A DNA stretch of 63,796 nt, counting the filler, from Collodictyon triciliatum (lineage: Eukaryota): NCBI GenBank assembly GCA_043381765.1. It is 5 parts of 5 records of this genome, joined end to end, with 100 filler letters (N's around TTAATTAATTAA, not from the genome) between each part and the next. Parts side by side here need not be neighbours in the genome. Positions count along the whole stretch, not along the records: positions 33,571 to 46,271 come from JBHJMP010000170.1; 4 more parts are not named here. The stretch is one strand, 5' to 3'. Position 1 is the stretch's first letter, and each line of letters opens with the position of its first letter. Below, piece after piece: positions 1 through 63,796 of this stretch. The translations under genes and the position numbers were made by a program. The notes below the pieces were generated by a model. It did no database searches. It was not told the origin of the DNA and saw nothing but the letters and a program-made list of their open reading frames with translations.

Positions 1-273
1 CTTTTTCTTTTTCTTTTTCTTTTTCTTTTTCTTTTTCTTTTTCTTTTTCTTTTTCTTTTTCTTTTTCTTTTTCTTTTTCTTTTTCTTTTTCTTTTTCACC
101 CACTAGTCTAACATATAATTTTTCTTGTTGAAGCATTTCAAGATTTTCTCATACACAACAGCCTTACCTTTGTTCCTCCCTTTCCATACAGAAAAAAAAT
201 CTCTGTTAGCACTTGTGGTCTTTTTTTTCGTCTCATTATCCCTGCCATTCCTTATCTTTGTATTTCATTCCAG

Positions 274-1346
274 TTTAATTTCCGTGGGCCTGCTCAAGAG
301 CGCATGGTCGGGAACTTGAGCGGTGGTGAAAGAAATCGCCTCCATCTCGCCAAAATGCTTCGTGAAGGTTAGTTTTAGATATCCTTGCATTAAGATGATA
401 TATGATATCAATCAACTATCTTATCTTTTTTTTATGTTATATTAAGCTATGTATTTTTGTCCTTATTTTATTTTGATTGTTCTTAGGTTGTAATTTACTG
501 ATGCTGGATGAACCGACGAACGACTTGGATGTGGACACTCTTCGTTCATTGGAGGAGGCGCTTCCGGAATTTCCAGGTGAATGAACCAGGAAGGCTGATG
601 CGTAACATGCAATGCCTGTGATGTATGCAAGATTCAAAAAAAAGAAGAGAAAAGGAGATAATTGCAACCAGACACGTTGCTTTCTACTGAACTCAAGATA
701 ATATCATGAATTCTGTTAATTAACTGTTGAAAACACCAAAATATATATTAAAAAAAAAACAACTTATCTCAGGTTGCGTGATGGTCATCAGCCACGACCG
801 TTGGTTCCTCAATCGCATTTGCACACACATTCTCGCTTTTGAAGGAAACAGTCAGGTTTGCTTCAGTGACATAGGAAATATCACACACATATGCATACAT
901 ATGACATCCTCTTTTCATTCCGGGAAGAGCCAAAGATGCCCATTATTTTACGGTAAAGAGGATTCGCCGTTTGGAGAGAGAGCCCTTTTATAAATACATA
1001 CTTGATTTAAAAAGTAGCAACGTGCAAGGCCATAATTCATTTGATTGCATTTTGCAGGTCGTCTTCTTTGAAGGCAACTATGCTGATTACGAGGCAGACA
1101 GAGTCCAGCGTCTGGGTTTGCATTCTTTTACCATTCCGTTTTTGCGACGCCCTCCTTTTTCCTTTTCATTTCTCACTCTTATGCAATCGGTTTCATGGCT
1201 CTTTTACCATCGTCAAATCATGAAGCACTTGTTTACTTTTGAAAACATGTTTTCGGGTTTTCAACACCACGCCTCTTACTCAATCACACGCTGTAGGAAA
1301 TCAACGACCGACACGAATCAAATACAAAAAGGCTATTATCCAATGA
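274..1346 (+). CDS. ettA: ABC-F ATPase, EttA/ChvD-like; last five exons, 5' part outside the window
   Basis: GT-AG spliced exons read [32 protein letters not shown] / [30 protein letters not shown] / [27 protein letters not shown] / [20 protein letters not shown] / [15 protein letters not shown]. These give the ABC signature, Walker B, H-loop and an EttA-type RIKYKK tail. Confidence 0.9.
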
Positions 1347-1897
1347 CAATAATAATAAAAATTAAAATACGATGAAAGTGAAGCAGCAAAATTTCAAGAC
1401 CGTTCCTTATAAGCATCAATCAACGAGCTTACTGAATCGCACATAAAAACAATAATTGGATAAATCTGTCACCTCCATGCGGAAAGGTTGATAGTTCCAA
1501 GGGCAGGGAAACAGGACGGCAAAACGAAAACAGATATGAAGCTGACTCTAGATTTCGCCTCGCCTCGCATTGTAGTAGTTTGTTCAATCGGGTGGGTTAC
1601 AATCATGTGGAAACAACGGTTATAATTATAGTAAAAGTCAACTTGGTGTGTGCTCTTTATTTTATCCTCGGACTTCATCCAATGGAATGAGCATATCGCG
1701 CAGACTTTGAATTTTTTTTCTTTGTTGATGAAAAGCAGGAGGCATGATATATTTAAGAAAAAAAAAAGGAATACTCGTGTTACAATTCACCAAATACCAA
1801 CTATTGTTTTTCTAATAATAAAGATGAAAAAAGGAAACAAAGCCTCTTTTTCAATAACAGCAGCAATCACGCCGCCACACACGAGAAAGTAAGTCAC

Positions 1898-2580
1898 TTA
1901 AGCCAAGTTTCCAACGGCCTGTAATCTGCCGCCCATCCCCTTCGACTCACGACGGAGCACAATGTTCTGCAAAATAGGCGACTGCGTCTTCAGATACTCC
2001 GGGTCCACGACTTTGAATGACTGGATAAAGTACTGCTCTTTACCCTCTGCGTTCATCACTAACTCGTAGTTTGTATATGTCTGCGACAGATTGTGAACAC
2101 GGGAAGATGCCTGTGTTCTTCCGGCGATGCCAGATGACTCCATCAAGTTTGCCTCTATCATAGCATCTCCCCACTAAAAAGATAGATATATAAATATGTA
2201 AACAAATACATACACACATACACACACACATACATACATACATACATACATACATACATACATACATACATACATACATACATACATACATACATACATA
2301 CATACATTTTAAGCTGCCACTTACCATATCATAGCTGAATTTGCGAGAGCCGATGACTCCGGAGATGCAGTCTCCCATCGCGATTCCTATGCGCAGTCGG
2401 ACAGTGCGCCGAATATCTGCTGATATTCTCTTCGAAGCCTCATGCGCCTCTTCAGCCAGATATGCATATTGCTAAGTACCTTTTTTATATAAAGAAAAAG
2501 AAAACATGTCGACAATCTGACAGCACAAGCTGGAATGCTGGGTGTGAAAAATTTCAACTGGACAGAGGGAGACACATAGA

Positions 2581-2675
<95 letters not shown>

Positions 2676-5403
2676 ACATGCAGAGAAAGATTCAAGAGAA
2701 AAGAGGGAAAATGGTTTCAACATTCGATCTGCAATTACGTGATATGATATGAAAAAGTATTTTCATATTTGACGGAAAAAAAAACTATCAAAGAGGTTAG
2801 ACAAACCACAACGCAGTCCCCGAGGGACTTCAACTTCTGAAGGCGGTATTTGAAACAGAGGCGATCAAATGATACAAATAAGTGATTCAGGAGCTCATTA
2901 AGTTCGTCGATATTCATGTCAGATACCATCTGCGTGAAACTGCAATTGTACGTCACAATAAGAGTTGTTTAGTGATGATATTGTGAAACGAATCGAGAAT
3001 GGAAGAGATCATCACCTAACAATGTCAGCATATAAAACGCAGACTTTGCTGTGCCTTTCACCAAATGTCTGTGGTCTTTCTTGGAGGCGGTCATAGATTT
3101 TCTTTAAATGAATAACAGTGGTTGGTGAAACTTGCAAGAAAAGAAAAGAAAACTCTGGGATGCTATTTGCTTCGGTCGATATTTTTTTTCTTCCAGGAGA
3201 AAAAAGAAACAACAACCAAGGTACAATACCTTAGGAAGAATAGACAAAATCATGCGTTGAGTACAAAGCTTCTGCTTGTCGATTATTTTAGCCTCATTCT
3301 GCGGGTTTATCGAAATAAGAGCAAGGAGTTGGATTGTATCAACCATACCACGATAGCACTGATTTTAATCACACGAATGGATATGTCAATATAATTCACT
3401 TTAAAAGCAAATAGGAATCATACAGAGAGATGCTCTGATAGGTAGAACACCACTCTGTGCTGCGATTCAATCATGTACATGGTGTAAAATCCAACAATGA
3501 TGAATGACACATTCGATGGAAGAACCCATTTTGCGTACAAGCTCCCCATACTGACTGAAAAAGTCTTTTGCAAAGGTTGGAGTAAGCAATTAATCGATAT
3601 CCTTAAATCAAGTATTCCTTTTAAGATTCTTCGAGTGAAAAAAAAAAAAACAGAATAAAAAAAAGCAAAGATAACACGTATGGAGCGCCATAGAATACCG
3701 TATTCACAAGATATGTGGTCTTTAATAATATGAACAAGGTTATACAATATTAAAAAAAAAAAAGACATCAGAGGAAGTGCCGGGGGTTGAAAACTAAGGA
3801 TGGGAGTATAATATCAACCAGGGTGAAAAAGGAAACGAAAGACATCATCGTGACTTACAAGAAGCCATATCGAGGACGGGAACATTACAGCCGCTTTGGT
3901 GCGAAAAGTCATGGAAGGTAATGTAAAAACAAGGCACATTACAGAAGTCAATTCAGTGTTGTAGTATGCAGCCTCGGTGGCGAAATCTTCGTCTCCTGAA
4001 CGTAAAAATTCATCTTAACTCTTGATGAAATAGTGACAAAAATCTTTGGCGAAATAATCGACAATCTGAACAGAAAAGAAGACCTCTCAGTTCTGGATGC
4101 TGATGCCGATAATCCCAAAACCAATATAGTTTCCACATCACAGCGAGCGATGGTGCGACACATGAGGCAATATAAATGCAGCGAATCCATCTACATCGAT
4201 TCAGAGGGTTAATCAATGCAAATATATGCCGATGGGGAACTGCGCGACAACATTTCGGCTATAAAGAATCTTTTGTAACAAACGAATTACATCGGGTGTC
4301 TCCACGGGAAAAATGAGGCGATAGCACAAATAAACGGGACTCCAATTTGAATGAGGTAGCGGACAAGTAAAAATTCAAGAGTCCAAGATGAATTCAAAAC
4401 ATAGAAATCAGCAGCGGTCCATGCAACAGAGGTGAAGATAACCCCGTAAATAAATACCCGAACGATTTTCATGGAGCGGTAGAGGCTGTCAACATAGAGT
4501 TTGTTAAGCTAACGTTATCTTTCAATTCATGAAAGTTGGAAGGTTTTGATGAGCAAAGAATACTATAATTGGGGAGGCTGGCTGATATATGCTGGAAAAG
4601 AACCGGCAGTAAAATAACGGTCAGTGGTTCATGCGTTTCAATTAGAACTTTTTTAAAGAGTCATAATAAGAAAACCACCTTTCTACGTATTTAGCCTCCA
4701 TGCCTTTGTCGCCGAATCTGAGCCACTTAAGCTGAACTTTGGAGGCTTCTTCTGAGGCCCTACATATGATTGTAAGGTAAAAAAACAAGCCGGTTGCTCT
4801 CGTTGAATGAGAAAACTCCCATTCTTATAATATAAATAAAACCTTACATGCTATCCAATATTAATAAACAAGATAATACCTATCCAGGACAAAATCTAAA
4901 TTTTCTTCTCTGCGAACCACTATCGAAGATTTTGATTCGGAAGAAGAATTATTTGGTGTATCAATCGAATGCAAAAAAGAAAAGAAAAGTGTACAGCACC
5001 AGAGGGAAGTAGATTATAGTATAATCTAAAGAATTCTAGAGAATGAAGTAAAACCTCTTTTCTTCTCTGTTGGTGTAGAGGTGCTTGTATTGATTTCATA
5101 CTTTTCTATGAGATAGAATGTGTCCACCATTCCCTAGTGAAAAGGATTTTGAAGAAAAAAGATTTTTATCAAGCACAAAAAAAAAAAAAAAAAAAAAAAA
5201 GATGAGTATTTTTCCATATTTTAGCAAATAAAAAATATTTTTTTTTTTTTTTTTTTTTNNNNNNNNNNNNNNNNNNNNNNNNNNNNNNNNNNNNNNNNNN
5301 NNNNNNNNNNNNNNNNNNNNNNNNNNNNNNNNNNNNNNNNNNNNNNNNNNNNNNNNNNTTTACAAAAAAAAAAAAAAAAAAAAAAAAATAAAAAAAAAAA
5401 AAA

Positions 5404-5438
<35 letters not shown>

Positions 5439-8381
5439 CGAGTATATACCCAAGGTTCAGCAGATTAATAATATTTTTTTTTTTTGGTTTTGTTGCACAA
5501 ACGAATACTGTTTAATGAATGACACCATAATTTTTTTTTGAGCAGTGAGCAATAGTTTTCATTAAAGGCAAACAATATGTTATCAAATCAAATTCAGGCA
5601 TGTATATATTCAGATAATCTCTACCTTTCCTTTCAGATACACAGGCCCCCGTCCTTCATAATAGTATCCATCCCGCTCAGCAGCGATAACTTCTGAGCTG
5701 ACATGAATCCTTCCTTTCTCGCAAGTGGAGTTTAGCCGACTTGTAATATTGATACTATCGCCCCTAATAGCAGACAATATGCCAATTGATATGGGTGTAT
5801 TTCCCGAGTGATTTCATAGTGTTTCTAAGTTTGATGGTAAATTAAGTATCATAAAGGGGAGCTCGCTGAAAACAAACCAAACATCAAAGGTAAAATACTT
5901 CAAGCCGATAATTCCTAAAATTGGTGTTATTTCTATTAGAAAAAACCAGAATTGAAATCATCTATTCAAAATGAACGTGTCTTTATGGAAATGAGCAGAA
6001 TAATTGTTAAATCCTTTGTAATTCTAACTAGTATTTCTAAAATTGTCATCTTGGTGAAGTTGACGAAGACCTGCAATGCATGGCCCTCGGTGGACTCCGA
6101 TCGTAACAATAGACCCATCCATCAGCGGATGTTTTTTGCTGAGGTGCGGAACTGCGCTTTGCAGCTCCAAAGCAAATGACAAGATGCTGTCTGTGTGGCG
6201 TGAATCTCTATCTGGGACCCCGCTCACAATCTTCAATTTGCATGACGAAAATGGTAAAGATTATGAGATAAAACGCGGTTCTTAGTGGTAAAAGTTTTGG
6301 CCTAGCGACAGAAGTAGTGTAGAAAATGGATAAACCATACAAGGACACTCGTTCCTATCGTTTTGATGCGGTCAACTCTGTATTTTTCACAAAGGGTATC
6401 AACCAGATGCACAAACGAACTGATGGCACAGACCTTGATGAAATGCCAATCGTTAGGGTGGTGGTTCAAGCCAAGAAAAAGTGTCAGCATATAACCGAAA
6501 GTATAGTCGATTGGAATATTCAGCATAGGAGCTGCGTTAGAAAAGATGAGATTAAAACAAAACGGGGCCATACTATATTTGTGGGTTCGATTCCTCCCGT
6601 GCAAAGTCCCTTCCTATATTTTTATCAGTCGTTTTTTTAATTGGATTAAATGAAAATTTCGTTGGATGCGTAATTGGTGAATAAATTTGACTTTGAAAAA
6701 TTTGACTGATTTATGTTCATACCCCTTTCATATTTAAAATGTTTGCCCAAGTTGAAGAATTCAAAAGAAAGGAATAAAAAAAAAATCGTACGAATAAATT
6801 GTGGCAAACAAGAACGTTCCACATTGGTACTCCTCGATGGATGAATGATACCGGGAAACATAATCCATATCCACTCTCTGCAAAGTTATAACAAAATGAG
6901 TCATACGTTTCCTTATTAATAAAAGGATATTCAATAAAATTTTGATTTTTAAACTAAATAATGAAGACGAACCTCCCTTGCGACGAGTTCACACAAATCG
7001 GTGACCATAGACGCTGGAACGATGCAACTAGATTGTGGAGGTAAAGAAATTGAAAAAAAAAAAAAAGTAAACACCTGTGAAATTTTTTCAATCAGTACAT
7101 GTTTTTTTTGGAGCAGAAAATCAACGGCCTTCAAAGTATTACTTTGCGACGTGCCGAACTCGGTCGTGCTCTTCCTTGGTTCGCTGCTTCTCATATAGAA
7201 GTGCCATTTGCTTGGCAAATGATGTCTTGATACTGACCATGATAAAGCGGAAGAGATACAGCAACGAGATGCAGTGCAAAAATGGAAGCGCCGAAAGAAT
7301 GAAAGCTCCCAACAAATCCATGTACACAAGATTTGACGCAAAGAGGAAAACCAAGGCGACAGATATATCCCCTGCGCATCGCAAAAAGCTTTTCCTTTCA
7401 ATACCAACAAAGTACATTATCACAATGACCAGAGATGTTGACGGGGCTTCTGCTTCCATATTGATTCTTCGGGACAGGATGATCAATAGAACAAGAAGAG
7501 GGTTTCCAATGTGGAAGATACTGTGGAGAGCTTTGTTTTCCATGGCCACTTTGAAAGGAATAAAAGGGATGATCGACGTTGCTGTGGTGAGTGCAACCTC
7601 CACCTGGAAATACACTGAATTGGGCCGCACGTCGGTGAGCAACAGAAGGATGAATATAATTGCGCTGATGAGGAAGACGTTGCGAATGCGGCGGTAAGAA
7701 TGACGCATGTCGTATCTGCGGAAGGCAGCCTCTTCGTGGGGCTCCTTGAACCGAGCGAGTCGGTCAAAGGTGCTAACCTCACTGGAAAAATAATAATATA
7801 ATAACAAAGATGCACAGCAAACGAGAAAGAAAATTTAAAATAATATAGGGCCAAATAAATGGAAAAAATATAGGCAATATTAACGAAAAATAAAAATAGA
7901 GGATCTTTTCCCTGCTTTTTTTTTTTTTGGAATTAGTTTTATCAGTCTTACTATCTTTAAGCATATTACTTAAAAAAAATAAAGTAAAAATTGCTTAATC
8001 CGATAAAGTTACAGAAACATCTTACGATTCAAGAGAATACCGAGACCAGCTTGCAATCTGAGAGGAAAAATAGAATGCCAGCTCGTTTTCTCTATGAATA
8101 CAAAAAGCGAGTTGATGTATCGATTGAAGCGATGAATGAAGTATGCTTCTTTTTTTTTTTAATGAGATGGTTCGCGCTGGATGAAAGTAAGCAAGGAAGC
8201 ATATCATAGGATACTCAAATATCTGACAAATGTTATATTTGCCTGAAGTTGGGTATCAAAAAAAAAAAAAAAGAAACGCATGGGTATTCAGTGAAATATG
8301 GTGTGCTTACATCACGATAGAGTCCAGCTCCAGCATTTCTTTCTCCTCCGTGATGTAAGATATACGTGTCACTCTGCTCAT
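1898..8381 (-). CDS. Transmembrane class III adenylyl cyclase, TM-cyclase-TM-cyclase, multi-exon
   Basis: Exon 1 MSRVTRISY... (8381-8311) splices in frame to a TM exon at about 7783. Cyclase 1 has GTFLFATI, DRIKTIGTSVL, TIGVHRGPCIAGIIGLKYFTFDVWGDSINITSRLNSTC and GPVYLKGKGMVDTFY. A second TM block lies at about 4500-3400. Cyclase 2 has VLYADIV, LKSLGDCVV and RLRIGIAMGDCISGVIGSRKFSYDMWGDAMIEANLMESSG. Stop at 1898. Some internal junctions are uncertain. Confidence 0.85.
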
Positions 8382-8657
8382 TCTTTCGCAGCCTTCTTTT
8401 CCTTCGGTTTCGTGCAGTCGGCAGGCTTTCTGCAGGCTGAGGAATAAATGACGAGGAATGCAGCGAGACTCTTGCGATCACCGGCCTGTGCTGAGGAAGA
8501 AGTGGATCGTGGCATTATCTCATTTGTTGATCAAGTCGGACTTTCACAAGCGCCTGCATTTAGTTTTGGCGCAATGGCTGTGCAACACGTTGCGTCTCGG
8601 CGCTTCTCTTGTGGTTGAAAAGCTTTGGTATTTGCTGTTCCGATTCGCGAGGTTTTG

Positions 8658-8688
<31 letters not shown>

Positions 8689-8960
8689 GGAGTGATTTTT
8701 TTCTTCCAAACTCTTTTCTTTGGGTAATCGGCTTAGAGTGCAAAAATAGGAAGTGTATCTACGCAGGTGTGGAGATAAAGATGAACATACATTGTATACA
8801 ATAATTTCAATAGATCTCATTACCTTATTATTTAATTGCTCATAAATGTATCTTTATCTGAATTTAATCAAATTTATAATATATTCCAGAAATATAATTC
8901 TAAATTGGTATGATTTTTATTTCCGTGGGTGGTATCGTATTCCGCCACTTTTTTGTATTT

Positions 8961-11575
8961 TTATAACTTTGCTTTTGGGTGACCGGAGGTGGACGTGCTT
9001 TCGCAGGCTTTGGATATGACGGAGAGAATGGCGTCTGACATGAGACCAGGGACTTCCTCCTGCATGATTCATCAACATAAAAGAAACATAATCAGACGGC
9101 ATAATGACGGAGAAGGAGAAGCACAATGGCCAGAGGCTTGAGACAAAAGAAAGGAACCTGCAGGAAGTGCCCGGCTTCGGTCATTGTGACAGACGCGGTT
9201 GGGAATACTTGAGTCATCCTTTTGATTGCAGGTGCAAGGATTGGGTCCCTCTTTCCCCAGACCTGAGTGATAAAAACCCGGGTGTAAATAGTGTCGCGTA
9301 CACTTGGTTTCGATTACCTCATTTTTTCTTTTCCTTTTTTCTTTAAAATAAAATACAGCAGAAAAGAAAGGATAGAACAAACAATTGCCACAGGCCCTTT
9401 GAAGCTGCGAGCCCAGGCGTCAACTCCGCCAAGTGTTTGCACAGATGGATGGTCTTCAGATAGAGCAACCATGCGGGCAAGTGCTAGAGGACCTTTTTTT
9501 TTTTTCAAACCAGAGGTTACATCTTGGCGAATTAACCGCGATACTAAATTCTTCCTTTATTCTTTTTTATATGAAAAAAAATCTCAACAAAGACCGATAT
9601 GATAGTAGCTAGTTGATGTTTTTCAAAAAAAAAAAAACAAAAGGAGGGACTGAAAAACCTGCACGAGAGCTCCACGTCGGAAAAGGATAGGAGTAAGCCC
9701 GGTTTTCTTCTGCTCCAATCGACGAAGGGTCACCTAGAAACCGCAAGGGAAGAGCTCATTTTGCTGCATTTTTGTTTTGAAAGTTGTTTTTTTTTTTGAG
9801 AGGAGGCGCATCCCATTTTGCGAGGTGCGATTAGGGGTGATATGCCATTGGTGATTGCAAAGTCTCAAACAAAGGAGCCAAAGAGCTCGTAAAGCAGGCG
9901 ATGAAGAGTGTTACCTTGGACGCGAGACATAATTGGTACAGGGAAGTTGAAGCCTCGGAACACAAGCGTGCTGAGTATTGGGGCATGCGAAAATCGGTGG
10001 AATGGTGTCTTTCGAAACGGGGCGACTGGCTTGGCTATCGCCGTGTTTCCGTAGACAGCGGCCTGGCAGTTATTGCAGAGGATAGGAAGAGAGTCAGAAC
10101 GATACAACAGACGTTTCAGCATGGGCAGATTTACACCTTAAAAAGTACTACGTTTCTGTGTCATTTATGGGTGCATCATGGATAAAATAAGTTGAATGAA
10201 TAGTAATCTAAATCACTATGATTCGCTCCGGTAGACGAGAGGCCATCCCCGAGATGATAGGCCCTGTTATATATAATTATTATGAAAACTACTATTGATA
10301 CTCTATCAAAGCAAGGGCGTGTGTTAATCAAGATATGTAACTTAATCGTTGCAGAATAAATTAGGAATTTTGTATATGCTCCTGTATCGAGGGTATCACC
10401 TCCCCAGTCCTGTCCAACAATCGTCAAGTTATGTAAATCAAGGGTCTTGACAAGCTCCACAATCGAGTTGATATGAAATTCCATATTGTGGATTTCCAAA
10501 TCATCGGGTTTATCGCTTAGACCTGTGTTTATGGATCGTGTGTTACCTTTACAATAAGAAAATTGGAGAGAGGGATAATCTTCTAATACGGCAATTAATA
10601 TGTAAGATGATAATATTAAATAAAAGTTCGCTGAAATATGCAAATAAATTAATCATGAACAAAAGAGAAGGAAGAATAATTGCTGCAAGTCCTACCAAAG
10701 CCAATCAAGTCTGGAACGATGACGCGAAGGTTACTGGCCAGCAAAGAGGGAAGGATTCTACGGTAGAGATAACACCAGGCAGGATTTCCGTGTAGCAATA
10801 TCACCGGGGTCTTACATTCGCGTGGCCCTGTTTTGCAACACTCCATTTTTACGATAGAATTACTCCCAAAAAACATAAAAACATAAAAACATAAAAACAT
10901 AAAAACATAAAAACATAAAAACATAAAAACATAAAAACATAAAAACATAAAAACATAAACCATAAAAACAGAAAAACAGAAAAACAGAAAAACAGAAAAC
11001 ATAAAAAACAGAAAACATAAAAAACAGAAAACATAAAAAACAGAAAACATAAAAAACATAAAAAACATAAAAAACATAAAAAACATAAAAACATAAAAAA
11101 CATAAAAAACATAAAACATAAAACATAAAAAACATAAAAACATAAAAACATAAAAACATAAAAACATAAAAACATAAAAAACATAAAAAACATAAACCAT
11201 AAACCATGAAACCATAAAAACATAAAAACATAAAAACATAAAAACATAAAAACATAAAAACATAAAAACATAAAAACATAAAAACATAAAAACTATAAAA
11301 AAAATAAAAAAAAAACATAAAAAAACATAAAAAAAAACATAAAAAAACATAAAAAAACATAAAAAAACATAAAAAAACATAAAAAACATAAAAAATAAAA
11401 ACTATAATGAAGTCCCACCGTCGTCGATGAAATGCATGCGTAGCGATCGAGTCGGGGCAGACTTTGCAGAGGCCAGCGACGTGATCCAGGGCAGCGCAAG
11501 AGCGAGGCAGCGGCGTTTGAACGGCAGTTGACGCGACAGCCAGGCGGGGATTTCGGGCGGAGGAAGCTCTGTCAT
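8961..11575 (-). CDS. Haloalkane dehalogenase-family alpha/beta hydrolase (HLD-III/OleB-like), 9 exons, C-terminal AKL
   Basis: Spliced in frame: MTELPPPEIPAWL...MHFIDDGPRE...LLHGNPAWCYLYR...VPDLIGFGLSDKP...VGQDWGGPI...AAVYGNT...VWGKRDPIL...EAGHFLQEEVP...GHPKAKL*. All introns are GT-AG. Confidence 0.9.
10868..11400. repeat. (CATAAAAA)n-type minisatellite in intron 1 of the dehalogenase gene
   Basis: Tandem 7-10 nt CATAAAA(A) and CAGAAAAA units are directly visible. Confidence 0.95.
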
Positions 11576-12149
11576 TTCGGCAGGTGTTCTGATTGAAGGT
11601 CAAGCACAGGTGAAAGGAGGCAGAGACAGAGGCAGAGGGAGGAATCTATGGCTAACTTGATTCAGCGACCCGGTTTGATTGCGCATGAAGTCTCAGTTTG
11701 AGTGATTTTATTTCATTTTTCGCCTCGCACGTCATTTTTTTTTTTTTTTTATTCTTTCTTTCAAATTTTTTTTTTTTGGTGGAGATTTTNNNNNNNNNNN
11801 NNNNNNNNNNNNNNNNNNNNNNNNNNNNNNNNNNNNNNNNNNNNNNNNNNNNNNNNNNNNNNNNNNNNNNNNNNNNNNNNNNNNNNNNNNNNNNNNNNNN
11901 NNNNNNNNNNNNNNNNNNNNNNNNNNNNNNNNNNNNNNNNNNNNNNNNNNNNNNNNNNNNNNNNNNNNNNNNNNNNNNNNNNNNNNNNNNNNNNNNNNNN
12001 NNNNNNNNNNNNNNNNNNNNNNNNNNNNNNNNNNNNNNNNNNNNNNNNNNNNNNNNNNNNNNNNNNNNNNNNNNNNNNNNNNNNNNNNNNNNNNNNNNNN
12101 NNNNNNNNNNNNNNNNNNNNNNNNNNNNNNNNNNNNNNNNNNNNNNNNN

Positions 12150-14256
12150 CTGAAACTGTTCCTTTCAATGCTTTTCTTATTCGAATATTTGTTTTGATAA
12201 AACTATTCTTTAAATTATTCTTGTTTGATACCACCATAAATACTTTTCTTGACCGGGTTTACTTCCCTTGGTTTTTATGTAAATCCAGTAAGTTTAAGTC
12301 AGTTTGAATTACTCATAATTTTTTATTATTATTTATGCACATATAAATTTTTACATATTTTTTTGTTTGTTTTCGCTTCAGTAGCTAACAAGTATGTGAG
12401 CGGATGGAAGAGCCACATGTGGAGTCGCATCACTCACAGATGTGCTAGTGATGTGAATAAATAGAGACCTTACAAACAGAATAAGGACAATGTCATGCCA
12501 AATTCCTTAACATTCTCTACTGCAACAACAGGTAGAAATATCGCCTATGCTTACACGCTCTGAAGCTTTATGAACACGTTTGCTAAAAATCTTTCAATAC
12601 ATAGATATAACAACAACTTAATATTTTACAAAAAATATTACATTAATAGTTGAAAAACACTGCCGGTGCCTTACACGCTCAAAGAAAGTAGTAAAGTTGA
12701 AAAGGCCACGAAACGCCTGCATCTTGAAGAAATTACAATAACATATATTTCATAAGAAAAAAATAATAAAATTATCATATGGAGAGCAAGTGACACACGC
12801 GCAAGAGTTGAATACTGTCCATACAGGTTATGGAAATTATGATTTCTTACATATAATTTAATAATTAAAAATAGCAAAATCTTCCAGGAACACATAATAT
12901 GCAAACAAAATCAACATACATTACAATATTTTTGCATGGGATGAAATATATGCCTTCCACTCAGGAAACACAGAACAGTGTACTGTAAATAATATACTTT
13001 TAATAATTTTATATCCTTCATTCAATTCAAGGAAAAAGTTTTTTGCATTTTTTTACAGTTCGCCGTTATTGTTGCACCTTGGTTGAACGCAATCAACACG
13101 TCGGATTCGAGTCAAGGTCAGCTTGGTGCGGGAGCTGGATTCTTGGTTCATCACTATGCATCCGAAAGTGTTGAGAAATATTACAACTCTAAACGGCTGC
13201 AACTAACAGGAGCCCTGACCTGGATTCGACTCAAGGTCAATCTCCCCTGAAGGCGAATGAACGCAAATTATATTACTTGGTGTTAAAATAAATATAAGGG
13301 CATATTTAGCATCTCATTGGATAATGCATCGTGCATTCGAGGTCAGCAGTACAGAGTAAGAGTTGAACATCGAAAAGGCATCTGTGCGATTGCTAAGGCC
13401 ATGTTATCATGAGAACACAACGCTGAGGGGTAAAATTATCATCACTTACTATTCATTTATGAGATATTAGATTTTCTGGATTGTTTTGATTAATAGTTCA
13501 TATCCCAGACATAAAAGCCAACTGGCCAAGATAAGATTTTTGCGCACGAAGAAAAAATGGATGAAAAGCCCCCGGCAAGGATTATGACATCTATGGATTT
13601 TTATTTTTACATGGCGTAATTTCTTGTAAATATCAGTGCAAATCTAAACCTTTCGAATAAGTAGAATGAGAATATAAAAAAGGCGACAGAGGCCGAAATC
13701 AACGCATACTTCAGCAAAAGTGTTTGGCATATGTGCCACGTAATACAACAGTTTTGCAGTTCCACCGGGTCAAAAACCATTTTGCTTTGGCTGTATCATG
13801 TCAGCCGTCAGCAATTCAAATGAAAGTCTGGCGTTTGGATGCGCAGTGTGTACCGAGCTAATTCAAATGAATGGAAAAAGGCAGTGAGTATCTTATATAA
13901 TGCGATTGATTCGCATTTACGGGATATAAAATCAGGTAAAGACACCGGTGGTAAGGTCACAAGAAGGTTCATATGTTGTCCGATGCAAGGAAAGAAGCAT
14001 TCAGAATCATGCCAAAAAATAAGTGGCTCGTCTGCGTTGAGAAAGGGCGATATCTTTACGGGGCATGGCAAAATGCATACCGAATTAAATGATGACAACC
14101 GTGCTTCTGTGGAAGTTTATATGAATTGATTATTCAAATTATGTTTTGCTAGCTAATGCATATTTAATGCACAATTAATGAATAACATATTAATAACCTA
14201 TAATTTTATCCACTGTTTATGATTATATGTTGTTATCATATGAAAATTTATTATAT

Positions 14257-14329
<73 letters not shown>

Positions 14330-16940
14330 ATTCCAGGTACTCAAATTTGGAGCTGTACCAAAAGAATATGCAATCAAATGAGGGTTCATGTTGAACTGTT
14401 TTTTGACCATTTTGCCCTGAACCTGCATTAAAAAGTGCCCATTGTGAAAAAAGTGACTGTATACGCCACAAAATAGGCAAATCATCTAATCAACAATTAT
14501 ATTGTGCCAATTTAATTATCTGCCTTAAAAAATACAAGAGCTTTATTGTTCATAATGCCAGTCGGCGGGATGCATAATTTTGTTGAGGTAAAATCAACCA
14601 GGTATGTATATCATAATTCTTTTTTTCAAACAGGATATGCGTGACTCTTTTTTTACATATGAAAAACAATTCATGAATAACAAACATTTAGATCCACACG
14701 AACTGCAAATAAACAACAAATAAGCCAAATATTCAAAGAAAGTTTAGTTATGCAAGTACAATTATTTAATGAAAGGCTAAAAATCTAGAGGTAGAAGTCT
14801 ATTTTGTAAATGTCACCGACGTTCAATAAACAAATATCATTAAAATTGTATTTTATCATTTGCATGTCATATGTTTTATGATTTGATATGTACATAATTG
14901 GTTAATATTAAATCATATAATTCAACATCTGGAATCATTCAAGCACTGTGCCTTTGACCCACTCGAAAAGCTAAAAGACGAGCTAGTTTGTGACATGCAC
15001 TTAACTTACATCGCCGATAAAGCTCTATGCACGCTCATGAAATAGTCTGAAAAATAGGATTCGCAGTTTCAAACAGGAACGTAATTCACTTGGTTAGGGA
15101 AATATATGTATTTATCTTTCACTCAAAAAAATAACACATCATTGAAATATCTGCGCTTCAGATTATCTCCAGTGTGCTACGATATATCATGAATGAATAA
15201 ATAAGACAATACGAATGAATCATTGTCTTTGAATTAAATGCCACTGAATTTGCCTTAAAACATAACACGATTCTTACGAAAAATTCTCTAGTCTCGCATA
15301 AATCAAAAAAAGCACAGAAGTCACTCTACATCAATATTCTATTACATATCTGCATTTTCTACATATAACGCAGCAAATCCTAAAGCTATTTATGGTTTTT
15401 CAAGACTTAAGCTCAAATTTTAGTGCCCATGAATCGTATGTGCTCATCCACAGAACAAAAAATATTAATAACACACATGAAGACCAGCAGATGGATTACA
15501 TACAGTTTGCAATAGCCTCAACTACACATGTATCTGTATTAATCTGCAAATAAAATGTCTTATTTTCGTACACAGACCGAAAGTAATTGCTGTGTCTGAT
15601 AAAAGACCCATTGCGTTTGCATGCTATAAAGACCATCAAACGAAGCTTTCCGCTGACTGTTGGAAACTTTTCACAATTATCGGACGTAAAAGGATTTCAG
15701 ATGAAAAAAACCACACGCTCTCGGTTACTTTTGATAGCCAAGGAAGTTTTGATTTGATAGAGTCTGGTAACCAAATAATGCAAAAGCTTTGCAAAAAAAG
15801 GTTCAGTTTATTTACACCATGAAAGGCAAAGACAAAATCAGCGACTCCATATACTTGCTTGTTGATTTTGTGTGTCAATAAAGAGAATGGGCTCCTGGTT
15901 CGATGCGCTGATTACGAGTTTATCGGCATATTCTAAAAGTACGACATTTATGAAGGCGTCATCAGACTGTAACATCCAACAAGATTCGAAGCCTGGAGGC
16001 ATATATTCCGAGCCTCATATGGTATTATGATTTTTGTGAAAACAAAAGTGAGATAATACTTCCTTAAGTTTCAAAATGCAGTTCAACACAAGATTATCCT
16101 GGAAGGTTGTCATGGGTGCCTGCTTCGGAAATAACAGCATATTATTATATTATGCATCACAAATTCTTGGCACATATATGTTGCTTCTTTCATCTCTTAT
16201 TTAAAACACTTATTTGTTGTATTAAAATTGAAAATATTGAAAATAAAAGGTATAACACAGCTCCGCAACAAGTCCTTTATGTTAAGAGTAAAATATGAAT
16301 TCTTTGATTATTTATCAACGTGGGCTGTGAAAATGTGTGCCGTTGAGGACAACGCTTTTTATTCTGGCGGTTTAAATAATTTTTTGCTTCATTACACCAG
16401 TTTATTGAAAGGAAACATAGCTGAAAAAATACCCTCCTTTCAAGTTACATAATGACAGTCCAATAAATATTTATTTGGTAGATAATCACAAAATGAATAC
16501 TGTTACAAAAACAAATATATTTATAGTTAAATTTATTTTTATCCACACTTTTTTACATGCATAACAGCACAACATAAAATAGAAGATAGATCCAATTTTT
16601 ATATATCTTTTCATTTTATCACCAATTAAACCCCGTTCCTTGTTATATCTCACATCGTACATCGGCTACTAAATAAAAACCCAAAACTCACTATCTCACA
16701 CATCTGTATGGAAGAGTAAAAATTATGTTGTGCATCTTATCAAGTTTTTATTATTCGGCAATATGAATTTTTCGCGCTATTTATTTTATATGTGTACTCA
16801 GAGCCGCATTGTGCGTAATAATGCCATACAATGACGGCTAAGTCTTGAATAAATGGAAACATAATCATGGCTAAGACCATTTGTAGGCGTTTTAATCATT
16901 ATATTTATTGCTCCGGATGCTGCACTTTTGCATTTATAAA
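12150..16940. pseudogene. Degenerate coding-like region, likely a decayed mobile element or pseudogene; family not identified
   Basis: Several broken + strand reading frames (about 13059-13250, 13839-14129, 14337-14600, 15592-16050) with internal stops and splice-like boundaries. No intact gene or recognisable domain. Confidence 0.35.
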
Positions 16941-16944
16941 CTGA

Positions 16945-16976
16945 CTAGAATTAATACCCATGCTTCGCAACGGGCG
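16945..16976 (-). mobile_element. Helitron-like 3' terminus (hairpin plus CTAG|T)
   Basis: Minus strand reads CGCCCGTTGCGAAGCATGGGTATTAATTCTAG|T: a GC-rich imperfect hairpin 8 nt before a terminal CTAG followed by T. Confidence 0.6.
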
Positions 16977-17166
16977 TTTAAAATCCCATTTAAGATAAAT
17001 AAAATGTAAAACACTGTCCCTACATTACACAAATCAACATGAAATTCTACATATCACATATTTTGTGAAAACAGAAGCTTTTATTTTTTGAAAACATTTT
17101 AATTTTATTGTATATTTTATCTTATTTTTTTGTTTGTTGTTGGATGTATCCATTCACATTAACATC

Positions 17167-17198
<32 letters not shown>

Positions 17199-17366
17199 CA
17201 TTATCATTATCANNNNNNNNNNNNNNNNNNNNNNNNNNNNNNNNNNNNNNNNNNNNNNNNNNNNNNNNNNNNNTATCATTATCATTATCATTATCATTAT
17301 CATTATCATTATCATCATCATTATCATCATCATTATCATCATCATTATCATTATTATGATTTTCAG

Positions 17367-19069
17367 GAAATCGAAGCCTTAGTTCATTTAAGCCATCACC
17401 AGACTGATATATTCACAAGCACTCATAGCATACTCCCTGATAACCCTTTTAACTCACACAAAATAATTTATCAAGGCTTAAAACCAGCTGCGAGATACAG
17501 CCACGGATGTGATGTGGTTGGCACGAAGATTTTTATCACACACGGCTATTTTTTCGACCATGCTGCTTCCGCTGCAAGATATCTTGATGACACATGGGTC
17601 TTTGACATACTCATCAGGAGATGGGTGCAAATGAGGGTGCCAAAAGAAAGCAAGGGCTCAAGCTCCCCATCCCCGAGGTAGATTGCTACGCATCTATTCT
17701 TTATTTGCAGTATATCATTTATTTATTATTTTAAAAGTAATCTCCTTTTCTTTTATGGCTCACAATTTCAGTAAATGTGCTCATGGTTTTGCATATTTCG
17801 TTCTTTGTTTTGTTTTTAAAATACGATTTTTGGTCGGCAAGTACATATTTAATACTAAAATAATGAATACGAAATCATAGATACGGAGCAACTTTGACAT
17901 GCTTAGACCACACCGTGTGCATTCTCATCGGTGGTGATGATGGTGGCATTGGGAAAAAGGGAGGCTCTTATGTCTGGGGAAGCTATTTTCGAGAGGTCTG
18001 GTTCGGCGTGATCAGAAGCAGAGAGATAAAATGGATTGCAGGTCAGATAAACGAAAACAGCGGATTTCTTCCTATCACCGCGCACTCCTCAACTAAAATC
18101 GGGCAAGTCATATATGTATTTGGAGGATTGGTATCGAGTGACCCAACAGAAAACAACCTGTCTCCAAGAAATATCCACAGAAATGTGAGCTCATCGTCAC
18201 TCATGTACGAGTTGCGATTTCTGCGCGGAGGATTAACAAAGAATGCACAAAGAAACTCCAGCGACTGGACAGTTGTGTGTAAAGTACTTCATTCAGGCTT
18301 TAGTCCGCCTGCACGTTATGCACACGTCGCTGGCAGTTGGGACAACCGATATATATTTATATTTGGGGGGACAGGAAAGGACGTCACACAGTTGCAAGAT
18401 TTATGGAAGTTTGATATCACCAGAACCGCATGGACACCCATATTTTGTGATGAGTCAACCAACTCGGTGGCAGAACACACATTTCTTTCCTCTGCGATGA
18501 CATTTCCACCATCGAGCCTTTACCCCTCGCCGCGTCAGTTCAGTGCATCAGCAGTTCTCCCATCAGGCCATTGGCTCATCCACGGCGGGTGTGTCTGTAC
18601 ACCAGCATGTTCTTGCTTCGACGACATCTGGTCCATGGACTTTGTAACCGGCTCCTGGACTCTTTTACTGTTGAGCGATGCGCATCAAAAACCTCTGTCA
18701 AAGAGCGAAAAGGGACTTTCGTATTTGCCTGCCTTGTACCGACATTCCTTGGTATCCTTGGACGGAAGAGCAGTCCCCAGCTGGATTCAAACAAGGGCCA
18801 AAGAAGTCCATGCGAACAAGTCTTTTCTGCTCTCGTTTGGAGGAGAGTCATACATTCCTTACATGTACCACAACGATGTTTGGATGCTCTCTATCCTTGA
18901 CACTGAGTTTGACGTGCAAATCACCTATACATTTGAGCATCTGCAATCACTCTCAGTAAATGCATATTGGGGTGGGTTTATTTCACTCTTAATTGTGCTC
19001 TTTGTGGGTAGCAGACTTCTGCAGCTGAAGCGGAGTCGAGACAAGCATAATCATCATCACAGCGTCTAG
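17367..19069 (+). CDS. Kelch-repeat protein with C-terminal transmembrane helix; first exon not located
   Basis: Exon 17367-17677 (PAARYSHGCDVVGTKIFITHG...LDDTWVFD) joins exon 17881-19069. The latter has repeated PARYAH..IFIFGG..DLWKFD, PRQFS..LIHGG..DDIW and LLSFGG..NDVW units, a hydrophobic GGFISLLIVLFVG segment and an HNHHHSV* tail. Confidence 0.85.
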
Positions 19070-21720
19070 CTACTTAGGAAGGATGGATAGTGAATCAAAA
19101 TAAATTGATGATAAAATAGGCTGGTTATCAAAAGCATGAGTTTTGTTTCTCCTCAAAGAATGACATATACCAATTGGAATGGCAAACACAAACCTTCCGA
19201 GGCGATACTTGATTAGATACTGGGGATAGGCTTGTTCCATCCTGTAGACCACCAGTTCATTCATGGGACCGAGATGTGTGACAACGACACTATGCCATGG
19301 TTTGGGCAGGATTTGGATGGGCTTCGGAATTCCCTGGTGCAACAAATGGAAGATTAAAATAACAAACAAACCCCTGAAAAAAATCTGTTTGGTGAGCTGT
19401 CATATACATTTATTTCATTAGAATGATAGCGATGATAAACACTCTCTTTGTTTGGAGGTGGATGTAATCAGGATGCCTTGACTACCTGGTACTGCGAAGT
19501 CCTCGTGTCCAGCATATTGCCCAAAGAAACAAGACAGAGAAACATGCTTTGATGTCCACCATAGCCAGATGACTTTTGTGCGGTTTCTGCAAAGTAAATG
19601 CCTGGGTGTAGAGGAGGACATATTGAAAAATATTCAGGACGCAAATTTTCTTAATGACAATGAGAAAACGTGTTGTTCTTGTGATGAGAGCCGAACAATA
19701 TCACTCGAAAGGATTCAAATTCAATAATTATCATTAAGCAGCGAATAACTACAGCGACAAAATTAAATAAGAAAAAAGAAGATAACCCCCTGAAGAAACG
19801 TTGAATATAAATAAAAACTACCTTGTCCAAATCTTCCTTTTAAAGATGAATGTCTTTCATCCAATCCCTCATTAGCAACGTTGGAAGGTGATCGACTATG
19901 CAAAAGTAATGTTTATGTAATCCGAGTTTTGTCTCAATTAATATCGTAATATTTTTTCCTTCATTCAATTGACAAATGCTATTATCATGAAAATTGCATC
20001 CACTCAATACCTTGCATGGAATAATTGACGTTCATTTGCATTCCCATGATTTTCTATCTTCACAGATTCATCCCTATGAATTACATACCTGCACGACATA
20101 CATTCAATAGTGTACATTAATAGCAAATACGAACGATTACGATTCTGAGAACATTTCAATTCCCTTTATTTTAATATATTAACTCATTTAATAAATTGGT
20201 GACATTATACTGGATATCGGAAATTTGCGAGTCGATATGAATGAAAACTAAAACCTCTTCCAAAGTCTCTCATTTTGAACCCTTTCGATAGAGGAGACAA
20301 CCGCTGAACACCCTAATGAATCTAAGAATTTCTTCTCGATTCTTCGATACTCTTCCCCGTTAGTCAATAATCTCACAAGACCACTGTGATGGGAAGTTTA
20401 AAAACATAAGATCATTAACGCATTCAAAAAATTAGATAATTCCCTTTAGAAAACACATTTCCAATCACTGAAGATACAACCATTTACCTGTTTCCTTCCC
20501 AAGATTCTGGCCTCATGACACTATCCATTTTCCTTCTTTCAAACTCTAATTCTATTTGTCTTCTTATTTCAACTTTAGATGTGCTGACTTCATGCTATAA
20601 ATATTTGATAGCTTAGCAATATTTATACTAAAAGGATTTGATCGTGTTGAGAATTAAATGTCGTATATTAAGCTCAAGGAGAAACGTCAATTAGAAATAT
20701 TTTTGTTGCTTAATATTATGAAAAAAAGGTCTTACGGCTTGCTGTAGAATTTTTTCCTGCTCCATATATAGTCCTATTGCGTGTTTACTAGCCTGTTCTT
20801 CCCATAGCCTAAGGATAATCCGCTTAGTTTGAGATAAAAGTTAATAAAATGAAACTGATGCTACTTACAATCTTTCTCTCTCAATTTCTTCGCAACGACT
20901 TCGATACTCCTGTAGTAGAAAGGAAATAGACCATGTCGTTTAGTAATTATAATATGTATTCTCCATAATAATATACTCTGCATTCAATATTTCTTTTTTT
21001 TTTTTTAAAAAAAAAAACCTCTATTTGAATCCTCTGGGCTTGGTTTTCATCTTCCAGAGCTTGAATCTTTGTTTTTAAATCAGACAGCGTATGCTATATA
21101 TTTAAAAATCTAAATGATTATACACAACGCCCTCCTTAAAACACACTAGAAGTGAATGTTACATAAAATTTGATGATATCATTTTTCTATTCATTTGTTA
21201 ATATTTCTCAATTAGCCAACTGCAATCCCTTGAATAGAAGAAAGGGAAAAATCAAACGACTACAAATCCACCCATTTTAATACAAGTTACCATGAGCTCA
21301 GCATTTTCATTTTTTCTGTTCTCTAATAATGCCTCTAATTCACTCACTCTCATAACTTGATTCACGATGCTTTCCTCCTATGAATTAGATAAAGAAAAAA
21401 TGAAAACCTAACTCTTTTCCGAGCCAGAATTTCAAGTAAAGTAGATACACTATATCCCTCACGAGAACGCTTCTTTCTACTGCTTTCCTCTGCCTGTTGA
21501 TAGGTCCTGTCAGTTTCGTTCGGTAGAGATCGTGGTGCGTGGTCGCCATCAATAACTACCTTTTATTTCCATGATTAGCAAACATATTACTGAATGCAAT
21601 ACAAAGATCATTGATAAATTGATAAATCTTGTCTCAACGATATCTTTTGTTTAGGGATTATACTACTGGATAAGAACTCCCTAAATGGAGGCCAAAAGAA
21701 CCATTGCGTCGATCTCCCAT
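19070..21720 (-). CDS. PARP/ARTD protein with tankyrase-like catalytic domain and coiled-coil N-terminus, multi-exon
   Basis: Spliced exons read IERVQNERLWKRYVIHRDESVKIENHGNANERQLFHAS / GLDERHSSLKGRFGQG / IYFAETAQKSSGY...MFLCLVSLG / NELVVYRMEQAYPQYLIKY, giving the H-Y-E triad. Start codon position is approximate. Confidence 0.85.
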
Positions 21721-22843
21721 AATGATAGTAATTCCTTCACAGGGTTATCGTGGTAGCAGCTACTAATTCAGTGATGACCATCCGGGTCAGTTAGGTTGGG
21801 TCAAGCATAGACTTATAGTTAAGCGCATAGAAAAAGAAACTAACTAGCAATCAATTATTGCCAGAGAAGAGGATAACGGCAGAGGGCAGGAAAAGAAAGA
21901 AACGATGAAAAAGAAAGGAAACTATGCGTCCAAGAATCTGGACAAAGTAGAATTCCAGAGCTGCGAGTCAATAAAAATATTTTGTACGCGATTCATTCTT
22001 GTTACATAGCAATCATATGAAGAAAGTGGCCTGCTTCTTCATGAGTGGGTATGTTAGTTTTTCTTGAATATCATGCGCGCAGTGACTACTCAACCGGAGA
22101 AGGTGCGGACGGCAAATGAGTCGAGAGATGTGGGTCTCTTTGTCATAAAAAAAAAATCCTTACAAGACGAGCCGATGGCACTGTGATTATAAAAGACTGG
22201 AAACAGTTAAAAAGGATCTGTCTTAAATGTTCGGGGACAATATGTATCTTTTCATTTGCTTCATCCGATTTGAAGAGAGACAAAATGTACCAGACATATA
22301 TGTGACATTTTTAATAATTATTACATTTTTATATTGCTATATAAATCATTTTGCCAGTATATTGATTATTATTGGTAGCTTACTATAATTCCCAGAAGTA
22401 ATTTTCGGCGACTTTTCTGCGGTTTCTTTCAGAGGGCGAAAAGTCTCCTTTTAATTTCCCTTCACAATCCTCGTACGCGGCGCTGTGTTTTTTTTTTTTC
22501 CTTTATTCGATTCAAATACGCGGCGCTGTGTTTAACATTCATAACAAGAGCAAACAATTAAGCTGGAACAAAGGTTACAGGAAATGAAAAATATTTAGTA
22601 TTTTTTTTGTTATTAACCAACATTAAGTTAATATTAAGTGCAAGTGAGGCCAAGTCTCTGTTACTATTATAATTTTATTTTCAAAAGAAAATCAAAATCA
22701 TCAAAACTTGTTGGCTTTACCAAAGTCCTTTCTGAAGCGACGGACGATAATCAAACTTCTTTTAGGCGCGAAGCTTTAACAGGTCTTTTTCTCTATACCT
22801 TTTTTTTTTTTAAAAAAAAAAGACACAAGTCATCTGTCGAGCC

Positions 22844-24146
22844 ATGGATGTCTTTGACTTTGTCTATGGTAAGCAAATATTGCAAAAAACGAGCCCCTAT
22901 CAGGAAGATGCAGATGATTTAGTTGTCTGACTTTGTCAAAGAGTATGTATGTGGTTATTATTCAAAATTACTGAGTATTACGATGGCACTCAGATTCCCA
23001 AGAAGAAATCAAGCGAGCAAAAATGTTATCAAAGTCGTGGAGGAAAAGAACACCAAGTAACATTACTTCAACGTGAAAAATAATTATAATCGTAAGGCAG
23101 GGCGAGCTAAGCCCATTCCTCGATTTCTACAACACATTTATAGGTTGTATCACAAATGCTCAGAAAGAGGCTATGTATCCAATAAACGAAATGTTCCTTT
23201 AGGGTTTCATCGCATGTTCTAATTTGTATAAATAATTATGAATGGATATTCTACTCGCAATAGAAAAAATACCACCGCCACCAATTATCCAGTCCCCTGT
23301 AAAGTTGATTATAAAGCCTCGCGCACAACCCTCCAAAAAGACCCCGACTAAGCCAGCAGCCAGGGTCGAGAGAAACCGCCGAGTGAAACCGGAGAAAAAT
23401 GTCGCCTGCCTCTCCACAAAATCGTTGCGGTCCATAGAGACACGCCCAGGAAATGTTTCTGAAAGCGAGGCACCAAAGACTCCGCTTCGTGAAAGTTCCA
23501 CTCCGGATTTCAGTTCCCCATCTAGTATAAACTATCGTGACACCAGTCAACACGAGTCAGAGGTAAGTGCATGTCAACTTACAACATTTATGAATATACT
23601 TATATGTGTAACTTCTCCAGCAAAAAAAGCTCTGCTCCTTATTTTCTGTGACGGCTATCTTGAATACTCTTATGTTTTCTTCTTTCTACCTTGAACTATT
23701 CCATTTACATCGAAAAAAAATGGACTCCTTCGAACATTATCGTTTCAATCAACGCATGTAGATTCCACCTCCCGAGTTGGATTTTGCGTCGGTCAACGCG
23801 AAAGAAAAGCAAGTATGTGGAAGTAGTGGGTATAACATTGATTATCTAGAGACAGATAACGCCGAGCAGCCGTCCAAAGTTGCTTCAGACGAAGAAAGGA
23901 TTGAAGACTCTTCCAAAAGGTAATTATTGGATATTTATGACTGCTGCGATATCAGATGTGTAGAGTGTGAGTTGTGGATTATCCATTAATTTGTTCTTTT
24001 AAAAAAAGGAGGGGCATTCTCATCGTAAATATCAATCGTGCTTTCGAATCAATTTTCAATCAACTCACAGATTCTTGCGGAGCAACTATGAAGGAGGGGC
24101 TGAGCTTCTCATGGATGATATGTTTGATGAAAACAGATGGATTTGA
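22844..24146 (+). CDS. Hypothetical Pro/Ser-rich, probably disordered protein, 5 exons
   Basis: Phase-compatible GT-AG chain: MDVFDFVY / DSQEEIKRAKMLSKSWRKRTP / KKIPPPPIIQSPVK...ESE / IPPPELDF...DSSKR / FLRSNYEGGAELLMDDMFDENRWI*. Confidence 0.7.
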
Positions 24147-24404
24147 AGGCAAAACAAAAATAATCTCGATTTTGCTTTTGTTTTCATCGGTGTCAATAAA
24201 TTCATGGCAAAATGAAAGAAAAAACAGGAAAGAAAAAACAGGAAAGAAAAATACTACACCCAGATGATACCACTATCGAAGCATACAGATTGATGCACAC
24301 TCTTTTCTAACAATCGAATCATTAAAAAAAAAAAAAGTAAACTGACAAGCATAGAGGTGAAAATTTTGACATATATGACATTTCTCTGTTCTTCAAAGTA
24401 TATT

Positions 24405-24872
24405 TATTCCGGTGACTGCCTTGAGAACTAAATCACACGGGGCGGAGATACGAATCCATCTGTTTCATAGTTTTTTTATTTTAAAAAAATTATGCAATTT
24501 TTTCAACAAAGAAAAAAAGAAAAAGAAAAAGAAAAGAAAAAGAAAAAGAAAAAGATGAATAAAAGATAAAAAAGAAAAAAGAAAAAAGAAAAAGATGAAT
24601 AAAAACAAAAAGAAAAAAGAAAAAAGAAAAAAGAAAAAAGAAAAAGAAAAAAGAAAAAAGAAAAAAGAAAAAAAGAAAAAAAGAAAAAAAGAAAAAGAAA
24701 AAAGAAAAAATTAAATGATAAATAAAAAATAAAAGGAAAAGGGAAAAAAAGGAGGAAAAAAAGACACACAAAGCTCCACAGCCCACTGGCGGCATTCGAC
24801 GCAGTGTTTGAGACTACAGCAATTCCTGTTCTCTTCTCCCTCTCTTCGTGAATCAGTCTGATTTCTTCAGGA
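24405..24872 (-). CDS. 3' fragment of a gene, possibly a GRIP/GRAB-type golgin C-terminus; remainder probably in the N gap
   Basis: Exon PEEIRLIHEEREKRTGIAVVSNTASNAASGLWSF follows a TAG acceptor, then a T-rich intron and a plausible last exon FSRQSPE*. The family call is weak. Confidence 0.35.
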
Positions 24873-25501
24873 CTAAATTGCTTTGAAAAATGCTAACATT
24901 AATATCNNNNNNNNNNNNNNNNNNNNNNNNNNNNNNNNNNNNNNNNNNNNNNNNNNNNNNNNNNNNNNNNNNNNNNNNNNNNNNNNNNNNNNNNNNNNNN
25001 NNNNNNNNNNNNNNNNNNNNNNNNNNNNNNNNNNNNNNNNNNNNNNNNNNNNNNNNNNNNNNNNNNNNNNNNNNNNNNNNNNNNNNNNNNNNNNNNNNNN
25101 NNNNNNNNNNNNNNNNNNNNNNNNNNNNNNNNNNNNNNNNNNNNNNNNNNNNNNNNNNNNNNNNNNNNNNNNNNNNNNNNNNNNNNNNNNNNNNNNNNNN
25201 NNNNNNNNNNNNNNNNNNNNNNNNNNNNNNNNNNNNNNNNNNNNNNNNNNNNNNNNNNNNNNNNNNNNNNNNNNNNNNNNNNNNNNNNNNNNNNNNNNNN
25301 NNNNNNNNNNNNNNNNNNNNNNNNNNNNNAGCCTTAAATTCATAAAAGACAGCATCTAGTGAATAGACTTGCGATGGAAACTTTTCAATATATATTTCAA
25401 ATTGAGGTAAAAGAAGAACCCTCATACTCTCGAACAACGATGGGTATCTGATACATCCAATTAATACCGGGCAAAATAGGATAGAGTCTTTAGTCTGAAA
25501 G

Positions 25502-26842
25502 ATGCGGAAGAGTTATTCTCACATAACCATGCTGGGACTTCTCTTCGTCCTGTTTCACATTTCTCCAACATATTCTGTGCGCTTCAGGCTTCCAGTGGGT
25601 CGGATGCTATGTTTGAAGGAGGATATAGGGATCGAACAATTGATGGTATTAACGTACGGCTCAAAAAGACCAGACGGAGTTGATCTCGAAATCATTGTGA
25701 GACAATTAATGTGAATATACTAGAATCATTTGAACACTATCAGATGACCCTGGTCTCTTTATTCTTTTTTTTAGATGCCCCCCCCCCCCCCTTTTTTTTT
25801 TTTTTTAAAAAAAAATTTCATCTTTTACTCGATACCATTTGAAACTCCACATATTTTTCATTTATTCGATTAAAAGAGCCTGTAACCCCACATTTAAGAA
25901 TGTTTCCTTACCGCTTTCAAATTACAGCTCCAGAGCCCATCGCAAGCAATTATTCTCAAGAAAACAAACCCAGACGGAGGCTCTTTCAAATTTACAACAA
26001 AGGAGTCAGGAACTTATGAAGTTTGCGCCAATTACAAGCGCCCTATATTAAGTAATATTTTTTAAAGCACTTGTAATCGTTCTGGCAAAAAATAAAATGA
26101 GAAATACATGTAATTTTGGTCTTACTTTTGCTTTTGCTTTTGCTTATCATTTAGAAAGAGCGAATAGACATACAGATATGAAAGTGCTTGTGGAACTCGT
26201 CTCGTTTTCTCAATTTAACTTGCGTGATAGCCTCCCTCAAGAAGGAGACATCAAATCTGTAGAGGTATTCACCTGATTATTATCGTTGAATATTTTGAAT
26301 GAATTGGTATCATCTCATAGCCTGTGCATTTTATTCTTTTTTGAAATAAAGCGAATGAAATCATTTGTCTTGTCGTAAAGTCCACTATTATAGTTTTTTT
26401 TTTGGTTAATTGAATTATGTAGGTCAACCCCTCTCAAATATAAACCAATATTGTATCGTTAAATCTTGCAGGTCGAGATTGCAAAAATAGAGACAATACT
26501 ATTCGATATCCAAGAAAATTTAATCGATTTGAAACAAAGCCAATCAGATGGTTATACACACTCTGGTAAGTACATTTCATAAATGCAAAGCAATACATAA
26601 ATACATGATATTACATCATTAAAATTAATTTGGACTTATAAATCAAATGTAAATGGTTTATCTCCACATCTTGGAAATCGTGTCTAATTATTTAATTTTT
26701 AATTTTTCTAAAACTTAAAAAAGAGTATCTCAATTCCAAATCTGTCTGGATGAGTGCCATATCTGCTGCCTTTATTCTAAGTCTTGGCATATATCAATCC
26801 TATTTCACAAAAAAAATCCTTATCAAACACAAAGCAATATAA
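25502..26842 (+). CDS. p24/emp24/gp25L (TMED) family cargo receptor, 5 exons
   Basis: Signal peptide, GOLD domain (CLKEDI...FKFTTKESGTYEVC), coiled coil (VEVEIAKIETILFDIQENL), TM segment (VWMSAISAAFILSLGIYQ) and short basic tail KKILIKHKAI*. Confidence 0.88.
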
Positions 26843-27298
26843 TACCTGATTATAAAAGTGCTCCCTTCTGCAACCCATTTGAGTATTGAAGATTTTACCT
26901 ATTCAAGGATTTCTCAGGATGTATATTCTTAAAACTAACCAGTAGTTGTGCGTTATTGTCCAATAGGAAGATGCATGAAATATAGGTTTACTGAAAAGTG
27001 CATATCTTAAACTATCCTGCTTTGGTATTATTTTGATTATGACTTATTTACAATCTCACTCAAGGTGGAGGCGATTTCACAGGATTTTTGTTGTGTGATA
27101 ATTTTTTTGAAAGAAAATGAAAACAAATTTAACATTTTGTACTATGCATGTACGACGTTGTCTTTGCTTGAAGTTTATTTCTAGTTTTCATGATTTTCTC
27201 GGTACCATTTTTACACTTTTTATTTTATTATATATTATACTTATGAACATCATTTATTTTTTAATCATGCAGAATTGTTTCCACCCCGCTTTACCTAA

Positions 27299-27586
27299 CT
27301 AAAAATCCAAGGCAAAGCCATACAAAGGGGCGAGATAGGCGCATGGAAGAGAGGAGATGCGGGTAAGAGAAGACACTACTGTGAAGAGATTACCACGAGG
27401 AAAGAAATCAGTAATAGCGAGCTGGTCAGGTGGGCGTCCCAACTGGTTGATTGGTTGCGTGGGTAGCAGGGGTTGGATGTACTGTGGGAGATATCGCACG
27501 ACACATTCCCGCATCTCTCTTCGCTTGTATTCAGGGTAGCGAAGAATGTGAGCATATTTCAGCAGACTGTTCAGGAAGCTGTATTG
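27299..27586 (-). CDS. ORF fragment truncated by the scaffold end; product unknown (gene 3' end or retroelement ORF end)
   Basis: GC-richer frame of 95 codons, QYSFLNSLLKYAHILRYPEYKRREM...YGFALDF*, open from the N gap. Confidence 0.3.
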   Translation of the reverse strand, partial: QYSFLNSLLKYAHILRYPEYKRREMRECVVRYLPQYIQPLLPTQPINQLGRPPDQLAITDFFPRGNLFTVVSSLTRISSLPCAYLAPLYGFALDF

Positions 27587-27686
27587 NNNNNNNNNNNNNN
27601 NNNNNNNNNNNNNNNNNNNNNNNNNNNNNNTTAATTAATTAANNNNNNNNNNNNNNNNNNNNNNNNNNNNNNNNNNNNNNNNNNNN
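27587..27686. other. Artificial scaffold-joining linker (N44-TTAATTAATTAA-N44)
   Basis: A 12-mer with stops in all six frames sits inside Ns; the same construct occurs four times in the window. Confidence 0.95.
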
Positions 27687-27722
27687 ATGTAGAACAAACA
27701 AGAAAGGAAGTTGCGATTGAGC

Positions 27723-27820
<98 letters not shown>

Positions 27821-28030
27821 CTTTCAATTTTGTGCGGGTTGGTGGAGATGTTGGCTTTGGTTCGCTAGCCATTGAAGTTGCAATTGAGCATAAAAGACAT
27901 ATATCACTTCTTGCTTTTTTTTTCTTCTACATCAATTCACTTTTCGCTGCTCACTTCTCACTTTAGATATCTATTTATCTATTTATTTGTTTATCTTTTA
28001 ATTTTTAATTTATTCTTTAAAAAAATAAAG

Positions 28031-28207
28031 GCTCTTGTGGTTTATGACGGAGTCGAATTGTTGGATTTTTGGATGAACACTCAAGCAAGGACGATGGCAC
28101 CACCGATTTTACTAGGATATGAGTTTGTGCAAGTCGGTAATGTCTCTTCTGATTCACCAGAGACTGTCAAATCACCTTCAAGAAAGCTTAAAGTTTGGCT
28201 CGAATAA
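28031..28207 (+). CDS. Probable terminal exon of an unknown gene
   Basis: AAG acceptor then ALVVYDGVELLDFWMNTQAR...RKLKVWLE*, preceded by T-rich intron-like sequence. Confidence 0.4.
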   Translation, partial: ALVVYDGVELLDFWMNTQARTMAPPILLGYEFVQVGNVSSDSPETVKSPSRKLKVWLE

Positions 28208-29126
28208 ATCCTGATATACATGTATAGATACATGTCAGTAACTATGCAAATATCTAGCGAGGAGCTGTAACACGAGTTTTCTTTACCTCCATCGATAAGA
28301 TTGCAATTTTTTTTTTGTGACATCCATGCTGCATGCTACAATTGATTATATACAGCTTCAATTTTTTATGATGATTTTTCAGTTTTCCTTACAGATTTCT
28401 TTTTGTGCGAGCCACTCAAAAAAAAAAAAAAATAGATAGTAGTTTCAGAGCGGCTGATATTTAGTTGTCCGTTCACTTGTCACGAAGAGGCCGCAATCAA
28501 AGAAAACAGAAAGCATATATGCATATATAAACAACTGGCTTTATGAACAGATTATAGCCTGACGCAGATTGCTCAAATCTATGGAATATGTAAGTCTCAT
28601 TTAATTAATATAGAGATGGAGATTTGGCAGTATCATGATAGAATGACGACCTTTGCGAACCACAAACCTCGAATGGATTCGAAGAATAAAGGCATGAAAG
28701 CATCGTCGGATTATTATCTTGTGAATAGATTTCAAATAGGGCTTGAGACAAGACAACCAACGCCCCCTTTTAATCCTCCATTGAAGCTAATGAATTAGAG
28801 TGATGGAGAAAAGACAAAAAAGAAAAAAGGAACAAGGCTATCTCCAAGCATCGATAGAAGCTCTATATAGTTGGCTTTATCATAAAAATGCAAAGGCGAG
28901 TGTATTATGTCGCAAGTAGCTACAGATAGAAAGGAAACGGCATAGAAGAAATTGAGAATAGGATAACATCAACAGGAAGAAACTGGTATGTGGTTGTGGT
29001 TGTGGTTATGGTTGTCGCTTGAATGGTAAGAAAGTAGAAAAAATAGATTGGAGAAAAGAAATAGACGAAAGAGGGCGTATGCAAAACGAGCAACAAAAAT
29101 AAATTTTGCATTCAACCGCTCGTAAA

Positions 29127-30359
29127 TCAAGACATGTTCGTGACAACAATATTTGGATTCGGAGTAACATTTGCTGGGGAGACAGAACTCGTCTGGTGGG
29201 ATAGTCTCCTGCTGGAGGCCCGACCCGACACTGGACCAGATTTCCCCATATCCGCAAGGCGATGCGGGCCTTTGATTCCCGAGCCTTTTGATTCTGCTCC
29301 GCTGCCAACTCCAGACGCCTCTCTCTTTTCTCTGGGTGTGTTGCTCCCAGAGATACTGTGGATGTCCATCTGGGATAGCTTCTTGCGAGACTGGCCTGCC
29401 GAGGGAAGCTGAAACTGTAATGCATTGGGGTGAATAGCTGGTGATGAAGACATTGCTTCCAGATTTTCTGCAGAAGGTCTTCGCGAAAGCCCATCTCGCA
29501 CGGCTCCGGTGCGTCTTATTGATATACGCCTGAGTTCCTATGCAATTGTTGAGAAATAAAAGCGTCTGCCGAAGCTCTATGAATTACCAGCAAGTTTACT
29601 TATATCAAGTTATAATTGGTTGTGTTGAAAGGGAAAATAGAAGATAGAAGATAGAAGATAGAAGATAGAAGATAGAAGATAGAAGATAGAAGATAGAAGA
29701 TAGAAGATAGAAGATAGAAGATAGAAGATAGAAGATAGAAGATAGAAGAAAGAAGAAAGAAGAAAGAAGAAAGAAGAAAGAANNNNNNNNNNNNNNNNNN
29801 NNNNNNNNNNNNNNNNNNNNNNNNNNNNNNNNNNNNNNNNNNNNNNNNNNNNNNNNNNNNNNNNNNNNNNNNNNNNNNNNNNTAAAAAAAGACATAAAAA
29901 AAGACATAAAAAAAGACATAAAAAAAGACATAAAAAAAGACATAAAAAAAGACATAAAAAAGACATAAAAAAAGACATAAAAAAAGACATAAAAAAAGAC
30001 ATAAAAAAGACATAAAAAAGACATAAAAAAAGACATAAAAAAGACATAAAAAAAGACATAAAAAAAGACATAAAAAAAGACATAAAAAAAGACATAAAAA
30101 AGAATATGAGGCATATGGAGCAGCTTATCACATTAGCAAGAAGGATGCAAATCTTGACGAAGACCAAGTACAGAGCCACAACAAAGAGCCCGAAACCGAG
30201 CGAGCCGTGCGCATTGTATATGAGCGACACATTCACCCCGACGAACTCAGCGCACTCGGAAGGAAACATCCCAAAGGCGACCTGGGCCGCAAGCGCAAGG
30301 AAAACGAGGATTCCGTGGTTCTTTGCGGAGAATCGAACGAGCTGGACGAAAAGCGACAT
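29127..30359 (-). CDS. Hypothetical small membrane protein with two hydrophobic segments and a Ser-rich tail, 2 exons
   Basis: Exon 30359-30132 (MSLFVQLVRF...GILVFLALAAQVAFG...GFGLFVVALYLVFVKICILLAN) joins in phase 0 to exon 29537-29127 (ELRRISIRRTGAVRDGLSRRPS...VVTNMS*). Confidence 0.7.
29637..30102. repeat. Intronic tandem repeats (GAAGATA)n and (GACATAAAAAAA)n flanking an N gap
   Basis: Tandem units are directly visible. Confidence 0.95.
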
Positions 30360-31034
30360 CTTCTTTGACCTTTCTGTTGGTTTCGATGAGGCAGACGCGT
30401 TTGTTCTGCTTCAAAGAGAAAAGGCGCCGCGTTTAGAAAAAGCTGTTCTGTTGCCTCGTGGGGAAGACTGCGCTCACGCAGTAGAGAAGCGAATAGCCCC
30501 GGTTCTAGCGTTAGTTCCCCAGTGAGCCTGTGTGGCTTTGTGACCAGAGAAACAGCGAGCCTTCCGAGGGATAAACTCTCAGGAGTTCCCGCTTTGCAGG
30601 CAGCCCAACTTTGTTTGTGANNNNNNNNNNNNNNNNNNNNNNNNNNNNNNNNNNNNNNNNNNNNNNNNNNNNNNNNNNNNNNNNNNNNNNNNNNNNNNNN
30701 NNNNNNNNNNNNNNNNNNNNNNNNNNNNNNNNNNNNNNNNNNNNNNNNNNNNNNNNNNNNNNNNNNNNNNNNNNNNNNNNNNNNNNNNNNNNNNNNNTTG
30801 TTTGTTTGTTTGTTTGTTTGTTTGTTTGTTTGTTTGTTTGTTTGTTTATTTGTTTATTTGTTTATTTGTTTATTTGTTTATTTGTTTCTTTGTTTGTTTG
30901 ATTGATTTATTGATTCTTTGTTGTTATTTATATGAAATAAATTAGACGCAATAAAATTAGAGAAAATATGTACACGCTTGTATTTACTTGAGTCAATTCA
31001 TTGGCTGTTATTTTCCCTTGCCCAGAAAACATAT

Positions 31035-33320
31035 TAGGGTGACCAGAGATATACAACTAGCGAAAAGTGATACGATGAAATAATATTCCATTTGAAAATA
31101 AAAAATTATGAAATGATGTCTTATGTTAAATATTATCCAAATGGCGCATTTTCTTTTAAAAAAAGAACTACGATTATGTGTTTTCTCAGAAAAATCTTGC
31201 TTGGATGAATATAACGGTATTCACACTCCAAAACGGAAAAAAATACAGTATGTGTGTCATAATAGTAGTAGAGTAAATATAACTTCGATTTCTCTAATAA
31301 ATTTGTCTCGTTCCTCCCACAACTGATGCCGAAATGTTTCGATAAATGCCCCTTTGATAAAAATGTCAGGATGGTTCAAAAATAAGAGGAGAAAAGACCA
31401 GATGTTTTGGGTTTATATATCAATATAACTTTTTGTGGACATGAAAAAATATGAAGTTGTTGATAATATTTCAACTAAGGTATTTAAATACCCTCGTTAT
31501 ACTCTGCATCCTCGTCAAACAACTTCATATACGGAACACCATCATCCCTGTATTCGTAATCAAGCGCCTACAAGAGTAAGATATTACTCCCAGCACATAG
31601 ACTACAATTTTGGCGTAATTAACACTTACATACTAAGCTGGAAATAAAAGATAATCAATTGCCTGTTCCAAGATTTCAATGTTCTGGAGTGATTTATATG
31701 GATATGCTGTTTTGATTGATTCAATGATATCTGCCTTCGAAAGTATGTTGTCAGGGGCTCCGTCGGAGTCTCTACGTGCAATTCTTACGAAATTGTAGGA
31801 TTTTCATATGACTTAGTTCTTCAGAAGATTATTTTTTTTAAAAAAAAAAATAACAAATAGTGTATACCAACGAGCAACCGAAAAAAAAAAGGGGTTAAGA
31901 TCGACAATATCACAAAGAATGTGTTCAATTTAAAAAAAAATACGAAATCAGGTTGTTCTTCAGATCCTCGATTGTTTTTTGTTCGTCAATATACACCTCG
32001 TCAAGCAATTGGCCTAACAAAAGAAAATATTATTGACAATACTATCATATTTGAGGACAAAAGTACTAAAAAGTGGGCAAAGACATTTCGCAAAAAGTAT
32101 GCTGATACATGTTCAGGTACATCTATATTAATTACATATTAGTATTTTGAAGTATTTACCTGATAAAATCCGGTGAAATATACGAAGGTCGGAATCATAG
32201 TGGTATTTCTCCAGGGCATTCATCAAGTTGTAACTGTTGAAAGTATTATAGATGAATATGGCATGATATTAGGTGGAAAAAATGCACAATAAAGTCATTC
32301 GTTGATATATCATGTACCCCCATTCGGCTATGGCTGTTTGGTTGAAATATTTCTTCTTCAAGAACTACCAAATAGGATATGAAAATACATGTTTAAAAGA
32401 CATAATTCTCACTTTTAATGATACATTGGCTAGTAAATTTAAAAAACTTTTTTAGACTGATGATTGGGTAGAATCAGATAGACAACTATCAATTACCGAG
32501 TAGAAAAATTCGGAGAGCTTTTGTTTCCCGTGAAATGATGAGTGAGGGTATGATTACGAGAAGCAGGCAATTTAGCTAATCACATTCATATGGTTCAAAT
32601 GCAATATATATATATATATACACTAGTATAGTGACTCAATAAGCTTACATTTTCCTTACGCCCTTGTTTCTCTGATTTGTCTTTCTTCAAGTAGGAATTC
32701 CATATGTCCCTTACTGTAAGCAACGGTAGGTCACCATTTGACGTATATATGTATATATTTAGCCAAATATTGCTTGCCAGATTTTTATTTTTACAAATAA
32801 CTATATATTTAAAATTATTATGATTCCAGCATTTGATAACTGAAATGAGACTTACTAATCATTTCGGCGTCCTTTTTTGATAAAAGCTTATTCTTCACGG
32901 AACCGGTAAATCTACAGGGGAATTGTATGAAAATTGACATTCATGGAAATAAAAGAACCAACTGAAATAAAAGTAAATATTGTTTGATCAAATTATGAAA
33001 AGCGACATTCCAGTCATAATGTAAGGAGAGGAATCAAAAGAGACGAATAAATCGATAATACAACCAAATATATTTAAAGAGTCACCTCAAGAAGGGTGGG
33101 ACTTCATCTCCTGTTCCTAAGGCTGTCAATGTTCTTGTGTACTTTGACTGACTGTTGAACCAACCATTAGGTTTCGGGTTGTTATTATGGGCATAGAAAT
33201 AATAAAGATGTGTACCCTTCTTTGAAAACACTCTCTCTGGGCAGCAAAATCTTCAATTCTTCGCACTCTTCGCGGAGCTGATTGAAAGGACAATTCAATT
33301 TGAAGAAAAGAGTTCATAAA
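31035..33320. mobile_element. Degenerate AT-rich region, possible decayed DNA transposon
   Basis: Begins with TAGGGTGACCAGA, which resembles hAT-Blackjack-type termini, and contains only broken ORFs. No matching right terminus was found. Confidence 0.25.
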
Positions 33321-33470
33321 GCAAAATATGTCAGCATATTTTCATGATTCAATATTTTTGTTTTGTCTTGTTTTGTTTTGTTTTGTTTTGTTTTGTTTTG
33401 TTTTGTTTTGTTTTGTTTTGTTTTGTTTTGTTTTGTTTTGTTTTGTTTTGTTTTGTTTTGTTTTGTTTTG

Positions 33471-33570
33471 NNNNNNNNNNNNNNNNNNNNNNNNNNNNNN
33501 NNNNNNNNNNNNNNTTAATTAATTAANNNNNNNNNNNNNNNNNNNNNNNNNNNNNNNNNNNNNNNNNNNN
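33471..33570. other. Artificial scaffold-joining linker
   Basis: TTAATTAATTAA at 33515-33526 within Ns. Confidence 0.95.
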
Positions 33571-35058
33571 TAAAAGACTGCGTCCAGAGTCATGGCCACC
33601 AGGAAGCGGCACCGCACTTGCGTGTGCCCGTCGGTTTGTGAGAGTCCCAGGATGGCAAGAATATCGCATAGCAACTGTGTCAGAGATAGCTGCGCTATCG
33701 CATTATGGAGGGAGAGATGCAAAAAGAAGAAAGTGGTGTAATATTGCGTGATTGAGGAGCACATAAGCTGCGCTGTCGAATGAGCGATACGGAAACCAGC
33801 CACAGAGGTGATGGAAAGGATTCAGCTAAGTTGCTACGGAGGGCGACAGAGCTCTGACGCATTGATTCTTTACCTTTATTTAATTCAAGGAACCCTGACG
33901 CTTGGAAGTCGCCTTCTGCAGTCTGCGCCTTCCATGTGACTCTTACCTCGTCTGTTTTCATGTGTTTAGAGTTGTAGGGAGCTTACTATCAAACTACAGC
34001 AAATGCCAGTCGGCTTTGCCTTCCGGCTGCTGCTGTTAGCGAAAACACCCCGCCGTGTTGCGTGCTTAATCAGGGCAACGCATCCATCAGCCTAATCTGG
34101 GCCTACTCCTTCGTTGAGTCCGCGGGCTTTTGGTTACCGCTTGCGCTAGCAATTCCCGTGAGTCGAACCAGAGCTGGCCCAAGTTGTGATGTTACTGAGT
34201 AATGTCAAGGATTGCTATGCAGTTCTTCAGGGTATTTTATAGTCGGGTGCAGCCGGTTGTGGGCAGGCTGCTTCTTCCTGCGCCGCTTGAATGGACAGGC
34301 GCAAGGTCATTGTGGGATGAAAGTCGACAGCTTAAATCCAACAGCTTCATTTTCATAATAATTATGTATTATTAATATAAAATTCATCAATTGATGGATA
34401 ATTATGAAAATTATAGAACTAAATAGATGTATGTTTATATTTTCCAAATTTGAACACGTCAAGTCTTGTTTGGGTGCAAGTTCAAATGCCAGATATAAAC
34501 GAAGTCTGTCTCCCAGTTTTTGGGTGGCATTTGGTCTCGTCTGGGTTCTTTCCTCGTGCCTTCAGTATGTGACTTCTGGCTTCTGGCGCGTGGCAGAAAG
34601 TTGCATGTGTATGTTTGATCCCACAGCCCGAGTGACGAATCGAAACATAGACAACATGAAAAACGTTCGCATCCTTTTGCCGTTCTTCGAGCAAACTCAA
34701 TTTTTGTTATTTTTTTTTTATTTTTGCTTTCATTTTTTATTTTTTATTTTTTGAAAAGCAGCCGCCAACTCGAAAGGTTGCTGGACGAAAAGCAGGTGGG
34801 CCTTTGAGGGGTCAAGAAGTCATATTCTTCTCAATTTTTTTTTTTTTTTACACCACAGCGCATCGAAAGAGAACTAGAAAGGGAGAAGAGAAAACACCAG
34901 CAGCAAAGTATAACCGACAGAACAACAGAAGAAACTAGAAAAGGTAGAGTGCACAAGTGAGGTTAAGGGAAACTTCCTCTCCGCTCCCCCTTTGTCTTTT
35001 TGCTCTCCAAACGTCCGTCGAGACGTCTCTTTCAAATTAACCTTTGGGCCCTACTTTG

Positions 35059-35250
35059 ATGGCAACCATCGCGGAGCTTGCCACGTTGGTTGGGATATCG
35101 GAGGATGCTTTGCGCTCCAACAAATCATTGTCCCTTGCTGGACGCAGTCTCAATTCCCTCCCAGCAGCACTACTGTTGCTGCACAACATTCAAGAGCTTG
35201 ATGTGTCCAATAATCAAGTTCGTTTGATTTATGCCTCACATAATGAAATT

Positions 35251-35345
<95 letters not shown>

Positions 35346-35496
35346 GATGTTGGTATATTCCAAATGACTGACATGAACCAAAATAAGATTAAAGAATTAC
35401 CGGACGATCTCGCGTCTCTCAAGTACTTAAAAAGACTGGACATTTCCAACAACGAGGTAAACTCGCCATTAGAACATTTGAACTAGAATCAAACTG

Positions 35497-35567
<71 letters not shown>

Positions 35568-38500
35568 CTCTCTTTTCTCTCTCTCTCTTTCTCTCTTTTC
35601 TCTCTCTCTTTTTCTCTTTTCTCTTTTTCTCTCTTCTCTCTTTTTCTCTCTTTTTCTCTCTTTTTCTCTCTTTTTCTCTCTTTTTCTCTCTTTTTCTCTC
35701 TTTTTCTCTCTCTTTCTCTCTCTTTCTCTCTCTCTCTCTCACTCTCACTCTCTCACTCTCTCACTCTCACTCTTTCTCTCTTCCTCTCTTCCTCTCTTTC
35801 TCTCTTTCTCTCTTTCTCTCTCTCCCTCTTTCCCTCTTTCCCTCTTTCCTTTTTTTTTTCATCCATTCTACAGACTCTTTTCAACAGGTAGTTGTATGAT
35901 TATAATAAGCACGAAAGAAAAATGATTTCACACTAATCTCAATTCGTTAAAAAAAAAACTCAGATTTCGAATCTACCCGTCCTCATTTGGTCTCTGCCTC
36001 ATATGCTCGAGCTGAAAATTGAAGGCAACCCACTTCCTGCAGAATTATTCCTCATCAAGGATGGACTGGACTTCGAAAGCCAGAGACTAAACCTTTCATT
36101 TTGCAATCTCTTCTCAGTGCCAAAACTCATCCAAAGCATGCCCCGATTAAAGTCTCTTGATCTTTCCCATAATAACATCACCTCCATACCCCCTTGGTTG
36201 TCAGAGCTCACATATCTCAAGGAATTGAATCTGCAGCACAACAAATTGTCTATTTTCCCGTCCTATAAGAATAAGAGAGATCCACCACCTATGAAGAGCT
36301 CTGCTGAAGAGAATGGTATCCCATATGGTGAATCCAAATCGTCTTTGTGTAAGTGGATAGCCAGTCATCATTTATTTGATTTTTTTTTAAAAAAAATACG
36401 CGTTTGAAAATATTTTTATAACATCATGCCCACATTTTCTCCTTATAAGTTTTTTTTTTAAAAAAAAAATAACTCCTATGAAGATTATCTTATCGTATTA
36501 ACTAGAGTAGGCAAAATTTGCTCCTAATTTAAGAGTGTTATTTATCTATCTATTTTTTCGAAATAGCTATTGCACCAGAGATAAGTCTTCTTGAGTGTGA
36601 TATTCTATTGGAAGGGAATTTCATGATACCACTACGTTTCATTCAAAAAGTTCCTATTGTGATTCAAAGTCCATTCCTCAATCCGATTGAAAAAGCGCTC
36701 AAGATTGTAGACATTATTCGAAAAACACCAAACCATGATAGACATTTAGCAATAGCCTTTGAGGAGTTTTGCCTGCGTCATTTCACAGTCATGTGTGAAA
36801 CTCAGAAATTAAACTCGATTGTAAACATGCATTTATTGAAGCTTGCAACACGAGCAAACGCAACTATGTTTCTATCCAACAAGATTGTGGAAGAAGAGAC
36901 CACCCACCTATGGTCTAATCGAGCTGATATGGACAACTATCTATCCGAAAATCTAAAGAAGCTTTCATGGTGGGAAAATGGAGTATGGAAAGGGCTTGGA
37001 TACCTTTGCAAAGCCGCATTCTTTTCATTCAGCAAATTCATTCGCTCACCTAAAGCGAAGTGCATCATATCTGCCATATTCTATCTCATTTATGTCATAT
37101 CACTGACGACTTACATTGTAGACAATAATTCATCCAAGGATGTACCCACTTACTACCAAACGAATTCACTTCATCACCGCTACTATCCAGAAAATGTTGA
37201 AAATCCGGAGCATTTCTGGGTTTACATGGAAAAGGCTTTCATTCGAGAGGCATATTCTGGAGGAAAAGAACATTTCAAAACGATAGTGCCACCCCACCAG
37301 GTGCCTCTGGAGTTGTCGTTTGATAGAATTGTTGGTCATGTCAGAATGCGCCAGTTACGCTCCATCATAGAACCATGCACCCAGGATTACGAGCAGGACC
37401 CTGAAGAGATCATGACAAAAAAGAATGACAATTCTACAGTGGTGGCATACTGCGTCCGTCCCTTTTCTATCGAAACTGAAGAGAAGCAGCCTTATGGGGA
37501 AAATGAGACGTACAATTGGTCTCCTACTGAAGAAACGGAAGCGACGGAAGTGTATGGCTATTATGGAGCTCTTTATCCAGGGAGTGGATACCTAGAGTTT
37601 CTTGACACTTCAAAGTCCAACGTGTCGAATGAATTGTCAGAGTTGAAGAACAACTATTGGGTCGATCTCCAAACACGCGCTGTCTTTGTGGAATTTATGG
37701 TATCAAACGACAACTTGGACCTAATTTCGATGGTTAGGTTGCTCTTTGAGTTCACTGTGTCAGGAGATTGCCAACCTTCCATCGAGATCAACTCTGCACC
37801 CAAGAAGATGGTTGAGGCATCTCAAGTGACCATAAAATACAACACCATGATTCTAGTTGCCTTTACATTAGCATTCTTTTTCCATGAGATCGAGGTCATC
37901 TGGTCTTTTCGGGCAGATTTTGTCAAGGAGGTCCGAACATTCCTTGATTGGACTATTACTGGCCTAGTTTTTCTTATTTTTGGATTAAGAATTCGAATGC
38001 TGTTAATTGATGCTTCCTCGACAGGTTCAGGACCGTCTGTGGAGATTAGCTTTTTGGACTTACAAAGATCGATTAACACATGGACTTTTCAGTGCGAAAT
38101 CCTCTCTGTGCTTCTGTTTCTTTCATGGATTCGGGTTCTTTTTTTTGCAATTCTGATGCCTAAGGTCGGGTCCATAGTGCTGACCATGTCAAACTTAGTC
38201 TCGACCATGCTAAACTACGTCCTTGTTATCATAATTGTTCTGGTTGCCTTTGGGACATCTATGTATGCCATATACGGCTCTGTCTTGGAATCATATTCCT
38301 CAATTGATCAAGTCTCATTTACCATCGGAAAGTTTTTGTTTGCTGATTTTGGAGACCAGCCTTTTAGAGAGGAGGAAGCTTTTCTTGGACCGTGCGTCTT
38401 CTTTGGATTCCTCCTCATCTGTGGCATCTTGCTGATGAACTTTTTGATTGCCATAATGGGTGGAAATTACAGTCGTATGCGTGATGAAGCCAAGAAGGAT

Positions 38501-41196
38501 TACAGGAGAGTTTTTGCAAAAAGTGTCATATACTATCATAAAATATCTGCCCCGATACCTCTGAACTTACTGGCACCCCTCTTTATGCTTGTTCGCTTTT
38601 GCTACAGCAAATCAAGGCCATTGGTTGACTTTGTAACACTGAGCCTGCTAACAGGGTGGAAAGACCGTTCTTTATGTTGGAAATTCCTGTGGGACGATAA
38701 GGCACTTGATACAAAGTTATGGGTGAAATGGCCGTTTCTTAACTTGAGTATATTTGAGCACTATATTGACAACATAGGCATACGATACATGACTCTGTGG
38801 ATTGACTTTATCGTTTACATAGCTTCATGGTCAGTAACCTTTATTTTTCGCGTCCCATACATCCCATTGCGGGTGTTATTTCGATGCGTAGTTGATGTTG
38901 ATCAATATCAGGAATCAGGGACCGGATATGATGACCTTGAAGATGATATTCATGGAGAGGATGACCAGTTTTACACAGTAGCCGATATGACCAATTCTAG
39001 AAAGAGCGTCAGGAGAGCCAAAAAGAGGAAAATACGTGTCTCATCCCTGTTGATGAACTTGGATACTGTTTTTCATCGCTTTCTCATCAGACTTTTCTGG
39101 GTTGCGACGGCTATTCCATGGCTTATTTTCTTTTTCTTTAGATTCGTAAGAGCATTCATAAGGGTATGTTTAGTCCAATCTATTTTTACTTTTGATTACT
39201 TTCTTCTTTTTTTTCTTTTCTAATGTTTTCTGATCGTAAGTATATGTCCTTTTATTGTACCTTTCTATTTTCTATTTATTTAATGTATTTTCTCAATATA
39301 TTCACATCCTTGATTGGAATTTGATGTGCGTGCATAGACAAAAACAGGCAAGTCTTCCCTCCTTTTACAAGGCTTATACGCAGACTCATTCTTGTTTTAT
39401 CTTTCTATATTGATTTAGCCTTTTAATGTTTTTTGTGTCAACAAATTGATTGTTTTCATAGCGTTTTATGGAACGTCTGGTCTAGACATGACAAGCAACA
39501 ATCATGTGAATGTCAGCTATGGTGGACATTTGGTCTCAAAGATGGATGAATCAGATTACACAATAAGAGCAACAAAGCCATTTCGAGTCGAAAATGGAAT
39601 TCGATACTTTGAAATCGAATTTTTGTATCCCAGTTCGAATGCTGGTATTGGATTGGTTCCTTTAAATCACACAGCTTCAATATGCGTGGGAAAAGGAGAC
39701 TACTCTATTGGATTTCTCTCTTCTGGAGAACTTTGGTATCACGGTGCATCTGTAGAGAAGATTAGCCAACCATGGACTGAATTTGGTACAATAGTCGGGT
39801 GTGGGATTGACTATGGTAGAAACCAAATATATTTCTCGTTGAATGGAAGGATATTGATGCATCTACCCATCATCCAATCCTTCCTGTCGAGAGAGATTCT
39901 GTACCCTGCATTCACACTTCGAGAATTCGGATGTGCAGCCAGAGTTAATTTTGGATTATCATCCTTCAAGCTCACTGCCCCAACCTATCAGCCATATTAC
40001 TTTAACCGATGGTCGTGTACTTCTCCATCCATAAGAGTCACCTCAGATGGTCAAATAGTATCATTTTGTGAAAAAATGAAAGATGTTGTTGATACCCCAC
40101 TGGCTTCTCTTGTGGCGGAGAATCCGTTCCCGAAAGGTCAAACCATATCATACTTTGATATCGAAATAGCTCACTGGGGGCATCAAAAGATAGTGTCCAT
40201 TGGGCTTATCTGCAAAAAGTGGGACGAGAATATTAAATTAGGTGATTCCTATCGAACGGTAGGGTTCTCAATAAATGCAGATAGGCAAGAAATGGAAATA
40301 AAATGGAAGTTCAATCGGTAATAATGTTCAACTAAAAATAATGATAATGATAATTAAAAAAAAACATACGATTGCTTGATGCAGCAGGTTTATTCGTCAT
40401 AGATACATAATAATAGAAGAAAGTGATTAATTCTACCCATCACAAGCATTCATAAGCTTGTATATTAGATAGTATTATGAAATATGCATCCCATTTCACA
40501 ATTCTGATTTACCCACATTCTCCCATCAGATGGCACAAAGGGTCTCAGTTAGACTTACTAGTGGACGTAGAGACCGTTCAGCGGATGGGATGCGGCTTCA
40601 ACCGCAAAGCCCGGATTGTTTTCTTTACGATAAATGGAAAGATACTAGATTGCTTCTTAAGAATCCCCAGAAAGTACAGCACCAAGTTCTACCCAGCGGC
40701 ATGCATGTTCTCCTACGGCCAGATTCTATGTGCTGGGTTTGAGTCGCCGGTGCCTATTGCCCACGCACTTCACCTACACGGCCGTCTGTTGCAGCCTCAT
40801 GATGACACACAGACTAGCGGGCAGCCAGACCCATTTGCATCCGAGCCTTCATATTCCTCTAACCGTGGCAGCGAAAGTCTCGGTCGCTTCTCTCAAACCC
40901 TCCCGGCAAACACAGCGCTCTTGCTTACCACAGTTGACGACCCGCTGTTCAAGCCAAACCCGCCGCATCCCTCGTTGTTCCATCAGGGCGCATCCTCGGC
41001 CGCAGGCCTTACTCAGTCACCCCACGTCACAATCAACATGAGCATGCTGGGTTTATCTCCCTCTGACCAGCGACTCCGCCTCGCAAGCCCGCGCAAGGCT
41101 GCCCCACTGCATCCTTCTCTGCCCAGAGACGGGGCTGGGGTGTTGGCCATCAACGAATTCCGAGGCCTTTATGGCACTTTCTTCAACAGCTCATAA
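35059..41196 (+). CDS. LRR + TRP/polycystin-type cation channel + two SPRY domains, about 7 exons
   Basis: LRR exons (LQ/ELDVSNNQIKELP, LKSLDLSHNNITSIP, LKELNLQHNKL pattern). The 2.6-kb exon has the polycystin TOP signature (IVGHVRMRQLR, YPGSGY, WVDLQTRAVFVEF...RLLFEF), six TM helices, a pore loop and S6 LLMNFLIAIM. SPRY motifs: YFEIEF...IGLV...IVGCGIDY...IYFSLNG...LYPA and YFDIEI...MGCGFN...VFFTING...FYPA. Confidence 0.88.
35251..35850. repeat. Intronic (TTG)n and (CT)n-rich microsatellites on either side of LRR exon 2
   Basis: (TTG)n at 35251-35346 and a CT-rich tract at about 35500-35850. Confidence 0.9.
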
Positions 41197-41388
41197 GCAG
41201 ACGCTCCAAGTGAAAGAAGTCGAAAGAGTCTTCATCAATCAGACATCGAGAAAACCATCAAAAGAATAAACTGAATTCCTCCGCCTGGGAAAAAAAAATG
41301 GGAAGAACCAAGCACGCAAATACGAGGGCAGGCAGGGGCGAGCGAAATAAACCCCTTCGTACAACAATAAAAATAACAAAAACTGATG

Positions 41389-41461
41389 CGCCCGGTGTGG
41401 GGGTCGAACCCACGACATTCAGGTTAAAAGCCTGACGCTCTACCGACTGAGCTAACCGGGC
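41389..41461 (-). tRNA. tRNA-Lys (anticodon UUU)
   Basis: GCCCGGTTAGCTCAGTCGGTAGAGCGTCAGGCTTTTAACCTGAATGTCGTGGGTTCGACCCCCACACCGGGCG forms a 73-nt cloverleaf with A and B boxes; a T5 Pol III terminator follows a few nt downstream. Confidence 0.97.
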
Positions 41462-42021
41462 TTGGCATTTTGGAAGAGGAAACTAATATACTAGAATACA
41501 TAAAAATGATAATTGGGTTTCTTGTTTTGTTCGTTTAACTTTTGATTCGCATAGATAAATGTAAGTAAAGTGCTTCCTTACACTTCTATACGATTGTAAG
41601 CATTATTAAAAATTTGAATATCGTGTATTTGTGCATACAGTCTGATCAAATTAGACTTTAAGAGACTAAAACTATAAATTCCGCAAATATCAAAGACCAC
41701 ACAGGCCTGTTCTTTTCTTCCTTTTTCTCTTTCCTTACGTTTTCGATTTGCTTTGCTTGGAGTAATGGTTGTTGTGAAGAGCCAAAGTCTGTGTGTATGG
41801 GATGCGGAAAAGATCAACCACCAAATGAATGGAAAAGATAAAGACACACGGGACGTGTTGCGTGGGTCGATCGGCGATTATCCTGCCGAGAGTGTTTGAT
41901 CAACACAGCAAACAAAAGCAAAGCAAAGCCGCTGGTATGTCCTTTCTCAAAGTCTGTGCAGTAGGTTCTCTTGCCAACTCGGAGACTTTCTACTCTGAAA
42001 GGGTTCGGCGCAGCAGAGACG

Positions 42022-45000
42022 ATGGGAAAAGCTGCTCGGGAAAAGAAAGGCGGAGCCACACGCCGCACGCCGCTCGACGAAGACATTGCGCGAGACCAGG
42101 AAGATCAGAAGAGGAAGGAGGTTCGCCCCATGGCGCGAAAGAAGCTGCGCGAGGAGTCCAAACATAAGCGCGAGCAGAAACTGCAAGATGAAGAGGTTCG
42201 CTTTAAGGGCATACTCCCCTCACATTCTCTTCAATCCTCCAAAGATATGCGCAATACTCCTCGGCATACTGGGCTCCTTCGATCAACGAGAACAAGCGTT
42301 GTTCTTGAACCCCCAGAAAAAAAAAAGGAAGAAAACTATGTCCTTATATATATATATATATATATATAATATCTCCAAGGAAACGTTTTCATGCCAAGTT
42401 GTTCCCTTGTGATATTTAGAACTCTTCGTTCTCTCTTTGTGAACGTTAGAAGATACATGACCGTATGTTTTCGATTGGACTCATTTGTTTTCACGCACAG
42501 GAGGTTGTACCGGAAAGTCTGAGCCGCAAGATTCTGAAAGAGGCCAAAAAACAGCAGAAGGAAATGGAGCAAGAGAGCCGGTTGTTGGGCACGGTGGGCT
42601 CCGGACCGGCGTCTGCAGCTGCTGTTGCCACCAGAAAGTCTGTATCTAATAAATATTTGAATGTAGATGACGCATATATATTCGTCCACCAGAGGAATTA
42701 TCCAGATGAATTACTGGCAGAAGAAAGAGTCACAAATGCGATCAAATCAATTCCATGCACTTGACTTTTCTATATGTAATAGAAAAAAAAGGAGAAAATA
42801 TGAGAAAAAGAGTGTGGTTAAAAAAAATTCACGTCAGGAAAGAAGTTGAGGACGAAGCACTGGAGTGGGAGGAATTTGATGAAGAAGGCGTTGAAGATGA
42901 AGAAGGGGATTTGGGTGAGGAAGAATATTATAGAAGGCAGAGCGAGGCCGTACAGGAGGTTTTTTTTTTAATATATCTTATTTGTAAGTCCTATACTTTT
43001 TTCTTTACATTAGTTTAAATGTAATTATTGTCGTATATTATTTTTATATTGATTATTGTTGCTTACACACAATTATCTTTAGCTTTCTGCTGCCGATGAA
43101 AAGGCATTAGAGCTTTTTATGTCATCAAAATCGACACAAAGAGTGTCGCTGGCGGATATCATCATGCAGAAGATTCGAGAGAAAGAGCAACAGGGAGAAC
43201 AAATAGAATCAAAAGGTTGAATTACGCACCCTCACAAAAAGCAATTGTCGCCATTCCATCTTCATATAGTTATATACATACCGTAGTGAAGCATTTTTCT
43301 TAGATCTTGCTTTGATTAAACATTCTTTATTCAAATATCAAAGAGCCGAAAAAACCTCCAGTCAATCCCAAAGTTATTGAAGTCTATACCGGGTGAGAAA
43401 ATTATCTATCTTTCCTATCTTGTCTTTATCTTGATTATCATATATTCTATTTCTATCATTTAAATAGGGTTAGCATATGTCCCGATATCAATTGCTGTCT
43501 AAAATTCTGATGGATATTAATCGAATATATATTTTCTTACCCTTTTAATTAAAACCATCATCAGAGTTGGTCAGTTGCTTCATAGATATCGTTCGGGGAA
43601 AGTCCCCAAAGCATTCAAAATCATTCCAACCCTGACAAACTGGGAGGAAATTCTTTTACTGACAAGACCAGACTTTTGGTAACTATGTGCTTATTTCTAT
43701 TTCTATTTCTAGAAAAGAAAAGATTGAAAAATTAACAAATATAAGAATAAACTTCAATTATTGGCATCAGATTGAAAACATAATATGCCTAATCAAAATC
43801 TTGAAGTGAATAAAAAAATAAAAAGAGGAGATAATTTTGTCTACTTCATACCATCATTTAACTTTGTTTCTCTCCCTCTAGGTCCCCAGCTGCTACATTT
43901 CAGGCAACAAGATTGTTTGCATCAAACCTTAATAGCAAGATGGCACAGCGGTATATACCACTCTCAGTAGAAATGCTTATGACCAGTTTTTTTTTTTTAA
44001 TCGTTCAACTCATGACGATAATTGTTCAGCGGGTTCTCCTTTTTTTTTTTTAAAAAAAAAAATTATGAAACTTTATAAAATATATTTTAATAGCATCCAC
44101 CACAATACTCATTCCCCTCACCATCATAGCTTTTATAATGTGGTTCTGCTTACTAAAGTGCGCGATGATATTGCCGAACATAAAAGACTTAACTATCACC
44201 TTTACTTGGCTGTGAAGAAATCTCTTTTCAAACCATCCGCGTTTTTCAAAGGATTCCTTCTTCCATTATGCGAGGTAATATCTAATTTAAGTTCCATAAA
44301 AAAAAAAAAAAAGGAGAATACCTCGTTATAATTAAATAGATGCTCTCAGTGTTTTTTTTTTCTTTCATCGTGAATGTGCCTCTCATTTTTGCCACGGCTC
44401 TGACATTCACTATTATGCTGAGCTTGTCAAGTAATTTAAACATGTTCACACAGTCTGGTGATTGTACTCTGAGAGAGGCTGTCATCATCGGAAGCATACT
44501 TAAAAAAGTGACGATACCACTCCTGCAATCGAGTGTTGGTCTTCTCAAGTTATTTGAAATGGATTACTCCGGGAGCAACAGGTCAATAATTATGCAAGAT
44601 GGAAATATGGATGCGAGTCAATTAAATCTGTCGTGTGATGTTTTATATACCCAATTTATTTTCATTCTATATTTTGGTAACCGCAATTGTCCATAATCTT
44701 AACTATCTCATTGCCTAGCATTTTCATCCGAATCCTCCTGGACAAGAAATATGCATTGCCCCTTCGTGTGATTGAATCGGCGATTCAACATTTCTGTAGA
44801 TTTGAAAATGAGGCTAGAAAACTGCCGGTAATCTGGCATCAAAGCTTCTTGGTCTTTGCACAAAGGTTCATCATTAAAATGATTTGATTTTTTCTTTTCC
44901 CTTCCCCCATTCTCTCGTAATGTATCAAACTCAAACCCACATCTCCAAAAAACGCTCAGCATCCTTTCGCAAAATGCTAACTAACAGCAAATAATTCGGT

Positions 45001-45419
45001 AATACACACGACAAACAAACACATAATATATCCCAAATGGTCTTACGAGCGACTTGGAAGATATATCGAAAGATGGTTCAATTAAATTCGCGTACTTGAA
45101 TCAAAAGATATCGCGAGGACATTGCATGGGAACAGAAAGAGGCATTGAAGAATGTACTTCGGAATCAATTCCACCCAACCATCACAGGCATGCCATTCTT
45201 TTTCTTTTCTTTCTTTCTTCTTCTCTGGCTCTTTTTGTTTTTGATTCCATCGAGATCGTTTTGCGTAAAGAGCAGCTTTAATGGCGCCGTGACTGATTCA
45301 TCAGCTTTTAATTATCCGCGTGGGTTTTACGGCTCATTCTATCTTTTCAATCAGACGAAATCAGGAGAGAGCTCTTTGGTGCCCGAGCAAGAGAAGAGGG
45401 TGCTGCAATGGCCGAGTGA
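42022..45419 (+). CDS. BYSL: Bystin / Enp1, 40S ribosome biogenesis factor, multi-exon
   Basis: [45 protein letters not shown]...[31 protein letters not shown]...[47 protein letters not shown]. Confidence 0.95.
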
Positions 45420-45591
45420 TTCCTATTGGTGAATTAGTAAAAGAACTAAACTGCCTTAGTATGCCAACACATGCAAAAAGAAAATAAAAAAATAAAAGGA
45501 CAACGATGGCTGGACTCTAATAAGGCGCGTCAATACTTTATTCTGCGAACTACGCTATTGTCAGTACGACACGCCTCTTTCTTTTTTTTCT

Positions 45592-45830
45592 TTATATAAA
45601 AATGGGGAGAGTCATGTGTTTTGACTGTGAGGATGCATCATAGCGATAAAAGCAGAGGATGAGCATCACTGGACTTCGACTGTTCCCATTCCCATCGACT
45701 CTGAGGCAAACAATATTTTCTTTCGTGTACTTTATGAAGCCTTCTGGGATGTATCCGCGCAAGGATTCACATATTTGCACTCTTTCGTGGGGAGCAACAA
45801 CGCTTGCCTTTAGTAGTATATTTCCACCTG
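45592..45830 (-). CDS. Probable terminal exon of an unknown gene
   Basis: CAG acceptor followed by an open frame GNILLKASVVAPHERV...LPIFI*; an intron-like repeat lies upstream on this strand. Confidence 0.3.
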
Positions 45831-45907
45831 GTTGAGCGAAGCCGATGAGTGGATCGATACAAGAAACCACCAAAGAAAGTGCCCATCAGATGCGAATGCA
45901 AAATAGT

Positions 45908-46271
45908 AACAATAACAATAACAATAATAACAATAATAACAACAATAATAACAACAATAATAACAACAATAATAACAACAATAATAATAACAATAATTAT
46001 AACAATAATTATAACAATAATTATAACAATAATTATAACAATAATTATAACAATAATTATAACAATAATAATAACAATAATAATAACAATAATAATAACA
46101 ATAATAATAACAATAATAATAACAATAATAATAACAATAATAATAACAATAATAACAATAATAACAACAATAATAACAACAATAATAACAACAATAATAA
46201 CAACAATAATAACAACAATAATAACAACAATAATAACAACAATAATAACAACAATAATAATAACAATAATA
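45908..46271. repeat. (AAT/AAC)n compound microsatellite
   Basis: Directly visible, largely 12-nt units such as AACAATAATAAT. Confidence 0.95.
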
Positions 46272-46371
46272 NNNNNNNNNNNNNNNNNNNNNNNNNNNNN
46301 NNNNNNNNNNNNNNNTTAATTAATTAANNNNNNNNNNNNNNNNNNNNNNNNNNNNNNNNNNNNNNNNNNNN
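46272..46371. other. Artificial scaffold-joining linker
   Basis: TTAATTAATTAA at 46316-46327 within Ns. Confidence 0.95.
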
Positions 46372-47126
46372 ATAAAAAAAGATAAAAAAAGATAAAAAAA
46401 GATAAAAAAAGATAAAAAAAGATAAAAAAAGATAAAAAAAAGATAAAAAAAGATAAAAAAAGATAAAAAAGGAAAAAAATAAAAAGAAAAAGGGTTTAGT
46501 GTGATCGTCAGACTTTGTAGACTGGATCGCTTTGAATGCTCCCATCTCGATCACTATTGAAGCTGTGAATCTTTCACCCAACTTTTTCATCGTTAAGGAC
46601 TCGTCCTGTTTATCCTTTCCTTGGTCATTTAGCTTTTGATTCTCTCGCCGATGAATGCGAAATAAAAAATGGCTATTTATCCTACGCGATCTAATTATTA
46701 TTATTATTTTTGTCTCAATTATATTCATCTACCATACAAATTCCTTCGTAGTTAATATCAATGGCATTACAAAACAAACACTTTTGTGAGTCTGTCTGGT
46801 GTTTCTCCCATATTTTTATTTCACTATCTTTTCTTTTTCCTCTGCTCTTTTTTCTTTTCTCTCACTTTCCTTATCTTTTGCGACATATATCTTAACACTG
46901 ACTTCTGTAGGTCGCTAGCAAGGCCGGATAATGCAAGCCAATCAGCGTAAGTTATATTCTGTTATTCCTATGCCTTACAAATCCAACTCCTTCCCTGCCT
47001 GTTATTCCCGCAATTGCCAACGCATGACTAAAACACATATGCAGCGTTGTTTGTCTCAAACATTCTGAACTCTTTTTATTTTTATTGTGGCTATTCTTAT
47101 TATTATTCTTCTTCTTATTATTATTC

Positions 47127-47161
<35 letters not shown>

Positions 47162-47619
47162 TGTGCTAAATGAACCTGGGGAATCGATGATAAAATATAT
47201 TAAACTATAACGACGATTCAATACAGCTCTTCTGAGTAGCCAGAATGAGGAAAGAGACCCTGTCATTGTTCGCATGACATCGGGAAACTTGGAAAACCCC
47301 AACTCTCCGGGTGGAAATGTCTGTACTATTATGTCCTCGTTTCGGCTCTCAATATTCTGATCTCCCCACATATCGTTTTATTTATGTTACAATATGGATG
47401 AACTGTGCCTCGTCTGATTTTTCGTCAGAACTTTGCCTTTTTATACATATACTCGACCTCAGAGTCAAAATCATTCATTTGTATTCTTTCCAATATCATA
47501 TGGAATTCTAGAAACCAAATGCAAAACAGAAATACAATAGGCATCTCTTGTTTATTTTATTCTTTTTTTTTTAACAAATTACTTGAAAATTGAATCCGCA
47601 GCAGCAAAAATTAACTCCT

Positions 47620-49838
47620 ATGACCAACTACGCAACAATACCTGAGTAAGATTCGATCGATTCTGTCTTTTCGTAGACTATTCCAACGATTAAGATATAT
47701 TTATTTGCATGTTTTCATTCATAATTTTTAAATTAAAAAAATCAACTACATATATGTCGATAGCCTCCCTGGTACTCTTGGAAAGACAATCGAGCAAGAG
47801 AGGTACTTTCAGCCTTATTCAACAAATACCCAATCAAGTGCATCATATTGCCTACATGTAGTGCAAATCGACGTCATAATCTTTTACATTCGCCAACTTA
47901 TTGTTTAGTTATGAGATTTTCAGTCGCTCGATTGAAAAGGCTAGCAATGTATCCATGGACCAGAGAGAAATGGAGCGTCACATCAAAAGATGCTTTGCTT
48001 TAAATGCACTCTATTACCGTATTGCGTCCTTTTTCGGGGCTGGTCTTGTTCTCATTCTTCTTGGGCTTATAATCGCCGATCTATCAACCACAAATGATGA
48101 AATCTGGCACAGACAAGTATCAGTCTACTACTTTGTCGGATCTCTTTTTACTTTAGTGAGCGGGTGCTACGTTATCTCGTCTTACTGGGCTCTCGGGGCA
48201 TTGAACCGATACCCTGCCCCTCTATACATCTGGCAAACCGTTTGCGACATCGGCTTAATTATCCCAGTTGTCATCAATGCAATCGAGGATAGGCTGGATG
48301 AGGACAACGAATTTAGAAGAGCTTATCTCTCTTGCAAAATCACTGCAGTGTTCACCCAGGTTTCTTCCATCTCTTAAATTGAAATATCCTACACTATACT
48401 CGATAATCTCGTAAAAAGGCTCATTGATCACCTCTCCGATTTCTAGCTATATCCTGTTTCTTTCCCATATAATGTCCTTGATTCATTATATCCTCATGAG
48501 TGTGAATTTATTCGATAGAAGTAATGAAAAGATTATTCTTCTCATTGACACCACTAATAACATCAACACTGGACACTAGATGTGTCTCTTTGGTTCCACG
48601 GCATGGTTTGCTGTCCTCACAATAGATTTTTACTTGAGCACAAAGAATCCATTCTCAAACACCAAAATCTACCTGAATCGCTATCATGTTCTTGTATGGA
48701 CCTTGACAGCTCTTAGTGGTGTCTTTGTGGCTCTTGCAGAAGATAACAAGCCGTGCCACTTGTGCATTTGCTGGATAAAATCTGGAGACGGAAATGCTGT
48801 AAACTGTCATTATCATCCACTTAACTTAAATCTAAAGTCGCATATCTTCATTATTTCAGTCAAAACGTCGAATTATATTTGCAAATATTTTCCTCTACCT
48901 CACTTTTGATTCGAATAAAGGAGGAAAAGTTTACTTTATCCTGAAAGTATACTTGTGTAAAGGGGGTTTCCGGTTGCTGAATACATGTTTCGAATTAACT
49001 AGATCAACGTCTACATGTGGATTGCTTACTATAGCTGGCAAGTTTTTTCATTTTTGGGTGCATTCCTAGTACTCTACTATTGCATTCGAAAGCTGAACTT
49101 TGATTTTAAACAGACGATTCTCTCAAAGGTATGTAATTTTAGTTTTATATGTAAGTTATTGATGCATTCTTTATTATATACTTATTTATTAGATGTTGTC
49201 TGCGTATTACCCACAAAAGCTCACACGGGCTTAGTCTTACGACTACCTTTTTTCTTTTTTAATTTTTTTTTGACTTTTAAGTAATCAAATGCTCATCAAA
49301 AAAATTATGATTTAATACTGCAATCACAGAATATTCTCATCGTTAACGGGATGAATGTGGACGATATCCGCGTCCACGTGGTGCAGCAGAATGCATTCCA
49401 TGTTCTTTCTCTGGCCCTTTACTTCCTAGCTGTGGCGATTCTTTACAGAATTTATGACACGCAGCGACGAGATCCACCAGAAAGTGACAATAGTGGAGAT
49501 AGTTATTACTGCAGTGTTGAGCATGTCTGATTTCTTCGATTTTTTTTTTTTTTTTTTATCATTCTGAGCATACCGAGAACTCAATACGCCGGATTTATGC
49601 GTCGGCACCATTACTTTTTTTTTCTCATCATTTAGTTATTCATAGTCATTACTTTTTTTTTTTTTTTAAAAAAAAATAATTTCTCTAGCAATCCAATCTA
49701 CCTATTTTGAAAGCACTCGCAGTACTCATGAGTGGCAAAGGTGTCTTGAATGCCATTATCTGGTATAGAAAAAATTATGAAACCTTTGCTAAGGAAGAGG
49801 TTTGTTGAATCAACATTTATTTGTGTATAAACTTTACT

Positions 49839-49903
<65 letters not shown>

Positions 49904-62212: not shown

Positions 62213-63553
62213 ATGCGGGAGGGGCAGCAGACGCGGCTGCGCATTTCAGTTCTTACCAGCCTGTTTCTTTTGCTTGTTCTTGTTTGCGCTGTCACGGCCT
62301 CATCCAACCGACGCCAACTCTCAAAACAAGTCAACACGCTTGATCGGCCCACGCTGATCGAGCCCAACGAAGGTGAGGACTATCCAGACCCAAACTCTCC
62401 TTTGCAGCCGTGTCCCCGCATGTAAGGCTTTCTTTTCTTTCTTTCCTCTCTCCGTCCCTTCCTTCACGACTTCTGCACTCTTTTTCCTTCTTATTCCTCT
62501 CATTCCCTGTTATCTATCTGCCTGCTCACAAGCCTATTACATTCGCTTGTCCGCCTTGTATCACACACTTTGGTAGATCGCCAGACTTTTTCCGCTGCGC
62601 GTTGTACGACATCTCGGACAAGAGCGGCAAAGAGATTGCCGGCAGAAACCTGACCGGATGCAAAGAGTATAGCGGGTTCAAGACAGAAAAGACAAAGACG
62701 GGAACTGCAAACTGCACCGTTTTTGATGGCATCGAGTGTGCCGGGTCTCGTTGGTTCTTGTTGGAAAACGTGCCGTGTGTCAAGTGAGGCAAACCTCTAA
62801 TTTTATTGTACTCATTATCTTTCCTTCAGTCTGGTATATGCTTCTTTTTTGCCTTTTCGCATGATTTGAACAATACATTACGATAAGCCATTTTGATGCG
62901 CTTATTTTAAAGTGGCGGTCTAAGAAGCCCACTTAGAAATTACAGAAGAAGAAGAAGAAAAAAAAAAAAAAAAAAAAAGGGACGACCAAAACCAATAACG
63001 TTTAATCAACTCTGTTTCTACTATTTTTNNNNNNNNNNNNNNNNNNNNNNNNNNNNNNNNNNNNNNNNNNNNNNNNNNNNNNNNNNNNNNNNNNNNNNNN
63101 NNNNNNNNNNNNNNNNNNNNNNNNNNNNATTACGATAAGCCATTTTGATGCGCTTATTTTAAAATGGAGGTAAAAAAAAAAAAAATAAAAATAAAAGAAA
63201 AAAAAAAAAAAAAAAAAAAAAAAAGAAGAGACGACCAAATCCAATTGCGTTTAATCGCATCGGCTACTACTCATTTTTCTCGGCGTATCAATGTTGCACT
63301 TCAGAAACGCACTATTTGACCTGCATCTTTTACGGATAGGTACTCCGAGAAGCGCTACCCAACAGCAATCCTCCTCTCGGTCTTCCTTGGCTGGATTGGG
63401 GCAGATCGAATCTATCTTGACTATGCGGTTGCTGGGTCTTTCAAGCTCTTGACACTGGGCGGTGTTGGAATCTGGTGGGTTGTCGACACTGCTCTGCTTC
63501 TGACAAACAACTACGACCCGTACAACGGCCACACGTGGGACCCGCACCCATGA
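62213..63553 (+). CDS. TM2 domain-containing protein (TM2D2-like), 3 exons
   Basis: Signal peptide, Cys-rich ectodomain (CTVFDGIECAGSRWF...VPCVKYS) and TM2 domain AILLSVFLGWIGADRIYL...FKLLTLGGVGIWWVVD. Confidence 0.92.
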
Positions 63554-63796
63554 GCACAATGTCACCCTGGAAGATGAAGCAATGGCGAGATAAACAATGA
63601 AAAGATGAAAGGCGAGAAAGAGATGGGACGAGATGTTTATACTGGATACTCTTCTGCCCTCAGTCAACGAATATGCATCTTCCACAGATGGAATCCGTTG
63701 ATCTTTGCGGTGCCGCTTTCGCTTTCTGATCCGTTGATCACAGATTGCAGAATTAATCTCAAAGATTGGGTCACAAAAAAAAAAAAAAAAAAAAAA

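What the first reader, a model, noticed from the sequence alone, without database searches (positions are those of the whole stretch)
35059..41196. Hybrid TRP channel: TRPM/TRPC-like framework plus polycystin TOP domain, with LRRs and two SPRY domains
Seen: one phase-compatible spliced gene encodes LRRs, a 6-TM channel, further hydrophobic segments and two SPRY domains. The S1-S2 loop has the polycystin TOP signature of group 2 TRPs. The same exon has group 1-like motifs: LLKLATRANATMFLSNKIVEEETTHLW and KFIRSPKAKCIISAIFYLIY before S1, and YRRVFAKSVIYYHKISAPIPLNLL after S6 (TRP helix plus Pro motif). The filter reads FADF where PKD2 has LGD. Established: animal TRPP channels lack those group 1 motifs, and TRPC/TRPM lack TOP. 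Inference: an unclassified TRP subfamily bridging the two groups, with a cytosolic LRR sensor and SPRY scaffold. I do not know this architecture from characterised proteins.
Basis: partly seen in the sequence, partly recalled or inferred. Interest (0 to 1): 0.88.

Follow-up and report, generated by a model that had tools for sequence, protein, structure and literature searches.

The report
Polycystin-type TRP channel with LRR and SPRY
A protist gene encodes a polycystin-like ion channel that also carries cytosolic parts typical of the other main branch of TRP channels, plus leucine-rich repeats and two SPRY domains, so it bears on how the two branches split.

Summary
Window 35059-41196 (+) reads as one six-exon GT..AG gene of 1591 aa (alternative 1578 aa). 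Its order is LRRs, a helical pre-S1 domain, S1, a polycystin/TOP domain, S2-S6, a post-S6 helix with a conserved PxPxNL motif, two more hydrophobic helices and two SPRY domains.

- **Core:** it is PKD2-like (PDB phmmer 7.8e-31; VIA Z 32).
- **Pre-S1 domain:** a nine-sequence profile hit only TRPC or TRPM chains in all 60 rows shown of 66 (best E 3.4e-3). Its model's only Z>=8 matches among 48,161 chains are TRPM3, TRPM8 and TRPM7.
- **Post-S6 helix:** evidence is weaker. It rests on S6-anchored alignments and the model; the segment alone is not significant.
- **One gene:** a Diphylleia rotans transcript (59% identical, 1624 aa, one ORF) is colinear with the whole gene. Contigs confirm two of five introns.
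- **Relatives:** only eight database representatives share the full framework, all from Diphylleia. Related amoebozoan channels carry ankyrin repeats instead of LRRs.

Verdict: a real, undescribed variant of TRPP-like channels. Function is untested.

The parts
35059..35217 (+). Exon 1: start codon and first LRRs
   Evidence: ATG at 35059. MATIAELA aligns with MATLTELA at the start of P0004. Weak LRR_4/LRR_8 hits. Donor GTTCGT.
35218..35387 (+). Intron 1 (170 nt), holds a (TTG)n microsatellite
   Evidence: GT..AG, phase 0. Not bridged by any laid contig; the laid stretch began at 35930.
35388..35456 (+). Exon 2: one LRR (IKELPDDLASLKYLKRLDISNNE)
   Evidence: LRR_4 1.2e-4. Its 3' end is found as the loose end of an RNA contig that continues in exon 3.
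35457..35963 (+). Intron 2 (507 nt), CT-rich simple repeats
   Evidence: A contig of metatranscriptome run X6 lies on 35962-36040. Its 72-nt loose end before that ends in the last bases of exon 2.
35964..36348 (+). Exon 3: LRRs and linker
   Evidence: LRR_8 1.7e-11, LRR_4 4.3e-11. tblastn of P0004 aa 74-200. Donor GTAAGT, phase 1.
36567..39163 (+). Exon 4: the whole channel, from the pre-S1 domain through S1-S6 and the post-S6 helices
   Evidence: One open frame. 58% identical to P0004 aa 204-1053. AlphaFold2 model pLDDT 82.9. X2 metatranscriptome contigs at 99% or more on 37123-37660.
36569..37045 (+). Helical pre-S1 (linker-helical-like) domain, including LLKLATRANATMFLSNKIVEEETTHLW and the pre-S1 helix
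   Evidence: Profile A4 against PDB sequences: 66 hits at E<=10. All 60 shown are TRPC1/3/4/5/6 or TRPM2/4/5/8, best E 3.4e-3. VIA wide: TRPM3 Z 10.9, TRPM8 9.4, TRPM7 8.5 are the only Z>=8 of 48,161 chains. W115 is invariant in 9 of 9.
37049..37129 (+). S1
   Evidence: Helix 161-187 in the model. Hydropathy peak 2.14. PKD2 structural alignments start here.
37196..37795 (+). Polycystin/TOP domain in the S1-S2 loop
   Evidence: Pfam Polycystin_dom 6.2e-26 at residues 210-409. Beta-sheet in the model. Superposes on PKD2 with Z 32. C270 and C295 invariant in 9 of 9.
37838..38461 (+). S2-S6 with pore helix
   Evidence: PKD_channel 3.5e-17. PKD2 7.8e-31. Helices 424-631.
38339..38347 (+). Selectivity-filter triplet FAD (PKD2: LGD)
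   Evidence: HMMER alignment to PKD2. The window and P0004 share LFADFGD; the seven other family members have GD.
38465..38542 (+). Post-S6 helix in the TRP-helix position (KKDYRRVFAKSVIYYHK)
   Evidence: Helix 633-658. S6-anchored alignments to NOMPC, TRPM, TRPC, crTRP1 and TRPY1 run through it, while PKD2 alignments stop in it. TRPC and TRPM structural alignments end at 667-687. Alone it is not significant.
38549..38572 (+). Proline motif APIPLNLL
   Evidence: P662 and P664 invariant in 9 of 9. Aligned with NOMPC APSPLNLV and TRPM7 PPPLIIL.
38792..38848 (+). Extra hydrophobic helix 7
   Evidence: Hydropathy 1.62. Lies within model helix 739-775.
39080..39148 (+). Extra hydrophobic helix 8
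   Evidence: Hydropathy 2.0. Lies within model helices 820-864.
39164..39418 (+). Intron 4 (255 nt); alternative 39168-39461
   Evidence: Both versions keep the frame. The alternative fits the spacing of P0004 better (16 aa between aligned blocks) but has a weak donor GTTTAG. No contig bridges it.
39419..40317 (+). Exon 5: SPRY 1 (39605-39958) and the first half of SPRY 2
   Evidence: Pfam SPRY 9.8e-13. Nearest solved sequences are RyR1 SPRY 2.6e-7, nematode SPRYSEC 3.4e-7 and RanBP9 3.1e-6. 57% identical to P0004 aa 1070-1355.
40318..40529 (+). Intron 5 (212 nt)
   Evidence: A contig of run X1 joins 40316/7 to 40529/30, skipping 212 nt with GT..AG ends.
40530..41196 (+). Exon 6: second half of SPRY 2 (about 40564-40707), low-complexity tail, stop TAA
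   Evidence: Pfam SPRY 4e-5, partial. tblastn of P0004 aa 1355-1599. Contigs of X1, X2, X6 and X8 lie on it.

Best explanation
This is one spliced gene for a subunit of a tetrameric cation channel of the TRP superfamily.

**Architecture.** The membrane core (S1-S6 with a TOP domain in the extracellular S1-S2 loop) is of the polycystin-2 (TRPP, group 2) type. The cytosolic frame is of the group 1 type. It has a linker-helical pre-S1 domain related to that of TRPC and TRPM, and a helix after S6 in the TRP-helix position, followed by a conserved PxPxNL motif.

**Accessory parts.** A cytosolic LRR solenoid sits where TRPC, TRPV, TRPA and TRPN carry ankyrin repeats. After the post-S6 helix come a probable re-entrant segment and a two-helix membrane hairpin, which would return the chain to the cytosol. 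Two SPRY domains follow.

**Likely working (inferred).** The TOP ring and the filter (FAD, acidic D kept) form a cation, probably Ca2+-permeable, pathway as in PKD2. The post-S6 helix couples the pre-S1 domain and LRR to the S4-S5 linker and the S6 gate, as the TRP helix does in group 1 channels. Partners bound by the LRR and SPRY domains would thus set gating or anchoring.

**Shown versus inferred.** Shown: gene structure, domain content, homology of the core and the pre-S1 domain, conservation in a small protist family, and presence in RNA libraries. Inferred: tetramer, ion selectivity, coupling, cytosolic position of the SPRY domains, and any sensory role.
For: - **Gene.** One ORF with all GT..AG introns. 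It is colinear with the single-ORF transcript P0004 of Diphylleia rotans. Two of five junctions are confirmed by contigs.
- **Architecture elsewhere.** LRR + Polycystin_dom + PKD_channel + SPRY occurs in P0004-P0007 (4 of the 6 scanned). P0008 and P0009 show LRR + channel.
- **Core.** PKD2 7.8e-31 and PKD2L1 2e-25, against TRPA1 8e-5 and TRPV6 1e-4. Foldseek TM 0.85 normalised to PKD2. VIA Z 32.4, rmsd 2.2, 439 aligned.
- **Pre-S1 domain.** The profile hits only TRPC or TRPM in all 60 rows shown of 66, at the equivalent place just before S1, best E 3.4e-3. In the fold search the three chains with Z>=8, of 48,161, are TRPM3, TRPM8 and TRPM7, with 137-145 residues aligned. Foldseek ranks 1-17 are all TRPC or TRPM, though E is 0.78 or worse.
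- **Post-S6 helix.** With S6 plus the post-S6 segment as query, group 1 TRPs outrank PKD2 (Iav 2.9e-5, NOMPC 4.6e-4, PKD2 0.11). Their alignments run through the helix and the Pro motif. The post-S6-only profile gives 6 hits at E<=10, of which 5 are NOMPC or TRPM7 at their TRP domains.
- **Conservation.** W115, P662, P664 and N624 are invariant in 9 of 9.
Against: - The pre-S1 E-values are marginal (3e-3 to 1), and Z 8.5-10.9 is below the tool's caution line of about 13 for helical bundles.
- The single-sequence pre-S1 query found no TRP channel at E<=10.
- The post-S6 segment without S6 found no TRP channel as a single sequence. As a profile its best hit was NOMPC at E 0.23.
- The canonical TRP-box tryptophan is Y in this family.
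- Pfam lists no group 1 family for any of the nine members at E<=5.
- AlphaFold2 has learned TRP structures and may lean toward them.
- VIA ranges give only the first and last aligned residues.
- No contig bridges exon 3|4 or 4|5.
- The exon 4/5 junction is ambiguous.
- The number of membrane crossings after S6, and hence the side on which the SPRY domains lie, is not established.
Confidence: 0.75

Rival explanations
1. It is an ordinary PKD2-like channel with lineage-specific accessory domains. The group 1 resemblance of the flanks is superficial, caused by helical composition, short motifs and model bias.
For: The core is clearly PKD2-like. The flank statistics are weak: best E 3.4e-3 for pre-S1, 0.23 for the post-S6 profile, no TRP hit for the single sequences, Foldseek E 0.78 or worse and Z under 13.
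Against: All 60 rows shown of 66 profile hits are TRPC or TRPM, at the positionally equivalent region, out of 177,635 sequences. An independent fold search of 48,161 chains puts TRPM3, TRPM8 and TRPM7 on top. The motif residues are invariant across paralogues that are only 21-33% identical to the window protein.
Confidence: 0.12
2. It is a chimera by domain shuffling. A group 1 TRP gene supplied the pre-S1 domain and TRP helix, and a PKD2-like gene supplied S1-S6 with TOP. On this view it is a recent mosaic, not a retained ancestral state.
For: The two kinds of similarity map to separate segments. Protist genomes often reshuffle domains; that is general knowledge and was not tested here.
Against: - It needs two precise junctions, before S1 and after S6, and all these parts lie in one exon.
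- Related polycystin-domain channels of Amoebozoa and metagenomes also carry a TRP-box-like helix and a P.P.NL or PP.N motif after S6.
- Those relatives group with the family even when the post-S6 columns are removed (SH-aLRT 84 for the 14 rows, 96 for the 20-row clade). This points to an older shared state.
Confidence: 0.12
3. The gene model wrongly merges two or three neighbouring genes: an LRR gene, a channel gene and a SPRY gene.
For: No laid contig bridges exon 3|4 or exon 4|5. The exon 4/5 junction has two possible solutions.
Against: P0004 is a single complete ORF from an mRNA assembly and is colinear over all six exons. Four further paralogues repeat the order. There is no in-frame stop across any junction, and the phases match.
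Confidence: 0.04

Closest known systems
Polycystin-2 / PKD2 and PKD2L1 (TRPP, group 2 TRP)
   Same: S1-S6 core, the TOP/polycystin domain in the S1-S2 loop, the pore helix and the acidic filter position. Measures: phmmer 7.8e-31, VIA Z 32 with 439 residues aligned, 22% identity.
   Different: PKD2 alignments cover only model residues 158-166 to 630-647. The structured pre-S1 helical domain, the LRRs, the helix and Pro motif after S6, the extra two-helix hairpin and the SPRY domains have no counterpart there. The filter reads FAD, not LGD.
TRPC and TRPM channels (group 1 TRP)
   Same: - The linker-helical pre-S1 domain, with the motif ..L.LA..A.A..F[LV]S....Q/V.....W (alignments to TRPC1, TRPC6, TRPM5).
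- A helix after S6 followed by a proline motif and a hydrophobic segment.
- Whole-model alignments spanning 1-20..667-687, Z 16-17.
   Different: The core is far closer to PKD2. A TOP domain is present, which a review states is not found in TRPCs (PMC12799467, passages read). There are LRRs instead of ankyrin repeats or MHR domains. The TRP-box W is Y.
Ankyrin-repeat polycystin-domain channels of Amoebozoa, e.g. Balamuthia mandrillaris KAL6042513.1 'TRP-like ion channel Pkd2', and transcripts of Cavostelium and Pyxidicula
   Same: Polycystin_dom + PKD_channel with a cytosolic N-terminal repeat domain and a TRP-box-like helix after S6. The helix is followed by a P.P.NL-type motif in P0020 (Pyxidicula) and in the unnamed metagenome rows P0025 and P0027, but not in the Balamuthia (P0089) or Cavostelium (P0099) tails printed. 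They are the nearest clade in the trees.
   Different: They have ANK where this family has LRR. No SPRY was found in the five scanned. The family's pre-S1 profile does not hit them at E<=10 among the 166 stored proteins.
Ryanodine receptor (SPRY-bearing cation channel)
   Same: The first SPRY domain is nearest in sequence to RyR1 SPRY at residues 1075-1171 (2.6e-7). Both are cation channels carrying cytosolic SPRY modules.
   Different: The channel fold is unrelated, and here the SPRY domains lie C-terminal to the pore.
LRRC8/VRAC and SHOC2-type cytosolic LRRs
   Same: The LRRs are of the same sequence class: SHOC2 about 1e-71 and LRRC8A 3.5e-57 with the family profile. LRRC8 is a precedent for a channel with a cytosolic LRR domain.
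   Different: Different channel family. In LRRC8 the LRRs are C-terminal.

Membership tests
TRPP / PKD2-like (group 2 TRP) | Polycystin (TOP) domain in the loop between S1 and S2 | tested here: met
   Pfam Polycystin_dom 6.6e-26. It superposes on PKD2 within the Z 32 alignment.
TRPP / PKD2-like (group 2 TRP) | PKD_channel-type six-helix core | tested here: met
   PKD_channel 8.4e-17. PKD2 7.8e-31. Foldseek TM 0.85 normalised to PKD2.
TRPP / PKD2-like (group 2 TRP) | Placement among PKD2-like sequences in a tree | tested here: inconclusive
   The gene nests among PKD2-like rows when rooted on PKD1L2. No group 1 or TRPML outgroup was available. Both trees are 'quick' trees. One search used 50 of 64 rows; 14 were dropped for lacking my S6 pattern.
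TRPP / PKD2-like (group 2 TRP) | LGD filter (characteristic of PKD2 and PKD2L1, not a formal definition) | tested here: inconclusive
   The window and P0004 have FAD. The seven other family members have GD.
TRPP / PKD2-like (group 2 TRP) | No TRP helix and no structured cytosolic pre-S1 domain, as group 2 is described (bioRxiv 10.64898/2026.06.15.732245, passages read) | tested here: not met
   The model has both. TRPC and TRPM chains span them; PKD2 does not.
Group 1 TRP (TRPC/TRPM-like) | Linker-helical pre-S1 domain | tested here: met
   The profile hits only TRPC or TRPM in all 60 rows shown of 66, best E 3.4e-3. TRPM3, TRPM8 and TRPM7 are the top fold matches, Z 8.5-10.9. The statistics are modest.
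Group 1 TRP (TRPC/TRPM-like) | TRP helix with TRP box after S6 | tested here: inconclusive
   A helix is predicted at 633-658. S6-anchored alignments run through it. Structural ranges reach 667-687. Alone, however, it scores E 0.23 at best, and W is replaced by Y.
Group 1 TRP (TRPC/TRPM-like) | Transmembrane core closest to group 1, with no large extracellular S1-S2 domain | tested here: not met
   PKD2 scores 7.8e-31 against 8e-5 or worse for the best group 1 chains. A TOP domain is present.
Group 1 TRP (TRPC/TRPM-like) | Ankyrin repeats or melastatin homology regions at the N-terminus | tested here: not met
   Only LRR families are found N-terminally.
SPRY-domain proteins | SPRY fold, by Pfam profile | tested here: met
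   SPRY 9.8e-13 in exon 5. The second copy is partial in exon 6 (4e-5, below the cut-off), but P0004 shows two stretches.
LRR proteins | Tandem LxxLxLxxN repeats | tested here: met
   LRR_8 1.7e-11 and LRR_4 4.3e-11. There is no N-terminal hydrophobic segment, so a cytosolic position is inferred from the topology.

The most novel reading that the evidence does not exclude
The gene belongs to a surviving protist lineage of polycystin-type channels that still has the group 1 cytosolic frame: a repeat solenoid, linker helices and a TRP helix. The lineage is seen here in a Diphylleia-like organism, in Amoebozoa, in Entosiphon and in unnamed metagenome sequences. If so, the TOP domain was inserted into a channel of group 1 build, and animal TRPP (and perhaps TRPML) later lost the linker domain and TRP helix. 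The group 1 / group 2 split would then be a matter of loss, not of separate origins, and this clade would deserve a subfamily name of its own.
Probability: 0.4. Interest if true: 0.78.

Novelty: new variant of a known kind. Interest (0 to 1): 0.64.

Why it matters
TRP channels are taught as two groups. [quoted passage not shown] Group 2 has a large extracellular or luminal domain and lacks these (bioRxiv 10.64898/2026.06.15.732245, passages read; PMC12799467, passages read). A natural channel that combines both sets of features has three uses:

- It gives a concrete test case for the order in which those features arose or were lost.
- It offers a PKD2-type pore whose gate may be driven through a TRP helix.
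- It adds LRR and SPRY to the cytosolic modules that can be wired to a TRP pore.

It also shows that little-sampled protists hold TRP architectures that animal-centred classifications miss.

Tried and rejected
- **Whole genome.** None is held, so no paralogue count in this organism was possible.
- **First homolog search.** The word-based search found only three fish PKD1L2 proteins. The exhaustive HMMER search was needed.
- **Pre-S1 as a single sequence against PDB.** Two irrelevant hits, no TRP.
- **Post-S6 (69 aa) as a single sequence.** Three irrelevant hits, no TRP.
- **Pfam on all nine family members at E<=5.** No TRP_2 or other group 1 family was listed.
- **Family pre-S1 profile against the 166 stored proteins.** It hit only family members and their isoforms, not the amoebozoan or metagenome relatives.
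- **Kelch-repeat ORF 17867-19069, searched to get a taxonomic neighbour.** No hit at E<=1e-5.
- **Sequencing runs.** All holders had small shares (0.10 or less). Laid contigs cover only parts of the gene. Nothing covers 36041-37122, 37661-39547 or 39771-40121, and nothing bridges introns 3 and 4. Run X1 is 'RNA?' by guess only.
- **Alignment of 81 sequences.** It failed internally and was repeated with 50.
- **Literature.** Nothing was found on Diphylleia TRP channels, on LRR/SPRY polycystins or on polycystin-domain channels with ankyrin repeats. Himmel and Cox 2020 is not in the library and is only recalled.
- **Tetramer prediction.** Not run. A pass would mostly reflect likeness to solved TRP tetramers.

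Full report
**What is at the locus.**
The window is eukaryotic. GC is about 26-47% per 2-kb bin, and there are many microsatellites and N gaps.

On the + strand, 35059-41196 can be joined into six exons: 35059-35217, 35388-35456, 35964-36348, 36567-39163, 39419-40317 and 40530-41196. All five introns are GT..AG. The result is a 4776-nt ORF of 1591 aa with one terminal stop.

A second solution for intron 4 also keeps the frame and gives 1578 aa: donor at 39168, acceptor before 39462. It fits the spacing of the ortholog better but has a weak donor.

**Domains.**
Pfam finds the following:
- LRR_8 (1.7e-11) and LRR_4 in exon 3, with weaker LRR hits in exons 1-2.
- Polycystin_dom (6.6e-26), PKD_channel (8.4e-17) and Ion_trans in exon 4.
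- SPRY (9.8e-13) in exon 5 and a partial SPRY (4e-5) in exon 6.

The second SPRY is split by intron 5. Hydropathy shows S1-S6 and three further hydrophobic segments after S6. The first SPRY is closest in sequence to the RyR1 SPRY at residues 1075-1171 (2.6e-7), a nematode SPRYSEC and RanBP9/10. With the family profile, the LRRs are of the SHOC2 / LRRC8 class.

**Is it one gene?**
An exhaustive HMMER search of 1.84 billion representatives gave 2587 hits at E<=1e-3 and 10 at E<=1e-30. Only eight hits cover the regions before S1 and after S6. All eight (P0004-P0011) are Trinity transcripts of Diphylleia rotans in EukProt.

P0004 is 59% identical, 1624 aa, and a single ORF. By tblastn it is colinear with the gene from 35059 to 41112. 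P0004-P0007 show LRR + Polycystin_dom + PKD_channel + SPRY. P0008 and P0009 show LRR + channel.

Public-run contigs support two junctions:
- A freshwater metatranscriptome contig (X6) carries the end of exon 2 joined to 35964 onward.
- A contig of X1 (RNA by guess) skips 40318-40529 with GT..AG ends.

Further contigs at 99% or more lie on exons 4, 5 and 6. Junctions 3|4 and 4|5 are not bridged. A single transcript here therefore rests on the ortholog.

**The core is polycystin-like.**
- Against PDB sequences the exon-4 protein hits PKD2 at 7.8e-31, PKD2L1 at 2e-25 and PKD1L3 at 6e-13. Group 1 TRPs appear only at 8e-5 or worse, over S5-S6.
- The AlphaFold2 model (50-row alignment; pLDDT 82.9, pTM 0.74) matches PKD2 with TM 0.85 normalised to the target.
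- VIA gives Z 32.4, rmsd 2.2 and 439 residues aligned. These alignments cover model residues 158-166 to 630-647 only.
- FAD aligns with the LGD filter of PKD2. The window and P0004 share LFADFGD; the other seven family members keep GD.

**The flanks are group 1-like.**

*(a) Pre-S1 domain.*
- The first 120 residues of exon 4 are modelled as a helical domain at pLDDT 93-97.
- In the second-look alignment, TRPC6, TRPC4/5, TRPM3, TRPM7 and TRPM2 span model 1-20 to 667-687 with Z 16-17 and 361-396 residues aligned.
- Folded alone (190 aa, pLDDT 86), the domain gives no significant Foldseek hit (best E 0.78), but ranks 1-17 are all TRPC or TRPM.
- In a search of 48,161 representative chains that does not depend on Foldseek, the only three with Z>=8 are TRPM3 (10.9), TRPM8 (9.4) and TRPM7 (8.5). 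TRPY1, TRPM2, TRPM4, crTRP1 and TRPC follow. The tool warns that Z under about 13 can be a common helical arrangement.
- A sequence profile of this region from the nine family members (A4) found 66 PDB sequences at E<=10. All 60 shown are TRPC1/3/4/5/6 or TRPM2/4/5/8. The best are TRPC1 3.4e-3, TRPM5 4.9e-3, TRPC6 5.1e-3 and TRPM2 7.6e-3.
- The single sequence finds nothing, and Pfam lists no group 1 family.

*(b) Post-S6 helix.*
- The model has a helix at 633-658 directly after S6.
- With S6 plus 90 residues as query, Iav (2.9e-5), NOMPC (4.6e-4), Nanchung, TRPY1, TRPM2-like, crTRP1, TRPC4/5 and TRPM8 rank above PKD2 (0.11).
- Their alignments run through the helix and the APIPLNLL motif (NOMPC: APSPLNLV). 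The PKD2 alignment stops earlier.
- Without S6 the signal is not significant. As a single sequence there is no TRP hit. As a 12-row profile there are 6 hits at E<=10, of which 5 are NOMPC (0.23) or TRPM7 at their own TRP domains.
- P662, P664 and W115 are invariant in 9 of 9. The TRP-box tryptophan is tyrosine.

I rate the pre-S1 homology as well supported. The TRP-helix homology I rate as likely but not proven.

**Wider relatives.**
A TRP-box-like helix after S6 also occurs in other polycystin-domain proteins among the hits. A P.P.NL or PP.N motif follows it in P0020, P0025 and P0027 but not in P0089 or P0099.
- P0020 is from Pyxidicula.
- P0089 is from Balamuthia and is named 'TRP-like ion channel Pkd2'.
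- P0099 is from Cavostelium.
- P0025 and P0027 are unnamed metagenome sequences.

P0025, P0089 and P0099 carry N-terminal ankyrin repeats.

In a quick ML tree of 64 rows rooted on PKD1L2:
- The family is one clade (SH-aLRT 99).
- It joins P0025 and P0027 (98), then the amoebozoan rows (90).
- All lie inside a 22-row protist clade (99), apart from the animal PKD2 clade.

With the post-S6 columns cut (50 rows; 14 dropped for lacking my S6 pattern), the family is still a clade (99). The 14 TRP-box rows lie on one side of a branch (84, not starred), and a 20-row clade gets 96.

The family's pre-S1 profile does not hit these relatives. No group 1 or TRPML outgroup was available, so the position relative to the group 1 / group 2 split is open.

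**How it probably works.**
By homology it is a tetrameric cation channel with a PKD2-type pore and an extracellular TOP ring. The N-terminus has no hydrophobic leader, and the TOP domain lies between S1 and S2. The LRRs and the linker domain are therefore cytosolic, in the place where group 1 channels carry ankyrin repeats.

In group 1 channels the TRP helix contacts the N-terminal proximal helices, the S4-S5 loop and the cytoplasmic ends of S1 and S4 (PMC12799467, passages read). The same coupling is the most economical reading here.

The weakly hydrophobic segment after the Pro motif resembles the re-entrant helix that TRPM alignments reach (model 683-687). Two further hydrophobic helices would form a hairpin and keep the SPRY pair cytosolic. 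All of this is inference.

**Comparison and novelty.**
The protein is neither a standard TRPP nor a group 1 TRP.
- Against standard TRPP: it has a structured pre-S1 domain and a post-S6 helix.
- Against group 1: its core is PKD2-like and it has a TOP domain.

[quoted passage not shown] It also notes that most non-animal TRPs do not fit the animal families (bioRxiv 10.64898/2026.06.15.732245, passages read). An eLife study reports that most unicellular TRPs it sampled relate to group 2 (PMC9242649, passages read).

My seven searches found no description of this architecture. The library lacks many journals, and supplements were closed. The sequences already exist in databases as unannotated transcripts.

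I file it as a new variant of a known kind: a TRPP-like protist subfamily with a group 1-type cytosolic frame, LRRs and SPRY domains.

Noticed in passing
window 41388-41461 (-): A tRNA-Lys (anticodon TTT) lies about 190 nt downstream of the channel gene's stop codon, on the opposite strand.
   Followed up: no
window 27587-27686, 33471-33570, 46272-46371, 58705-58804: N gaps come in identical pairs of 44 N separated by 12 bases, next to minisatellite arrays. This looks like an assembly or scaffolding artefact rather than biology.
   Followed up: no
window 35246-35346 and 35500-35860: Introns 1 and 2 of the gene are largely a (TTG)n run and a long CT-rich simple repeat. The splice across the second is nevertheless confirmed by an RNA contig.
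   Followed up: partly
P0008 / P0155 (Diphylleia rotans paralogue, 2106-2237 aa), C-terminal part: One family member gave weak RasGEF_N and RasGEF hits (E 0.086 and 0.067). I take it to be P0008 from its long C-terminal extension, though the output does not name the member. It may be a channel fused to a Ras exchange factor.
   Followed up: no
window 2040-2471 (-), 10649-10900 (-), 17867-19069 (+), 51899-52405 (+): Neighbouring ORFs carry a guanylate/adenylate cyclase catalytic fragment (3.6e-6), an alpha/beta hydrolase start, Kelch repeats (3e-22) and the C-terminal half of a PIP5K domain (4.6e-22). The Kelch ORF had no homolog at E<=1e-5 in the word-based search.
   Followed up: partly
P0025, P0089, P0099 (fetched proteins): Polycystin-domain channels of Amoebozoa and of unnamed metagenome contigs carry N-terminal ankyrin repeats, a group 1 hallmark. 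P0020 and P0025 also give YVC1_C hits (7.9e-7 and 2e-3).
   Followed up: partly
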